Assembly: GCA_050951545.1 (NCBI GenBank)
Contig: JBMNJG010000016.1
Location: 32,001-96,000 of the forward strand
Direction of reading: 5' to 3'
Length of the DNA: 64,000 bases
Source of the DNA: Limnochordia bacterium
GTDB lineage: Bacteria > Bacillota > Limnochordia > DTU080
Below the pieces are notes generated by a model that was not told the origin of the DNA, searched no databases, and saw only the letters and a program-made list of their open reading frames with translations. Positions 1 to 64,000 of this stretch are shown piece after piece. How positions within the stretch are numbered: the first letter of the stretch is position 1; each line of letters starts with the position of its first letter. The translations under genes were made by a program, and so were the position numbers.

Positions 1-2
1 AG

Positions 3-170
3 TACACGTTGTTGGACTCCGCTGGCCGTCTGCAGCTACCTTTGTCCTATGTGGAGAGACTGGGACTTCAAGGACCCAGCCGCGTGCGTCTCACTGTTGA
101 TGATCAACGAATCGTCATTGAACCTCCTGAAGCGAATGCACCACCGCCCGTCACTGAAGAGCCTGCCTGA
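3..170 (+). CDS. 3' end (partial) of a protein with a C-terminal AbrB/MraZ-like domain, probably a LolD-type ABC ATP-binding protein
   Basis: Frame 3 reads YTLLDSAGRLQLPLSYVERLGLQGPSRVRLTVDDQRIVIEPP...*. The LDxAGRLQLP motif is typical of this C-terminal module. Truncated by the window edge. Confidence 0.6.
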   Translation, partial: YTLLDSAGRLQLPLSYVERLGLQGPSRVRLTVDDQRIVIEPPEANAPPPVTEEPA

Positions 171-337
171 CTTTCCATGTGCAGCCCGAAGGCTATCCCT
201 ACCAATTCGGCATATCAGGGCATTCACTGTCTAGCCACTAGTCATGGAATGTGGCCACATATTGGAATATAATACAAATGGTACCATGATCTTGACGCGC
301 TCCTAGATACCGAACTGCAGCGAGGGGGGAGTGACAC

Positions 338-508
338 ATGGCGACCAAGTGCCCTGATTGCGGTTCCTTCAACCAAACGCATGCCTCCGCATGCAGGAAA
401 TGTGGGGCAGACCTCAACCCCAGAACAACCGCTGCCACCGCGGTTGGCAGCGCCCGAGATAAGCCCCCCATTCCGTGGTACAAGCGCCTCCTAGGCCGAC
501 GGAAGTAG
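338..508 (+). CDS. Small zinc-ribbon protein (56 aa), not in the ORF track
   Basis: MATKCPDCGSFNQTHASACRKCGADLNPR...PWYKRLLGRRK*; CxxC-x10-CxxC; GGGGGAG RBS upstream. Confidence 0.75.
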   Translation: MATKCPDCGSFNQTHASACRKCGADLNPRTTAATAVGSARDKPPIPWYKRLLGRRK

Positions 509-675
509 TCAGCATCGAAGACTCGATTAGTTCACCGCAGGCCAGCCCACCAGACATGGCCGCCAGCCCTACGGCCGGCGGCCCGAAATGTGCCCCAGTC
601 ACCCCAATAGGCTCACTACGCCGATCGTCGATGCCAGCCAAGTGAATCGGGCAGACTAGAGCTGGAGGTGAAACA

Positions 676-873
676 ATGCCGAGTACTAGCCCTGGCGTGT
701 CAGCCACGCTGCAGGCAGCCATTGATGCCAATACTGAGCTCAAAGAGGCCTTGGTTCGCACTCAGATGCCGAGGCGCTTTCAAGCCATGGTTCTCGGCCT
801 AACAGCGCTCCGACAACTGAACATGCACAGGCAGACCTCAAGAGACGAGTTGTGGCTAGAGAGCCTGAAGTAG
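676..873 (+). CDS. Small hypothetical protein (65 aa)
   Basis: Strong RBS GGAGGTG just before the ATG; hairpins follow the stop. Confidence 0.55.
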   Translation: MPSTSPGVSATLQAAIDANTELKEALVRTQMPRRFQAMVLGLTALRQLNMHRQTSRDELWLESLK

Positions 874-1049
874 CAGCCCCGGTGGTTGTCTCATCTCCTG
901 GGGGAGTGGCCATTCGGCTCTCCCTCTTGAATCCTCCCTAGGAGATTCCACTAACTACCTCGCCCCCTCGCGCAAGGCACCAAAGGGATACCCCCCTCCC
1001 ATGTCGAATACATTCTTATGGATCATGTTTTCAATAGGGGGCGTATGAC

Positions 1050-1559
1050 ATGAGTTTTCTCAAACTCTGCAGGAAGCGTAGCAGTTGTCGGGGCTACCGA
1101 CCTACTCCTGTGCCGGAACAGAGACTGCAGTACGTCTTGGAGTGCGCCCGACACGCGCCCAGCGCTGCCAACAAGCAGCCCTGGAGGATCCATATTGTGG
1201 AGGGAGAGGCCAAAAAGAGACTGGACACCAGCTACGAGCGTCCCTGGTTCACCGAGGCACCTATGGCCGTGGTTTTCACCGGAGTCTCTGGCACAAACTG
1301 GGTGCGCAGCGACGGTATGGATTACCTCATGTGCGACGTCGCCATCATCTGTGATCACTTTACCTTAGCGGCAGCGGAGGTGGGCCTTGGCACATGCTGG
1401 ATTGCTGCCTTCGACAAAGAGGCCGTCCGCAGAGCACTGGGGCTGCCACCCGAGGAAGTGCCTTTCTTCCTAACCCCACTAGGGTTCGCCCAAGAAAGCA
1501 GTTCAAGGGAGAAACAACGCAAGACTCTAGAAGAGATCGTGGTGAGGCGCACGACCTAG
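1050..1559 (+). CDS. Nitroreductase family protein
   Basis: RSSCRGY, APSAANKQPW and GLGTCWI motifs. Confidence 0.92.
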   Translation: MSFLKLCRKRSSCRGYRPTPVPEQRLQYVLECARHAPSAANKQPWRIHIVEGEAKKRLDTSYERPWFTEAPMAVVFTGVSGTNWVRSDGMDYLMCDVAIICDHFTLAAAEVGLGTCWIAAFDKEAVRRALGLPPEEVPFFLTPLGFAQESSSREKQRKTLEEIVVRRTT

Positions 1560-1572
1560 CGACCGTTGGCCA

Positions 1573-2271
1573 TCACCCCTCAGGCTGGGTTTCACTCCAC
1601 AACAAGGCGTCGAAGGGAGCTCGACGACCGGGGCACCTGTCACGACGGCATAGTCTGCACGTGGTGAAACTGACCTCTGACGGGAAAAAGACACCCGAGA
1701 CAGTCTTGTTAGGCTGCATAAGATAGGTTTCGCTGAGTCGCACACCGATCAGACTCTCCACATCACCGATCAGACGAAAAAGCTGTGCCTGCTGCTGAAT
1801 AGGCCATACTACAGCATCACCGGAACCCGGATGCATGGAAGACAGCCCGGGCAAGTCATAGACCGATTTCACATAGGCAGCCAAATGATGGCGGGCAGCA
1901 CTGAGGGCTAGCTCTTTGAGACATTCTACGCTGTAGCGCAGAAGCTCATCGTTGTACTCAGCAAGAAGCGCATCCAGTTCGGTACCACAGGTGGCAAGAA
2001 AAGGAAACACGCGATGCACGTCCGCCAGAGCCGTCCTCAACACGCGGCTCGTGAACGTGATACCATCGATGGTAACCGTGTCTTCCCCGCGCTCCTCCAC
2101 ATAGCACACGTCAAAGAGAGCCTTAGGTCGAACCACCTGCGCTGCCCGCTCAACCACATCCCGGATCTCGGGAGCGAAATCGGCTGACGACTCCACACGT
2201 AGCTTTCTCAAGAGAGCATCTGCGTCGGGCACAAAAGGGATCTCATCGAGGACTGTCACCATACCCATCAC
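1573..2271 (-). CDS. Stand-alone vitamin B12-dependent methionine synthase activation-domain protein
   Basis: FLATCGTELD, PGSG..WPIQQQ, IGVRLSETYLMQPNKTVSG motifs and a C-terminal CxxCxxxxC. Confidence 0.8.
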   Translation of the reverse strand: MMGMVTVLDEIPFVPDADALLRKLRVESSADFAPEIRDVVERAAQVVRPKALFDVCYVEERGEDTVTIDGITFTSRVLRTALADVHRVFPFLATCGTELDALLAEYNDELLRYSVECLKELALSAARHHLAAYVKSVYDLPGLSSMHPGSGDAVVWPIQQQAQLFRLIGDVESLIGVRLSETYLMQPNKTVSGVFFPSEVSFTTCRLCRRDRCPGRRAPFDALLWSETQPEG

Positions 2272-2611
2272 CTCCGCACTCAGGCCCTTTGCACTACGTC
2301 ATCGCGATATGGGCCCTCATTTCCGTAGTTCGATTTTTGGGCCGGGTCGGGCCCGTATGCGCTGACTCCTCAGACGTCTTCCTTCGCTCTGCGGCAACGC
2401 TCACCCTTCTTAAGCTCGGAAATCAACCACTGCCCCAGCAGGGCTTTTCTGAGTGGGCGGGAAACACACCTAGCATGGGGATGCGTGGCGATCCTCGAGA
2501 GACATCATGCATTTCCCAGATACTGCCTGACGTATCTTGCCACGACGACGGTGAATGAGGGACTCTCGTGGCGACAGTTCGGCGCAGAAGGATTCACAAG
2601 GAGGCGTCTTC

Positions 2612-4276
2612 ATGTTCTGTTTTCAGTGCCAGGAAACGGTAGGCAACGCTGGTTGCACAGTACGAGGGGTATGTGGAAAATCGGGAAGCACCTCCAACCT
2701 CCAGGACTTGCTGATCTACGTACTCAAGGGAGTATCGGTCTACGGTGAAGAACTCAAGAGGCTGGGCAGTACAGACCGCAGTCCAGCCAAGATCACCTAC
2801 CAGGGTCTTTTTGCCACGATAACCAACGCCAATTTCGACGATGCGCGTTTCATCGCCCTAATTCGTGAGGCCCTCAGACAGCGTGGCCAGCTGCGGTCCA
2901 GATTCCTAGCACTCTACAAGGAGAGGGCAGGAAAAGACTTCGCCGGAGCACTGCCTGAAGCGGCCACATGGTCATCGGATGACCCCGCCGTGTTCGCTGG
3001 GAAGGCTCTCTCCGTTGGCGTACTGGCCTCTTCTGACCCGGATGTACGTTCCCTGCGTGAACTGCTCATCCTCGGCCTTAAGGGAATTGCCGCCTATGCA
3101 GACCACGCCGCCGTTCTCGGTTACCGTAAAGATGGGATCGAGGACTTCATGATGGAAGCGCTGGCCTCTACCACAAAGGAGCTATCAGTGGATGAGATGG
3201 TTGCCCTTGTGATGCGCGCGGGCGAGACTGCGGTTGCCGCCATGGCCCTTCTCGATGAGGCAAATACCCAGAGCTATGGGCACCCGGAGATCAGCACGGT
3301 AAGCATCGGCGTACGCAGCAATCCTGGGATACTCATCAGCGGGCATGACCTGAAAGACATGGAGGCTCTCCTTAAGCAGACCGAGGGCACGGGGATCGAT
3401 GTCTACACTCACGGTGAGATGCTGCCAGCCAACTACTACCCGGCCTTCAAGAAGCATAAGCACCTCGTCGGCAACTATGGTGGCTCGTGGTGGCACCAGA
3501 ACCAAGAGTTTGAATCCTTCAATGGTCCCATCCTGATGACTACGAACTGCCTAGTACCACTCAAGAACAGCAACAGCTACCTCGACCGCCTCTTTACCAC
3601 TGGCATCGTGGGTTACGAGGGGGCAACGCACATCCCTGACCACCCCGATGGCGGTGATAAGGACTTCTCCGCTATCATCGCCAAGGCCAAGCAGTGCCAG
3701 CCGCCCACACAGATCGAGAGCGGAGAGATTATCGGTGGATTCGCTCACAACCAAGTCTTCGGCCTGGCTGATCAGGTAGTGGCAGCTGTCAAGTCCGGAG
3801 CTATCAAGCGCTTTGTAGTCATGGCGGGCTGTGATGGGCGTCAGAAGTCACGGAGCTACTACACTGAGGTGGCCGAGCGGCTGCCCTCAGATACGGTGAT
3901 ACTGACGGCCGGGTGTGCCAAGTACCGCTATAACAAGCTGCAGCTCGGTGATATCGGTGGTATTCCTCGTGTCTTGGACGCTGGTCAGTGCAACGACTCC
4001 TACTCACTCGCGCTGATCGCCCTCAAGCTCAAGGAAGTCTTCGGTCTTGATGACATCAATGACCTACCCATCTCTTACGATATCGCCTGGTACGAGCAGA
4101 AGGCCGTGGCTGTGCTCCTTGCCCTTCTGCATCTCGGAGTCAGAGGCATCCGCCTTGGCCCAACACTACCTGCGTTCCTGTCGCCAGCCGTAGCAAAGGT
4201 TCTAATAGAGAACTTCGACATCAAGCCGATCGGCAGCGTGGAAGCCGATATCGCTGCGATGATGGCTGGCAACTAG
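2612..4276 (+). CDS. hcp: Hybrid cluster protein (hydroxylamine reductase)
   Basis: Starts [17 protein letters not shown] after AAGGAGG; SGHD, HGEMLP, GCDG, GQCND and WYEQKAV motifs. Confidence 0.97.
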
Positions 4277-4402
4277 ACGGAAGCGATATGAAGCGGTTCC
4301 CGGGGGGCCAAAGCGATGATCGCGAGGAATCTGCACGAGACGAGTGCGCCGGGGCCTACCCAGAAGACGGTCTTTGTCGACGACTAGAAGCATGAAGACG
4401 GG

Positions 4403-4446
4403 AAAAGCAAAACCCCTTGAGCCGCAACGCAAGGGGCTTTGCTTTT
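4403..4446. terminator. Bidirectional intrinsic terminator between hcp and tRNA-Asn
   Basis: AAAAGCAAAACCCCTTG...CAAGGGGCTTTGCTTTT inverted repeat. Confidence 0.75.
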
Positions 4447-4450
4447 CTAT

Positions 4451-4525
4451 TGGCTCCCCGGGCTGGACTCGAACCAGCAACCACCCGGTTAACAGCCGGG
4501 TGCTCTACCATTGAGCTACCGAGGA
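4451..4525 (-). tRNA. tRNA-Asn(GTT)
   Basis: Reverse complement TCCTCGGTAGCTCAATGGTAGAGC...CTGTTAA...GGTTCGAGTCC...GGGGAGCCA folds as a cloverleaf with encoded CCA. Confidence 0.96.
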
Positions 4526-4557
4526 AGGTCTGCGCAGCTACTATGGTCAACACCAAT

Positions 4558-4587
4558 AGGATAGCACGCCCTCGGAGGACATGTCAA
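4558..4587 (-). promoter_or_regulatory. Sigma-A promoter of tRNA-Asn
   Basis: TTGACA-18nt-TATCCT on the minus strand, overlapping a GCCCTCGGA..TCCGAGGGC hairpin. Confidence 0.65.
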
Positions 4588-4604
4588 GTCTTCCGAGGGC
4601 TGGC

Positions 4605-6320
4605 CAGGACTTCCGCAAGGAACCGCCGCTGGTCCCTGACGAGGTGCGCGCTCCTTCGTCCTGCTGTCTCTTCACTTCGCTCCGGTCATTCGGGTGGCTC
4701 GCAGGTAATAAGGCCCCCTTACCCCCAGAGAATACGTCTACTGCGGCCCGAGGTAGTTATTCTCCCGTGTGCAGATCGGCCTTCTCCGACCTACGTAACG
4801 ACTACCATCTCTCTAGGTGGGTAGGCCTTTTCCCTCACCCGCCTGCGAGCCAGATAGGCCACCACGACCATGCCGTCGCGGATCTGCCGCATGACTCCCC
4901 GCAACGTCACTCTGCCCCACTTGTAGGACCGTAGGTTGCGCCTCACAAACAGCTGAAACAGGTTGTAGGCCATGACGAATAGCGTGAGCAAAACCTCAAT
5001 GACTTGTGGCTCGTAGCAGTAGGCATGGCCTAGGTGGAAATGATGCTTCAGGAAATGGAACCCACCATTCTCGATGTCCCAGCGCCGGTGCGCTATCTTC
5101 CACACAGTCAGTGCGGGCATTATCTTCCTGCTGGCATTGGTCACAAAGTGAGTGGTTACCTCCTGCTCTTTGATCGTCTCACCGGCCGCGTTGAGCTCCC
5201 TGCGTATCTCACGAACCTTAATACAGCGCAAGGGCTCATTCACGCCCTCCCAGCTGGTGAAACCCTCGTCCTCCCAGGTCTGGACATCATACACCGTATT
5301 GCTTTCGGCCTTCAATCGAACACGCCGGTGTACCTCGTTGGGGCTTTGTCCTTCAAAAAGAGCATCGGCATCCTTGATGATGTTGTAGTCCTCCTGCTTT
5401 ACCCGAACGATAACATGCTTATTCTGTCCCAGTACGGTGTTAAGAAAGGGGCTCCCAGCGAAACCGGCGTCCACGGTCACAACATCGCAAAACCGGCAAT
5501 GACGCTGATAGAGGTCCTTAAGCACGGCTCGGGCGACAGTCGTCTCTTCCTGTCCGGCCGGTATGCGCACCATGTCTAAAAGGAGATTTGTCCCTGATGC
5601 GCTCACATACTGGACGCCTAGGGCATGCTCCAGATACCTTTCCTTCTCGACACTTCCGCCATGCACGTCCTTCCGATGGTGACCTGCATGGCCCAAACGC
5701 TCGCTCTTGGTCGAGAACAACCCTGTGCCGTCGATTGCCACGACGCGGAAACCCTCAACCCGTGTCTGGTCCAACGCCTTGTTCCTTCTGGCTTTGGTGA
5801 TGATGGCGTCACTTGCCCGTACAAGACTGTCGCGGTCAACCCGCTCAAAAGCGTAGATGAACGTATCAGCACTAGGGCGGTCCGTGCCAGCTACACCATC
5901 ATAGCTACCGTCACGGATGGCCTCCGCCAACTGATTCATGCTACGAATCCCCGTAACAATGCCTATCATCATCTTCCATGTTAGGCCAGGCAATCCGTAA
6001 CGCGGCCGGACCCGGCCATCCTTAACCTGCCGAAGGTGTTGCTCAACGCCGTAGGTTCCATTACAATAGTTAACGAACCGTTCAAACACATCTGCCATGT
6101 TTCCCCGTAGCCCCTTTCGCAGCGGCTGGTAACTACTGCATTCGGCAGCTACGGGGATTCTCTTCTTACGCCACCAGAAGTCTTTATCTTCACATCCGCG
6201 CCAACCGCGCGAATTGACTGACAGAATTTTCGAACAAGGTCCCTCTTCCCGCTAGGCCCCCAATACCCCTTCATAGGCCCTTTCAGGGTGCCTTCAACTT
6301 AGTGGCTTGCGGAAGTCCTG
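4605..6320 (-). mobile_element. Complete insertion sequence (1716 bp), DDE_Tnp_1 type, ISAs1/ISNCY-like
   Basis: Perfect 15-bp TIRs CAGGACTTCCGCAAG (4605-4619) and CTTGCGGAAGTCCTG (6306-6320); 9-bp TSD AGGGCTGGC at 4596-4604 and 6321-6329. Confidence 0.93.
4791..6098 (-). CDS. DDE transposase (435 aa)
   Basis: VAIDGT, VTVDAGF and RRWDIEN..FHFLK catalytic motifs; lies inside the TIRs. Confidence 0.92.
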   Translation of the reverse strand: MADVFERFVNYCNGTYGVEQHLRQVKDGRVRPRYGLPGLTWKMMIGIVTGIRSMNQLAEAIRDGSYDGVAGTDRPSADTFIYAFERVDRDSLVRASDAIITKARRNKALDQTRVEGFRVVAIDGTGLFSTKSERLGHAGHHRKDVHGGSVEKERYLEHALGVQYVSASGTNLLLDMVRIPAGQEETTVARAVLKDLYQRHCRFCDVVTVDAGFAGSPFLNTVLGQNKHVIVRVKQEDYNIIKDADALFEGQSPNEVHRRVRLKAESNTVYDVQTWEDEGFTSWEGVNEPLRCIKVREIRRELNAAGETIKEQEVTTHFVTNASRKIMPALTVWKIAHRRWDIENGGFHFLKHHFHLGHAYCYEPQVIEVLLTLFVMAYNLFQLFVRRNLRSYKWGRVTLRGVMRQIRDGMVVVAYLARRRVREKAYPPREMVVVT

Positions 6321-6326
6321 AGGGCT

Positions 6327-6894
6327 GGCGAGCTACTCTCCCGCGCCTTCAGCTGGCCTTTGCTTCGCAAAGTCTCAGCTGTGGCACCGGTTGCCCAGGG
6401 GCAACCCTGTGAGCTCCAGCAAAAGCAAACGTCCCGCACTTGGCGGGACGTCTAAGGGTTTTGCCGGCGGCGAGCTACTCTCCCGCGCCTTCAGCTGGCC
6501 TTTGCTGCGCAAAGTCTCAGCTGTGGCACCGGTTGCCCAGGGGCAACCCTGTGAGCTCCAGCAAAAGCAAACGTCCCGCACTTGGCGGGACGTCTAAGGG
6601 TTTTGCCGGCGGCGAGCTACTCTCCCGCGCCTTCAGCTGGCCTTTGCTGCGCAAAGTCTCAGCTGTGGCACCGGTTGCCCAGGGGCAACCCTGTGAGCTC
6701 CAGCAAAAGCAAACGTCCCGCACTTGGCGGGACGTCTAAGGGTTTTGCCGGCGGCGAGCTACTCTCCCGCGCCTTCAGCTGGCCTTTGCTTCGCAAAGTC
6801 TCAGCTGTGGCACCGGTTGCCCAGGGGCAACCCTGTGAGCTCCAGCAAAAGCAAACGTCCCGCACTTGGCGGGACGTCTAAGGGTTTTGCCGGC
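6327..6894 (-). repeat. Four 142-bp tandem repeats downstream of 5S rRNA, each with a terminator and a copy of the 5S 3' end
   Basis: Units start at 6327, 6469, 6611 and 6753; the real 5S segment continues the register at 6895. Units differ only in TTCGC vs TGCGC in one hairpin loop. Confidence 0.97.
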
Positions 6895-7005
6895 GGCGAG
6901 CTACTCTCCCACAGGGTTGCCCCTGCAGTACCATCACCGCTGGAGGGCTTAACTGCCGTGTTCGGGATGGGAACGGGTGGGTCCCCTCCGCCATTGCCAC
7001 CGACA
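6888..7005 (-). rRNA. rrf: 5S rRNA
   Basis: Reverse complement contains CCCGTTCCCATCCCGAACACGG..GTTAAG..GATGGTACTG..GGGAGAGTAG. Confidence 0.96.
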
Positions 7006-7084
7006 AAGTCTCCAGGTGCTGTGCACCCTCACAACTGCACAGAAGATAAGATGACGATTGCTGCCTGAGAGCTTACTACTTTTA

Positions 7085-10068
<2,984 letters not shown>

Positions 10069-10334
10069 GATTAAGCCCGCGTGTGCTCTTTTGAGCCACG
10101 CTAGGTTTGTAAGTCTCCTCAGGCAACTAGGAGTCGCCATGATGGTCGAGGGACCATCAAACGATCTCCATACACACCTCACCGCGTCGATGTCAGTCGC
10201 GGCAGGTGTGTGTATCGTCACCTTTTCTCCTCTGTGCAGTTGTCAAGGTGCAAAGACTGCTCCAGTCCCTGGCAACTAAACAGCGTACATCAGCAAGGGC
10301 CGACCTAGGAGTAGCCAAGACTGACCGCCTTGGC

Positions 10335-11855
<1,521 letters not shown>

Positions 11856-12113
11856 GCTGGTATCATTACGGTGCTAGGCACCGGAATAATCTTGGATGCT
11901 TACCTGGCTTCTTCGAAATTACTCGTAGAAGCTCGCACCTCTCAGAGTTGCTACTCCGAGAAGTGTTCATAGGTTTCTCAAGCTCGCTACCAATCCATTA
12001 CGATCGGCGCTCGCTTTCCCTTGCTTCTTTTTGCACGCTGTTTAGTTGTCAAGGACCAGAGTGTGCCGCCCGTTAAGCGCTTCTCAAAGCAGTGCTCTCG
12101 AGGCAGCTTGTGC

Positions 12114-12142
12114 ATTGTATCATGCCATCTTAGGCATGTCAA
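12114..12142 (-). promoter_or_regulatory. rRNA operon sigma-A promoter
   Basis: TTGACA-17nt-TACAAT. A processing-stem/boxA-like GGTCCTTGACAACTAAACAGCG near 12035-12057 pairs with ~10265-10286. Confidence 0.8.
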
Positions 12143-12224
12143 GCGCCCGTGATCACTGATGATCACTCACTCATGACTGAGCCTATCCCCTACTTGACCT
12201 CCTCAACTTGGAGCTACGAGGCAG

Positions 12225-13727
12225 TCATTGCTCACGCGGCCTCAGATGGGGGAAGAAGAGAACCTCGCGAATAGAGGGTGAATTCGTAAGCAACATCACC
12301 AGGCGATCTAGCCCTATGCCCAAACCCGCTGCCGGTGGCATACCATACTCCAACGCCCGCAGAAAATCCTCGTCCAGAAACTGCGCTTCTTCGTCCCCAC
12401 GCTCACGAGCCCGCATCTGCTCTTCCATGCGATGGCGCTGGTCAATAGGATCATTTAGCTCGGAGAAACCGTTGGCGATCTCCCAGCAGTTGGCGTAGGC
12501 CTCAAAGCGATCTGTGACCTTAGGGTTTTCAGCGTTCCGCTTCGCAAGAGGTGACACCTCCACGGGATGGTGAGTGACAAACGTAGGTTGAACCAGGGAG
12601 CTCTCTACTCGATCCTCAAAGATGGCGTTTAGGACCTCTCCAGCACTCGCCGTGGGGGGTACCGCCACTCCCAGCTTCGGCGCCTCTGCCCGAGCCGCTC
12701 GATCCTCCATCGTCAGAAAATCAAGGCCCGTATGTTCCCGCACCAGCTCCGCCATTGGCGTACGGGGCCACGGCGGGGTAAAATCCAGTATTATGTCACC
12801 AAAGGGCACCTGGGTAGAGCCAGTCACTGCTACGGCGACGTGGGCCACCAACTCTTCTGTCAGGACCATCATGTCGAGGAAATCGGCGTATGCCCAGTAG
12901 GCCTCCATTGCTGTGAACTCCGGATTATGCTTGGTGGAAATGCCTTCATTTCGGAAGTTCTTCCCGATCTCGAACACACGGTTGATTCCACCTACGAGCA
13001 GACGCTTCAAGTAAAGCTCCGGAGCAATCCGCAGATAAAGCTGCATATCCAGTGCGTTATGATAGGTAAGGAACGGCCGAGCGTTAGCCCCTCCAGCGAT
13101 GGGATGGAGAACTGGCGTCTCGACCTCTAGAAAGTCGCGAGAGACAAGGTATTCCCGCATGCTACTGATGGCCGCGCTGCGAGACCGAAAGATCTCACTG
13201 ACCTGCGGATTGGCTATCAGGTCTAGATAACGCATCCGGTAGCGCAGTTCGACGTCTTTGAGACCATGCCACTTCTCCGGCAGAGGCCGCAAGGCCTTTG
13301 CCAGAAGCTCAAAGCCCTCAACCTCTACGCTGATCTCTCCTCGCCGCGTGCGAAACACAGTCCCACTGAGCCCAACGATATCTCCGATATCAAGGCGTCG
13401 AAAGTCCTCATACGCCTCCTCGCCTAGCTTGTCTAGGCGAGCATACAGTTGAAGACGCCCTGAAGGATCCTGCAGATCGGCAAAGCTCGCCTTGCCGTGA
13501 CCACGCACAGCCAGCAGCCGACCAGCTAGAGAGACCGCTGAGCCCTCGAGCTCCGTGAAGCGTTCGACAATCTCTGCGTTCTGATGGGTAAACGCGTAGC
13601 GACCTCCATAGGGCTGCTTGCCTCTCTCGCGCCATTCCTCCATCTTCTGCAGACGAACCAGCATCTGATCCGACACATCGTCCCCATACCACTCTTCGCC
13701 CACGTGCGGTTGATCAACCACGACCAT
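12225..13727 (-). CDS. lysS: Lysine--tRNA ligase (class II)
   Basis: LPEKWHGLKD, YLRIAPELYLKRL, FRNEG and GLGIGLDRL motifs. Confidence 0.98.
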   Translation of the reverse strand: MVVVDQPHVGEEWYGDDVSDQMLVRLQKMEEWRERGKQPYGGRYAFTHQNAEIVERFTELEGSAVSLAGRLLAVRGHGKASFADLQDPSGRLQLYARLDKLGEEAYEDFRRLDIGDIVGLSGTVFRTRRGEISVEVEGFELLAKALRPLPEKWHGLKDVELRYRMRYLDLIANPQVSEIFRSRSAAISSMREYLVSRDFLEVETPVLHPIAGGANARPFLTYHNALDMQLYLRIAPELYLKRLLVGGINRVFEIGKNFRNEGISTKHNPEFTAMEAYWAYADFLDMMVLTEELVAHVAVAVTGSTQVPFGDIILDFTPPWPRTPMAELVREHTGLDFLTMEDRAARAEAPKLGVAVPPTASAGEVLNAIFEDRVESSLVQPTFVTHHPVEVSPLAKRNAENPKVTDRFEAYANCWEIANGFSELNDPIDQRHRMEEQMRARERGDEEAQFLDEDFLRALEYGMPPAAGLGIGLDRLVMLLTNSPSIREVLFFPHLRPREQ

Positions 13728-13847
13728 GCCTCCAAATCACTGGCTGTTGCCCTGCTCACAAACAGCAGACCTGTCTACACATACAAAGAGAGGCCAGCAT
13801 AAGCCAGCCCCAATGCCCTGCTACCATACCTTAGCATAGCCCATCAT

Positions 13848-14324
13848 CTACCGGGCAATGCCGACAACCTGATAGCGTAGCAACCCCGCCGGGGCGTGTA
13901 CCTCAACCACTGAACCGACGCTCTTCCCCATCACTGCCTTACCTACAGGCGACTCATTACTGATCTTTGCCGCGCTCGGATCCGCCTCCGCAGATCCCAC
14001 CAGAACGTAGTCGAACTCTTCGCCAGACTCCAGATCCTTGAGCTTGACCCTTGTGCCAAGAGATACAGCACCATCAGTTACTTCATCGTTGTCGATAAGC
14101 CGCGCATTACGCAACCACTTCTCTAGCTTAAGCACGCGCCCTTCCACGAACGCTTGCTCATTCTTGGCATCGTCATACTCCGAGTTTTCGGAGATGTCAC
14201 CAAATTCCAGTGCTTGCTTGATTCGGGCCGCCACTTGCCGGCGCCTAACCGTCTTGAGATGCTCCAGCTCTTTTTCAAGCTTCGCCAGCCCATCAGGAGT
14301 GAGCAGTACTTCCTTTTCTGCCAT
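13848..14324 (-). CDS. greA: Transcription elongation factor GreA
   Basis: GDISENSEYDDAK and ISNESPVG motifs; start placed at MAEKEV. Confidence 0.97.
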   Translation of the reverse strand: MAEKEVLLTPDGLAKLEKELEHLKTVRRRQVAARIKQALEFGDISENSEYDDAKNEQAFVEGRVLKLEKWLRNARLIDNDEVTDGAVSLGTRVKLKDLESGEEFDYVLVGSAEADPSAAKISNESPVGKAVMGKSVGSVVEVHAPAGLLRYQVVGIAR

Positions 14325-14512
14325 GAAAGAGCGTACTTCCTTTCTTTGCGGAAATGTGGCCCGGCAGACCCACTCTTTGAGACCAACCTGCGCGACCATA
14401 GCAAGAAAGAAGCCAAATCGAGCAACACAACATCTAGGCGGCGCCTCGCCAAGGGCCAGCGCCTGCTTCATGTACTACTTCCCTTGCCTGCCGATTCCTT
14501 TTCACGGCGCGG

Positions 14513-14542
14513 ATTATAACTCACGCCGACTTGCTCTGTCAA
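14513..14542 (-). promoter_or_regulatory. Sigma-A promoter for greA-lysS
   Basis: TTGACA-18nt-TATAAT, implying a ~180-nt leader. Confidence 0.7.
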
Positions 14543-14585
14543 GCGGCAGGCAAGCCCTAGATAACGAGGTACAGGCTTCGCCCGC

Positions 14586-15677
14586 TCAAACGAAGCTTGC
14601 TCGTCTGCTTTTTTTCGCCTCTGCCCTAACCTGAGCAAAGCGTTCGGGCGGTACAGCGCGCTCAAAACTTCGGAGCCCGGCCAACCTAAAGCCATGCTTC
14701 TCAGCCAATCGTGAGATTTCTTTCACTTTGGCCGGGTCCAGGTCACGACCAAGGCTGTAGTCTTCATAGCGCCCCTCAAGTGCCAGGATCATCGTCTCCG
14801 CCATGCATGCATAGGCGGTACCTCGCGGGAAACCAAAATCCATACCAAAGTCTACATTCCCTGGCACTACCACCACTCCACCTTCGAAGACCAATACATC
14901 CCGCCGAGCCTCAGCGACTGTCTTGGAGACGTTACGAGGACGACTTACGTCGCATACGATGGTGCCGGGCTGTAGATCGGCGGCATCCACCACCGCTTCC
15001 ATGGCGCTCGTAACAGCTACGATCACCCCCGCGCTGCGCACAGCTGCCGACAGATCCGTCTGAACACATACAGAAGCCCCCGTCTCCTCGCGGACAAGCG
15101 AAGCCGTCTGCTCCAGCTTCTTCACATCCCTAGCCACAAGGGTTACGTCCAGTCCCCGAGCCGCCAGAAGGCGAGCGCAAGCCTTGCCTATGGAGCCCGA
15201 TGCACCAAGGACGCTTACCGGCAAGGACTTCAGGTCAACCCCCATCGCCTGTGCCGCATAGTCCAACCCCTGCAAGGCTGTGGCTACTGTGTAGGTGTTC
15301 CCCGTGGTCACGGCAATATCGAGCTGGCGAGCGACACTGACACCCGCGTCTCCCACCACCGCGGTAAAAGCGCCGAGACCCACGATCTTAGCCCCGCAGT
15401 CGGCAGCCTTGCGGCCCGCGGCCACGATCTTTTTTAGCACCTTATCGACAGGGATCTTCTCCACCATCAAGCGAGGCGTCAGTGTGAGTCCGATAAACCA
15501 ACCCTCAGCCTCCAGACCCGTCAATGAGCGCACACCAGTGATGTGGGAGGCTACCAAAGGGGGCGCAAAACGAACTGCACTTTCTAACAAGCTGTCGGGC
15601 AGTTTCGCCGCGCCAGGGAATTTTCGTTCGAGATCATGTAGGTCCAGTGGATGGACGATGAAGCCAAACCTCTCCAA
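14586..15677 (-). CDS. Acyl-ACP/acyl-CoA reductase-like NAD(P)-binding protein (often annotated shikimate dehydrogenase)
   Basis: FGFIVHP N-terminus, GLGAFT, TTGNTYT, GASGSIG Rossmann motif, CDVSRPRNV and AYACMAETMILALEG; the pattern matches cyanobacterial AAR and PigE-type reductase domains. Confidence 0.75.
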   Translation of the reverse strand: MERFGFIVHPLDLHDLERKFPGAAKLPDSLLESAVRFAPPLVASHITGVRSLTGLEAEGWFIGLTLTPRLMVEKIPVDKVLKKIVAAGRKAADCGAKIVGLGAFTAVVGDAGVSVARQLDIAVTTGNTYTVATALQGLDYAAQAMGVDLKSLPVSVLGASGSIGKACARLLAARGLDVTLVARDVKKLEQTASLVREETGASVCVQTDLSAAVRSAGVIVAVTSAMEAVVDAADLQPGTIVCDVSRPRNVSKTVAEARRDVLVFEGGVVVVPGNVDFGMDFGFPRGTAYACMAETMILALEGRYEDYSLGRDLDPAKVKEISRLAEKHGFRLAGLRSFERAVPPERFAQVRAEAKKSRRASFV

Positions 15678-15699
15678 CGTGCCGCCTCCCGAGTCTCTC

Positions 15700-16650
15700 T
15701 CAAATACCTACGAAGGCCGGCCTTGGACTACCGGAGGGCGCAGCCTGTGCGGAAAAACGTTCTATTCGGGGCTGGAAACCCAGCTTTTCGATCAGTTCGA
15801 GGTAGTCGGCCGGGCCGATATCGTCTACACGTTTGCCGGACAAAACAACCAGCGCTGCCTCCAAGACATTAGTGCCAAACGAGCGCCCCCCGAAATCAGG
15901 TGTCGTCGTGATGAGAGTGGCAGCCCCGCGGCTTCTAATCTCATCCACATTCTCAACTGTCACGGTGTTAGTCATGACTATCTTGCCATCTAGATGCTTG
16001 GGCATGTACCGCCTGATGTAGTGGAAGTCTCCTGCAATGACCTCAGCCCATTCGAAAAAGCGGTCGTACCGGGGCGAGACTTTCTCTTGCTTACTGCCAG
16101 TCGGGTACAGCAATTTGAAGGGTAGCTGAACGACAACCGGAGCAAGCACACGGGCCACCATCTCAAGGGAAGACGGAGAGTGCAACCCTACAGGTACCCC
16201 GAGCCCGAAAACAAGGTCGCCAAATGTCATCTGGCACCCGAGTTGAGTGAAGGCATCCGCCATCCCAAACCGATCGACGGCGACGACGATAAGCACCCGC
16301 TTGCCTTTTAGCCGGATGTCCGTTTCCTCATCCACGTAGTTGACGACCCAACGCTCCAGCGAGTTCTTCAAGCCGCTACCATCCACAATGGGCGTTATCC
16401 TCGCTGCGCTGGCGATACGCTGAGCATCCCTAAAGCGATAGCGGCACTGGCCAGAGTAAATGTACAGATCGATCCCACCGAGACCGAAAGCATCAACCTT
16501 GCCGTCGAGTTCCCTCACCAAGTCGATGGCTCGCCGCAAGTCACCGTCCGTCCCGATGCGTTCGATGACGAAAGGCTCGCCCAATAGCTCCGTCTCTACT
16601 CTGTGATTGCGACTAGATGAGCCGATGCTTACGCTTACAACGCGTTTCAT
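15700..16650 (-). CDS. Conserved protein of unknown function (commonly labelled 'quinate 5-dehydrogenase')
   Basis: MKRVVSVSIGSS, RIGTDGD, DAFGLGG, DGSGLKNSLE and GRSFGTNVLEA motifs. Confidence 0.7.
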   Translation of the reverse strand: MKRVVSVSIGSSSRNHRVETELLGEPFVIERIGTDGDLRRAIDLVRELDGKVDAFGLGGIDLYIYSGQCRYRFRDAQRIASAARITPIVDGSGLKNSLERWVVNYVDEETDIRLKGKRVLIVVAVDRFGMADAFTQLGCQMTFGDLVFGLGVPVGLHSPSSLEMVARVLAPVVVQLPFKLLYPTGSKQEKVSPRYDRFFEWAEVIAGDFHYIRRYMPKHLDGKIVMTNTVTVENVDEIRSRGAATLITTTPDFGGRSFGTNVLEAALVVLSGKRVDDIGPADYLELIEKLGFQPRIERFSAQAAPSGSPRPAFVGI

Positions 16651-16683
16651 ATGCTTGCCCTCCCGAGAGCAACTGCGAACCGC

Positions 16684-17223
16684 CTACACGCTTTCATAGG
16701 CCTTAACGCCACGGATGACCTCCCGTATACTTTCGGGCGATACCACCTTGTCTTCACGAATGGGAGAGACGCCAATCTCGACACCGACTACTTTGTCACG
16801 ACCCAAGATAGACTCCAACACGCGCACCCGCATATCTGACCCAAGGAAAATGACACTGTCATACTCCTTAAGCTCACTGATGAGACTCAAAAGGTAGTTG
16901 AACAGCTCTGCCCCTGACATCTCAGAAGCCCACTGCCAACGTTCCCTGTCGGTCAGAAGCAGGCAGAGTTCCACACCCTCTTCTTCGGCAATCTGCTTGA
17001 TCGCCACGTGATTGGCAATGGGAAAACCAATCAGTGCCAGGCGTCCACCCTTGCGAACTTCCCCTAGACTCTCTAGGCGCGAAATGAAGGCCCGGTCAAT
17101 ACCGAGCTCTTCTGCCACCTCTTGCTGGGACGCCCCCTGGGCACGCAGCTCCAAGAGTCTTTCGACAAGGCGAGTGATTTTGTGGCGGCTCACCAGCTTG
17201 TCACCGATGCGTATGAGGTCCAC
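16684..17223 (-). CDS. HTH transcriptional regulator
   Basis: LRAQGASQQEVAEELGIDRAFISRLE HTH; start set at the GTG after a GGGGAG RBS. Confidence 0.8.
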   Translation of the reverse strand: MDLIRIGDKLVSRHKITRLVERLLELRAQGASQQEVAEELGIDRAFISRLESLGEVRKGGRLALIGFPIANHVAIKQIAEEEGVELCLLLTDRERWQWASEMSGAELFNYLLSLISELKEYDSVIFLGSDMRVRVLESILGRDKVVGVEIGVSPIREDKVVSPESIREVIRGVKAYESV

Positions 17224-17239
17224 AACGCTCTCCCCCACT

Positions 17240-17293
17240 ATGTGCACAATTCTGTGCACATGCCATTCTATCAGGTTCACTGCTGCCTAGCAA
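17240..17293 (-). promoter_or_regulatory. Sigma-A promoter plus palindromic operator
   Basis: TTGCTA-17nt-TAGAAT with extended -10 TG, followed by ATGTGCACA-N4-TGTGCACAT (17240-17261). Confidence 0.75.
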
Positions 17294-18264
17294 TAGCTAC
17301 CCAGCTGCTGGCGATAGGTCTGCAGAATATCGATCACACCCTCCGGCGTCTCTGCTTGCATGATCATCTGCTTGACCTGATTGGCGTGATCCAACCCCTT
17401 TAGATACCACGCCAAGTGCTTACGCATCTCGTACACAGCCCGCGCCCCCCCAAACTGGACGGCCATGTTCAGATGCCGCACCGCCATGGCTATTCGTTCA
17501 TCTGGAGTGGGATCGGGGAGGATCTCTCCGCAATGAAGATACCGAAGGATCTGACCAAACAGCCAGGGATTCCCCAAGCCCGCCCGACCGACCATCACAG
17601 CATCACACCCTGTTTCATGCAGGAGGCGCGCCGCGTCATGTGGCGTATGGACGTCCCCGTTTCCGATCACTGGGATGGTGACCGCCGCTTTAACTGCTGC
17701 GATGACCGACCAGTCAGCAGCCCCGCTGTAAAACTGTTCGCGGGTCCGCCCATGGATGCAGAGTGCCGTAGCCCCCACACCTTCTGCAAGGCGAGAGAGT
17801 TCCACCGCAGTGGAGTGTTCGTCGTCCCACCCCTTGCGCATCTTTACCGTCACCGGGATCGTAACTGCCTTGACCACCGCTTCCACAATGCGCGCTGCCT
17901 TGACTGGATCCCGCATCAAGGCACAGCCATCACCGCCATCCACGATCTTGGGCGTAGGGCATCCCATATTGATGTCAATGATATCCGGACCCAAATCCGC
18001 CACATACCTGGCCGCCTCCGCCATGACCGCAGGATGAGATCCAAACACTTGCACTGCTACTGGCCGTTCAGCTTCTGAGATGCTGAGCAATTTCTTCGTT
18101 CCCGGATTGCCATACTGAAGCGCCATGGCACTGACCATAGGAGCGCAAACCAACCCACACCCGAACTCCTTGACAAGCAGCCGAAAAGGTAGATCTGTCA
18201 CGCCTGCCATCGGCGCCAAGACTACGCGATTGGCGATCTCTGCATCACCAATGTGCCAACGCAT
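17287..18264 (-). CDS. dusB: tRNA-dihydrouridine synthase B
   Basis: LAPMAGVTD, DINMGCP, HGRTREQ and GNGD motifs. Confidence 0.96.
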   Translation of the reverse strand: MRWHIGDAEIANRVVLAPMAGVTDLPFRLLVKEFGCGLVCAPMVSAMALQYGNPGTKKLLSISEAERPVAVQVFGSHPAVMAEAARYVADLGPDIIDINMGCPTPKIVDGGDGCALMRDPVKAARIVEAVVKAVTIPVTVKMRKGWDDEHSTAVELSRLAEGVGATALCIHGRTREQFYSGAADWSVIAAVKAAVTIPVIGNGDVHTPHDAARLLHETGCDAVMVGRAGLGNPWLFGQILRYLHCGEILPDPTPDERIAMAVRHLNMAVQFGGARAVYEMRKHLAWYLKGLDHANQVKQMIMQAETPEGVIDILQTYRQQLGSYC

Positions 18265-18479
18265 GCGTCATGACCTCCCGCTTCAATGCGTAGTTGCCTA
18301 TACTCCTGATGTCTTGCGAAACAAAAGAAGACAGGTAGCGTGCCCTGTCTTTTGCCCTGCAAGTCAATAGGCGGATATCCGGCTGGATACCCGCCTCTGC
18401 AAGCTCTTTTACCTATCATACTGGCATGAGCGCCTTCCGCCAAATCGGCTCGCATAGGCGCCCATGCACACTCGCCTTT

Positions 18480-18689
18480 TCACGACTCCGGTAAGGAGTA
18501 CCGCTTGCGGAAACGCTCTACCCGCCCCGTAGCATCAACCATCTTCTGCCTAGCACCTGTGAAAAACGGATGACACTTGGAGCAGACCTCAACACGTAGG
18601 TTCTCCACTGTCGAACCTGTCTCAAAGCGTTCACCGCAGGCACACGTGATGGTAGTAGTGAAATACTTGGGATGTATACCCGCCTTCAA
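18480..18689 (-). CDS. rpmE: 50S ribosomal protein L31 (zinc-binding type)
   Basis: [28 protein letters not shown]; TTG start after GAGGTG. Confidence 0.96.
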
Positions 18690-18772
18690 GAGCCTGTCAC
18701 CTCTTTGCTGAGCCAAAATGCACCTAAGTATTATATCACGCTAACTGCTGCACAGCAACCGTCTCGCGACAC

Positions 18773-19864
18773 TTAGCGCAGGTAGTCTAGCGGGTTGTAG
18801 GCGCGACCGTTCAAACGTATTTCAAAGTGAACATGGGGCCCGGTTGAGCGGCCTGTGTTACCACTCCGGGCAAGTACCTGACCTGCCGTCACGCGATTGC
18901 CAACCTTTGCCAATAAGCGGCTGTTGTGCGCGTAGCGGGTCTCCACTCCATTGCCGTGGTCTACCTTCACCAGGTATCCGTAGTTGCCACTCCAACCAAC
19001 AAAGGTAACCTTGCCAGGGGCCGCCGCCCTTACTGGGGTCCCCGTGTTGACCGCGATGTCTAGCCCCTCGTGCATTCGCCCCCAGCGCGGGCCAAACCGA
19101 CTGCTGATACGTCCACGTACTGGCCACTCAAAAGACCTCTGCAAGCGCCCTTTGACCACCAGGGCTCGTGACTTCTGTGCCGTGCTGCCACTCTGAGATC
19201 TGGCTACAGCGGCTTTCGGCTTAGCCCCCGGAACCACCAGCTCCTGTTTGGGTTGCAGACGTTCGGGATTCGCGAGGCTATTGGCTTGTATGATCTTGCC
19301 AACATCGACCTTATAACTCTTGGCGATGTCCCACAAGCTCTCTCCCTGGCGCACAGTATGCAGAACGCCCTTTACAGTGAGAACCTTCAGCTCTTGGCCA
19401 ATCTTTAGTTTGTTTGCGTTACTCAGGTTGTTGCACGCCAAAACCGTGTCCACATCAACACCATGGGCCTTGGCGATATCCCACAAGGTCTCGCCGCTCT
19501 TGACAACATGCCGTACCACCGCTGGCTTTTTCTCAGGAGCTGCTTGCGCGTCAGTTACCTTCACTGACTTACGAATAGCTTCATCCGTGACTTTCGGTAA
19601 CGGAAAGAGCTTATGTACTTCAATAGAAAAAGGGGCCGTTTCCTGGACGTTCGGCAGAATCGTAAACAGCTGAACATCAAGGGGTATGGGCCCTACGCCG
19701 CCGATCATCGAGCCAACTACAGGTGACACAGCCGACGCACACGCCGCCGCATCGCCATTTCCCTCATCTCCGGAGGGAGGTGCTCCACCCAAGGCTATTG
19801 CGAATAGCATCGACAAAACTCCAAGAAGCGTAAGCGGATTCACAGATTTCGAACGCATCCTCAA
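18773..19864 (-). CDS. LysM-LysM-M23 peptidoglycan endopeptidase
   Basis: Two LysM repeats (HVVKSGETLWDIAK, HTVRQGESLWDIAK); HEGLD, YAHN and TGPHVHFE motifs. Confidence 0.93.
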   Translation of the reverse strand: MRMRSKSVNPLTLLGVLSMLFAIALGGAPPSGDEGNGDAAACASAVSPVVGSMIGGVGPIPLDVQLFTILPNVQETAPFSIEVHKLFPLPKVTDEAIRKSVKVTDAQAAPEKKPAVVRHVVKSGETLWDIAKAHGVDVDTVLACNNLSNANKLKIGQELKVLTVKGVLHTVRQGESLWDIAKSYKVDVGKIIQANSLANPERLQPKQELVVPGAKPKAAVARSQSGSTAQKSRALVVKGRLQRSFEWPVRGRISSRFGPRWGRMHEGLDIAVNTGTPVRAAAPGKVTFVGWSGNYGYLVKVDHGNGVETRYAHNSRLLAKVGNRVTAGQVLARSGNTGRSTGPHVHFEIRLNGRAYNPLDYLR

Positions 19865-20024
19865 ACCTCCGAACCGGAGCCCTAGAACAGCAAACTACCC
19901 AGCCCTCTTCGGCGCTTGCCGAGAATCTCCTCCTCTGAGAATCCTTCTACGTTGCATCATCGGCATCAGTGCCCCTCATTCCCGTGGCAAGCAGCCGCCC
20001 GTAGGGTCGGGCGCTTCTCGGGTA

Positions 20025-21296
20025 CTATGAACGAATGTTCTCGGCCAATGGCGACTTCAATACTACTTCCATGAACTCAGCGTTTGATCTTGTATGTGTA
20101 AGCCTATCGATAAGCAGGTCTGTTGTCTCAGCAGTCCCTAGCTGAGCCAACGCCTTGCGGAGAGTCCAGGCCATTTCCAGCTCCTGTTCAGAGAAAAGCA
20201 GCTCCTCTTTCCTTGTGCCAGAGCGGTAGATATCGATAGCAGGGAAGATGCGCCTTTCGGCAAGACGGCGGTCCAGATGCAGCTCCATGTTACCAGTTCC
20301 CTTAAACTCCTCATAGATGACCTCGTCCATGCGACTTCCCGTCTCAATCAAGGCTGTTGCCAAGACCGTCAGGCTTCCGCCCTCTTCGATTTTCCGCGCT
20401 GCACCGAAAAAGCGCTTAGGCCGATGCAGTGCCGCTGGATCCACGCCCCCAGACAGCGTACGACCGCTAGGAGGCACGACGAGATTGTGTGCACGCGCTA
20501 GCCGCGTGATGCTATCCAACAGAATCGCCACATCCACGCCCTGCTCTACCAGCCTTTTTGCCCGCTCCAACACCATGTCTGCAACACGCACATGGTTTTC
20601 CGGCGGCATGTCAAAGGTAGAGCTGATCACTTCACCCTGTACTGAACGCTCCATATCAGTAACCTCTTCGGGCCGCTCATCGATCAGAAGCACGATAAGC
20701 TCGACTTCCGGATGGTTGACACTGATGCTGTTGGCCAGCTTCTTCAGAACCGTGGTCTTGCCCGCCTTGGGAGGGGCCACGATCATCCCTCGCTGCCCCT
20801 TCCCCAGAGGGGCCATCACGTCGATGAGACGTGTAGCCACGTCCTTAAGGGCAGGAACCTCAAGGCGCAAACGCTCCATCGGGTAGATAGGAGTGAGATC
20901 GTCGAAGCTTGGCCGGCGAGTCGCCTCTTCCGGATCAAGCATGTTGACACTCTTGACGCGTAGCAAAGCATGATAGCGCTCGTTGTCCTTGGGAGGCCGT
21001 ACCTGACCGAGCACCTGGTCACCTGTCCGCAAGTTGAACCTTCGGATTTGAGATGGGGAAATGTACACATCCTCATTGCTGGGCGTGTAGTTTCTCCGGC
21101 GCAAGAAACCATAACCTTCCGACAGGACCTCGAGAATACCCTGTGTAAAATCGAACCCCTCTTGCTGTGACTCGACTTCTAGGATGCGCATTATCAGATC
21201 GCGTTTGCGCATCTTACTAAAACCACTGATCTCCATTGACTTCGCTATTTCGTGAAGCTCTGCATTCGTCTTACTCTCTAGTTCCGCGATATTCAC
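20025..21296 (-). CDS. rho: Transcription termination factor Rho
   Basis: [31 protein letters not shown] and EEFKGTGN motifs. Confidence 0.98.
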
Positions 21297-21766
21297 TTAG
21301 CGCACTGCCTCCTACGGCTACTTATCTGTAGCCCTTGTGGGGAATTGAGACTGCTTGGATAGTGTGGGACAAACGAGGGCATGGACCGAGAACGTGAGCA
21401 GGAACGCACGCTACGGGCCGTTAGGCGGCGACGTTTCGGCAAGGGGTGCATACGAATAAACACGTTGAGATAGGATCAATCGGCTGAGGGATGGCCGTAC
21501 CAAGTCAAAAAAGCAGCATCCAACATCGGCACAACACTTCGTGGCACCCCGTGGTATTCCTCTTCAGTTACTAGTATCTGTTGGGTGTCCCCTATTATGC
21601 ATTCTGGAGGCACACATGAGCACCTAGCTGGCCACCACGAGCAATGAGAATGAGGGCGTTCTTGTCGATGATGCAGCGTCGATATCTTCTGATGCTAGAC
21701 CAAAAGTCGGCCCGCGTGGGTACGAGCCGACTTAATCACAGCAGAGGCCGCTTCACCTAACCACGT

Positions 21767-22261
21767 CTAGCCTCGAAGCTTCCTCAGGAAATCGTCCGGA
21801 TTGAGATCCGCCAACACACGCCGGAACTCTGCAATCTCGTCTTCATCAATGGGCTGTACTGGTTTGATGCTTATCAAGGCCTTCGCAGCCACCTCATCGG
21901 AGATGAAGATGGGTGCTCCACTTCGCAGAGCAAGTGCTATAGCATCAGAGGGCCTCGCATCTACCCCTACCTCGCCATCCTTTGTCTTGAGGCATATGCG
22001 GGCATAGTACGTCTCCTCGCGTAGGTCGTGGATCAGGATCCGGTCGATCTTCGCCTTTAGGGTATCCAGCACGTTCTTCAAAAGATCGTGAGTCATCGGC
22101 CGAGCAAGCTTCTGACCCTCCAATCCTTGACTGATGGCGGTGGCCTCCCACACACCGATCATGATTGGAATGAACCCTTTCTCTTCGTAGTCGGTGATTA
22201 CCACCACTGGTACCATGCTATTCTGATCGAGCCCGACTACCTTGACCTTCATCCTGACCAT
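21767..22261 (-). CDS. Bifunctional nuclease family protein (DUF151)
   Basis: IPIMIG..EA, RPMTHDL and DARPSDAIALA motifs. Confidence 0.92.
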   Translation of the reverse strand: MVRMKVKVVGLDQNSMVPVVVITDYEEKGFIPIMIGVWEATAISQGLEGQKLARPMTHDLLKNVLDTLKAKIDRILIHDLREETYYARICLKTKDGEVGVDARPSDAIALALRSGAPIFISDEVAAKALISIKPVQPIDEDEIAEFRRVLADLNPDDFLRKLRG

Positions 22262-22360
22262 CTGGATTCCCCCCCTCAGGGTCTCTACTCTTGTGGCTAT
22301 TATAGCATGACTTCGCTGACCATGCCAACGAGGAGCCCTTCCCCACAGGCAAGAGACCAG

Positions 22361-24007
<1,647 letters not shown>

Positions 24008-24044
24008 CTAAGAAGAATAGACACCTAGCTACATGATAAGTAAC

Positions 24045-24761
24045 CTAAGCCTTTTCTGGTTCGTCATACGGCTCCTTGTATTTCTGCAACACCTCAGCAA
24101 GAGCAGTGACCAGAAGCAGAGCCAGAAGACCTCCCAGAAGAATGATCACAGGAAACAGCAATAGCCAACTCACTGAGGCAATAAGGAACACCTCGAGCAA
24201 CACGATGATGGTCATCACCAGATTGTCCAGAGCCAGCAAAGCGGCTCTTTTCAGCAACTTGAACAATCCCACCTGTTCGTGCGCGATGAGGGGGAAGATA
24301 TAGGTCGTCATCAGCATCCAAAACAACAGCAAATAGAGCCACGGCACCGCGATCCACTGCACAACCCGTATACTGCTACTCAAGAAGAACACGATATCCA
24401 CGACGAGAACGAAAAGCACTATGAGCATCGCTGCGCTCGCCTTAACCGTTAGCCAGTAGTGGGCACCGAAGCGTCGCCAGAGTTCGCCCACCCCTGGCTC
24501 CTCTTTGTCGACCAATGCCCGTGCTACAGAGCACACCGCGGCCGTCACTGGCGAGGCGAGGAGGATGACGGCAAAGAACACCACTAAAAACGTCAGGACG
24601 CAAGGCACCTGACGCGCGAAGCTAATCGAGAAGGTCGTGGGCATAAAGGCTAAAGCGAACCAGACAAAACTGCAGAACAAGACCATTCCTAGGTGCTCAT
24701 ATGCTCCGCGCATCGCAGTGACGAAAATACGGCCACTGCTGCGGAGAGACTCACCAGCCAC
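24045..24761 (-). CDS. YesL/DUF624-like membrane protein
   Basis: Several TM segments, with PVTAA and YIFPL motifs. Confidence 0.65.
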   Translation of the reverse strand: MAGESLRSSGRIFVTAMRGAYEHLGMVLFCSFVWFALAFMPTTFSISFARQVPCVLTFLVVFFAVILLASPVTAAVCSVARALVDKEEPGVGELWRRFGAHYWLTVKASAAMLIVLFVLVVDIVFFLSSSIRVVQWIAVPWLYLLLFWMLMTTYIFPLIAHEQVGLFKLLKRAALLALDNLVMTIIVLLEVFLIASVSWLLLFPVIILLGGLLALLLVTALAEVLQKYKEPYDEPEKA

Positions 24762-24784
24762 GAGACACCCCCTTTCGGCAAGAC

Positions 24785-25648
24785 CTAAGAACCAAAACTA
24801 AGCAAAGCCTCCCGCATCAGCATAGCGGCCAACACAGATGTGGCTACGCCAGACTCAGCCAGCGGGCACAGCTCCACCAAGTCAAACCCAACAACCCTAG
24901 CCGCTGCCAGAACATGCAGAGCCTGCACAAGCTCGTGCGGAGTACACCCACACGGTTCCGGGGTACCCGTGGCGGGCGCATAGCCCGGATCAATCACGTC
25001 AATGTCTAGCGTCACATAGACCGGCCGCTCATCCAGCTGCGATAGTACATGCCGCAAAGGTCCTACTACCTCGTATGGGTAGAAACGGACGTGTTGCCGT
25101 GCGTAGGCGAACTCCTCCTTGCTGCCCGAGCGAACACCAAACTGGTATACGTTCTGCGGACCAACTTGCTCACAGACCCGCCGCATCACGGTAGCATGGG
25201 AGTGCTTGGCCCCTAGGTAACTATCGCGCAGATCGGCATGGGCATCAAAATGCAACACGGCTAGGTCTGGGTAGGCCTGATGCGCTGCCCGAATGATTGG
25301 CAACGAAATAAGATGCTCGCCGCCCAAGAAAAACGGTCTTTTGCCCCGGGAAAGCACTTCCAGGCGTACCACTTTCTCTATACGGCTGAGAGCAGTGGTG
25401 GTATCGCCCAAAGGAATCTCCACATCACCAGCGTCGTAGAAAGCCGCTTCGAGCAGTGATTTATCCAAGAGCGGGCTGTACTCCTCCAGTGAACCGGAGA
25501 CATCCCGAATGCGCGACGGAGCAAAACGCGTCCCGGGCCAGAAACTAGCTGTGCCGTCAAAAGGTGCCCCCATAAGCACCACCCCGGCGTTCTCAAGCGA
25601 GTCGATACTGCCGAGGAAACGGGAGCTTCCCGGGACTACACCTTGCAC
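24785..25648 (-). CDS. speB: Agmatinase
   Basis: GGEH, DAHADL and DIDVIDP ureohydrolase motifs; adjacent to speE. Confidence 0.93.
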   Translation of the reverse strand: MQGVVPGSSRFLGSIDSLENAGVVLMGAPFDGTASFWPGTRFAPSRIRDVSGSLEEYSPLLDKSLLEAAFYDAGDVEIPLGDTTTALSRIEKVVRLEVLSRGKRPFFLGGEHLISLPIIRAAHQAYPDLAVLHFDAHADLRDSYLGAKHSHATVMRRVCEQVGPQNVYQFGVRSGSKEEFAYARQHVRFYPYEVVGPLRHVLSQLDERPVYVTLDIDVIDPGYAPATGTPEPCGCTPHELVQALHVLAAARVVGFDLVELCPLAESGVATSVLAAMLMREALLSFGS

Positions 25649-25683
25649 TACTCAGCACCTCTTTGCCAAAAGATGACCTGCGT

Positions 25684-26511
25684 CTAGCCCACGAGCTCCT
25701 GCACAAACCGTGGCAGGCTAAACGCCGCACGATGCACGTCTGGCGTATAGTAGCGCGTATCTATGTCGGCACATCGTTCCGCAGGAACCGCCAATGGGTC
25801 GTGCTCCTTGGAGCCCAGTGTAAAGCTCCACAAGCCACTGGGGTACGTGGGGATACTCGCCAGGAAAAGCCGTGTCACCGGGAAGAGCCTAGCCATGGCA
25901 GCGGTACAGCGCTTGATGAGATCTTTGTTGTAGAACGGCGATTCGGTCTGAGCCACCACAATGCCATCTTCTCTTAGGCTGTCGAAGATATCCATGTAGA
26001 ACTCATGGGAGAACAAGCCCACAGCGGCCCCCACTGGCTCTGTCGAATCGACGATCACCACGTCATAGGTCTCCTTGCTATCTTTCACGTGACGCAGCCC
26101 ATCCTCCACCCTTATCTCCACACGAGGATCGCTCAAAGCAAGGGAGACCTGGGGCAGATACCTACGTGAAGCCTCTATGACCTGAGAGTCGATTTCGACG
26201 AGTACGACCTTCTCGACGCTGGCATGCTTTAGCACCTCACGCACAGCTCCTCCATCGCCCCCGCCGATCACTGCCACAGTACGAGGGCTTGGATGCGTGT
26301 GCAGCGCAACATGACATATCATCTCATGATAAATGAACTCATCGCCTTCAGTAGCTTGCACCATACCATCGAGAACAAGCACCCGACCAAACTGCTCCGT
26401 ATCTAACACAGCCAAATGCTGAAAGGGCGTTCTCTCACTGACCAGGGTGCGCCGTACCCGCAATGTCAAGCCTACTGCATCGGTCTGCCTTTCTGTATAC
26501 CACAGCTCCAT
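25684..26511 (-). CDS. speE: Polyamine aminopropyltransferase (spermidine synthase)
   Basis: LDGMVQ..DEFIYHEM, IGGGDGG and DSTEP motifs. Confidence 0.96.
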   Translation of the reverse strand: MELWYTERQTDAVGLTLRVRRTLVSERTPFQHLAVLDTEQFGRVLVLDGMVQATEGDEFIYHEMICHVALHTHPSPRTVAVIGGGDGGAVREVLKHASVEKVVLVEIDSQVIEASRRYLPQVSLALSDPRVEIRVEDGLRHVKDSKETYDVVIVDSTEPVGAAVGLFSHEFYMDIFDSLREDGIVVAQTESPFYNKDLIKRCTAAMARLFPVTRLFLASIPTYPSGLWSFTLGSKEHDPLAVPAERCADIDTRYYTPDVHRAAFSLPRFVQELVG

Positions 26512-26717
26512 ATCAGGCTACCCCCCGAAACCGTGTTACGCTGTGCGAGCATGTCGGCGGCCTCCGATTAGCGCCCATTCCGCTGACAGATCCCATTCGC
26601 TTAGCAGCCAAACTTCCTGTAGTATACCAAAGCCCCATTGAAAAATAAACCGAGCCATGGAGACCTTTCCTGCAGTGGATCGGTATTGTATGATGATGAA
26701 GGCAGGAGTGACAGCGC

Positions 26718-28688
26718 GTGGCAGCCAGGCGACTGGTCAAAATCGTGCTCGCGGCCTTTGGCCTCGGCCTATTACTTCTCCCCCTTCCCCTATCTTCGGC
26801 GGCGGTAGACGTAGGCGGCATCGGCTTTGAGGCAAGAGTGGGTTTCGGCGAGCGCTTTCGCGCCGGGGCCTGGGTACCCATTAGCATGCAGGCCACCAAT
26901 GAAGGGATTCCTTTTGACGCCCGTATTGAAGTGATCACCACCGCGGGCAACCCGTATGTGTCGAATCCACTACGTGTAGTCTACCGAAGGCCAGTCACAT
27001 TGCCCAGTGGAGCCCGCAAGCAATTCACCCTTAACGTACCTCTCACGAATACCGCTACTCCCATCGACGTCCGCCTCGTGGAACTAAATGGTAACATTCT
27101 GAGTAACCAACGCATTTCCCTGCGGGAGTCCGCCATCACCTCGGATATCGTCTTGGTCCTTGATACTACGGGTGAGCAATGGACGTGGTTACACGAAGTA
27201 GTGCCGACAAGCAGGGTCGGCGCCCCACACACCCGTGTGTATGTTGCCCATGCTCGGCGAGAGACCGACCTGCCCACGGAGTGGGTGGCCTACGAATCGA
27301 TACGAACGATTATCCTCACCGCATCATTTCCCGTAGCCTCGTTGTCCAAGGAGCAAATCACAGCCATCGTGGACTGGGTGGAGTCTGGAGGCCATCTTCT
27401 GGTGGCGGGAGGCCCAGGCCTCAACCTGAGGCCTGTCACCGAACTGGCTGACAGACTTCCGGTGAAGCTGAGCGGTACCTCACGCGTGGTGAGCCTAAGT
27501 GATATGGGCTTTGATGTAGTTCCCCTTCCAGCTCCGGTTCGTGTTCTAGCCTGGGCAGCTCAACCCACAGGAGGTAGGGTCGATCTGACAGCTGATGACC
27601 TACCGCTGATCGCCCATAGCTATGTCGGGACAGGCCGCATTACCTACATTGGCTTTGATCTCGCGGCGAAGCCCTTGCGCGCCTGGGAGGATTTCGACGC
27701 CTTCAGTCGATCCTTAGTCTTTCCCCAACGCATGGTACGCCGCACAACTGGTTCCTTAGAGCGAAAGCTGTTGCCTCTTTTGAGTTCGCAAAAGGTGCCC
27801 TACCCCCCGCATGCTTGGCTGATCATCTTCTTGCTTGTGTACGGAGTCAGCATCGTTGCGAGCCTGCGTCTGGCCAACAAGCGCTCGCTCGGTTGGCTGG
27901 CGTTGACCGGGGTAGTGGCTATCGGCTCTTTGTACGTGCAGACAGTGATTGCTAAGCAGACTGCAAAGTCGATGCAAGCGTATGCCGAGGTGCGCGTCTC
28001 TCTCGTGGCTCCGACTTCGAGCAAAGCGGCCAGCCTAGCCATTGCCGGTATGGTCCGCATGCGAGGGGGCGATTGGGTCCTCGAACGAGACAGCGGCATG
28101 CATCTGGCGCCAGCAGGCCATATGACTCTGGGTGCAGCGGAGCTTCTCGTGGTTGAGCATGGTGATGCGGAGTCTCGCCTTGGCCCCACACAACCCCGTC
28201 GTCTGCTGGCGGTCACGGCACAGATGCTCGAGGAGATCCCCGTACGGCTTTCCATCGAGCGAGACTGGCAGACCATACGAGTAGGTCTGGATAACCAGAC
28301 GCCGTGGCCGATACGCAGTGCCTTCTATGTCGACCGTGAACGTTACGCCTATCTGGGTGATGTCCCGCCCAACGAGCGAGCTGAAGTGGCATTCCCCGCC
28401 TATCAGTTCATGGTGGCTAGCGACTCGCTGTCCCCAGATTGGTTAGCCAACAGCGCAGCCAGCGTCGCTGAACGCAAAAGCCCTCGAACCGACAGGCGAC
28501 AGCTCGACGGCCTAGCCTACGTCGTGAGCCACGCCCTCACTCCCGATCGACAGTCACTCGATCTACCATGGGGAGTACCCATTGTAGTCGCTATCATAGA
28601 TACACCAACACAACCGCCACTGATCGAAAACGTGTGGGCAACAGGATACCACTACTTGGTGATACCCGCCAGCAGTCTCTTCGAGTAA
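26718..28688 (+). CDS. Exported/membrane protein with a class-I glutamine-amidotransferase-like domain (MoxR cluster)
   Basis: Signal peptide; Q..AI.DWVESGGHLLVAGG motif; two central TM helices. Confidence 0.65.
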   Translation: MAARRLVKIVLAAFGLGLLLLPLPLSSAAVDVGGIGFEARVGFGERFRAGAWVPISMQATNEGIPFDARIEVITTAGNPYVSNPLRVVYRRPVTLPSGARKQFTLNVPLTNTATPIDVRLVELNGNILSNQRISLRESAITSDIVLVLDTTGEQWTWLHEVVPTSRVGAPHTRVYVAHARRETDLPTEWVAYESIRTIILTASFPVASLSKEQITAIVDWVESGGHLLVAGGPGLNLRPVTELADRLPVKLSGTSRVVSLSDMGFDVVPLPAPVRVLAWAAQPTGGRVDLTADDLPLIAHSYVGTGRITYIGFDLAAKPLRAWEDFDAFSRSLVFPQRMVRRTTGSLERKLLPLLSSQKVPYPPHAWLIIFLLVYGVSIVASLRLANKRSLGWLALTGVVAIGSLYVQTVIAKQTAKSMQAYAEVRVSLVAPTSSKAASLAIAGMVRMRGGDWVLERDSGMHLAPAGHMTLGAAELLVVEHGDAESRLGPTQPRRLLAVTAQMLEEIPVRLSIERDWQTIRVGLDNQTPWPIRSAFYVDRERYAYLGDVPPNERAEVAFPAYQFMVASDSLSPDWLANSAASVAERKSPRTDRRQLDGLAYVVSHALTPDRQSLDLPWGVPIVVAIIDTPTQPPLIENVWATGYHYLVIPASSLFE

Positions 28689-28789
28689 CTTGGGGCGCGT
28701 ACGTGCTCGGCCTTGTCCGACCAAATGGGTCACATGAGAGCGCCGATGTCGATAGCGAAACATAGACAATAACCGGAGGTCGGGTCACG

Positions 28790-29647
28790 ATGCGGGCCTT
28801 TCTTGCTATACTCCGTCGCGAGCTTGCTGATGCTGTGATCTCTCCTTTCGGCCAGCGATTGGCAACCATCCATTTGACTATCGCCTCATTGGCCGTACTG
28901 CTTGGCTGGCCGATCTCCTATGCGCTGGGAGCAGCTGGCGCAGCACCGACCTTCGCTTGGTGGGTCTATTCCGAGATTCTCATGCTCTCTTACCTGGCCC
29001 TAGCCATCCCGGCGGATATCTTTCCGATAGAGAACAAGATACGAACAGGCGATTGGATTGTCTATGGTGAAGCTTCTATATGGGCCATCCATTTCGGAAA
29101 GACTTGCGCAACGTTGCTGACCATCTTGTTTTGGCTGATCACTGTGATCCCAGTTATGCTAGTGGCCTTAGCCATCTCACCTGTCAACAGCGTGCAGCTA
29201 GCATCTTTAGGGCTATTCGCAAGCTTGCTGCTGGCTACACTGGTTCAGTTCGGCACATGGATAGGCGTCACCATCGATTCCCAACCCTTCCGCGTGGTGT
29301 CGGTTGATGTGGCCTTTGTCGCACTTATGCTGGGGAGCATTCTGATGCAGACCCTTTCAGGGGTCTTTCGAGTCCCTATCTTTGCCCAACCCTTGGAGGT
29401 GGCCGCTCGCATAATGAACGTCTCTGCACAAGATGTGTTCTTCGGCTCTGCGGCAGGTACCCTCGTCGGCCTGTCGGTGCCGCTAACGACGAGCCACGAA
29501 GCCTCTGTGTCCAACAGCATTTCCTGGTCGACCCTGATCGTCATCTACGGCAGTCTTTTCCTGACCGCCTGTGTTCTCTCCCTGCTGTCCTTGCGCCAGT
29601 GGCGAGAAAGGCCAGTCAAAGAAGGTGACTACCCTGATTCTCGATGA
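28790..29647 (+). CDS. ABC-2-type permease-like membrane protein
   Basis: ILRREL N-terminus, IHFGK motif and about six TM segments. Confidence 0.6.
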   Translation: MRAFLAILRRELADAVISPFGQRLATIHLTIASLAVLLGWPISYALGAAGAAPTFAWWVYSEILMLSYLALAIPADIFPIENKIRTGDWIVYGEASIWAIHFGKTCATLLTILFWLITVIPVMLVALAISPVNSVQLASLGLFASLLLATLVQFGTWIGVTIDSQPFRVVSVDVAFVALMLGSILMQTLSGVFRVPIFAQPLEVAARIMNVSAQDVFFGSAAGTLVGLSVPLTTSHEASVSNSISWSTLIVIYGSLFLTACVLSLLSLRQWRERPVKEGDYPDSR

Positions 29648-31013
29648 GCAGCTTCGCATCAAAATCGACGCCGTGTCACAGCGCCTGCGCAACGCCGACC
29701 AGCTCACGGCAACGATCCGCGCGCTTGTGGCTTCGCTGATCGGCTTCGTGTCATTGCGTAGTCTGACAGGCCTTTTGACAGGTGGACAAGGAGCGCTGAC
29801 ATCTGCGCTCATGGCACTAGCTGCTGGTGTCACCCACATCCTCTCCAGACAGCGTTCGCGACACACTCGCCTATCGGCTGCCCGCTTCATCGACCTCGAA
29901 CTCAGTCTACAGGACCGTCTCGCCACTGCTGTCGAGTGTGCCAGCCTGGATACAAAAGCTTCCAGTCGAGTAGAGCAGTGGCTCTTCGTGGATGCCGCCC
30001 AGCAAGCCCCTTTCATCAAACCGGAAGAACTGGTGCCCTATCATCCGCCGCATGAAGCTCGCTGGCTGCTGCCTCTCCTTATCGTGGCCGTTGTTCTCTC
30101 CTTACCAATATATCCCAGCGGACTCTCATGGCAGATTGGCGGAGGTGAGCTGCAGGAAGCCGCCAAGAGGGCTGATGAACTCGCAGCCTTGGCAGATCAA
30201 CTCGAGCGGCTGGCCCAGCAACAACCCGAGTTGCGCGAAGTCACCGATTTGCTTCGAACCATGGCACAGCAGCTGCGTGACAAGCGTCTACCTAAGAGCG
30301 AAGCCCTGCGCTTGCTGAAGGAGCTCGAACAAGAGATGCAGGTGACCGCGGATGCACAAAGTGTCGATCTTGACTTAACCCATATCCAGAACCTCGCTCA
30401 ACGCTTGCGCCGCATTACCTCTTCTGAGATAAGGGGCAGAGAATCCATTGGCCAGTGGCTGAGTCAGGGCAGCGATAAAGGTAGAGCTCCTAGTGACACC
30501 GAATACGGCAACCGCACTGACGGTATGCCTGGCGACGCCCAAACCGAAAGTACACCCGGCAGCAGACAAAGCACCAAGGCTGACGCAAACACGACGGCTG
30601 GGGGGCCGAGTTCCAGCCCAAGCTCTCGGGAGAAGCCCGCAGACCCGACGGGTGGTGGCAGCACGGACTCACATGATTATGCTGGTGATGACGACTCGTA
30701 CATGCACGGTAGCTCTGCAGGTACCGGACGAGGCGACAGCCAGCGGCAAGAGCCTTTTCAGCCCAGCACGAACCTCACTCGGGAGCTGACTCCAATCAGT
30801 GGGAAACTAGGTGAAAGTGGCTCCATACTCACCGGACAGGCCGAAGGCACCACGGCTCCAACCCAGCCAGCCGTACCTCGCACAGGCGGTAGGGCTCCTG
30901 TGATCACTCCGGCTGGGATCGAGCAGGCAGTGACCCAAGAGCGGATTCCTTTAGCCTACCGACACTGGATCAAACGCTACTTCGAGACTATCGAACCAGG
31001 ACAAAGCCCGTAG
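29625..31013 (+). CDS. Membrane-anchored coiled-coil protein with a low-complexity tail (MoxR cluster)
   Basis: AARFID..L.L.DRLATA motif, TM helices, coiled coil, and C-terminal IPLAYRHWIKRYF. Start uncertain. Confidence 0.7.
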   Translation: MTTLILDEQLRIKIDAVSQRLRNADQLTATIRALVASLIGFVSLRSLTGLLTGGQGALTSALMALAAGVTHILSRQRSRHTRLSAARFIDLELSLQDRLATAVECASLDTKASSRVEQWLFVDAAQQAPFIKPEELVPYHPPHEARWLLPLLIVAVVLSLPIYPSGLSWQIGGGELQEAAKRADELAALADQLERLAQQQPELREVTDLLRTMAQQLRDKRLPKSEALRLLKELEQEMQVTADAQSVDLDLTHIQNLAQRLRRITSSEIRGRESIGQWLSQGSDKGRAPSDTEYGNRTDGMPGDAQTESTPGSRQSTKADANTTAGGPSSSPSSREKPADPTGGGSTDSHDYAGDDDSYMHGSSAGTGRGDSQRQEPFQPSTNLTRELTPISGKLGESGSILTGQAEGTTAPTQPAVPRTGGRAPVITPAGIEQAVTQERIPLAYRHWIKRYFETIEPGQSP

Positions 31014-31014
31014 G

Positions 31015-32034
31015 ATGGTGACGCGTATGGAGAGTGCTCTGCCTAATGAAGTCTTGGAAGTGCAACAGAATCTGGAGCGCGTGCGCAAAGAGATTGGCAA
31101 GGCTTTCGTAGGCCATCCCGACTTAGTGAATGAGTTACTGGTAGCGATATTGGCCAACGGGCATGTCTTACTCGAAGGAGTCCCCGGACTCGGGAAAACC
31201 CTCCTCGTACGTACTGTGGGGAAGGTGCTGGAGCTATCGTTTTCCCGTATTCAGTTCACTCCTGATCTCATGCCTGCAGATATCCTGGGAACCAATATCC
31301 TTGTGCAATCACCAGATGGCAAGCGAGCCTTTCAGTTTCAGCATGGCCCTCTGTTCGCCAACATTGTTCTCGCTGATGAGATCAACCGTGCCTCGCCCAA
31401 GACCCAATCCGCTCTACTCGAAGCTATGCAAGAGATGCACGTGACAGCTGGTGGGCATGCCTACGAACTCCCTAAGCCTTTTTTCGTGTTGGCTACCCAA
31501 AACCCGATAGAAATGGAAGGCACCTATCCATTGCCCGAGGCCCAAGTAGACCGCTTCATGTTCAAATTGCGCGTCGATCTTCCAGGTATGGATGACCTAC
31601 GCACCATTATCGATCGGACAACTGGCGACACCGAGCCTCAAGTGTTCACAGTTCTCAATGCTCACCAATTGCAGGAGTTGCAGAGACTGGTGCGCGAGGT
31701 ACCTATCGCGAGCCACCTTCGTGATCTAGCCATCAAAATCGTACTGGCTACACATCAAGGCTCGGCCTATGCCCCTGAAGCTGTCAATAGCTTCGTGCGC
31801 CTCGGTGCGAGCCCCCGCGGAGCGCAGAGCATCGTTGTAGCCGCCAAAGCCTGGGCCCTGATGAACGGTCGGTTCAACGTCAGCTACGAGGATATCTACC
31901 GGATGGTACAACCAGCTCTGCGCCACCGCCTGCTGCTCAACTTTACGGGTGAAGCAGAAGGCATTGAGGCGGAGACAGTTCTCGCGGCAGTGGTGACACA
32001 TGTGACAGGCTCAGAGCGTCCAACCCAGAGGTGA
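31015..32034 (+). CDS. MoxR family AAA+ ATPase
   Basis: LLEGVPGLGKT, RIQFTPDLMPAD, DEINRA and ATQNPIEMEGTYPLPEAQ motifs. Confidence 0.96.
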   Translation: MVTRMESALPNEVLEVQQNLERVRKEIGKAFVGHPDLVNELLVAILANGHVLLEGVPGLGKTLLVRTVGKVLELSFSRIQFTPDLMPADILGTNILVQSPDGKRAFQFQHGPLFANIVLADEINRASPKTQSALLEAMQEMHVTAGGHAYELPKPFFVLATQNPIEMEGTYPLPEAQVDRFMFKLRVDLPGMDDLRTIIDRTTGDTEPQVFTVLNAHQLQELQRLVREVPIASHLRDLAIKIVLATHQGSAYAPEAVNSFVRLGASPRGAQSIVVAAKAWALMNGRFNVSYEDIYRMVQPALRHRLLLNFTGEAEGIEAETVLAAVVTHVTGSERPTQR

Positions 32035-32041
32035 GGGCATC

Positions 32042-32956
32042 TTGACCACTAGTTCTACGCCGACGGACCCGACGGTTAGTGTGGAAACCCTTCTCGATCC
32101 TGAGTTTCTGCGTCAGCTAGAGCGAGTTCGCTTCTCCCCGCGCTGGGCTATCACTGAACGCGAAATCGGCGAGCACCCGAGCAGTCGCCATGGAGTCAGC
32201 GTCGAGTTCGCAGATTATCGCGAGTATCAGCCTGGCGACGATTTCCGTGCTATCGATTGGACACTTCTCGCCCGGCTCGACCGCTTGTACGTGAAGCTGT
32301 TTCGTGGCGAGGAGAATCTACGCCTCGAGTTGCAGATCGATGCCAGTACCTCTATGCATTTTGGTCATCCCACAAAGCTCGCCTACGCCATCCGCCTGGC
32401 TGCTGCTCTAGGCTATGTCGGCCTGCACCGAAGCCACCGGGTGCGAGCCGTCTTTTTTGGCAGCCAGCCCTACCGGCTCTTGCCTAACGCCCGCGGTCGG
32501 CAGGCCGCGACAAGCCTCTTCCGCTTCTTGGCTCAGGGAGGCGATGCTGGCTCTACCGATATCAACGCCAGCCTAAGGCAACTAGCCCTTCAGAGCAGCA
32601 GTAGCGTCACTGTCTTGATATCCGATCTCTTGGATCCTGCCGGATATGCGAGCGGACTGGACGCTCTGTTGCGGAGCGGTCGTCGAGTGGCGATCATCCA
32701 TCTGCTATCCCCAGAAGAGCTAAACCCTGAGGTCTCAGGGGAGTTCGAATGGCTCGATGCCGAGACTGCGCAGACAGTGGAGATCTCTGTGGATCGTGAT
32801 ACTCTGGCACTCTACCAAGACACCCTGTCAGAATGGTTCGCAGAGATTCGCACTTTCTGCGAGACGAGGCGCATCCCCTATTTCCACGTGGCGACCAATG
32901 CGCCACTTCCCGACGTGGTACTCCGCCATCTGCGTCAGGGAGGACTCCTCGCATGA
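32042..32956 (+). CDS. DUF58 vWA-like protein
   Basis: EFADYREYQPGDDFRAIDW, DASTSM and ISD motifs. Confidence 0.93.
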   Translation: MTTSSTPTDPTVSVETLLDPEFLRQLERVRFSPRWAITEREIGEHPSSRHGVSVEFADYREYQPGDDFRAIDWTLLARLDRLYVKLFRGEENLRLELQIDASTSMHFGHPTKLAYAIRLAAALGYVGLHRSHRVRAVFFGSQPYRLLPNARGRQAATSLFRFLAQGGDAGSTDINASLRQLALQSSSSVTVLISDLLDPAGYASGLDALLRSGRRVAIIHLLSPEELNPEVSGEFEWLDAETAQTVEISVDRDTLALYQDTLSEWFAEIRTFCETRRIPYFHVATNAPLPDVVLRHLRQGGLLA

Positions 32957-34824
32957 GCCTACTCTCTCCGTGGTGGCTACTGCTACTTCCTCTGCTCTAC
33001 CTAGTCATCCTCCTGCATACACTGCACCCGCAACGCCACCGCGTGCTGATCCCCAGTGTCTTGCTGTGGCAACGTGTGCTGCGAGAGCTCGCCTCCGACG
33101 CCCGCTGGCGCCGGCTGGTAGCCAACTTGCTCTTGCTGGTACAGCTGCTTATCCTAGCTGGTCTCATCCTTGCCCTCACCCATCCGGCCCTTCTTTTTTC
33201 CGCCGCTCGGGTCAGGCAGGATGTGGTCCTCGTCGATACCTCACTCAGTATGAGCGCCACTGACGTGTCGCCCCACAGGCTGCAAGCCGCCAAAGAGAAG
33301 CTGCTAAAGCATGTCAAGGCTGACCGTCCACGACGCATAGTGATCATTGAAGCGGGCCCCAACCCCGCAATCGTGTACCATGGCCCCGCTTCGATGGCCG
33401 CTTTGCAGACGGCCTTGCGCAGAGTGGAGGCTACTGATGGCGCTACGGACTGGAATCGGACGGCACTTCTCGCTCGCTCCTCCCTCTCCTCTGATAACGA
33501 CCGGATCATCCTCGTAACTGACGGAGCTTTCGAGTCTGGAGAGCTGTCGCTCTTGGCAGAGTTGACACCCAAGGTACCGATCCACGTGATCCAAGCTGCA
33601 GGCCACGGCACAAATGTGGGCATCACGGCCTTTGAGGCCCGACAGATGGGCACCTCGCTCTCAGAACACGAAGTGTTGATCACGGTGGCTAACAACACTC
33701 CGGATGACGTGGATGTACCCCTCGTGCTTCGCGGCTCACAAGGACAGCTGGGGCAACGTCGCCTCCGCATCCCTGCTGGTGAGAATCGCGGTACTACGTT
33801 CACCCACATCTTCTCTAGTCAAGAGGTGCTACAGGCCGAAATCATCTTCCGTGATGCCCTGGCCACTGACAACAAGGCCCATCTCACAGCGTATCCTCCT
33901 ACACCCACTCGCGTCCTGTTGGTCGGTCCAGGCAACTATTTCCTCGAGCGAGGACTGCGGGTCTTTCCCCAGGTCCGGCTCGAGCGCCGCCTGCTCTATC
34001 CTGAGGGTGGCGACTACGCCCTTGTCATATTCGATCGCCTGCCAGTTCCGGAGAGCTTCTGCGGTACTGCCTTATACTTGGCTGGCACGATGGCTGATCA
34101 AGCCCTCGGTGATTTCCCCTCGCCAGAAATCACTTGGTGGAATCGCTCCCATCCTCTAACCCGTTTCGTGAACTGGGCCGACGTGGGCCTGCTCCGCACG
34201 TTTCTCATGGATCGCCAGCGAGGTGCGCATGTGCTTGTAGAATCGGAAGCAGGCCCGGTGCTGCAGCTGATCGAAAACGATCAGGCACGCATGCTCACGC
34301 TGAGCTTTGCCCTCGAAGAGAGTGACTGGCCGCACAAGGTCGGTTTCCCTGTTTTCTTGAGCCATCTTCTTCAATGGGCGCATCCGGAAGGCTGGGAGTT
34401 TGTCCGCTCCCCGCTGAGCGCAGGAGCCACAGTCATGCTACCGCGTTTTCTGGCCGACAAGGATGGTTGGCGAGTACGCACCCCAAGCGGCGAGACATTG
34501 CGAGTGAAGCAAGACACAGGCGGCTCCTTTGATGCAACGGTTACCGCAGGAGTATACACCGTGGAGAGCACAGCTGGGGAATACGCCTTTGCCGTGAACG
34601 CAGGCTCACCGACTGAATCCGATCTGCGTCCTCGCCTCGTGTTGCCGCAAATCACCAGTGAGCCCACGCAGGAGCGCGCCTATCATCCAGCTTCCCTCTG
34701 GCGCCCATTGGCACTGTGGGCCTTGCTGCTTCTCGTCGTTGAGAGCTGGCTCTACACAAACAAGGTACGTCGGCCAGTGAATCTCGACTGGCGCAGGTGG
34801 TTGCGTAACAAGGAGGTGGAGTAG
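32953..34824 (+). CDS. BatA-domain / vWA protein
   Basis: BatA-like N-terminal TMs (MSLLSPWWLLLL..PSVLLW), MIDAS DTSLSM and VTDG; the ATG overlaps the DUF58 stop. Confidence 0.85.
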   Translation: MSLLSPWWLLLLPLLYLVILLHTLHPQRHRVLIPSVLLWQRVLRELASDARWRRLVANLLLLVQLLILAGLILALTHPALLFSAARVRQDVVLVDTSLSMSATDVSPHRLQAAKEKLLKHVKADRPRRIVIIEAGPNPAIVYHGPASMAALQTALRRVEATDGATDWNRTALLARSSLSSDNDRIILVTDGAFESGELSLLAELTPKVPIHVIQAAGHGTNVGITAFEARQMGTSLSEHEVLITVANNTPDDVDVPLVLRGSQGQLGQRRLRIPAGENRGTTFTHIFSSQEVLQAEIIFRDALATDNKAHLTAYPPTPTRVLLVGPGNYFLERGLRVFPQVRLERRLLYPEGGDYALVIFDRLPVPESFCGTALYLAGTMADQALGDFPSPEITWWNRSHPLTRFVNWADVGLLRTFLMDRQRGAHVLVESEAGPVLQLIENDQARMLTLSFALEESDWPHKVGFPVFLSHLLQWAHPEGWEFVRSPLSAGATVMLPRFLADKDGWRVRTPSGETLRVKQDTGGSFDATVTAGVYTVESTAGEYAFAVNAGSPTESDLRPRLVLPQITSEPTQERAYHPASLWRPLALWALLLLVVESWLYTNKVRRPVNLDWRRWLRNKEVE

Positions 34825-34826
34825 GC

Positions 34827-37661
34827 GTGCGCTTTACCTCTCCTGCCTGGTTACTGCTTCTCGCCATCATACCCCCAGTGATGCTGACCTGGCGTAGATA
34901 CCTGCGATCACCCGGGGTCGCCCGCATCGTACGGGCTGTCACCTTCTTGAGGGGTAGCGCCATGCTACTCCTGGTCTTGGCTCTAGCAGGCGCGCAGTGG
35001 ATGATGCTTAACAGAGGAGTCGATCTACTTTTTCTTGTGGATGTTTCCGAGAGCGTCACCAGCCCCCAGCGCAGTCTCGGACTAGACTTCGTTCGCCACA
35101 CAGCGCATCAGATTGGTCGAAACGACCGAGCGGGGCTCATCGCCTTTTCGGGTGAAGCGCTTATAGATCAACCGCTGGGAAGCAACCTAACCCAACTGCG
35201 CCAGATCGAATCTACCCCCACTCGTAGCGAAACCGATCTGCAATCTGCTCTGGAATTAGCTCTGTCCTATGGCGATGTGCAGCGCAATCTCAGGGTTGTG
35301 GTTATCAGCGACGGCCTGAGTACCCGCGGTGACCCCGAGTTTCTACTGCCCTCGTTTAAGGATCGAGGTGTACCCATCGATGCTTTCCTTGTGGGTGCCC
35401 CACCCGAATCAGAGGTTTCCATAGAGCAGGTGGCCGCTCCAGCCCACGTGCAAGAGAACCAGCCTTTTGGTGTCCGCGTGGTCGTCGGCGCCACGCAGAC
35501 AACAACGGGCAGACTCTGGCTCTTCCGCAACGGCAGCCTTGTCTCTGAGAGGAGCGTACAACTAGAGGCGGGCCGGAATGTCTTTGACTTCGCAAATCTC
35601 AAGGAGTCTGCCGGCCTTACTCGCTTCGAAGTTCGCCTGGAAGCTGCTAAGGACACCCTTCAGCAAAACAACGCTGGCTATGTAACCGTCACCGTCGATG
35701 GCCCAAGCAAGGTACTGATCATCACAGACAGTCCTACAGGTTCGGCCGCCCTCATCAGTGCCTTGCGGCGCAATAGTATTCCAACCGAAGTGATCAGCCC
35801 CGCCATGCTGCCCGCCAACGCTACTGCACTAGCGGCGTTCTCGGCGATCTTGATACACGACGTGCCTGCCCTGAGCTTCTCACGAACCCAGTTGGAGCAG
35901 ATCGCCTCGTATGTGCGCGAGCTCGGTGGCGGTCTAGTCAATATTGGCGGCCATAACAGCTATGGTCTAGGGGGCTACTACAAGACGCCACTAGAAAGTG
36001 TACTCCCTGTAGCCATTGATGTCTCGCAAACAGTCGTCATGCCCTCGCTGGCCCTTGTGCTCATCTTAGACAAGTCGGGAAGTATGGCCAGCCTACAGGG
36101 CAGGCGTGACAAGATCACTCTGGCCAAAGAGGCCGCACTGGGCGTTTTGGATGTCATGTTGGACCATGATCTTTTTGGTGTTCTCGCTTTTGACAGTGAG
36201 CCTTACTGGGTAGTACCCCTGCAGCTCACCAGTGATCGTCTGGGCATGGCCCATCAGATAGGAGCCATCGGTGCAGGTGGTGGAACGGATCTTGGACCTG
36301 CCATGCTAGAAGCCTACAAGGCTCTGTCTGCTGCGGAGGCCGTGGTCAAGCATGCCATTATCCTCTCTGACGGACAATCCATGGAATACGACTTCCCTGC
36401 TGTTACCGCCCTCTTGCACAGTACAGGTGCCACCGTGAGCACCGTAGCCATTGGTGAGGACGCAGACCGTCACCTACTAGCCACTATTGCCCGTATGGGA
36501 GATGGTCGTTTCTACTACACCGATGATGCGGACACTATCCCACAGATCTTCGCTACTGAAGCGTTTGTGGTCTCCAGACCGCTCGCCGTAGAAGAACGCG
36601 TACAACCCAAGACACGCCAGCCTGCAGCATTCCTGGCAGGGATCCAGATGGACCGCTTGCCCTCGCTCTCAGGCTACGTCTTGACATCGCCCAAAGCGAC
36701 ATCCGCCATTCACCTCGAATCAGAGGATGCCAACCCTATTTTGGCCTCCTGGCGCCATGGGCTGGGGCGTGTCGTCGCCTTTACGTCTGGCGCAACCACA
36801 ACCTGGGCAGCAGATTGGCTACGCTGGCGGGATTTCGGAGCTTTCTGGAGCCAGACTGTGCGCTGGGCCATGCGCCCCGAGCAACCTTCACAGCTACGAA
36901 CGCATTTCGATATTCACGAAAGCCAGGCGACCATTGTGGTTGACGCCATCGATGCCCAGGGCCGTTTTCTGAACTTCCTGCAGTTACAGGCTGAAGTCCT
37001 TTCCCCCAGCGGAGACAGCCAACGCCTGACACTTGAGCAAACAGCGCCGGGCCAGTATCAGACGCAGTTCTCTACTGGCGAAGAGGGCGCCTGGTTGGCT
37101 GCCGTCGCCGACCCGAACCGCCCCGACTTTGACAAGCCTTTCGTAGTAGGCACTGTGCTCCCCTACTCCAATGAGTATCGCTTGATCGGACAAGATAGCA
37201 GCAGTCTAGAGCGGCTGGTCATGGCGACAGGTGGAACGCTGTTCGCCAGTGAGACGATGCCTTCAGGTAGTGAGCTGAAGGCTCTCCTACGTCATCCCCA
37301 TCCCGTACGACATCCGGTCTCTCTATGGCCAGTTCTGCTGTTTGTGGCTTTTCTTCTTTTTCTACTCGATATCACCATCCGCTATCTGCCACCTGCCACG
37401 CTACGACAACTAGAACTCGCCCTTTGGGGCAGCACATCTGTGATAGCCACAAGCACTGGTGTTGAGCAGATCGAAGAGACAGCAGAGGAAGTGCCCGCAG
37501 GTATCACCCTCGAGATAGCGCCCCCGCCGCGCCTAGAGGACTTGATTCAGCGTCGACGCCAAGCCGACTTGAGCTCTCAGCCACTCCTACAACCAGGAAG
37601 ATACCTAGCTCGCCTTCGTCGAACCCGCAGACACGATAAGCCACGAGACGAAGGTCAGTAA
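34827..37661 (+). CDS. Double-vWA plus glutamine-amidotransferase-like membrane protein
   Basis: MIDAS motifs DVSES and DKSGSM; GGHNSYGLGGY and GLGRVVAFTS; terminal TMs. Confidence 0.85.
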   Translation: MRFTSPAWLLLLAIIPPVMLTWRRYLRSPGVARIVRAVTFLRGSAMLLLVLALAGAQWMMLNRGVDLLFLVDVSESVTSPQRSLGLDFVRHTAHQIGRNDRAGLIAFSGEALIDQPLGSNLTQLRQIESTPTRSETDLQSALELALSYGDVQRNLRVVVISDGLSTRGDPEFLLPSFKDRGVPIDAFLVGAPPESEVSIEQVAAPAHVQENQPFGVRVVVGATQTTTGRLWLFRNGSLVSERSVQLEAGRNVFDFANLKESAGLTRFEVRLEAAKDTLQQNNAGYVTVTVDGPSKVLIITDSPTGSAALISALRRNSIPTEVISPAMLPANATALAAFSAILIHDVPALSFSRTQLEQIASYVRELGGGLVNIGGHNSYGLGGYYKTPLESVLPVAIDVSQTVVMPSLALVLILDKSGSMASLQGRRDKITLAKEAALGVLDVMLDHDLFGVLAFDSEPYWVVPLQLTSDRLGMAHQIGAIGAGGGTDLGPAMLEAYKALSAAEAVVKHAIILSDGQSMEYDFPAVTALLHSTGATVSTVAIGEDADRHLLATIARMGDGRFYYTDDADTIPQIFATEAFVVSRPLAVEERVQPKTRQPAAFLAGIQMDRLPSLSGYVLTSPKATSAIHLESEDANPILASWRHGLGRVVAFTSGATTTWAADWLRWRDFGAFWSQTVRWAMRPEQPSQLRTHFDIHESQATIVVDAIDAQGRFLNFLQLQAEVLSPSGDSQRLTLEQTAPGQYQTQFSTGEEGAWLAAVADPNRPDFDKPFVVGTVLPYSNEYRLIGQDSSSLERLVMATGGTLFASETMPSGSELKALLRHPHPVRHPVSLWPVLLFVAFLLFLLDITIRYLPPATLRQLELALWGSTSVIATSTGVEQIEETAEEVPAGITLEIAPPPRLEDLIQRRRQADLSSQPLLQPGRYLARLRRTRRHDKPRDEGQ

Positions 37662-37720
37662 GGTTCTCGCTCGCTTCGGCGCCCAATATACTTGATGAAT
37701 AGAGAACAAATGTCTGGGAG

Positions 37721-38347
37721 GTGCAAGGCGTGAGTCCAACAAGAGCACGCAGTGTACGAGCGAGGACCTGGCTTGTGGCTGGCGTTGTTGTGCTGCTTAT
37801 CGCGGCCATTGCCATCTGTTACCGCACTGGGTCCGTGCGAACCACCAAGATCACCATCTACCAACCAACTGGTTTCAAGGCAACCGAAGAGGCCGACGGC
37901 CAATGCTGGACTGGGTCTCTGGCAGCACCTCGAGCTGGTGCTTACCGCTGCGCTGTAGGAAACTCTATCTTTGATCCGTGCTTTGCCACAAATGGAGCAG
38001 TAGCGTGCCCAGTCGGCGACCCGGCAGAGAACCAGGGGCTTTTGATACGTCTGACGGAACCTCTGCCGACCCCACCCGATGCCTGGGAGAACCCGCCTGA
38101 TCCCGCCAATCCTTCACCATGGGACATGCGACTGCTCGGTGGCGGCTACTGTGGGGTCCTTACTGGTACCCGTCCGCCCGAGTTCCCCCTTGGCTGCACG
38201 ATTCCCGAGTTCCCCGAAGGCGCGCTGTGCTCGATGCCAGTGCCACTAGCGCACAGGGCAGGTATCTACGCCACCACATGCGGCGTCTGGAATGGAGAAG
38301 AGTTACTGCAGCCGCGGATCTACTTCGTAACCAGGATGTGGCTGTGA
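37721..38347 (+). CDS. Secreted/membrane-anchored cysteine-rich hypothetical protein
   Basis: N-terminal TM; CWTGS..YRC..DPCF..C pattern; GGAG RBS. Confidence 0.7.
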   Translation: MQGVSPTRARSVRARTWLVAGVVVLLIAAIAICYRTGSVRTTKITIYQPTGFKATEEADGQCWTGSLAAPRAGAYRCAVGNSIFDPCFATNGAVACPVGDPAENQGLLIRLTEPLPTPPDAWENPPDPANPSPWDMRLLGGGYCGVLTGTRPPEFPLGCTIPEFPEGALCSMPVPLAHRAGIYATTCGVWNGEELLQPRIYFVTRMWL

Positions 38348-38446
38348 CAGAGCAGCTACCATGTGTTTTCGACGTAGATGACGCGTTTTCTGCCAGATCT
38401 CATCAGGCGAGGGCAGCACTTATCCACTGCCCTCGCTGCTTGAGTG

Positions 38447-38854
38447 TTACTCTCCAAAGAAGCGCTTAATCTCCAGCTCTGCTGTCTCTGGCGAGTCGGA
38501 AGCGTGAACCATGTTGTAAGGGTTGGCTACAGCAAAATCGCCCCTAATGGAGCCTGGGATGGCTTCTACTGGATTGGTGGCTCCAATAAGGTTGCGCACA
38601 TGACGGATGCAATTCGAGCCCTCCAGGATGGCCATCGCCACTGGTCCTGCAGTGATCGCCCGTATGAGTTCTGGGAAAAAGGGCTTGTCCGCGTGATGCC
38701 CGTAATGCACGCGGGCTACATCCTCTGAGATGGTCGCCATCTTCAGGTGCGTGACCCTGAGTCCTTTTTGCTCGAATCGCCGCAGAATCTCACCGATGAG
38801 GCCCCTTTTCACTGCTTCAGGCTTGACGATCACAAATGTCCGCTCCACCAGCAA
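38447..38854 (-). CDS. ndk: Nucleoside diphosphate kinase
   Basis: ERTFVIVKP, PGSIRGDF and NMVHASDS motifs. Confidence 0.97.
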   Translation of the reverse strand: MLVERTFVIVKPEAVKRGLIGEILRRFEQKGLRVTHLKMATISEDVARVHYGHHADKPFFPELIRAITAGPVAMAILEGSNCIRHVRNLIGATNPVEAIPGSIRGDFAVANPYNMVHASDSPETAELEIKRFFGE

Positions 38855-38862
38855 TCAGCTCC

Positions 38863-38967
38863 TTATCTGCGTCGGGTCGAAAGCCAGCTGCGCAGCTGAT
38901 CCGGCCCAATGATAATCAGGGCCAAGACGAAGATCACCACGAGTTCTTCAAGACCAATGCTGAACAC
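38863..38967 (-). CDS. Very short TatA/TatB-like peptide (34 aa), not in the ORF track
   Basis: MFSIGLEELVVIFVLALIIIGPDQLRSWLSTRRR*; AAGGTGG RBS. Confidence 0.65.
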   Translation of the reverse strand: MFSIGLEELVVIFVLALIIIGPDQLRSWLSTRRR

Positions 38968-39064
38968 CGCGTCCACCTTCTTTGGCCGTCATCGTGTCAA
39001 GGGAAAACTTGCCACATCATGATTATAGCATGACGCGCGCCCAAACCCGACTCGATCCGCAGTT

Positions 39065-40060
39065 CTAGAAGGACCGATGCACTACCATGTCGGCGAGATT
39101 GAGAAGCGCCTCACGCACATCGGTGTGGGCAGATACGGGCAGGACGCTTTTTGCTCGGCGGACAAGAGACTCAGCAACATCCAAGCTGTACTCTATTCCC
39201 CCGTTTTCCCGTATGATGTCCATCACCTGAGGCATCGCTTTCTCGGTCGAGGAGCTATCAGCCAAGCACACTCTCAGGGCAGCTTGTGCCTTTGGCTGGT
39301 TCAGGGCGTAGATGACGGGCAACGTGACGATGCCAGACACTAGATCACTACCTACAGGTTTGCCCATCACCTGCGCCTCAGCAGTGAAATCCAGTACATC
39401 ATCGACCACCTGAAAAGCCAAGCCCAGCAGGCGCCCGTACTCACCCATAGCCACCACGCTGCTAATCGAGGCACAGGCCACCAGCGCGCCAGCTTGGCAA
39501 CACGCGGCGAAAAACAGAGCAGTCTTCTTCTCAATACGCTCAAAGTAGTCGGCCTCTGTCTGAGCCAGGTTGCCTAGATTGGCATTCTGCGTGATCTCCC
39601 CCTCACACATGCTATGAATCATGTGGGAGACAAGCATAACCGTCTCCAAGAGACCGACTTCAACTAGAAGACGCAGCGCCCGAGCAAGCAGAGCATCGCC
39701 TGCGAGAACCGCCTGATGGTTGCCCCACACAGAATTTACGGTCGGCCTTCCCCGACGTGTGTCAGCGACATCAATGATATCGTCGTGAACAAGGGTTGCC
39801 ATATGAATGAGTTCCATTGCTGTAGCCACAGGGACAGCCACCGACACATCCTCGGCGAAGAGCCCCGCCGAAAGGAGAGTCACCAGTGGCCTGACGCGCT
39901 TACCCCCTCCCTCGAGCAAGTGTAGAAAAACCCTCTTGGCCTCAGGCGTGGCGTCCGTCAGTGCAATCCGCAGACTCTGCTCTACACAGCTTAGAGCCTC
40001 ACCCGCTTTAGGGAGAGCCTCCCGGAGCACGTTCACGCTTATCGTTACCCTCTCCCACAT
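39065..40060 (-). CDS. Polyprenyl diphosphate synthase (HepT/IspB-like)
   Basis: GGKRVRP, HDDIID..RRG, KTA and FQVVDD motifs. Confidence 0.93.
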   Translation of the reverse strand: MWERVTISVNVLREALPKAGEALSCVEQSLRIALTDATPEAKRVFLHLLEGGGKRVRPLVTLLSAGLFAEDVSVAVPVATAMELIHMATLVHDDIIDVADTRRGRPTVNSVWGNHQAVLAGDALLARALRLLVEVGLLETVMLVSHMIHSMCEGEITQNANLGNLAQTEADYFERIEKKTALFFAACCQAGALVACASISSVVAMGEYGRLLGLAFQVVDDVLDFTAEAQVMGKPVGSDLVSGIVTLPVIYALNQPKAQAALRVCLADSSSTEKAMPQVMDIIRENGGIEYSLDVAESLVRRAKSVLPVSAHTDVREALLNLADMVVHRSF

Positions 40061-40117
40061 GCTGTTTGGTCAGCTCAAGTTTTCCCTACATGAGGTACCA
40101 CCATACCTGCCCTCCGC

Positions 40118-41212
40118 CTACAGACGAACGCGCAGATTCATCGCCTCTCCCACCCGCCAGACCCGGAGGCTGAGGGTGCCACCAAAACCAGCCTCCCGTA
40201 CGGCGGCCGCGAGATCCTCCATTGAATGTATCTGCTGGCCGTTCGCAGCCACAATGATATCTGCGGGCTGCAACCCAGCCGCAGAGGCTGGCGTTTCAGG
40301 CAACACACGAGTCACAAAAGCGCCATAGTCCGCAGGCAGGGGGGTAGCCGTGTTCTGGCGGATAGCCCGAGCCAGTGCCGGAGTCAGTGTTCCGCCGATC
40401 GCACCCAAGCGCAGAGGTCGCCCGTGGCGCAGGATCTGCTGCATGCTGTCTATGGCGTCAGTAATGGGAATGGAAAAGCCGAGCCCCTGAGCCTCTATCC
40501 CTGCGACCTGGCGCACCACAGCCGTGTTGATGCCGATCACGCGTCCTGCCAGATCAACAAGAGGACCGCCGCTGTTGCCGGGATTGATTGCGGCATCGGT
40601 CTGGATGAGGTTCTGGAGAGGAGGTCCTTGAACGGGCCCTACTGCCAGCTCCCGGCCCAAGGCACTTATGATGCCAGTCGTTACAGAATAATCAAATCCA
40701 AAGGGGTTGCCGATAGCGATCACTTGCTGACCCACACGCAAGGTGTGCGAATCGCCGAGAGGAGCCACGGGTAGATCCTCGGCTTCGACCCGTATCACCG
40801 CCAGGTCGCTTTGGGGATCCGTGCCAATGACTTGGCCAGCAAAACCTCGTCCATCAGGCAAAAAGACATCAATCTGTGTTGCGTCTCGAACTACATGGTA
40901 ATTGGTCAGCACATATCCTGCTGAATCAATGATGACTCCTGAACCAAGCCCATATGATTCAGTGAAGACTGGCCCAAAAAGTGAAGCCACCTGCACGCGC
41001 TCAGTGACTGCGATTTTAACGACACTACCACCCACACTGCGTACAGCTCCTACCACGGCCTGTTCCGCCGAGCTGTCGGCAATCTGGGAGACACCCGCAG
41101 CGCGCGGTAGCGACTCCTGAGGTGTCCCCTGCCAGCTTCGTCGACCAGCGGCGGCTCCGACAAGCAGAACGAAAGTGACAGCGAGGATAGCTGCCCTTTG
41201 GCGTCTTGGCAT
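40118..41212 (-). CDS. HtrA/DegP-like trypsin protease with PDZ domain
   Basis: TNYHVV, DLAV and QTDAAINPGNSGGPL motifs; C-terminal PDZ. Confidence 0.94.
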   Translation of the reverse strand: MPRRQRAAILAVTFVLLVGAAAGRRSWQGTPQESLPRAAGVSQIADSSAEQAVVGAVRSVGGSVVKIAVTERVQVASLFGPVFTESYGLGSGVIIDSAGYVLTNYHVVRDATQIDVFLPDGRGFAGQVIGTDPQSDLAVIRVEAEDLPVAPLGDSHTLRVGQQVIAIGNPFGFDYSVTTGIISALGRELAVGPVQGPPLQNLIQTDAAINPGNSGGPLVDLAGRVIGINTAVVRQVAGIEAQGLGFSIPITDAIDSMQQILRHGRPLRLGAIGGTLTPALARAIRQNTATPLPADYGAFVTRVLPETPASAAGLQPADIIVAANGQQIHSMEDLAAAVREAGFGGTLSLRVWRVGEAMNLRVRL

Positions 41213-41273
41213 ATCCCTCTCCCCCTGCGACACGCTTCACATACAGGCGTAGTGTGCCGCAGGGAGAGTACGG

Positions 41274-42710
41274 CTACACCGCGTCCATTACCAGTTGACG
41301 CGCATCGGCCTCGAGACTGGCTAACGCTTCATGGCTAGGCGCTTCCAGGTAGATGCGTAGCAAGGGTTCTGTACCCGAAGCACGAACTAGCATCCAGCTA
41401 CCATCTGTGAAAACATACTTGGCTCCATCGAGGGTGATCACATCCGCCAAGAGGCGGCCTCCCACCGCTTGCGGTGGACGCTCCCGAAGCTGCGCTAGCA
41501 AAGGTGCCTTCTTCTCCTCCGGATAGCGCAGATCCACGCGCTTTGACGCGCATGGACCCACTCGCTGTGCCCAGGCCTGTAGGTACTCCCGGAGTGGTAA
41601 CCCCGTGACCGCCCGCACCTCAGCCACGAGCAAAGCGGCTAGCACCCCATCTTTCTCTGGAATGTGCCCCTGTATGCTCAGACCACCGCTCTCCTCGCCA
41701 CCAATGATCACAGGCTCTTTGCGCATCCAATCGCAGACATGCTTGAAGCCCACAGGGGTCTCATGCACCGTCAACCCGAAATGTGCTGCCAAGCGATCGA
41801 TGAGATGCGTCGTAGCCACTGTGCGTACGATTGATCCCTGTAGATGACGCGTCTCGACCAAGTAGGGTATCAGCAGGGCGATGACCTCGTTTGGTGATAG
41901 GTATGTACCATCGGAATCAATGATCCCGAATCGGTCAGCATCACCATCTGTGGCCAACCCGAGATGGACCTCGCCTACCCGTACCAGCTCGACAAGGTCC
42001 GACAGGTATTGCGCCTGAGGCTCCGGTGTGACACCTCCAAACAGGGGATCGCGCTTCACCCGCAAAGATATGACCTCTACCCCGGCTTCTCTGAGAATCT
42101 CCCCAACGCAGGTTCGGCCGGATCCGTGCATGGCATCATAGCCTACCTTGATGCCAGAGTGACCTATCGCCTCCAGATTGATCAACTGCCGCAGTGAAGC
42201 GAAATAACTAGGGCGTGGGTCAAGCGAATGCACGCTGGGCCCGTCTGCCAAGAGAGATCGTCTCAGACCCACCTCGCCGCTCATAACGCGGCTCAGATGG
42301 TGCTCGATGTCTGAAGTGATCTCAGGTGTCGCCGGTCCGGCATAAGCAGGGATGAACTTAATACCATTGTACTCAGGCGGGTTATGACTAGCCGTGAACA
42401 TGATCGCCCCTGCTGCGTCGAGCTGAAGCACAGCATGGGCAGCCACCGGAGTTGGCACATCCGTATCAGGTAACCACACATGAATACCATTACCCATCAT
42501 TACCTCTGCAGCTTCTTTCGCGAAACGTTCCGCCAAAAAGCGTGCATCGTGGGCAATCACTACTCCTTGCTTGTGTGCGCCCTCCTGTTGCAGATGCTCG
42601 GCGATCGCCTGACAGACTAGGCGAACATTGGAGAACGTGAAAGCATCACACATGATCGCTCTCCAACCGTCAGTGCCAAAACGGATCGTTGATGCTCCAA
42701 CCAAGCCCAT
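41274..42710 (-). CDS. Phosphoglucomutase/phosphomannomutase
   Basis: FGTDGWR, TASHNP, DGDADR, GEESGG and RASGTEP motifs. Confidence 0.95.
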   Translation of the reverse strand: MGLVGASTIRFGTDGWRAIMCDAFTFSNVRLVCQAIAEHLQQEGAHKQGVVIAHDARFLAERFAKEAAEVMMGNGIHVWLPDTDVPTPVAAHAVLQLDAAGAIMFTASHNPPEYNGIKFIPAYAGPATPEITSDIEHHLSRVMSGEVGLRRSLLADGPSVHSLDPRPSYFASLRQLINLEAIGHSGIKVGYDAMHGSGRTCVGEILREAGVEVISLRVKRDPLFGGVTPEPQAQYLSDLVELVRVGEVHLGLATDGDADRFGIIDSDGTYLSPNEVIALLIPYLVETRHLQGSIVRTVATTHLIDRLAAHFGLTVHETPVGFKHVCDWMRKEPVIIGGEESGGLSIQGHIPEKDGVLAALLVAEVRAVTGLPLREYLQAWAQRVGPCASKRVDLRYPEEKKAPLLAQLRERPPQAVGGRLLADVITLDGAKYVFTDGSWMLVRASGTEPLLRIYLEAPSHEALASLEADARQLVMDAV

Positions 42711-42890
42711 CCCCTACCTTGTCTCGTTAGTCGACGCACATGCGCCTCTCGCCTACAGCTTCTCCCATTTCTACCCGTACCTTACTCACTTGCACTTACT
42801 TACCGTACCAACATGGGTTGGGAGGGATCTCCCATCGCAGGGACTGAGCGCCACCGCAGCGAAACGCAAAAGGAGTTAAGGGGGAGCCAC

Positions 42891-43799
42891 ATGCCCTGGA
42901 CTAGAATACCGTTTCTCTTCTTACTCATTTTCCTTCTGCTCGTGAACTGCCCTCAAAGCCCGCGTCGCCGCGGCCTTATTACCTACATGCCCGAACTGGA
43001 GTGCACCGACCAGAAGATCAACCCCAACGCTTCTTCAGTGCGATTGGTAACCTATAACATCCACCACGGGGCCGGCATTGACGAACGAGTAGACCTGGCA
43101 CGGGTGGCCTCCACGCTGACAGCCACTAACGCTGATATCATCTTTCTCACTGAAGTAGACTCCCACTGGCGTCGAAGTGGATACGCTGACCAAGCTGCCG
43201 AACTGGCCACAATGCTCAAACTGCCGTATATGGCCTTTGCACCAGCGGTTATGCGCCGCGAAGGCTCAGGGACCGCACTGTATGGGAACGCTTTGCTTAG
43301 CCGCTTCCCCATTGAATGGGCCGAACGCAAACCTCTCCCTACCAGCCCCCTGCAAGAGCCGCGAGTCGTCCTATCAGCTGTGGTACGCTTAGCGGACGAC
43401 ATCTCCCTGCGCATTGTTGGCACTCACCTCGGCCTGAGCCATGCCGACCGCCTCGCTCAGGCCGCTATTCTCAGGGAAATGGGGACGGCATACGAAACAG
43501 ACCTCCGGGTGCTGATGGGCGATCTCAATGCCGTTCCCGACTCACCCGAGCTACAGATACTGCTTGGCACTTCAGAGGAGGGTGACCACTCCCCCCGCTG
43601 GGCGGATCCTATGCAGGGCAGCAAGGCACCTGCCACTTTCCCGGCTTATGCGCCACGAAACCGCATCGACTTTATCCTCGTCCCTGAGAACCTAAGCGCT
43701 AAGGTGACTGTCTACACTAGCCCCTTCTCCGATGCTTCCGATCATCTTCCTGTGCTAGCTGAGCTGTCTTTGGCAGAAGGTGGCTCCCACCAGCAGTAG
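42891..43799 (+). CDS. Endonuclease/exonuclease/phosphatase (EEP) family exported protein
   Basis: TYNIH, EVD, GNALLSR, THL, GDLN and SDHLP motifs; N-terminal TM. Confidence 0.9.
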   Translation: MPWTRIPFLFLLIFLLLVNCPQSPRRRGLITYMPELECTDQKINPNASSVRLVTYNIHHGAGIDERVDLARVASTLTATNADIIFLTEVDSHWRRSGYADQAAELATMLKLPYMAFAPAVMRREGSGTALYGNALLSRFPIEWAERKPLPTSPLQEPRVVLSAVVRLADDISLRIVGTHLGLSHADRLAQAAILREMGTAYETDLRVLMGDLNAVPDSPELQILLGTSEEGDHSPRWADPMQGSKAPATFPAYAPRNRIDFILVPENLSAKVTVYTSPFSDASDHLPVLAELSLAEGGSHQQ

Positions 43800-44912
43800 A
43801 CGCATGATCTGCTCAGCGGCATCCTCCAGAAATGTCGGGGAACCCTCGATCGCTTCCGCTAGTGTCATAGGGCGGCGCACGAGGCTAAAGACAGCGTCAA
43901 AACCATGGGCATGCAACTGCCGCGCATCGTCAGCCACAGAACCGGCCAACGCAATCACTGGTTTGCCGTACCTGACGGCCACCTCTGCCACCCCCGCAGG
44001 CGCCTTTCCAAAAGCAGTCTGGGAATCAATACCGCCTTCTCCAGTGATGACCAGATCGGCTGCGCTAACCAGGGCCTCTAGCCCCACCACGTCTACCACA
44101 ATGTCGACGCCTCGTTTCATGCGCGCTGGCAGAAAAGCCAAGAGCCCTGCACCCAGGCCACCAGCAGCACCTGCACCGTGAAGCTCGCCTACTGCCTTAC
44201 CCAGTTGAGCAAGGATCACATCCGCGTAATGGGCCAAAGCCGCATCAAGTTCAGCTACCATCTGGGGAGTGGCTCCTTTTTGCGGACCGTAGACGGCACT
44301 AGCCCCACTGGGCCCACACAGCGGGTTCGTGACATCACTGGCCACCACGATCTCCATGCTGGCCACAGTCGGATCCAGCCTTGAGGCATCGATGGTATGT
44401 AGGCGCGCCAGGGCGGCTCCTCCCGGAGGCAACTCCGCACCAGCGGCGTCCAACAACTGGATACCCACGGCCTGGGCCATACCTGCACCGCCGTCGTTCG
44501 TCGCGCTACCGCCTATGCCCACAATCGCCTTTGAGCAACCTCTGGCGGCCGCCGCTAGCAACAGTTCGCCCGTACCCCGTGTGGTGGTAACCCTGGGATC
44601 ACGCTTCTCGGGAGGGACGAGCACCAGACCAGAAGCCGAAGCCATCTCGATAACCGCGGTTCGCCTGTCACCGAGAATGCCAAAGAAAGCCTCTACGGGC
44701 TTACCTAACGGGCCAGTGACCGTCACGGCCACCTTCTCACCGTCAGTAGCATCCACAAGCGACTGTACAGTGCCTTCTCCGCCGTCTGCCATGGGCACCT
44801 CACTCAGTTGTGCCTGCGGCAGCACTCGACGGATGCCCGTCGCGATGTGTTTGGCCACCTCGCGAGCACTAAGGGATCCCTTAAACTTATCCGGAGCGAT
44901 TAGGATTCGCAT
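43755..44912 (-). CDS. glxK: Glycerate kinase
   Basis: APDKFKGSL, ADGGEGT, GGSATNDGG, YGPQKGA and GAAGG motifs. Confidence 0.92.
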   Translation of the reverse strand: MRILIAPDKFKGSLSAREVAKHIATGIRRVLPQAQLSEVPMADGGEGTVQSLVDATDGEKVAVTVTGPLGKPVEAFFGILGDRRTAVIEMASASGLVLVPPEKRDPRVTTTRGTGELLLAAAARGCSKAIVGIGGSATNDGGAGMAQAVGIQLLDAAGAELPPGGAALARLHTIDASRLDPTVASMEIVVASDVTNPLCGPSGASAVYGPQKGATPQMVAELDAALAHYADVILAQLGKAVGELHGAGAAGGLGAGLLAFLPARMKRGVDIVVDVVGLEALVSAADLVITGEGGIDSQTAFGKAPAGVAEVAVRYGKPVIALAGSVADDARQLHAHGFDAVFSLVRRPMTLAEAIEGSPTFLEDAAEQIMRLLLVGATFCQRQLS

Positions 44913-44984
44913 GATCACACCCCACTAAAGGCGAATACATTGCTGTTGAGCTTCTCCGTCCCTCGGTGGATACCCTGCGCCCAC

Positions 44985-45009
44985 AAAAAAACCCCCGTGA
45001 AAGGGGGTT
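44985..45009 (-). terminator. Intrinsic terminator of the 44-aa gene
   Basis: Minus strand AACCCCC-TTTCAC-GGGGG followed by TTTTTTT. Confidence 0.8.
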
Positions 45010-45041
45010 ATGCGAGTTACAGTATCTGATGGTATACAGGG

Positions 45042-45176
45042 TTACGCTTCCACGAACTCGACGACCTTGCCGGAAGCGAAAATAAGCTTAGCGATACGGT
45101 TCCCCTTCCAGATGATGCGCACGCCTTCCTGCGGCGAGACCGAGACCTTGCTCTTCTGCGCAACCTTGATGGCCAT
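45042..45176 (-). CDS. Small monocistronic basic protein (44 aa), not in the ORF track
   Basis: MAIKVAQKSKVSVSPQEGVRIIWKGNRIAKLIFASGKVVEFVEA*; RBS AGGGAG; promoter TTGTGA-17-TATAAT (45216-45244); own terminator. Confidence 0.8.
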   Translation of the reverse strand: MAIKVAQKSKVSVSPQEGVRIIWKGNRIAKLIFASGKVVEFVEA

Positions 45177-45563
45177 GTACCCACTCCCTACCCGCACGGC
45201 TAAACCAACACTTGCATTATACTTGCGTCAACGAGCTATCACAACCCAAAAACCCAGAAAGCACCTCTGCCAACAACACCCAGGGGTTGAAAGACACGAT
45301 CGTCACACGGCGAAAGGCCCGTCATACAAGAGTGTCATCGGCTTTGGCACCGCTGATTTGTGGAAGACGCACACGCGAAACGGCGAGCCCTATCCCTACT
45401 TCTGGCTCAGTGTGGTGGCACTCACCACTTGCTGCCTGACCGAGATCTCCAGCGCACATGCGTCATGTAAGCCTCAAGACCATCACAGGCAAGGAACGCA
45501 GGCAAACACTGATGCAGCTGATAACAGAAACGCCCGGAACGTATGTTCCGAGCGCTTGCTACG

Positions 45564-45639
45564 TGGTGCGCCCAGCAGGACTCGAACCTGCGCACCCGGC
45601 TCCGGAGGCCGGTGCTCTAATCCGCTGAGCTATGGGCGC
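45564..45639 (-). tRNA. tRNA-Arg(CCG)
   Basis: Reverse complement GCGCCCATAGCTCAGCGGATTAGAGC...CTCCGGA...GGTTCGAGTCC...GGGCGCACCA. Confidence 0.96.
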
Positions 45640-45912
45640 CTATCTTTACCTCCGCATTATAGCAGAGAGCCGGGCAGCCTGCAACCCAAACTCCGATGGC
45701 GAGTGCATACGGAAGTCGCGGTGAACGGGTGTTCTCACGGCTGCTACGCCGCCTTTCCACGCACCCAACAGATTCAGTTCGACTGTGACTGGGATTCCAA
45801 CTGCGCCCTTCCCACCTGCTAGCGTCTTCAACAATCGTGATCAGTTGGGTCGGGGTAGGGCCGCGCTAACCCGTCGTGGGTCGATGCCCAGGCTCGTCGT
45901 GGGCGGTACACA

Positions 45913-46236
45913 GGTCGGTTACATCGCCTGATTTGGCAAGAAACGGGCGATGCTCACTGGTTTCACTTCCGTCAGTCCCGGACCCGGGTGGTGAGTCGGG
46001 GCCCGGGGTCGGTTACATCGCCTGATTTGGCAAGAAACGGGCGATGCTCACTGGTTTCACTTCCGTCAGTCCCGGACCCGGGTGGTGAGTCGGGGCCCGG
46101 GGTCGGTTACATCGCCCGATTTGGCAAGAAGAGGGCGATCTCACTGGTTTCACTTCCGTCAGCCCCGGACCCGGGTGGTGAGTCGGGGCCCGGGGTCGGT
46201 TACATCGCCCGATTTGGCAAGAAGGGGGCGATGCTC
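45913..46236. repeat. Tandem array of 94-bp double-hairpin repeats (3 full + 1 partial)
   Basis: Units start at 45913, 46007, 46101 and 46194 (GGTCGGTTACATCGCCYGATTTGGCAAGAARSGGGCGAT...). Confidence 0.96.
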
Positions 46237-46522
46237 CAGTCTCATCTTCGATCACAGGGAGGCCGACCAGGCGACGGGGCGGGTTCTGGGCAAGGCAAGA
46301 TGGCTATTGAGCGGAACATTGTGATTTCGAGGCGGTTACAGCCGGTAGTGGGGCGCCCGTTGGCGCACCACTGGTCTGCTATTGTCACGACTTGTGCCGA
46401 GGGCACCGGGCGAGGGCATAGGGGCACCTGCTCTAGCGAGCGGCAGCGAGAGGTTGCTGAAACCCCTACTGTGAAGGGGGACAGATGATTCGAGGCGATG
46501 GCGCACTCTTGGCCGTCGTTGG

Positions 46523-47551
46523 CTATTCGCTGGCGGCATCACTGGTGGGCGCCCAGCCACCCTTAGCCGTCTCGCGGTAGAAGCGGCTCCTCAGATCGAG
46601 GTACCTGAGGAGTTTCTTGTTAAGGTCGCTTCGCAACGGCAGCAGTTGGCCAGCCTTGAACTTCATGGTGAGCCAGGACAGGTCCTTGGCATGGATCACA
46701 ACCAACGTGACGTTGTTCTTCTCACACAATTCACGCTTGGTCTTGTCACGTTCCATCTGCTTAGCCACCACGTCAGCCGAGAACCGTTTGGTAGGGGTGT
46801 AGTGTTGTGGCCCGTTAAACTCAAAAGCCACCGCCTCGAGGCCATAGTGGCGGTCGAGCTCCAGTAACATGCCAGTAGCCGGGTTGACGAGAAAACGGGG
46901 AGACGCGTTGTCTTTGTGGTCATCGGAGTCGAAAATAGCCGATAGGTATTCCTGCATCAAGGCCTGTCCGAAGAACTCAGCCTCGTCGAGTCGCTGCTGC
47001 GCCGCTAGCAGTTCATCCATGTACCTGCGGGCGACCGGGTTGCAGAGGCTGAAGCAAATGGGAGCCTGCTTGTGCTCTTGCTGCATCTCCAGCCAGCCCA
47101 GCTTCGCCAGTTGTCGAGCAGCCCGCTTGACCGTCTTGGCGTCTAGACTCATCATCCGGGACACAGATGCATATGTGAACACGCCCTGCAAATTACGGTA
47201 ATCGGGCGTGGCCTGCAGTGCACCATAGACCACCTTGGCCTGAGCACTGACCTCCGTGGCGATGATCAGCTCAGTAGGCATAACCACCCTTGGCCCCGAC
47301 AGCTCTTTTGCTGGGGCCTGGTTGACGCCTGTGGGCAGATTGTACCAGCCCTCAGTGGTTAGCTTTGCCGTAGCCTTGCGGACGGTGGGTCGGGACAAAC
47401 CGGTACGAGCAGCCAAGCGAGTGGGCGACAGACGAGCTCGCTCCCCCAACTCAGCGTCGAGTGTGAGGGCCAGCCAAACTACCTTATCCGTCGCTCTTAA
47501 CTGGCTAGTGAGCAGCAACGAGATCGGCACGCGAACCTCTTCGATATCCAA
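46523..47551 (-). CDS. Tandem winged-helix + PD-(D/E)xK (Vsr/DUF559-like) nuclease-domain protein
   Basis: Two homologous HTH blocks ending L...GW; C-terminal FLVNPATGMLLELDRHY..VAFEFNGPQHY..QMERDKTKRELC. TTG start chosen after GGAGGTG (the ORF track starts at 47626). Confidence 0.8.
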   Translation of the reverse strand: MDIEEVRVPISLLLTSQLRATDKVVWLALTLDAELGERARLSPTRLAARTGLSRPTVRKATAKLTTEGWYNLPTGVNQAPAKELSGPRVVMPTELIIATEVSAQAKVVYGALQATPDYRNLQGVFTYASVSRMMSLDAKTVKRAARQLAKLGWLEMQQEHKQAPICFSLCNPVARRYMDELLAAQQRLDEAEFFGQALMQEYLSAIFDSDDHKDNASPRFLVNPATGMLLELDRHYGLEAVAFEFNGPQHYTPTKRFSADVVAKQMERDKTKRELCEKNNVTLVVIHAKDLSWLTMKFKAGQLLPLRSDLNKKLLRYLDLRSRFYRETAKGGWAPTSDAASE

Positions 47552-47788
47552 GGGCGCCACCTCCAGCCAGAATGTCTGTTCGGTTCCCGAATAAATGTTC
47601 GACACACTCCGGTAGAGTTCCTCCATGAAAAGGTCGATTCAGACAAAACCAGAGGCGGCGTGCACCCAGCTCTTGAAAGCGAGGCGCGATGGCACGTTTT
47701 CCGGTCGTGATGGGGGCATCTGGGTAGAACAGTGCTAGCCCGCCGCGGTGACCAGTGCCGTCCTGCCAAAGCAGACCCGTGCACACAC

Positions 47789-47835
47789 CGGTTACATCAC
47801 CCAATTCGGCAAGAGACGGCCGATGCTTACCAGTT
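47789..47835. repeat. Solo degenerate copy of the array repeat, same orientation
   Basis: CGGTTACATCACCCAATTCGGCAAGAGACGGCCGATGCTTACCAGTT aligns without gaps to the array consensus; 39/47 identical by hand count. Confidence 0.88.
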
Positions 47836-47957
47836 CGACCGCCCCAAGCGGATATCAACGTGCAATAACAGCGGGGAAAGAAAGAGGACCATGGCTATTT
47901 CGCCAAGGCCGCCGCTGTGCCCTCCAAAGCCAGGCCGAGTATCCCGTAACCCTCACG

Positions 47958-48641
47958 CTAGCGATTGTCTTCACGTGTCTGTACGAGAAGCCTACCTGAG
48001 CTGTCTATGAGCGCCAGCAACACATCGCGAGCCTCAATGAAACCCTCTTCTGCTAACCGAGTGCGAAGCCATGCCTCATCCAAGTTTATGGCTCGCAATG
48101 CGCCGTAATCGATTTCGCCATCAATCACTAAGGTATGCGTCGGCCCCTCATACTCCGTTCGCAGACCAAGATCCGCTGGCGTAAGTGTGCGCCGCTGCGA
48201 TTTTGGCAGGACGGATAGCTCACCATCACATTCGAGAATTGCCATCTCCACGTCCATGAGGTTGTGATACCCTCGCACCCGCAACTGCTCCATGAGCTCG
48301 GTAATACCGTACCGCAATCTACGCATCTCATGGTGCACCAATCGCCCATCGCGCACGATTATCGAGGGCTTACCCGAGATCAGATGACGCACGGTTCTGC
48401 TAGCAAGGCATAAGCGTGAGAGCCCGATCTCCAGAGCAACCAAAGTGACTATAGGAACCACACCCAACATTAGGGGTCTTTGGGGATCTTCAATAGGTAT
48501 GGCTGCAGCTTCGGCCATGATAATGGCCACGACCAGATCCAGCGGACCCAGAGAGCCCAATCCTCGCTTCCCCATGGTCCGCAGTGTGATGAGCAGAAAG
48601 AAATAGAAGAAAACCGTACGGAGACAGGACGTAAGCAACAT
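47958..48641 (-). CDS. YetF/DUF421 membrane protein
   Basis: RTMGKR..L...DL, GKPSIIVRDG, LRVRG..AILECDGELSV and LVIDG motifs. Confidence 0.9.
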   Translation of the reverse strand: MLLTSCLRTVFFYFFLLITLRTMGKRGLGSLGPLDLVVAIIMAEAAAIPIEDPQRPLMLGVVPIVTLVALEIGLSRLCLASRTVRHLISGKPSIIVRDGRLVHHEMRRLRYGITELMEQLRVRGYHNLMDVEMAILECDGELSVLPKSQRRTLTPADLGLRTEYEGPTHTLVIDGEIDYGALRAINLDEAWLRTRLAEEGFIEARDVLLALIDSSGRLLVQTREDNR

Positions 48642-48829
48642 GGAGTGACCCCCGTGAAACTGGTCCGATACAGGGTACCCGAAGCAAGCGACCTTCATTC
48701 GTTTGCCTTTCCCAGTTCCCCTACAGCGCTTGAGATTGACATGTGACAGACATATGAGTATCTTTATTGTGTTAATCACTATTCTAGCGTATACTTAAGG
48801 GGCAGCAAATAGAGAAGGAGGGCGAAATC

Positions 48830-50074
48830 ATGAAGAAGATTGCTGCCATCATCCTGATCACCGCTGCAGTGATGACTTTGACGTCGGTAACCGCCCGTTT
48901 GGAGAAGGCCCAGCTTACGCTCAGCTGGTGCTGCGGTCAAGAGGCCCGTCGAACCATTCTTGAAGAGACTATCGCTGATTACATGGCCACACATCCAGAC
49001 GTACAGATTGATGTCATCAATCCGGCTGGCTACTCCACCGTAATGAAGACCTGGGTCGTCAGTGGCAATGCCCCTGACATCATGTGGTACGGTGTGAACT
49101 GGCCAGCCCTTATGGATTTTGTGATGCCAGTGGATGAAATGCTGGCCAAGACTCGCCTCGATCAGAGCATCCATCCTGGTCTACTGAAACTCCTGCAATG
49201 GGAGGGGCGCACCTGGGGAGTGCCCTACGGTGCAGGAGCTCACGTGATGTACTACAATAAGGACCTTTTCGACCGCGCCGGACTACACTACCCGGGTGCC
49301 GACTGGACGTGGGACGAAGCGATTTCCATGGCCAGGAAACTAACCGTGGACAGTGACGGCGATGGCCAACCCGATCAGTGGGGGCTGAACCTCGACGCAG
49401 AGTATCAGATCCATGGCCTCTTGTACGGTGGCGACTTCTATGCATCCGACAAACGCCAAGCACGCTTCGATAACCCCGTCACCGCTAAGGCAGTACAGCT
49501 CTATGCCGAGATGAAAGCGGGCATTGAGCGAGTATGGGGCGGCAAGTTCGCCGACGGAAATGTAGCCATGGCCTCCGACGGAGCCTTCACCTTAGAGGTG
49601 GCTCGCAAGTACCTGTTCGATTGGGACCTTACCAATCTGCCCCAGCTGATTGTGGACGACAAGAGTTACCGCTCGAATTTCATGGGCCCGGAGTCATGGC
49701 TGATCTCCAAAACCGCAAAACACCCTGCTATCGCCCTGGAGATCGTGGCGCTGTTGCTCAGCGAGGAGGTCATGGGCAAGTGGGGTCGCTCTGGTACCTC
49801 CATCCCCTCACAGCCACGTATAGCCCTCAAGCACTTCGTGAGCACCGCCACGCGCGGCGAAAACATGGCAGCCTTTGTGCAAGCACTGGATTACGGCTAC
49901 GTTCAGCATCAAACGCATCCCATCGGCCTCGAAATCCAGGGGTGGATGTATGCCCAGCAACCCTGGAAGGATATGTGGGCGGCCCAAACACCTGCATCCA
50001 ATGCCCTGCCGGAGCTTGAGAAAGGCGTTAACGTCATGCTCGATGAGTACTGGTCCCGAAAGGGGGCAAAATAG
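48830..50074 (+). CDS. Sugar ABC transporter substrate-binding protein (orphan)
   Basis: Signal peptide; APDI and YYNKDLFDRAGL..P..WTWDE motifs; promoter TTGACA-17-TATCTT upstream; 13-bp hairpin after the stop. Confidence 0.9.
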   Translation: MKKIAAIILITAAVMTLTSVTARLEKAQLTLSWCCGQEARRTILEETIADYMATHPDVQIDVINPAGYSTVMKTWVVSGNAPDIMWYGVNWPALMDFVMPVDEMLAKTRLDQSIHPGLLKLLQWEGRTWGVPYGAGAHVMYYNKDLFDRAGLHYPGADWTWDEAISMARKLTVDSDGDGQPDQWGLNLDAEYQIHGLLYGGDFYASDKRQARFDNPVTAKAVQLYAEMKAGIERVWGGKFADGNVAMASDGAFTLEVARKYLFDWDLTNLPQLIVDDKSYRSNFMGPESWLISKTAKHPAIALEIVALLLSEEVMGKWGRSGTSIPSQPRIALKHFVSTATRGENMAAFVQALDYGYVQHQTHPIGLEIQGWMYAQQPWKDMWAAQTPASNALPELEKGVNVMLDEYWSRKGAK

Positions 50075-50217
50075 CACGGTGATCGCTATCTTAGGGTGAC
50101 AGTCCGGCTGTCACCCTAAGCGATGACTTTGTCGTTGTCCGGCGACACACAGCATATTCGCCTCTTGATTTTGCGGACGCGGTCGGCTATACTTGCTATG
50201 CTTGACAGAATGCGTGG

Positions 50218-50293
50218 GCGGATGTAGCTCAGTTGGTAGAGCATCAGCTTCCCAAGCTGAGGGTCGCGGGTTCGAGACCCGTCATCCGCTCCA
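50218..50293 (+). tRNA. tRNA-Gly(CCC)
   Basis: GCGGATGTAGCTCAGTTGGTAGAGC...TTCCCAA...GGTTCGAGACC...CATCCGCTCCA; TTGATT-17-TATACT upstream. Confidence 0.96.
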
Positions 50294-50302
50294 TTGTTTT
50301 TG

Positions 50303-50378
50303 GCTAGTGTAGCTCAGCTGGCAGAGCGGCCGCCTCGTAAGCGGCAGGTCGAGGGTTCGAGTCCCTCCACTAGCTCCA
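50303..50378 (+). tRNA. tRNA-Thr(CGT)
   Basis: GCTAGTGTAGCTCAGCTGGCAGAGC...CTCGTAA...GGTTCGAGTCC...CACTAGCTCCA. Confidence 0.96.
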
Positions 50379-50507
50379 CAATGACAAGCACGCGGCGAAA
50401 GCGTACGCTGCGTGCTTCTCTATTTACCGCCAACATCCGCTAGGTCTAGGGTGATTGGCGGGCTCGTCCCTTTCCCTATCCGAAGAGCCATCGAGATGTG
50501 CCCGTCA

Positions 50508-50902
50508 TTAGGTCGATATGGGAAACTCCGCTATGTAGATGCTGGACTGAATCGCCGACCGTAGGCGCCTGCCATCAGGTGTCATGGTGGTCAGTGCGGG
50601 GTCAGCCTCAGGTCGTCGGTGAGAAAAAAGCCACCAGCTTGACCAATCAGTGCCCAATCGAACTGGAATGGGTGCGCCGCGGTGACACCCCACACCTCGA
50701 ATCGGCGCTCTGCGTCCATGCGGCGAGCGCACCTACCCAACGCCTGTAAATCATCCCAAGTCCAACCGACCTGCGGTCCTGAGACACCCGCGGCCGCAAG
50801 AACCTCTGGGTTGTAGAACATCCCCTCTATCTGCAGGAACGCCGGAAGACTGTACAGTCTTCCTTCAACGGTGTTGTCTGGCATAGTGGCAGGAAAGAAC
50901 AA
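50508..50902 (-). pseudogene. Fragment of a sugar-binding protein gene
   Basis: Only the internal SBP segment GRLYSLP..MFYNPEVLAAAGV..P..WTWDDL is present; no signal peptide, and it stops after ~100 aa. Confidence 0.7.
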
Positions 50903-51146
50903 ATGACCACGTTGTCTTCGTCAGGTGCAGCCCGAACAAAAGGCGACCAGTTTGCCCCATCCGTACTTGTGCTAATGTAAGCATCTCGCTCAACCCGTAG
51001 ATGCATTTTCCCCCCTGAGGTATAAGAGGGTTGTTACCTGAGCTGGTGAATAAGTACGTCAGTTATTTGTCTTTTGAAAGGCCCGGCGTCCGGACGCCCG
51101 ACCCTACCGCCATGATCTGGCGCAATAGGAGGCGACTCATGCCGAA

Positions 51147-52040
51147 ATGAAGGAGCTGAATGACTTGGCCGCACCATCAGGTGTCATCGTTGCCATGGAT
51201 ACCCCATTCTCTGATACTGGCGAGTACTCCTCCGAACGCACTCGCCGACTGGTCGACTTCCTACTCGCTAGAAAGGTCTCGGGTCTTTTCATCGCCGGAG
51301 GGACTGGCCTGGGCGGTGTACTTTCTATTGACGAACGAATGTCATTGACCGAAACCGTGATGCAGCATGTGCCCAGTGGATTCCCAGTTTTGGTGCACGT
51401 GGGCAGTACCACTACCGCCGATAGCATCGCTCTGGTCCAACACGCCGCCGAGCATCGAGCACCAGCTGCCGTACTATCGTCACCAGAGTGGTTTCATCGC
51501 CATGAGATAGAAGCTGTCACCGAGCACTTTCAGCTTGTCTGTGAAGCAGCCCCTAGCATGTCCATGTATTTTTACCGTCGCTCCTGGGATTCGTGGAGCC
51601 CAGCCACCATTAGCACGCTGCAAAACCAGCTACCCAACATTGTCGGCGTAAAAGACAGTGCGAATGACATCACCCTTCACCTAGAGTTTCTGGCCCTTCC
51701 CAGGCTGGCCATCTTTCAAGGATATGAACCTCTTGCCACCGCCAGTATTCTGGCTGGTGCCAGAGGCCTCGTATCGGGACTCGCCACCATTTTCCCCGAG
51801 GCCGTGGTCAGTCTGTACAACAAGCTGCTCTCTGGGGACCTCGCAGCGGCCAAGGCGCAGCAGGCGCTGGTCAACCAGCTTGTCACGATCACCTACAAGC
51901 CCTCACCGTATCGAAGGTTCAAAGCAGTGTTACATGCCCGTGGATGCCCGGTCGGAGAGGTACGTCGGCCCTTCCGACCCATCGATGCATCAGAAAAGGA
52001 GGCATTGATGCAGCAGCTGCAGATTCTAGACGTCTTGTAG
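51147..52040 (+). CDS. DapA/NanA (class I aldolase) family protein
   Basis: DTPF, GGTG, ER, HVG and the Schiff-base GVKDS. Confidence 0.88.
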   Translation: MKELNDLAAPSGVIVAMDTPFSDTGEYSSERTRRLVDFLLARKVSGLFIAGGTGLGGVLSIDERMSLTETVMQHVPSGFPVLVHVGSTTTADSIALVQHAAEHRAPAAVLSSPEWFHRHEIEAVTEHFQLVCEAAPSMSMYFYRRSWDSWSPATISTLQNQLPNIVGVKDSANDITLHLEFLALPRLAIFQGYEPLATASILAGARGLVSGLATIFPEAVVSLYNKLLSGDLAAAKAQQALVNQLVTITYKPSPYRRFKAVLHARGCPVGEVRRPFRPIDASEKEALMQQLQILDVL

Positions 52041-52197
52041 ACTACAACTCCTCTGGGCAAAACTGCCTCCTACCTTGACGGCAGTTTTCGCTTGCAGCTG
52101 ATCAACAAGACGCGTGACGTTTTGCAGCCGTACCGTTAGTGTAGAAGAAGACCGGGACTCTCCTTTAGAGGGCCCCGGCGCCTTGGCTTACACGTAA

Positions 52198-53232
52198 TCA
52201 CGTGTAAGTGATGATCGTCCCGAGATGGTTCTGCGGTTCGTCAAGTAGCCCGTAACAAGCGACATCGGCTTTCTCCACTGGCACGCAAGTCGTCACCAGA
52301 TCCTTGACATTGAGTTTTCCTTCCGCTACCCAGCGTACAAAGAGACGAAGGTTCGTCTGCGTCGTCCAACGCACAAAGACCGCAGGGTAGTCTTGGCCAT
52401 GCTCATAAGCCGCATCGTGATAGCCCGGACCAGTTCGCGCCGAGCTTCGCACGTCGAGGTTACCGAGACCAGCCCCCATGGTGTGAGTCAAGGTCCCGCC
52501 AACACTCACGACGCGTCCATAGGCATGGGTATCCGGCGACCGCTTCATCATCCGGTACACATCAGGAAACACCAGGTTTGCCGCTTCCCCAACACAGAGA
52601 AAGGCACAGTCCAACCCCTGCCCACCCGTAACCTCAGCCACGCGAGACACGGCTGCATCACCCGTGTCTGTTGATGCCAAAGAGACGCCAGCCTTGCGAG
52701 CGATCTCGACGGGCAACTGCAAGGGGTCAAAGGCCTGTACACGCGCCCCGGCAATCTGGCAGATCTGGGACACGAGCTGCCCCACCACGCCGAGACCCAT
52801 CACCACAACCTCTTCGCCCCAAACAACCCCACCACGCCGAACAGCTTGCATGGCGGTACCCGCTAAGTTAGTGAAAGCACCTTCTTCGTAACTAACGCTG
52901 TCCGGCAGCGGAACTACCAGATTCTGGGGCACAGTCGCGTAATCCGTGTGCTTCGCTTGTCCGCCCATACAGGCCACGCGCTGGCCCACCTCATAGCCCT
53001 GGCAGCCCTCGCCCAAGGCGATGACCTCACCCGCATTCTGATATCCAAAGGACCTGAACTCACCCTCCGGACTACGCTCTTTGCCTCTCAGTCGACTCAG
53101 CTCAGTGCCAGTACTGATCAACGATGCATGCACTTTGACAAGCACTCTTCCCGGTTCAAGAGGTGGTATGGGCTCCTCTTGCACCTGTATGTATCCTGTG
53201 CTGTTGCGCGTCACCACACGGCGCGTCTTCAT
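52198..53232 (-). CDS. MDR-family (zinc-binding) alcohol dehydrogenase
   Basis: SLISTGTE, GYQNAG and GLGVVG motifs. Confidence 0.85.
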   Translation of the reverse strand: MKTRRVVTRNSTGYIQVQEEPIPPLEPGRVLVKVHASLISTGTELSRLRGKERSPEGEFRSFGYQNAGEVIALGEGCQGYEVGQRVACMGGQAKHTDYATVPQNLVVPLPDSVSYEEGAFTNLAGTAMQAVRRGGVVWGEEVVVMGLGVVGQLVSQICQIAGARVQAFDPLQLPVEIARKAGVSLASTDTGDAAVSRVAEVTGGQGLDCAFLCVGEAANLVFPDVYRMMKRSPDTHAYGRVVSVGGTLTHTMGAGLGNLDVRSSARTGPGYHDAAYEHGQDYPAVFVRWTTQTNLRLFVRWVAEGKLNVKDLVTTCVPVEKADVACYGLLDEPQNHLGTIITYT

Positions 53233-53397
53233 CCGGAAATACACTCCTTATGTTTGGGGGATTGTGCCACTCTCCGCTTCGCAAAATGACAGCAGCACAT
53301 ATGTCTCTGCACTTCGATCCGAAACAGATGATCACCTGTTTGATTCTACAAAGCCAAAACGCCTTCCCGAAAACCGCTTAGGGAAGGCGTTTTTGTG

Positions 53398-53474
53398 TGG
53401 TGGGCAGAAAGGGACTCGAACCCCCGGCCTCTACGATGTGAGCGTAGCGCTCTAACCAGCTGAGCTATCTGCCC
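53398..53474 (-). tRNA. tRNA-Val(CAC)
   Basis: Reverse complement GGGCAGATAGCTCAGCTGGTTAGAGC...CTCACAT...GGTTCGAGTCC...CTGCCCACCA; terminator hairpin at ~53357-53394. Confidence 0.96.
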
Positions 53475-53530
53475 TCTTGCACACCCAATCTTATCGCGCT
53501 CAGATCACCTTGTCAACCCTCGAAAATCAT

Positions 53531-54814
53531 CTACAACAGCTGATGACGCACGATAGTCTGCTCACGACCGGGCCCTACTGACACGATGGCAATCGGCACA
53601 CGACTTACCTCAGACACCCGCCTAAGATAGGCCTGGGCATTATCTGGGAGCTCTTCACACGTGGTGATGCCAGAGATATCCTCTTGCCAACCGGGCATCG
53701 TCTCATAGATGGGCTCACACCGCTGCAAGACCTCGACGCTGCTGGGAAACTGCTCAAGATGCTTTCCGTCACATCTGTAGGCTACGCACAGCTTAAGCTC
53801 ATCAAGACCCGACAAGACATCGAGCTTCATCACGGCTAACGTAGCCAGCCCGTTCACCCGCGCTGCGTAGCGGGTAATCACGCCGTCAAACCAGCCAACA
53901 CGCCGAGGTCGCCCCGTGGTCGTACCAAACTCTGCACCCTGGGTGCGAAGCTCCTCTGCTAGTCTGCCTCCCAGCTCCGAAGGAAACGGGCCCTCACCTA
54001 CGCGTGTGGTATAGGCCTTAACCACACCTAACACGTTGCCTAACAGATGCGGCCCCACTCCACTTCCTGTGGCAGCGCCGCCCGCGGTGGCAGACGACGA
54101 CGTCACAAAAGGATAGGTGCCATGGTCTATATCGAGCAAGGTTCCCTGCGCTCCCTCAAATAGCACCCGTGCCCCTTGCTCGAGTCGCGCATGGAGTAGT
54201 GATGAGGTGTCAGTAACCATCGGGGCCAGACGTTGGGCAGCGGCGCCGCACTGCTCCAAGATCCCGTCTATAGAAAGCCCAGGGTGACAATAGAGCGCAC
54301 CCAAAAGCGCGTTCTTGCCGGGCAGTACTTCCTGCAGGCGTCTGCGAAAACTCTCCGGCGTCAAGAGATCGACCATGCGCACCCCACTGCGCGCCACCTT
54401 ATCAACGTAGGCAGGGCCAATACCTCGACCAGTCGTGCCTATGCGCTTGCCGGCCCGCTGCTCTTCCTCAAGCTTGTCCAGCAGTCGATGATAGGGCAAA
54501 ATGACGTGCGCACGTTCGCTAATCGCCAGTTGTACTGGGCCGATGCCCCCCTGTTCAAGGCTCTCGAGCTCCTCGACCAAGAGCACCGGATCCACAACCA
54601 CGCCGTTGCCGATCACGCATAGCGTCCCAGAGTGAATGGCACCGGAGGGCACGAGGTGCAGCTTGAACACCCGTCCATTGACCACCACTGTGTGCCCAGC
54701 ATTGCTGCCACCTTGGTAGCGCACCACCACCTGAGCTCGCTCTGCCAAGAAATCCGTGATCTTCCCTTTGCCCTCGTCTCCCCATTGTGCCCCAACAACA
54801 ACAACCGACGGCAT
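53531..54814 (-). CDS. purA: Adenylosuccinate synthetase
   Basis: GAQWGDEGKGK, NAGHT, EGAQG and GTTTGRPRRVGW motifs. Confidence 0.98.
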   Translation of the reverse strand: MPSVVVVGAQWGDEGKGKITDFLAERAQVVVRYQGGSNAGHTVVVNGRVFKLHLVPSGAIHSGTLCVIGNGVVVDPVLLVEELESLEQGGIGPVQLAISERAHVILPYHRLLDKLEEEQRAGKRIGTTGRGIGPAYVDKVARSGVRMVDLLTPESFRRRLQEVLPGKNALLGALYCHPGLSIDGILEQCGAAAQRLAPMVTDTSSLLHARLEQGARVLFEGAQGTLLDIDHGTYPFVTSSSATAGGAATGSGVGPHLLGNVLGVVKAYTTRVGEGPFPSELGGRLAEELRTQGAEFGTTTGRPRRVGWFDGVITRYAARVNGLATLAVMKLDVLSGLDELKLCVAYRCDGKHLEQFPSSVEVLQRCEPIYETMPGWQEDISGITTCEELPDNAQAYLRRVSEVSRVPIAIVSVGPGREQTIVRHQLL

Positions 54815-55060
54815 GGATCACATCGCCCCCCCGTGGTGCGGGTGAGCACTTGGACGCTGAAGAGAGCCAGCTGCCTCCAGTGCTCCGACTGCGGTTCAAT
54901 CTTAAGCAAAGCGTGACCTCGTTGTCAACTGAAGACGCTCCAAGACCAGCAAACGACAAGCCACATGAACCATCGCCGGGGACTATTTCGGTGTGACCCC
55001 TCTCAACATAGTGTAGATGAGGTATCTAGCAGAAAGAGCACCAAAAGGAGGTCGAGGAAA

Positions 55061-55249
55061 TTGCCCAGCTTCTGCCAGGAGCTGCGCCAGGCCATCACGA
55101 ACATTGATCAAGCCATAGGCAACCTACGCAATGCTCGAGCTTTGTCTACCCGCCTCACCACAAGGCGCATCCTCAATCGCAATATCAACACCCTTCTGGC
55201 CGTGCGAGCCTCCAAAAGGCGGCTTCGTGATAGACGCTGCAACGATTAG
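55061..55249 (+). CDS. Small Arg-rich hypothetical protein (62 aa)
   Basis: TTG after AGGAGGTCGAGG; MPSFCQELRQAITNIDQAIGNL...RRLRDRRCND; hairpin at 55268-55290. Confidence 0.6.
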   Translation: MPSFCQELRQAITNIDQAIGNLRNARALSTRLTTRRILNRNINTLLAVRASKRRLRDRRCND

Positions 55250-55303
55250 TCGGCCCTTCGCCACACGGCGTGGGCCCTCTGGCCCACGCCTGTGTCTACG
55301 CGG

Positions 55304-56068
55304 CTATCTTCCTGACTGCATATATGAGCACAGATCAACAAGCGAGCACCGTGGGTTACACGCCTCTGACGAGAGACACTTGTATCGTCCTAGGCGATAC
55401 AGACACGTAGTATCACCGTCAAAGACCCTGTCCACCACACTCTGTATCTCTTCTTTGACAACCGCCCAAGCCTTGGTACCATCCACCAGTCCCAGGCGCA
55501 CTAGGGCCCGTCTCACATGCGCGTCGCAATAAAGCGTCTCACTTCTGCTCAGACTAGTCCACAGGCCAGCCTCATGCATACAGCGGCACACCCACCGGGC
55601 TCGGGTATGGATCTGTCGGAACTCCTGGAGAGCCTGCACGACCTCCCTGGAAGCATAAGACTGCTCATACAGCCGATTCAGGTCACCGCCGTACACATCG
55701 TGCAGTCTTTGGGCATTCTCATAAAGAGCCATTGCCTTTTTTCCACGGTCGACGATCCCCCGATACTCTGCACCCAGCACTTCACCAAGTCGATGCATGT
55801 CCTGCTCCCGCATCTGCAACATGCGCCCGAGATCAAGCAGCCCATTCTGACGAAGCGCTTCACAGGTTGTCTCAGCAACGGCTTCACTCACCCGGGCCGC
55901 CAAAAGAACGCCCAAGACCAGCAGCTCCCACCGCCCCTGCGAATTTGTCAGGTCAATCTGCACCTGTAGCCCTTGAAAGAGACCAGGTGTCTCCAATCCC
56001 TGTACCAAGCCACACACGCGCTCTGCCAGGCTCTCAGTGGCACCAGCTCCAATTTCCAGGTTCGCCAT
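55304..56068 (-). CDS. Divergent HhH-GPD/endonuclease III-like protein
   Basis: WELLVLGVLLAA, DAHVRRALVRLG and a C-terminal four-Cys cluster. Confidence 0.6.
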   Translation of the reverse strand: MANLEIGAGATESLAERVCGLVQGLETPGLFQGLQVQIDLTNSQGRWELLVLGVLLAARVSEAVAETTCEALRQNGLLDLGRMLQMREQDMHRLGEVLGAEYRGIVDRGKKAMALYENAQRLHDVYGGDLNRLYEQSYASREVVQALQEFRQIHTRARWVCRCMHEAGLWTSLSRSETLYCDAHVRRALVRLGLVDGTKAWAVVKEEIQSVVDRVFDGDTTCLYRLGRYKCLSSEACNPRCSLVDLCSYMQSGR

Positions 56069-56212
56069 GCTACAGCCCCCCATAACAAAACACCAGTTGG
56101 CTCACGAGCCAGCTGGTGCCTAAGGAAAGGGCTTTTCCACCCTAAGTATACCACCGACAATGTGGAGGCGCAAGCGATTTGGCTGGCCACCTGTCAAGGC
56201 GGTTGATGGGCC

Positions 56213-56983
56213 TTACTTCTTCAGGAACAACCTCTCTGCGTTCTCACTGGTCTGAGCCGCCACATACCGCGGGCTCTTTCCATGAAGCTGCGCCAAAGCT
56301 TCAGCCACCTTCGGCACGAACGCTGGCTCGTTACGCCGCCCTCGGAAAGGCGTCGGTGCCAGATACGGTGCATCGGTCTCAAGCAGAATGTGCTCGAGCG
56401 AGATCGTCTTGAGCACCGCTCGAAGCTCGTGCGCATTGCCAAAGGTGATCGGGCCACCGACTCCCAAGAACAATCCGTGATCCAAGGCCTGCTGCGCTAC
56501 ATCCAGGCTACTCCAGAAACAATGCATCACTCCCGAGAGGGGAGCGAAGGCCGACAATTGCGCTAAGATGTCCGCATCGGCTTCCCGATTGTGCACCACT
56601 ACAGGCAACTCATGATCCCGAGCCAGCTGTAGTTGCGCCCGCATCGCCTCTTTTTGCATCTCCCTTGGGGAAAAGTCGTAGTGGTAGTCCAGGCCTATCT
56701 CGCCGACGGCCACTACCTCAGGGCTGGCGAGCAGCTCACGCAACCGCTGCTCCACCGCCGTACCCCAACCTACTGCCGCGTGAGGATGCACACCCGCGGT
56801 GGCCTTGAGAGTGGGGACCTTTGCCGCAAGCGCTGTAACAGCCTCAGACGAGGCCAGATCATCAGCCACATTGAGCATCCACTTCACCCCAGCATCGTGC
56901 GCAGCACGCACCACCTGCTCAAGGTCATCGGCAAAGGCCTCGCTGCACAGATGGGCGTGCGTGTCTACCAACTGGAGGCTCAC
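56213..56983 (-). CDS. tatD: TatD family DNase (YabD)
   Basis: DTHAH, GVHPH, GEIGLDY, HNRE and ETDAPYL motifs. Confidence 0.95.
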   Translation of the reverse strand: MSLQLVDTHAHLCSEAFADDLEQVVRAAHDAGVKWMLNVADDLASSEAVTALAAKVPTLKATAGVHPHAAVGWGTAVEQRLRELLASPEVVAVGEIGLDYHYDFSPREMQKEAMRAQLQLARDHELPVVVHNREADADILAQLSAFAPLSGVMHCFWSSLDVAQQALDHGLFLGVGGPITFGNAHELRAVLKTISLEHILLETDAPYLAPTPFRGRRNEPAFVPKVAEALAQLHGKSPRYVAAQTSENAERLFLKK

Positions 56984-58938
56984 CGCACCGTAGCTCCGGG
57001 AGCAATCTCCTCTGCCACCGTCACCACACCAAGCTTGCCTTCACCATCGACAGCAGCCAGAAGCATGCCCTCAGATAGCTCTCCCCGTAGCTTCGCTGGC
57101 TTGAGGTTGGCCACAACAACAATTCTCTTGCCAACCAATGCCTCGGGAGCGTAATGCTGAGCAATTCCGGCCACAATCTGTCGCTTCTCGTCGCCCAGAC
57201 TAACCTGCAGCTTCAGCAGCTTGTCAGCTCCGACAACCCGCTCAGCAGACTCCACCACAGCCAGCCGCAACTGGACCTTCGCGAACTCGTCTATCGTGAT
57301 AATGCCTTCGTTTTCCGGTTCAGCCGTTGCCACCTGATCATCCTTCCTCTCTTGCACTGCGCTTGCCCCAGCCTGGGGCTCTTCCTGTTCCTCTTGCGCC
57401 AGCACTTCGCTCAGATCGAGCCGTGGGAACAAGGGGTCACCCTTTGCTGTGCGTGTACCCGCCAGAATTCCTCCCCACGCCAGGTCTACATAGCCCTGCC
57501 GCTCCAAAGCAGTGAGCCCCAGCTGTCGCCAGATCTCCTTGCCCGATGCCGGCAAGAACGACGTGAGCATAAGCGCGATGATGCGCAACGCTTCACAGAC
57601 ATGATACATCACCGTATGGAGACGCTCGCGCGTAGAAGCCTCCTTGGCTAAGCTCCAGGGCTCGGTCTCGTCGATATACTTGTTTACGCCGCCGACCAGA
57701 CGCCATAGCTCCACCAAGGCGACGTTTACTTCGAGCTTCTGTAGATGCCGATCGACGCCATCGACGACTTCCGCAGCAAGCTGCTGAAACCGCAGATCGA
57801 TAGGTTCAGGTGCCCCTGGTTGAGGCACTACCCCATCGCAGAAACGCTCGAGCATCGAAAGACTACGATGCAGAGCGTTGCCAAGGTCGTTTGCGAGGTC
57901 CGCGTTGATCCGCTCTGCGAGGGCTCGGCGTGCATACTTGGCATCCTGTCCGAAGGGCACCTCCCGTAGCAGGAAATAGCGGATAGCATCCGTACCGAAC
58001 TCGTCGATAAGAGCGTTGGGATCGACCACGTTCCCCTTGGACTTAGACATTTTCCCTGAATCGACTAGCAGCCACCCATGGCCATACACTTGCTTGGGAA
58101 GTGGCAGACCAAGAGCCATGAGCAGAGTGGGCCAAATTATGGAATGGAAGCGCAGGATATCCTTCCCCACCACATGTACATCCGCTGGCCACCAAGCTCT
58201 GAATCGAGCCTCGTCCGCAGGATAACCAATGGCGGTAAGGTAATTCGACAGGGCATCGATCCAGACGTAAATCACGTGTTCCGGATCAAAAGGTACTGGT
58301 ATGCCCCAATCGAAGCTTGTGCGTGATACGCATAAGTCCTCAAGGCCCTGCCGGATGAAGCTTACCATTTCGTTACGGCGAGTAGCTGGCTGGATGAACT
58401 CCGGGTGTGCCTCGATATGAGCCAGCAACCGCGGCCCATACGCCGACATCCGGAAAAAGTAGCTCTCTTCCGTCACCCATTCCACGGGTCTGCCGCAGTC
58501 AGGACAATTGCCGTCTACCAGGCGATTCTCCACACAGAAAGTCTCGCACGGGGTACAATACCAGCCCTCATACTTGGAGCTGTAAATGTCGCCCTGCTCG
58601 TAAAGCTGACGAAAGATCGCCTGTACCACCTGCGTATGACGGGGTTCGGTGGTACGGATGAAGTCATCGTAGGAGACCCCCAGCCGCTTCCATAGCGCTT
58701 GAAAGGTAGCCACGATCGCATCAACATACTCCTTGGGGTCCTTACCTTGCACAGCGGCAGCGCGTTCGATCTTTTGCCCATGCTCATCAGAACCCGTAAG
58801 AAAAAACACTTTCTCTCCTTTGAACCTGTGCCAGCGAGCCAGGGCATCACAGTACACAGTGGTATACGCATGCCCGATATGCAGTACATCGCTGGGATAG
58901 TAAATAGGCGTTGTGATGTAGAATCTGCCTTCTGCCAC
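56980..58938 (-). CDS. metG: Methionine--tRNA ligase
   Basis: YITTPIYY, HIGH, KMSKS and a C-terminal tRNA-binding domain; GTG start after AGGAG. Confidence 0.98.
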   Translation of the reverse strand: MAEGRFYITTPIYYPSDVLHIGHAYTTVYCDALARWHRFKGEKVFFLTGSDEHGQKIERAAAVQGKDPKEYVDAIVATFQALWKRLGVSYDDFIRTTEPRHTQVVQAIFRQLYEQGDIYSSKYEGWYCTPCETFCVENRLVDGNCPDCGRPVEWVTEESYFFRMSAYGPRLLAHIEAHPEFIQPATRRNEMVSFIRQGLEDLCVSRTSFDWGIPVPFDPEHVIYVWIDALSNYLTAIGYPADEARFRAWWPADVHVVGKDILRFHSIIWPTLLMALGLPLPKQVYGHGWLLVDSGKMSKSKGNVVDPNALIDEFGTDAIRYFLLREVPFGQDAKYARRALAERINADLANDLGNALHRSLSMLERFCDGVVPQPGAPEPIDLRFQQLAAEVVDGVDRHLQKLEVNVALVELWRLVGGVNKYIDETEPWSLAKEASTRERLHTVMYHVCEALRIIALMLTSFLPASGKEIWRQLGLTALERQGYVDLAWGGILAGTRTAKGDPLFPRLDLSEVLAQEEQEEPQAGASAVQERKDDQVATAEPENEGIITIDEFAKVQLRLAVVESAERVVGADKLLKLQVSLGDEKRQIVAGIAQHYAPEALVGKRIVVVANLKPAKLRGELSEGMLLAAVDGEGKLGVVTVAEEIAPGATVR

Positions 58939-58961
58939 CAGCGGGCTCCTTTCTGCTGTGA

Positions 58962-59240
58962 AATACAAAAAACCTCTGTCCCCACAGGGACGAGAGGCCA
59001 TCTCGTGGTACCACCCTGATTCACTCGTCACCGAGCCTCATACTCAGGTACTCCCGCATGCACTGCGGTTCGTATACCCTGCGCTCTAACGGGCGCCTAC
59101 GCCCTTACCCTACACAGATCAGCTGATCCTTCAGGAGGGAGCTCTGGGGCCATGTTCACTAGCAGATCACGCGCCGGCTCACACCTGTCCCGGCTCTCTT
59201 GTAGCGTGCCTCTACCACTTACTCTTCCCCGTCATCGCCG
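58962..59240 (-). promoter_or_regulatory. T-box riboswitch (Met specifier) upstream of metG
   Basis: Minus strand AATCAGGGTGGTACCACG T-box; terminator CCTCTCGTCCC..GGGACAGAGGTTTTTT; stem I with a GAAC-ATG specifier. Confidence 0.92.
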
Positions 59241-59440
59241 AACCTTCCCCCACATCATAGTTTCCCCGCTGGCCCTCTGTCAAGCCATAGTGCAAGTTCA
59301 GGCAATCACCTCATACAATTCACAGGGAGCGCATGGGCGCCCGACCCTACGGGCGGCGGCCCGCCACGAGCTATGAAAAAGAAAGGCGTTCATGTCGATG
59401 TTACAGCGTAGAAGGGTCTTCAAAGAGGAGGCGATCGCGC

Positions 59441-59887
59441 ATGGGAACTGGTACCGCCGTACTCGTCATTATCCTGCTGGCTGGTCTGTTAGGTGGAAAC
59501 GATCTGGTCTCAGTGGCCTCAGGGCTCATGCTCGCCCTACAACTCGCGGATGTACCTGGCATGTTCGGCTTTCTTGAGACCTATGCAACGCAGCTCGGTA
59601 TTACGTTCCTCTTCATAGGACTGCTTCTCCCCTTCGCGACAGGACAAATGGGGCTAACCTTGGCTGCCAAGTCGATTCTCTGCACTCGGGGCGTCGTAGC
59701 CATTGCCATCGGTGCCCTGGGAGCCTATCTGGCTGCCGAGGGGGTCAGCTTGCTCAGTACCAGGCCCGAGACTATGGTAGGCATGGTGATCGGCTCTGTG
59801 CTAGGTGTCTCGTTCCTGGGCGGCATTCCTGCAGGACCCCTGGTAGCTGCTGGGCTCGCCGCTCTAGTCTACAAACTCGTGGAGTAA
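59441..59887 (+). CDS. DUF441 membrane protein
   Basis: GGIPAGPLVAAG C-terminal motif; hydrophobic throughout. Confidence 0.88.
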   Translation: MGTGTAVLVIILLAGLLGGNDLVSVASGLMLALQLADVPGMFGFLETYATQLGITFLFIGLLLPFATGQMGLTLAAKSILCTRGVVAIAIGALGAYLAAEGVSLLSTRPETMVGMVIGSVLGVSFLGGIPAGPLVAAGLAALVYKLVE

Positions 59888-59984
59888 AGACCACGATAAA
59901 CCCGTGCACACATTGACTGTCCTGGAAAACGCAACTATACTTGATCTGTCATAGCATACGGATTTAATCCAAATGAGGGAGCCC

Positions 59985-60311
59985 ATGGCAATGAAGACTA
60001 CGGGCATCGTACGCCGAATCGACGAACTAGGTCGCATCGTCCTTCCGATCGAACTGCGCCGCAACCTGCACATTGGTCAAAGGGATGCTTTGGAAATCCA
60101 CGTAGAAGGCGACAAGATTATCTTGCGGAAATGCGAGCAAGCGTGTGTCTTCTGCAGCAGTAAAAACAGCCTTCACGTGTTTCACGACAGGCCTGTCTGT
60201 GCATCGTGCTGGACGGAAATGAGCCAGACGAGCCTCCCAGAGAGCAGCTCAGCTTCCACGAAGGCTACGACCAATCCTGGCGCTTCGCCTCGCCAGACAG
60301 CGTCAAACTGA
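59985..60311 (+). CDS. abrB: AbrB-family transition-state regulator
   Basis: MKTTGIVRRIDELGRIVLPIELRR and a CVFC..VCASC tail. Confidence 0.92.
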   Translation: MAMKTTGIVRRIDELGRIVLPIELRRNLHIGQRDALEIHVEGDKIILRKCEQACVFCSSKNSLHVFHDRPVCASCWTEMSQTSLPESSSASTKATTNPGASPRQTASN

Positions 60312-61155
60312 TCTGGTAAACGAGACGTCGGGGCAAGCCAGTCTCTTTCACCACCGCACGCACGGCATCGGAGCGCGACAGCCCCTGCTGCACATACGTA
60401 CGTAGCAAAGCAGCAACCTCATCCTCAGACGCAGAGCTAGCCGTCCGGGTGAGAACCGCGGGGTCCTGGCCTGCAATCACAATCACGCACTCGCCTCGGG
60501 GTTGGCTAGTCTCAAAGTGGCTCATAAGCGAGCGCAAACTGCCCCGAACACACTCCTCATGCATCTTCGTCAGTTCGCGAGCAACCGCCGCGGGTCTGTC
60601 GCCCAATGAAGCGTGCAAATCCTCCAGCGTCCGCAGCAGACGATGCGGAGCTTCATAGAGCAGCATCGTCCGCCTTTCCATAGCCAACTCTTGCAGACGC
60701 TCTTGGCGCGCAGTGCCAGAGCGGGGGAGAAAGCCCTCAAACGCAAAGCGTTCACTGCCTAAGCCGGAGACCACCAGAGCGCTCACTGCGGCCGTTGGTC
60801 CGGGAACTGGTACCACCCGAATGTCCGCAGTAATAGCTGCTTGCACGAGCACCTGTCCCGGGTCTGAAATACCCGGCATCCCGCCGTCACTTACCAGAGC
60901 AATACTCTGACCTGCCTGCATTCTACGTATCAAGAGCGCACACCGAGATTGCTCGTTATGCTGATAGTAACTGATCATCGGCTTCTTGATACCCAACCTG
61001 GCGAGCAAACGGCCCGTGCGGCGTGTATCTTCAGCTGCGACGAGGTCGACCTCCTGCAAGATCCTGATTGCACGCTGGGAGATGTCCTCTACGTTACCCA
61101 AAGGTGTTCCTACAACATAGAGGACTCCAGGCTCTGTAGTCACCGCCAGGCTCAA
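60265..61155 (-). CDS. rsmI: 16S rRNA (cytidine1402-2'-O)-methyltransferase
   Basis: GTPLGN..D, AEDTR, SDGGMPGISDPG and RELTKMHEE motifs. Confidence 0.96.
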   Translation of the reverse strand: MSLAVTTEPGVLYVVGTPLGNVEDISQRAIRILQEVDLVAAEDTRRTGRLLARLGIKKPMISYYQHNEQSRCALLIRRMQAGQSIALVSDGGMPGISDPGQVLVQAAITADIRVVPVPGPTAAVSALVVSGLGSERFAFEGFLPRSGTARQERLQELAMERRTMLLYEAPHRLLRTLEDLHASLGDRPAAVARELTKMHEECVRGSLRSLMSHFETSQPRGECVIVIAGQDPAVLTRTASSASEDEVAALLRTYVQQGLSRSDAVRAVVKETGLPRRLVYQISLTLSGEAKRQDWS

Positions 61156-62174
61156 CTCCCTGCTGCGTCTTGTGTACGCTTCGGCCTACGCTTGCGCCAA
61201 CGGCGTCGCTTTCCAGAGCCTTTTCCCTTGGCACTGCCTTTTTTCGCGGGTGAAGTTGATGAAGGTGACTCCGGTCTAGGCCGCTCATTTGAGACCTCCG
61301 CATTACTAGCCACCCGCGGAGTCTCATTTCGCTGACTACACGCCTGCTTCACAGCATCAACAGCAGGCTGTGTTAGGCAGCCGCGTTCTAACTGGTCCCA
61401 GCCAACTGTGATCCGTGTGCCTTCGGGCAACTGGACTGCGGCATTCTCGCGCAGAAGGTTTACGGCGACAACTCGAGCCTCACCGTTGGGGGCGGATATC
61501 GTGTCGCCAAGCTTTGGCTGTCGCATACGCGCATCTTGATAAGCGTGCGCCTCATAGCGTAGACAGCATTTCAGACGCCCACACAATCCTGAGATCTTCC
61601 CAGGATTCATCGACAGCTCCTGCTCCTTGGCATGTCGAATAGAAACCGGAGAGAAGTCACCGATCCATGTTGTGCAACACAGGCAACGCCCACATACGCC
61701 CACTCCGCCTAGCATCTTGGCTTCGTCGCGGACCCCCACTTGCCTGAGCTCAATACGGGTATGCAGTCTGCCCGCGAGGTCTTTAACGAGCTCGCGAAAG
61801 TCGACACGCTGCTCAGAGGTGAAGAAAAACACCAGCTTGCTCTTGTCGAAAGCACATTCGACTCCGACTAGCTTCATCTCTAACCCGAGGGCTTCTATGC
61901 ACTTCTGAGCGATGGTGAAGGCCTCGGTTTCGCGTTCTCGATTGTCACGGGCCTGACACAGATCCTCCTCGGTGGCAGAACGCACCACTCTCTTGAGCGG
62001 CTGCGTGATCTCCTCTTCGACCACCAAGCGAGAACCGATCGCCACCTCCCCGAGCTCTGTGCCGCGCACGGTCTCCACGATCACATTGCTCCCAACTTCA
62101 ACCTGCTGACCATCCGGGCTGAAATAATAGATCTTACCTGCCTTCTTGAAGCGCACTCCAATGACTTCTATCAC
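61152..62174 (-). CDS. ricT: RicT/YaaT PSP1-domain protein
   Basis: GKIYYF, RVDFRELVKDL, CGRCLCC and SGLCGRLKCCL motifs. Confidence 0.94.
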   Translation of the reverse strand: MIEVIGVRFKKAGKIYYFSPDGQQVEVGSNVIVETVRGTELGEVAIGSRLVVEEEITQPLKRVVRSATEEDLCQARDNRERETEAFTIAQKCIEALGLEMKLVGVECAFDKSKLVFFFTSEQRVDFRELVKDLAGRLHTRIELRQVGVRDEAKMLGGVGVCGRCLCCTTWIGDFSPVSIRHAKEQELSMNPGKISGLCGRLKCCLRYEAHAYQDARMRQPKLGDTISAPNGEARVVAVNLLRENAAVQLPEGTRITVGWDQLERGCLTQPAVDAVKQACSQRNETPRVASNAEVSNERPRPESPSSTSPAKKGSAKGKGSGKRRRWRKRRPKRTQDAAGS

Positions 62175-63147
62175 AGGGTATTCCCCTTTGCATCTGCATT
62201 AGCATCACATCGAGCACCAGGCGTTTGTTCGCGTTACGCGACAAATGCCTCCTGGCCTCAGCAATGGCCACCAATGCCTGTTGGGCCGCGGCCTGCCACT
62301 CAGCGGCTTCCTCGTCGAGCAGCTGCATGGCGTCGATACTCGCCACTGATAGCTCTGAATCAAGGGACCGATGCCACACATCACGAAACCAGGCTGCCAT
62401 CATGTCCAGCCAACCGTGCAGGTCCTTTTCTGCTTCCAGTTCAGATGCGATAGGCCACACGGCCTTTAGCCTCTCACGACGCAAGGCCGTACACCATGAG
62501 GCTACGCGATCGCGCTGAGCTATGACGGTCTCAGGATCTAGCTCTAGCGCCAGCCCTGGCCTGCCCCCGCTCAAAGCAGCCAAGAGAGCAGCCTGCTTAG
62601 GGTCCAAACCGCGCTCAGCCTGAAGCCATGAGGCGATCACCGAGGCTGGCACCGGATGCATCCCTACAACCTGACAACGGGAGTGAATAGTAGGCAGGAT
62701 AGCGGCAGGTTGGTGAACGATAAGCATCATGACGCCGCTGCCTGGAGGTTCCTCCAAAACCTTGAGCATGCTGTTTTGTGCTTGCTCGGTCAGTGCCTCG
62801 GCATCATCGAGCACACAGACCTTGTAGCGTCCTTCATAGGGGCGCAGGGCAATCTGCGACTGCATGTCCCGCACCTGCTCAATGCGCAGACTAGAGCCAT
62901 TAGGCGTCAGCCAGTGGAGGTCCGGGTGATTGCCGCTATCCACTCTACGGCAGCCCCGACAGGCCTGACACGGAGCTTCCGTCGGTGAGTTTTCACAGAG
63001 GAGGGCCTGGGCAAACAGGCGCGCCAAGCGGGCCTTGCCGATACCCTTGACCCCCGAAAACATGTAGGCGTGCGCCACCTGCCCTGACGCCACAGCCGAG
63101 CGCAGAGAGTTCACCTCTGCCTTGTGACCAGCGATATCCCAAGGCAC
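62134..63147 (-). CDS. holB: DNA polymerase III subunit delta'
   Basis: HAYMFSG..GIGK, Zn module, HPD, LKVLEEPP and TIHSRC motifs. Confidence 0.94.
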   Translation of the reverse strand: MPWDIAGHKAEVNSLRSAVASGQVAHAYMFSGVKGIGKARLARLFAQALLCENSPTEAPCQACRGCRRVDSGNHPDLHWLTPNGSSLRIEQVRDMQSQIALRPYEGRYKVCVLDDAEALTEQAQNSMLKVLEEPPGSGVMMLIVHQPAAILPTIHSRCQVVGMHPVPASVIASWLQAERGLDPKQAALLAALSGGRPGLALELDPETVIAQRDRVASWCTALRRERLKAVWPIASELEAEKDLHGWLDMMAAWFRDVWHRSLDSELSVASIDAMQLLDEEAAEWQAAAQQALVAIAEARRHLSRNANKRLVLDVMLMQMQRGIPCDRSHWSALQEGR

Positions 63148-63284
63148 GACCTCGCCCCCTTGAAAATCGTGTTAGGCTGTGCAGGCGTATCGGAGGCTGC
63201 TCTGAGTGTTCGCCGTATGTGACAAAAGCTTGCTACCGGTGACGCCCACGTCATTGCCAGCATAGCAGAAGGCAGAACTGAGTG

Positions 63285-63953
63285 TCAATTAGCGCTCTGT
63301 TCCAGCCATGGCCACCGCTTCAGGCAGTTGGCCCAGATTGTAGCTGCGACGAACTCTCGCGACTCTCCGGCTACGCTCAGCAGCTGAATGCGGGGCGTCT
63401 CGCGCGCCAGAGCGAGATAGCCTTCATACACTCTCTGCTGAAAATCCAGGCCACGCTGCTCAATCTGGTCTAGCTCTCTTCCGCGCGAGTAGCACGCCTG
63501 AGGGGGAATAGCCAGCAAAAAGGTGATATCAGGAAGAAGACCCTGTATAGCCAGCTGGTTTATTTCCCGAACAACCTCGTCCGAGCGACCCGCGGCCCAG
63601 CCTTGGTAGGCAAGACTGGAGTCCACATACCTGTCGCAGACGACAATCGCCCCCCGTTCCAGTGCTGGCTTAATCACATGCTTCACGTGTTGGGCACGAT
63701 CCGCCGCCAGCAGGAGCACCTCCGCCTCCCAGGTAAGCGGCTCTTGCACAGCTGAACCAGAGCCAACCTGCACTCCGAGAAGCCAATGACGTACCGCCAG
63801 CCCCAGCTGTGTCCCACCCGGTTCGCGAGTCAGCACGACGTCATGCTTCAGAGCCTGCAATCGCGAGGCCAGTAGCTTGGCTTGCGTGGTTTTCCCCACG
63901 CCGTCGGGGCCCTCAAAGGAGACGAATAGACCTCTCAAGATGTCATCCTCCAA
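63285..63953 (-). CDS. tmk: Thymidylate kinase
   Basis: FEGPDGVGKTT, REPGGT and DRYVDSSLAYQG motifs. Confidence 0.97.
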   Translation of the reverse strand: MEDDILRGLFVSFEGPDGVGKTTQAKLLASRLQALKHDVVLTREPGGTQLGLAVRHWLLGVQVGSGSAVQEPLTWEAEVLLLAADRAQHVKHVIKPALERGAIVVCDRYVDSSLAYQGWAAGRSDEVVREINQLAIQGLLPDITFLLAIPPQACYSRGRELDQIEQRGLDFQQRVYEGYLALARETPRIQLLSVAGESREFVAATIWANCLKRWPWLEQSAN

Positions 63954-63968
63954 CCATAGACAAGCGAT

Positions 63969-64000
63969 TCAGGCCACCACAGTCACTGCCCCATCACCAG
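63969..64000 (-). CDS. Possible 3' end of the upstream gene (yaaO-like decarboxylase by synteny)
   Basis: ...GDGAVTVVA* just before tmk; identity inferred only from the usual Bacillota gene order. Confidence 0.3.
   Translation of the reverse strand, partial: GDGAVTVVA

Follow-up and report, generated by a model that had tools for sequence, protein, structure and literature searches.

At one locus of a Limnochordia genome, between a tRNA-Arg gene and a yetF-like gene, a single gene stands between a tandem array of 94-bp units and a solitary, diverged copy of part of such a unit. Is this arrangement a mobile element and, if so, by what means does it move? In the window (the whole stretch of 64,000 nucleotides that was analysed) an earlier note had proposed a selfish cassette of ~1.9 kb, in which a gene for a nuclease with two winged helix-turn-helix (wHTH) domains is bracketed by its own palindromic repeats. 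The array, the single gene and the solo repeat copy in the same orientation are all present (Tandem Repeats Finder, TRF; repeat search; alignment; ORF list). As the note had stated, no integrase or known transposase is encoded nearby, and the neighbours are ordinary genes (glycerate kinase, YetF/DUF421, solute-binding protein, EEP phosphatase and tRNA-Arg). The parts of the window copy and its surroundings are:

45564-45639, minus strand: tRNA-Arg(CCG) (ARAGORN)
45680-45685, minus strand: weak -35 box of a candidate tRNA-Arg promoter, 17 nt upstream of its TATAAT box (by eye)
45690-45912, no strand: left junction segment, at single-copy depth and missing from same-genus genomes
45913-46236, no strand: tandem array, 94-bp period, 3.5 units, 96% matches, score 592 (TRF)
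46237-46522, no strand: non-coding spacer between array and gene, conserved in the seven copies of the genome (blastn against the genome)
46523-47626, minus strand: the sole gene of the element, 367 aa from ATG (ORF list)
47627-47778, no strand: 5' region of the gene, variable in three of the seven copies (right-end alignment)
47779-47835, no strand: solo diverged copy of the first palindrome of the unit (hp1) with a short lead-in, in array orientation

Each 94-bp unit consists of a first imperfect palindrome (hp1, ~47 nt) and a second, GC-rich one. The array is located 3' of the nuclease gene, and the multicopy portion of the element begins with it. The first 57 nt of the unit occur in five in-register copies, four of them in the array and the fifth at 47779-47835 on the same strand with 77% identity (repeat search). 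In the core of this alignment (45916-45957 against 47789-47830) 35 of 42 positions are identical, with a score of 49 compared to a mean of 18 (sd 2) for shuffled sequences (local alignment). Since the similarity among the seven copies stops just past the solo copy, the latter marks where the multicopy unit ends on the right. To the left of the array, a 'pre-segment' in direct repeat that by eye convincingly resembled the lead-in of the solo copy was rejected as not significant (score 20, shuffle mean 17.7). The description of the repeats as palindromic needs a qualification: two imperfect inverted repeats are present per unit, the first with a 9-bp stem, but their folding energies do not go beyond those of shuffled sequences (z -1.06 and -0.34), and the stem of the solo copy is degenerate (z -0.18 and -1.32 against shuffles). 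A search of Rfam over 45400-48200 yielded the tRNA only, and the spacer 46237-46522 had no family match.

A start of the gene at TTG 47551, giving a protein of 343 aa, is equally plausible because most homologues start a few residues before a conserved V-x-V-P (by eye). The promoter of the gene is presumably located within 47627-47778; a promoter scan returned nothing in this region. The putative tRNA-Arg promoter fires away from the element and was missed by the scan since its -35 box matches in only three of six positions. The match to the same-genus genomes ends a few bases upstream of this -35 box. The adjoining segment 45690-45912 is shared (~83% identity) only with the copy at C5:217358-217734 and may be an extension of the left arm of the element or flanking DNA carried along with it.

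The repeat had been reported as confined to the element in the window, and within the contig (C16) the 94-bp unit indeed matches only the array itself. Across the genome the unit has 32 matches, 29 of them at seven loci, each beside one of seven copies of the gene; the remaining three are at chance level (E 3.6). The selfish cassette of ~1.9 kb that the note had envisaged is thus found as a unit of seven copies with 93-100% DNA identity, and array, gene and solo copy are present in every one. The gene copies are 96-100% identical, and the arrays comprise 2.1-4.6 units. DNA similarity between the copies extends from the array to just beyond the solo copy, where it breaks off sharply, and the flanks of the copies are unrelated. 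At its outer edge, the array begins at a differing phase of the unit from copy to copy. The nuclease gene is kept under purifying selection (dN/dS = 0.22 in ten pairs of five intact copies). A terminal inverted repeat was not found in this family, and only one of the seven copies carries an inverted solo copy. Candidate 9-bp duplications are present in three of the seven, at variable distance outside the repeats, and in none of 42 mismatched control pairs.

In two congeneric genomes the interval between tRNA-Arg and the yetF-like gene is empty, without gene or repeat, and so provides the empty site whose existence in relatives the note had made a check of its proposal. The unmatched stretch at the window locus is 2292 nt in this genome (G000) and 78 nt in G001. 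The empty sites of G001 and G002 do not give base-exact junctions for the window copy because the intergenic DNA has diverged, the flanks being only 71-85% identical. Contigs of two metagenomes change from a depth of ~18-21 in the flanks to 60-325 within the element, with the rise at ~45906, and contigs of other metagenomes break or shift depth at 47817-47837. The contig of one run carries a variant in array length. Joints indicative of excision, of circles or of empty sites were not seen in the contigs of four public runs, a result that says nothing about their absence. The organism occurs in bioreactor, digester and landfill samples, and 13 runs contain at least half of the sequence words. 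Contigs of an RNA library cover parts of the element, with DNA carry-over as a possible source.

The genome contains 28 gene loci of homologues: the seven of the window family (family 1) and 21 further loci at ~50% identity, which form sister families with their own arrays. The expectation that homologues be multicopy and accompanied by cognate repeats was therefore borne out, with periods of 94, ~405 or 255-262 bp according to subfamily. Family 2a comprises 15 gene loci, and 13 of the 14 arrays with a period of 403-415 bp (~405 bp) adjoin a family-2a gene. The arrays of family 2b have a period of 255-262 bp. They are homologous to those of 2a, yet the two lie on opposite sides of the gene, an arrangement resembling circular permutation. 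The one sense ORF in the family-2a elements encodes 359 aa, and further long ORFs are lacking. Its ends are defined and weakly inverted, matching in 14 of 22 positions (by eye). Seven family-2a elements retain both ends; 9-bp duplications are perfect in five of these, match in eight of nine positions in one and are lacking in one. At a family-2a locus on C11, which is empty in both same-genus genomes, 3304 unmatched nt in this genome stand against 245 nt in a same-genus genome, the element accounting for 3027 + 9 bp, and the empty site has no repeat. The locus on C4, likewise empty in both (3094 nt in G000, 139 nt in a same-genus genome), provides no exact ends as the G000-specific stretch exceeds the element by ~1 kb. 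An 800-bp repeat beside some of the arrays was identified as an unrelated fragment of the IS21 family; such fragments are inserted in arrays. The exact left-end 12-mer of family 2a occurs, reversed, at the left edge of the family-1 copy C5b.

A multicopy unit with constant boundaries in unrelated flanks, a hallmark of an insertion sequence (IS), is thus found both in the seven window-family copies and in the 15 family-2a gene loci, and the defined ends and 9-bp target duplications of the sister family point to transposition. Accordingly, at roughly even odds (probability about 0.5), we regard the feature in the window as an IS-like transposon that moves autonomously and encodes one protein only, a nuclease from a class in which transposases are not known.

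The same ends would also fit a non-autonomous cassette moved in trans by an unlinked transposase, with the wHTH-wHTH-nuclease as a passenger that may serve as regulator, as addiction or exclusion nuclease or as guard of the repeats. Duplications of 9 bp and short imperfect terminal inverted repeats, such as those of family 2a, are typical of DDE transposition, and other IS elements, for example the IS21-family fragments, are present in the genome. The nuclease fold is also without precedent as sole transposase; to our knowledge, no PD-(D/E)xK nuclease transposes alone. Partners with different cargo were not detected among the matches inspected: searches with the 60-nt ends returned 14 matches for the left end and 11 for the right, all of them mapped family-2a elements or array remnants (blastn-short), and among 63 matches to the end 12-mers at up to one mismatch those with the longer end motif were copies of 2a or 2b. 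Moreover, there are at least four subfamilies that differ in ends and arrays, and a helper would be required for each of them. The putative passenger gene is the sole long ORF, and all subfamily copies that were tested show purifying selection on it. Transposition in trans is therefore unlikely, and autonomous transposition by the encoded protein is retained as the preferred reading.

The protein consists of a first wHTH (residues ~30-95), a second wHTH (~113-195) and, beyond a helical linker, a Vsr-like PD-(D/E)xK nuclease domain (~219-355). Structure models and fold searches thus back the two wHTH domains and the PD-(D/E)xK nuclease that the earlier note had read from the translation. The AF2 model reached a pLDDT of 87 at full length and of 95 for the C-terminal domain modelled separately (residues 200-367). 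Pfam matched the protein to HTH_36 (2e-7). Pfam and NCBIfam gave only HTH families, without any of the DDE, DEDD, HUH, serine, tyrosine and Cas1 classes, and the IS21 model matched only the HTH region (E 0.013). Sequence searches of the PDB, run with the protein as well as with the family profile, retrieved HTH regulators only, and neither of the two models had a Foldseek match at E up to 1e-3. The anti-phage defence models of PADLOC matched no family at E up to 0.01. Searched by itself, the C-terminal domain matched none of the Pfam families Vsr, DUF559 and DUF2726 at E up to 10; DUF2726 matched four of ten relatives, but only at E 0.004-0.11, below threshold, and an Atlas lead to DUF559 scored 0.83, under the reliable range of the Atlas.

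The N-terminal half has the tandem winged helices characteristic of iteron-binding Rep initiators. Residues 28-195 superpose on the pi initiator bound to iteron DNA (2nra_C: Z 8.3, rmsd 3.9, 159 aligned), and the match to RepE54 has a probability of 0.98-0.99 with a TM score of 0.43-0.44 on the target. For residues 114-186 the best PHROG matches are replication initiation proteins (1.9e-9). The dismissal of a likeness to Rep initiators was hence premature, as pi and RepE are the closest structural matches of the tandem wHTH module. The resemblance raises the possibility of a Rep-iteron module, in which the protein would be a replication initiator and the arrays would be iterons, or an origin together with an array for copy control like that of P1 or F plasmids. 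The element would then be a minimal integrating replicon in which the nuclease acts in excision, integration or replication nicking. The direct repeats that flank the gene, including a copy upstream of it as is known for autoregulated rep genes, would suit such a module, as would the arrays of 18-42-bp repeats that adjoin homologues in other species and the position of the 2a and 2b arrays on opposite sides of the gene. Against a replicon stand the lack of any match in a plasmid collection of 72,556 records and of a Pfam Rep_3 match, the chromosomal location of all copies seen within host flanks, and the lack of circle joints in the contigs of the four runs. By eye, 46237-46522 shows no obvious AT-rich region for unwinding, and neither the 9-bp duplications nor the promoter targeting described below would be explained. 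We consider a replicon quite improbable.

The C-terminal domain shows the core fold of the Vsr-like branch of PD-(D/E)xK nucleases (helix, three or four strands, helix, strand). Its structural matches are Vsr (1cw0_A: Z 8.2, rmsd 2.7, 104 aligned), 3hrl_A (Z 7.7 over 86 residues), I-Bth0305I (3r3p_B, Z 7.2) and TnsA (Z 6.4). The VIA matches were headed by Vsr, NGO0050, I-Bth0305I, RAP domains and TnsA, and the best 50 consisted almost entirely of nucleases with the PD-(D/E)xK fold. A Z of 8 is reached by a single chain, so that the assignment depends on the agreement across the list. Residues D258, E269, G272, H275, Q290, R293, D294 and K297 are invariant in 40 sequences; among these, D258, E269, H275, D294 and K297 are candidate catalytic residues. 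In the alignment of the nuclease domain, D, E, G and H are invariant. At the sequence level, the domain is homologous to ORF194 of phage 0305phi8-36, annotated as homing nuclease (32% identity over 123 aa, E 5e-15).

This homology and the fold shared with I-Bth0305I would agree with the mode of spread favoured in the earlier note, a homing-type, non-RAYT REP-like element in which the nuclease cuts at or near its own repeat and homologous repair copies in the gene. The direct repeats to the left and right of the gene could act as homology arms, and array length varies among copies. Homing into repeats requires targets, though, and neither gene-less 94-bp arrays nor solo repeats occur elsewhere in the genome. 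The seven copies lie in unrelated flanks, the 9-bp duplications of the sister family are at non-homologous sites and the empty sites of the congeners are without repeat. Spread by cut-and-repair is thus not supported, leaving homing only a slim chance.

Beyond this genome, the gene is found in 14 of 41 related genomes, a patchy distribution that includes neither of the two genomes of the same genus. Tandem repeats are present within 800 bp of the gene at 43 of 75 loci in other species, with a repeat coverage of 6.3% near the gene against 2.1% further off. Few long arrays were detected by TRF in the 1.5-kb flanks of 20 related loci and of ten loci in genome G009. The latter share the gene alone at ~80% identity, and long repeats lie beside one of them (TRF). 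The protein has 2023 representative relatives, and public databases name the relatives HTH or ArsR regulators, or hypothetical proteins. That the locus belongs to an immobile family of host regulators with operator arrays, expanded by ordinary duplication, would accord with these regulator annotations and with the old, gene-only copies of G009, but is highly improbable in view of seven copies at 93-100% DNA identity with sharp boundaries and unrelated flanks, the empty sites of the congeners, the target duplications of the sister family and the patchy occurrence. These elements and their arrays account for ~30 loci of this 3.6-Mb genome, and with a transposon as the preferred reading the naming of their genes as HTH or ArsR regulators or hypothetical proteins would need correction. 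Literature searches found no description of such an element.

Family 2a inserts at a fixed distance of 16 nt from the -35 box of outward-firing promoters, upstream of this box. The motif TTGAC is located exactly 16 nt outside an end in seven of 25 flanks (P = 4e-16), and complete promoter-like sites occur in seven of the 25 flanks compared to 13 of 4000 random windows. In the flanks of family 1, a promoter-like site was present in only one of 14 under a strict rule. We know of no bacterial IS element that inserts at a fixed distance from promoter -35 boxes. For the choice of promoters, one winged helix may read a TTGAC-like core that is also part of the repeats of the element, or may sense bound RNA polymerase. 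If true, family 2a would offer one of the rare bacterial examples of integration directed to promoters, and the element could find use as a compact, protein-only, site-directed insertion tool.

We infer that the protein binds the repeats and cleaves near them. In the mechanism proposed for the transposon, the pair of wHTH domains would bind the repeats of its own element, which would be hp1 in the window family and short iteron-like subrepeats within the 405-bp units of family 2a. The array would load several protein molecules beside one end, while the solo copy upstream of the gene would mark the other end and may double as operator for autorepression. The nuclease domains would excise or nick the element and make a 9-bp staggered cut in the target, and joining could be accomplished by the same active site or by host repair. 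On this basis we tentatively propose, at somewhat less than an even chance, a new class of prokaryotic DNA transposons. Its sole protein would be a transposase combining Rep-initiator-like tandem wHTH domains with a Vsr-like PD-(D/E)xK nuclease, without a DDE, HUH, DEDD, serine, tyrosine or Cas1 enzyme, would load on long internal arrays, make 9-bp staggered target cuts and select DNA upstream of -35 boxes. Such a class, if true, would add a catalytic type to the handful used by well-studied bacterial transposons and would provide an evolutionary link among replication initiators, homing nucleases and transposons.

Among known systems, nucleases of the Vsr and DUF559 type (1cw0, 3hrl) are the best structural matches and share the helix-strands-helix-strand core; conserved acidic, histidine and lysine residues are present in the domain of the element. 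In contrast to Vsr, the domain of the element is fused to two wHTH domains and encoded in a multicopy mobile element rather than in a repair gene. I-Bth0305I carries a Vsr-like catalytic domain behind a separate DNA-binding part, as here (PMC3239194). ORF194 of the Bacillus phage 0305phi8-36 is a true sequence homologue of the nuclease domain. The motif of EDxHD homing endonucleases is absent from the protein, where the matching stretch reads E-F-N-G-P-Q-H, and the gene is free-standing in its own repeat-bearing unit, outside any intron or intein. The tandem winged helices superpose on those of pi of R6K and RepE of F, and direct repeats flank the gene of the element. Unlike pi and RepE, the protein has an additional nuclease domain, belongs outside Rep_3 and lacks plasmid relatives, and its copies are chromosomal and dispersed.

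TnsA of Tn7 is a PD-(D/E)xK nuclease of transposition, and matches the domain in fold (Z 6.4, Foldseek ranks 2-4). At the transposon ends TnsA cuts one strand only; it depends on the DDE transposase TnsB as well as on additional proteins, whereas the element encodes no second protein. With REP/RAYT systems the element shares palindromic repeats tied to one gene that is thought to act on them. It differs from these in lacking a HUH/Y1 transposase; its repeats are not scattered without the gene, and gene and repeats move as a unit. Insertion sequences are likewise small, multicopy and equipped with one ORF, and family 2a has the defined ends and fixed-length target duplications of such elements. 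Several subterminal transposase-binding repeats are found in Mu, Tn7 and the plant CACTA elements, to which the repeated internal sites near one end of the element are comparable. In contrast to these and to classical IS elements, the repeats are long tandem units of 94 to ~405 bp.

The tandem array, the nuclease gene and the solo repeat together form a mobile element. In the window (G000:C16:32001-96000), its parts and their surroundings are:

45690-45912: left junction segment of 220 nt, missing in the two same-genus genomes and at single-copy depth in other samples
45913-46236: tandem array, period 94, 3.5 copies, 96% matches (Tandem Repeats Finder)
46523-47626, minus strand: sole long ORF between array and solo repeat, 367 aa from ATG
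47779-47835, same strand as the array: solo fifth copy of the unit's first 57 nt, 77% identical (repeat search)
Neighbours: tRNA-Arg(CCG), glycerate kinase, a YetF/DUF421 protein and a solute-binding protein

A 42-nt core of array and solo repeat aligns with a score of 49 (shuffles: mean 18, sd 2). Together with the repeat searches and the ORF list, this upholds the earlier note's observation of a gene between an array and a solo copy of its repeat. The TTG start assigned there (47551) is as likely as the ATG, since most homologues start, by eye, a few residues ahead of a conserved V-x-V-P. Each 94-bp unit holds two imperfect inverted repeats, whose folding energy is not beyond that of shuffles. 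The centre of the first one occurs across the seven arrays in two reverse-complementary forms, with a 5-nt loop (AAATC or GATTT) between CC and GG; the second form, GATTT, is present in 7 of 27 array copies, including all four of the window, and the two forms look like loop inversion at a small hairpin. In copy C7 (G000:C7:34240-34653, G000 being the source genome), a 12-nt microsatellite has expanded within the second palindrome to as many as 5.6 copies and makes some units longer.

In the source genome, the 94-bp unit yielded 32 matches, 29 of them at seven loci and the remaining three at chance level, and the protein yielded 34 matching rows corresponding to 28 gene loci. In the window family (family 1), six gene copies are full-length, at 96-100% identity; the seventh, copy C6 (G000:C6:141662-142721), is in two pieces, its gene being broken into two frames. 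Each of the seven adjoins one of the seven 94-bp arrays, and no such array without the gene was found in this genome. The similarity between copies reaches from the array to just past the solo repeat (blastn), and thus the cassette of 45913-47835 outlined in the earlier note is exactly the unit repeated in the genome. The arrays comprise 2.1-4.6 units, and the phase of the unit at the outer array edge differs from copy to copy. The solo repeat is retained upstream of the gene in 7/7 copies, and the solos are closer to one another than to the array copies. The dN/dS ratio was 0.22 for 10 pairs of five intact copies, a set without copy C5a, which is matched from residue 2 onwards, and without the split copy C6.

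A further 19 full-length and two split copies share ~50% identity with the protein, besides three short fragments. They affiliate to three groups: family 2a with 15 gene loci, family 2b with four loci and arrays of 255-262 bp, and a third group of two copies with no evident array. Fourteen arrays have a period of 403-415 bp (two scored at double period), and 13 of them adjoin a 2a gene. A cognate repeat for each protein subfamily, as previously proposed, is hence borne out by the 94, 403-415 and 255-262-bp arrays. The 2a repeat unit is homologous to that of 2b (z 7.3); 2a genes have the array on their upstream side, 2b genes on their downstream side. Two of four IS21-family end fragments (96% identical; G000:C10:61404-62206, C14:1057-1860, C3:88559-89361 and C9:54579-55371) are inserted at 405-bp arrays. 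Family 2a also includes array remnants without a gene and one deletion derivative.

The genome holds other repeats. A second, unrelated array in the window (6327-6910; period 142, 4.1 copies, 99% matches) has its unit at four loci of the source genome, twice on C16 and once each on C3 and C11, with no homologue of the nuclease gene nearby. The genome-wide tandem-repeat scan also returned CRISPR arrays of two repeat types (G000:C16:153015-157743, C5:1458-3024, C6:153894-159109 and C9:15501-16945), and adjacent tRNA-Gly and tRNA-Thr genes (window 50218-50378) are alike enough to score as an 85-bp tandem repeat.

Two same-genus genomes (95% and 91% complete) contain no homologue of the protein, and the tRNA-Arg to yetF interval, where the earlier note proposed to look for an empty site, lacks the element in both: by matched coordinates the gap is 78 and ~154 nt, against 2292 unmatched nt in the source genome. 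Similarity at this locus ends a few bases upstream of the apparent tRNA-Arg promoter (identified by eye), which is kept in one relative, G001. At a 2a element on contig C11, G001 has 245 nt where the source genome has 3304 nt, the element accounting for 3027 bp + 9, and the adjoining host promoter is kept in both relatives. The locus of family-1 copy C4 measures 139 nt in a relative versus 3094 nt; this stretch is ~1 kb longer than the element, and the comparison does not define its ends. Left of copy C4, ~700 nt (G000:C4:94516-95218) are specific to the source genome and may represent cargo or a separate island. This segment carries a promoter-like site with strong -35 and -10, which begins at a distance of 13 nt from the edge of the array and is directed away from the array.

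The ends of 2a elements are sharp, the left opening with GGGGCCACGC and the right closing with GTGTGCACCC; in inverted orientation, 14 of their first 22 positions match by eye. Among the seven 2a elements with both ends (1881-4070 bp), a 9-bp direct duplication of the flank is perfect in five, matches at 8/9 positions in one and is missing in one. In 7/25 outward flanks, TTGAC lies exactly 16 nt outside the element end, a distance made up of the 9-bp duplication and 7 nt (P = 4e-16 at a background of 0.00098 per position), for example at C11:344415-347441 and C7:454878-458150, and complete outward-firing -35/-10 sites occur in 7/25 flanks versus 13/4000 random windows. As this family shows, integration entails a 9-bp stagger and a preference for promoter-upstream DNA. 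The 405-bp unit itself has a TTGAC in its first short subrepeat.

In family 1, the search for inverted ends found none. One of its seven copies, C6, has an inverted solo remnant ~150-200 nt left of the array (z 7.1), and the very left edge of copy C5b carries the exact 12-nt left-end motif of 2a in reversed orientation. The right and left flanks share an exact 9-mer in 3/7 copies versus 0/42 mismatched control pairs; its distances outside the repeats vary and the sequences just inside are unrelated. The 9-mer of the window (45775-45783 and 47827-47835) may be part of the element, because similarity to C5a extends through it; the segment 45690-45912 is common only to C5a (~83% identity).

The protein has matches in 14/41 related genomes including the source genome, several of them multicopy (18, 13, 9, 6 and 5 rows). 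The 75 loci in named public genomes derive mostly from MAGs labelled Symbiobacteriaceae, Limnochordia, Thermaerobacter, Fermentithermobacillaceae and Bacillota, a few being partial matches in other taxa. At 43/75 loci, tandem repeats (period of at least 15) are located no more than 800 bp from the gene, with a repeat coverage of 6.3% near the gene versus 2.1% further out; long arrays are not universal. Metagenome contigs from bioreactors, digesters, landfills and sludge contain the window stretch, and at least half of its words are present in 13 rows. In two metagenomes the element has a depth of 60-325 versus 18-21 for its flanks. Contigs from other samples bridge both junctions of the window insertion; no joints of excision, circles or empty sites were seen in contigs of four runs.

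In the simplest account, the element would be moved by its only protein; the 359-aa homologue is the sole sense ORF of at least 100 aa in a 2a element. The make-up of the protein suggests that the wHTH pair would read and bind the repeats and that the nuclease would cut. Less probably, the element could be a passenger mobilised in trans, a Rep-iteron mini-replicon or, as envisaged in the earlier note, a homing-type element. Our literature search found no description of such an element, and PADLOC gave no match to the protein.

Pfam assigns HTH_36 and HTH_24 to residues 43-94, with weaker wHTH matches at 148-193, and residues 114-186 match replication initiation proteins in PHROGs (1.9e-9). In the full-length AF2 model (pLDDT 87, pTM 0.82), both wHTH domains superpose on the iteron-DNA complex of the pi initiator (Z 8.3, rmsd 3.9), the only structure match among those listed whose aligned residues (159) span both; RepE54 also matches the pair. 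The protein had no match in the plasmid collection. For residues 266-313, the PHROGs matches (5e-8 to 7e-5) are to families that bear the names HNH, homing or intron-encoded endonuclease. The best phage relative, ORF194 of phage 0305phi8-36, is annotated as a homing nuclease (E 5e-15, with 32% identity over 123 aa).

At E <=1e-3, the C-terminal domain is related to 2023 representative sequences; it has no Pfam family, DUF2726 being sub-threshold only, in 4/10 relatives. Residues invariant in 40 homologues include D258, E269, G272, H275, Q290, R293, D294 and K297. Foldseek alone returned nothing significant for the model of this domain (pLDDT 95); nearly all of the top 50 fold matches are PD-(D/E)xK nucleases. 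The closest is Vsr (Z 8.2, rmsd 2.7, 104 aligned), followed by NGO0050 (Z 7.7) and the catalytic domain of I-Bth0305I (Z 7.2), and RAP domains and TnsA (Z 6.4) are also among the matches.
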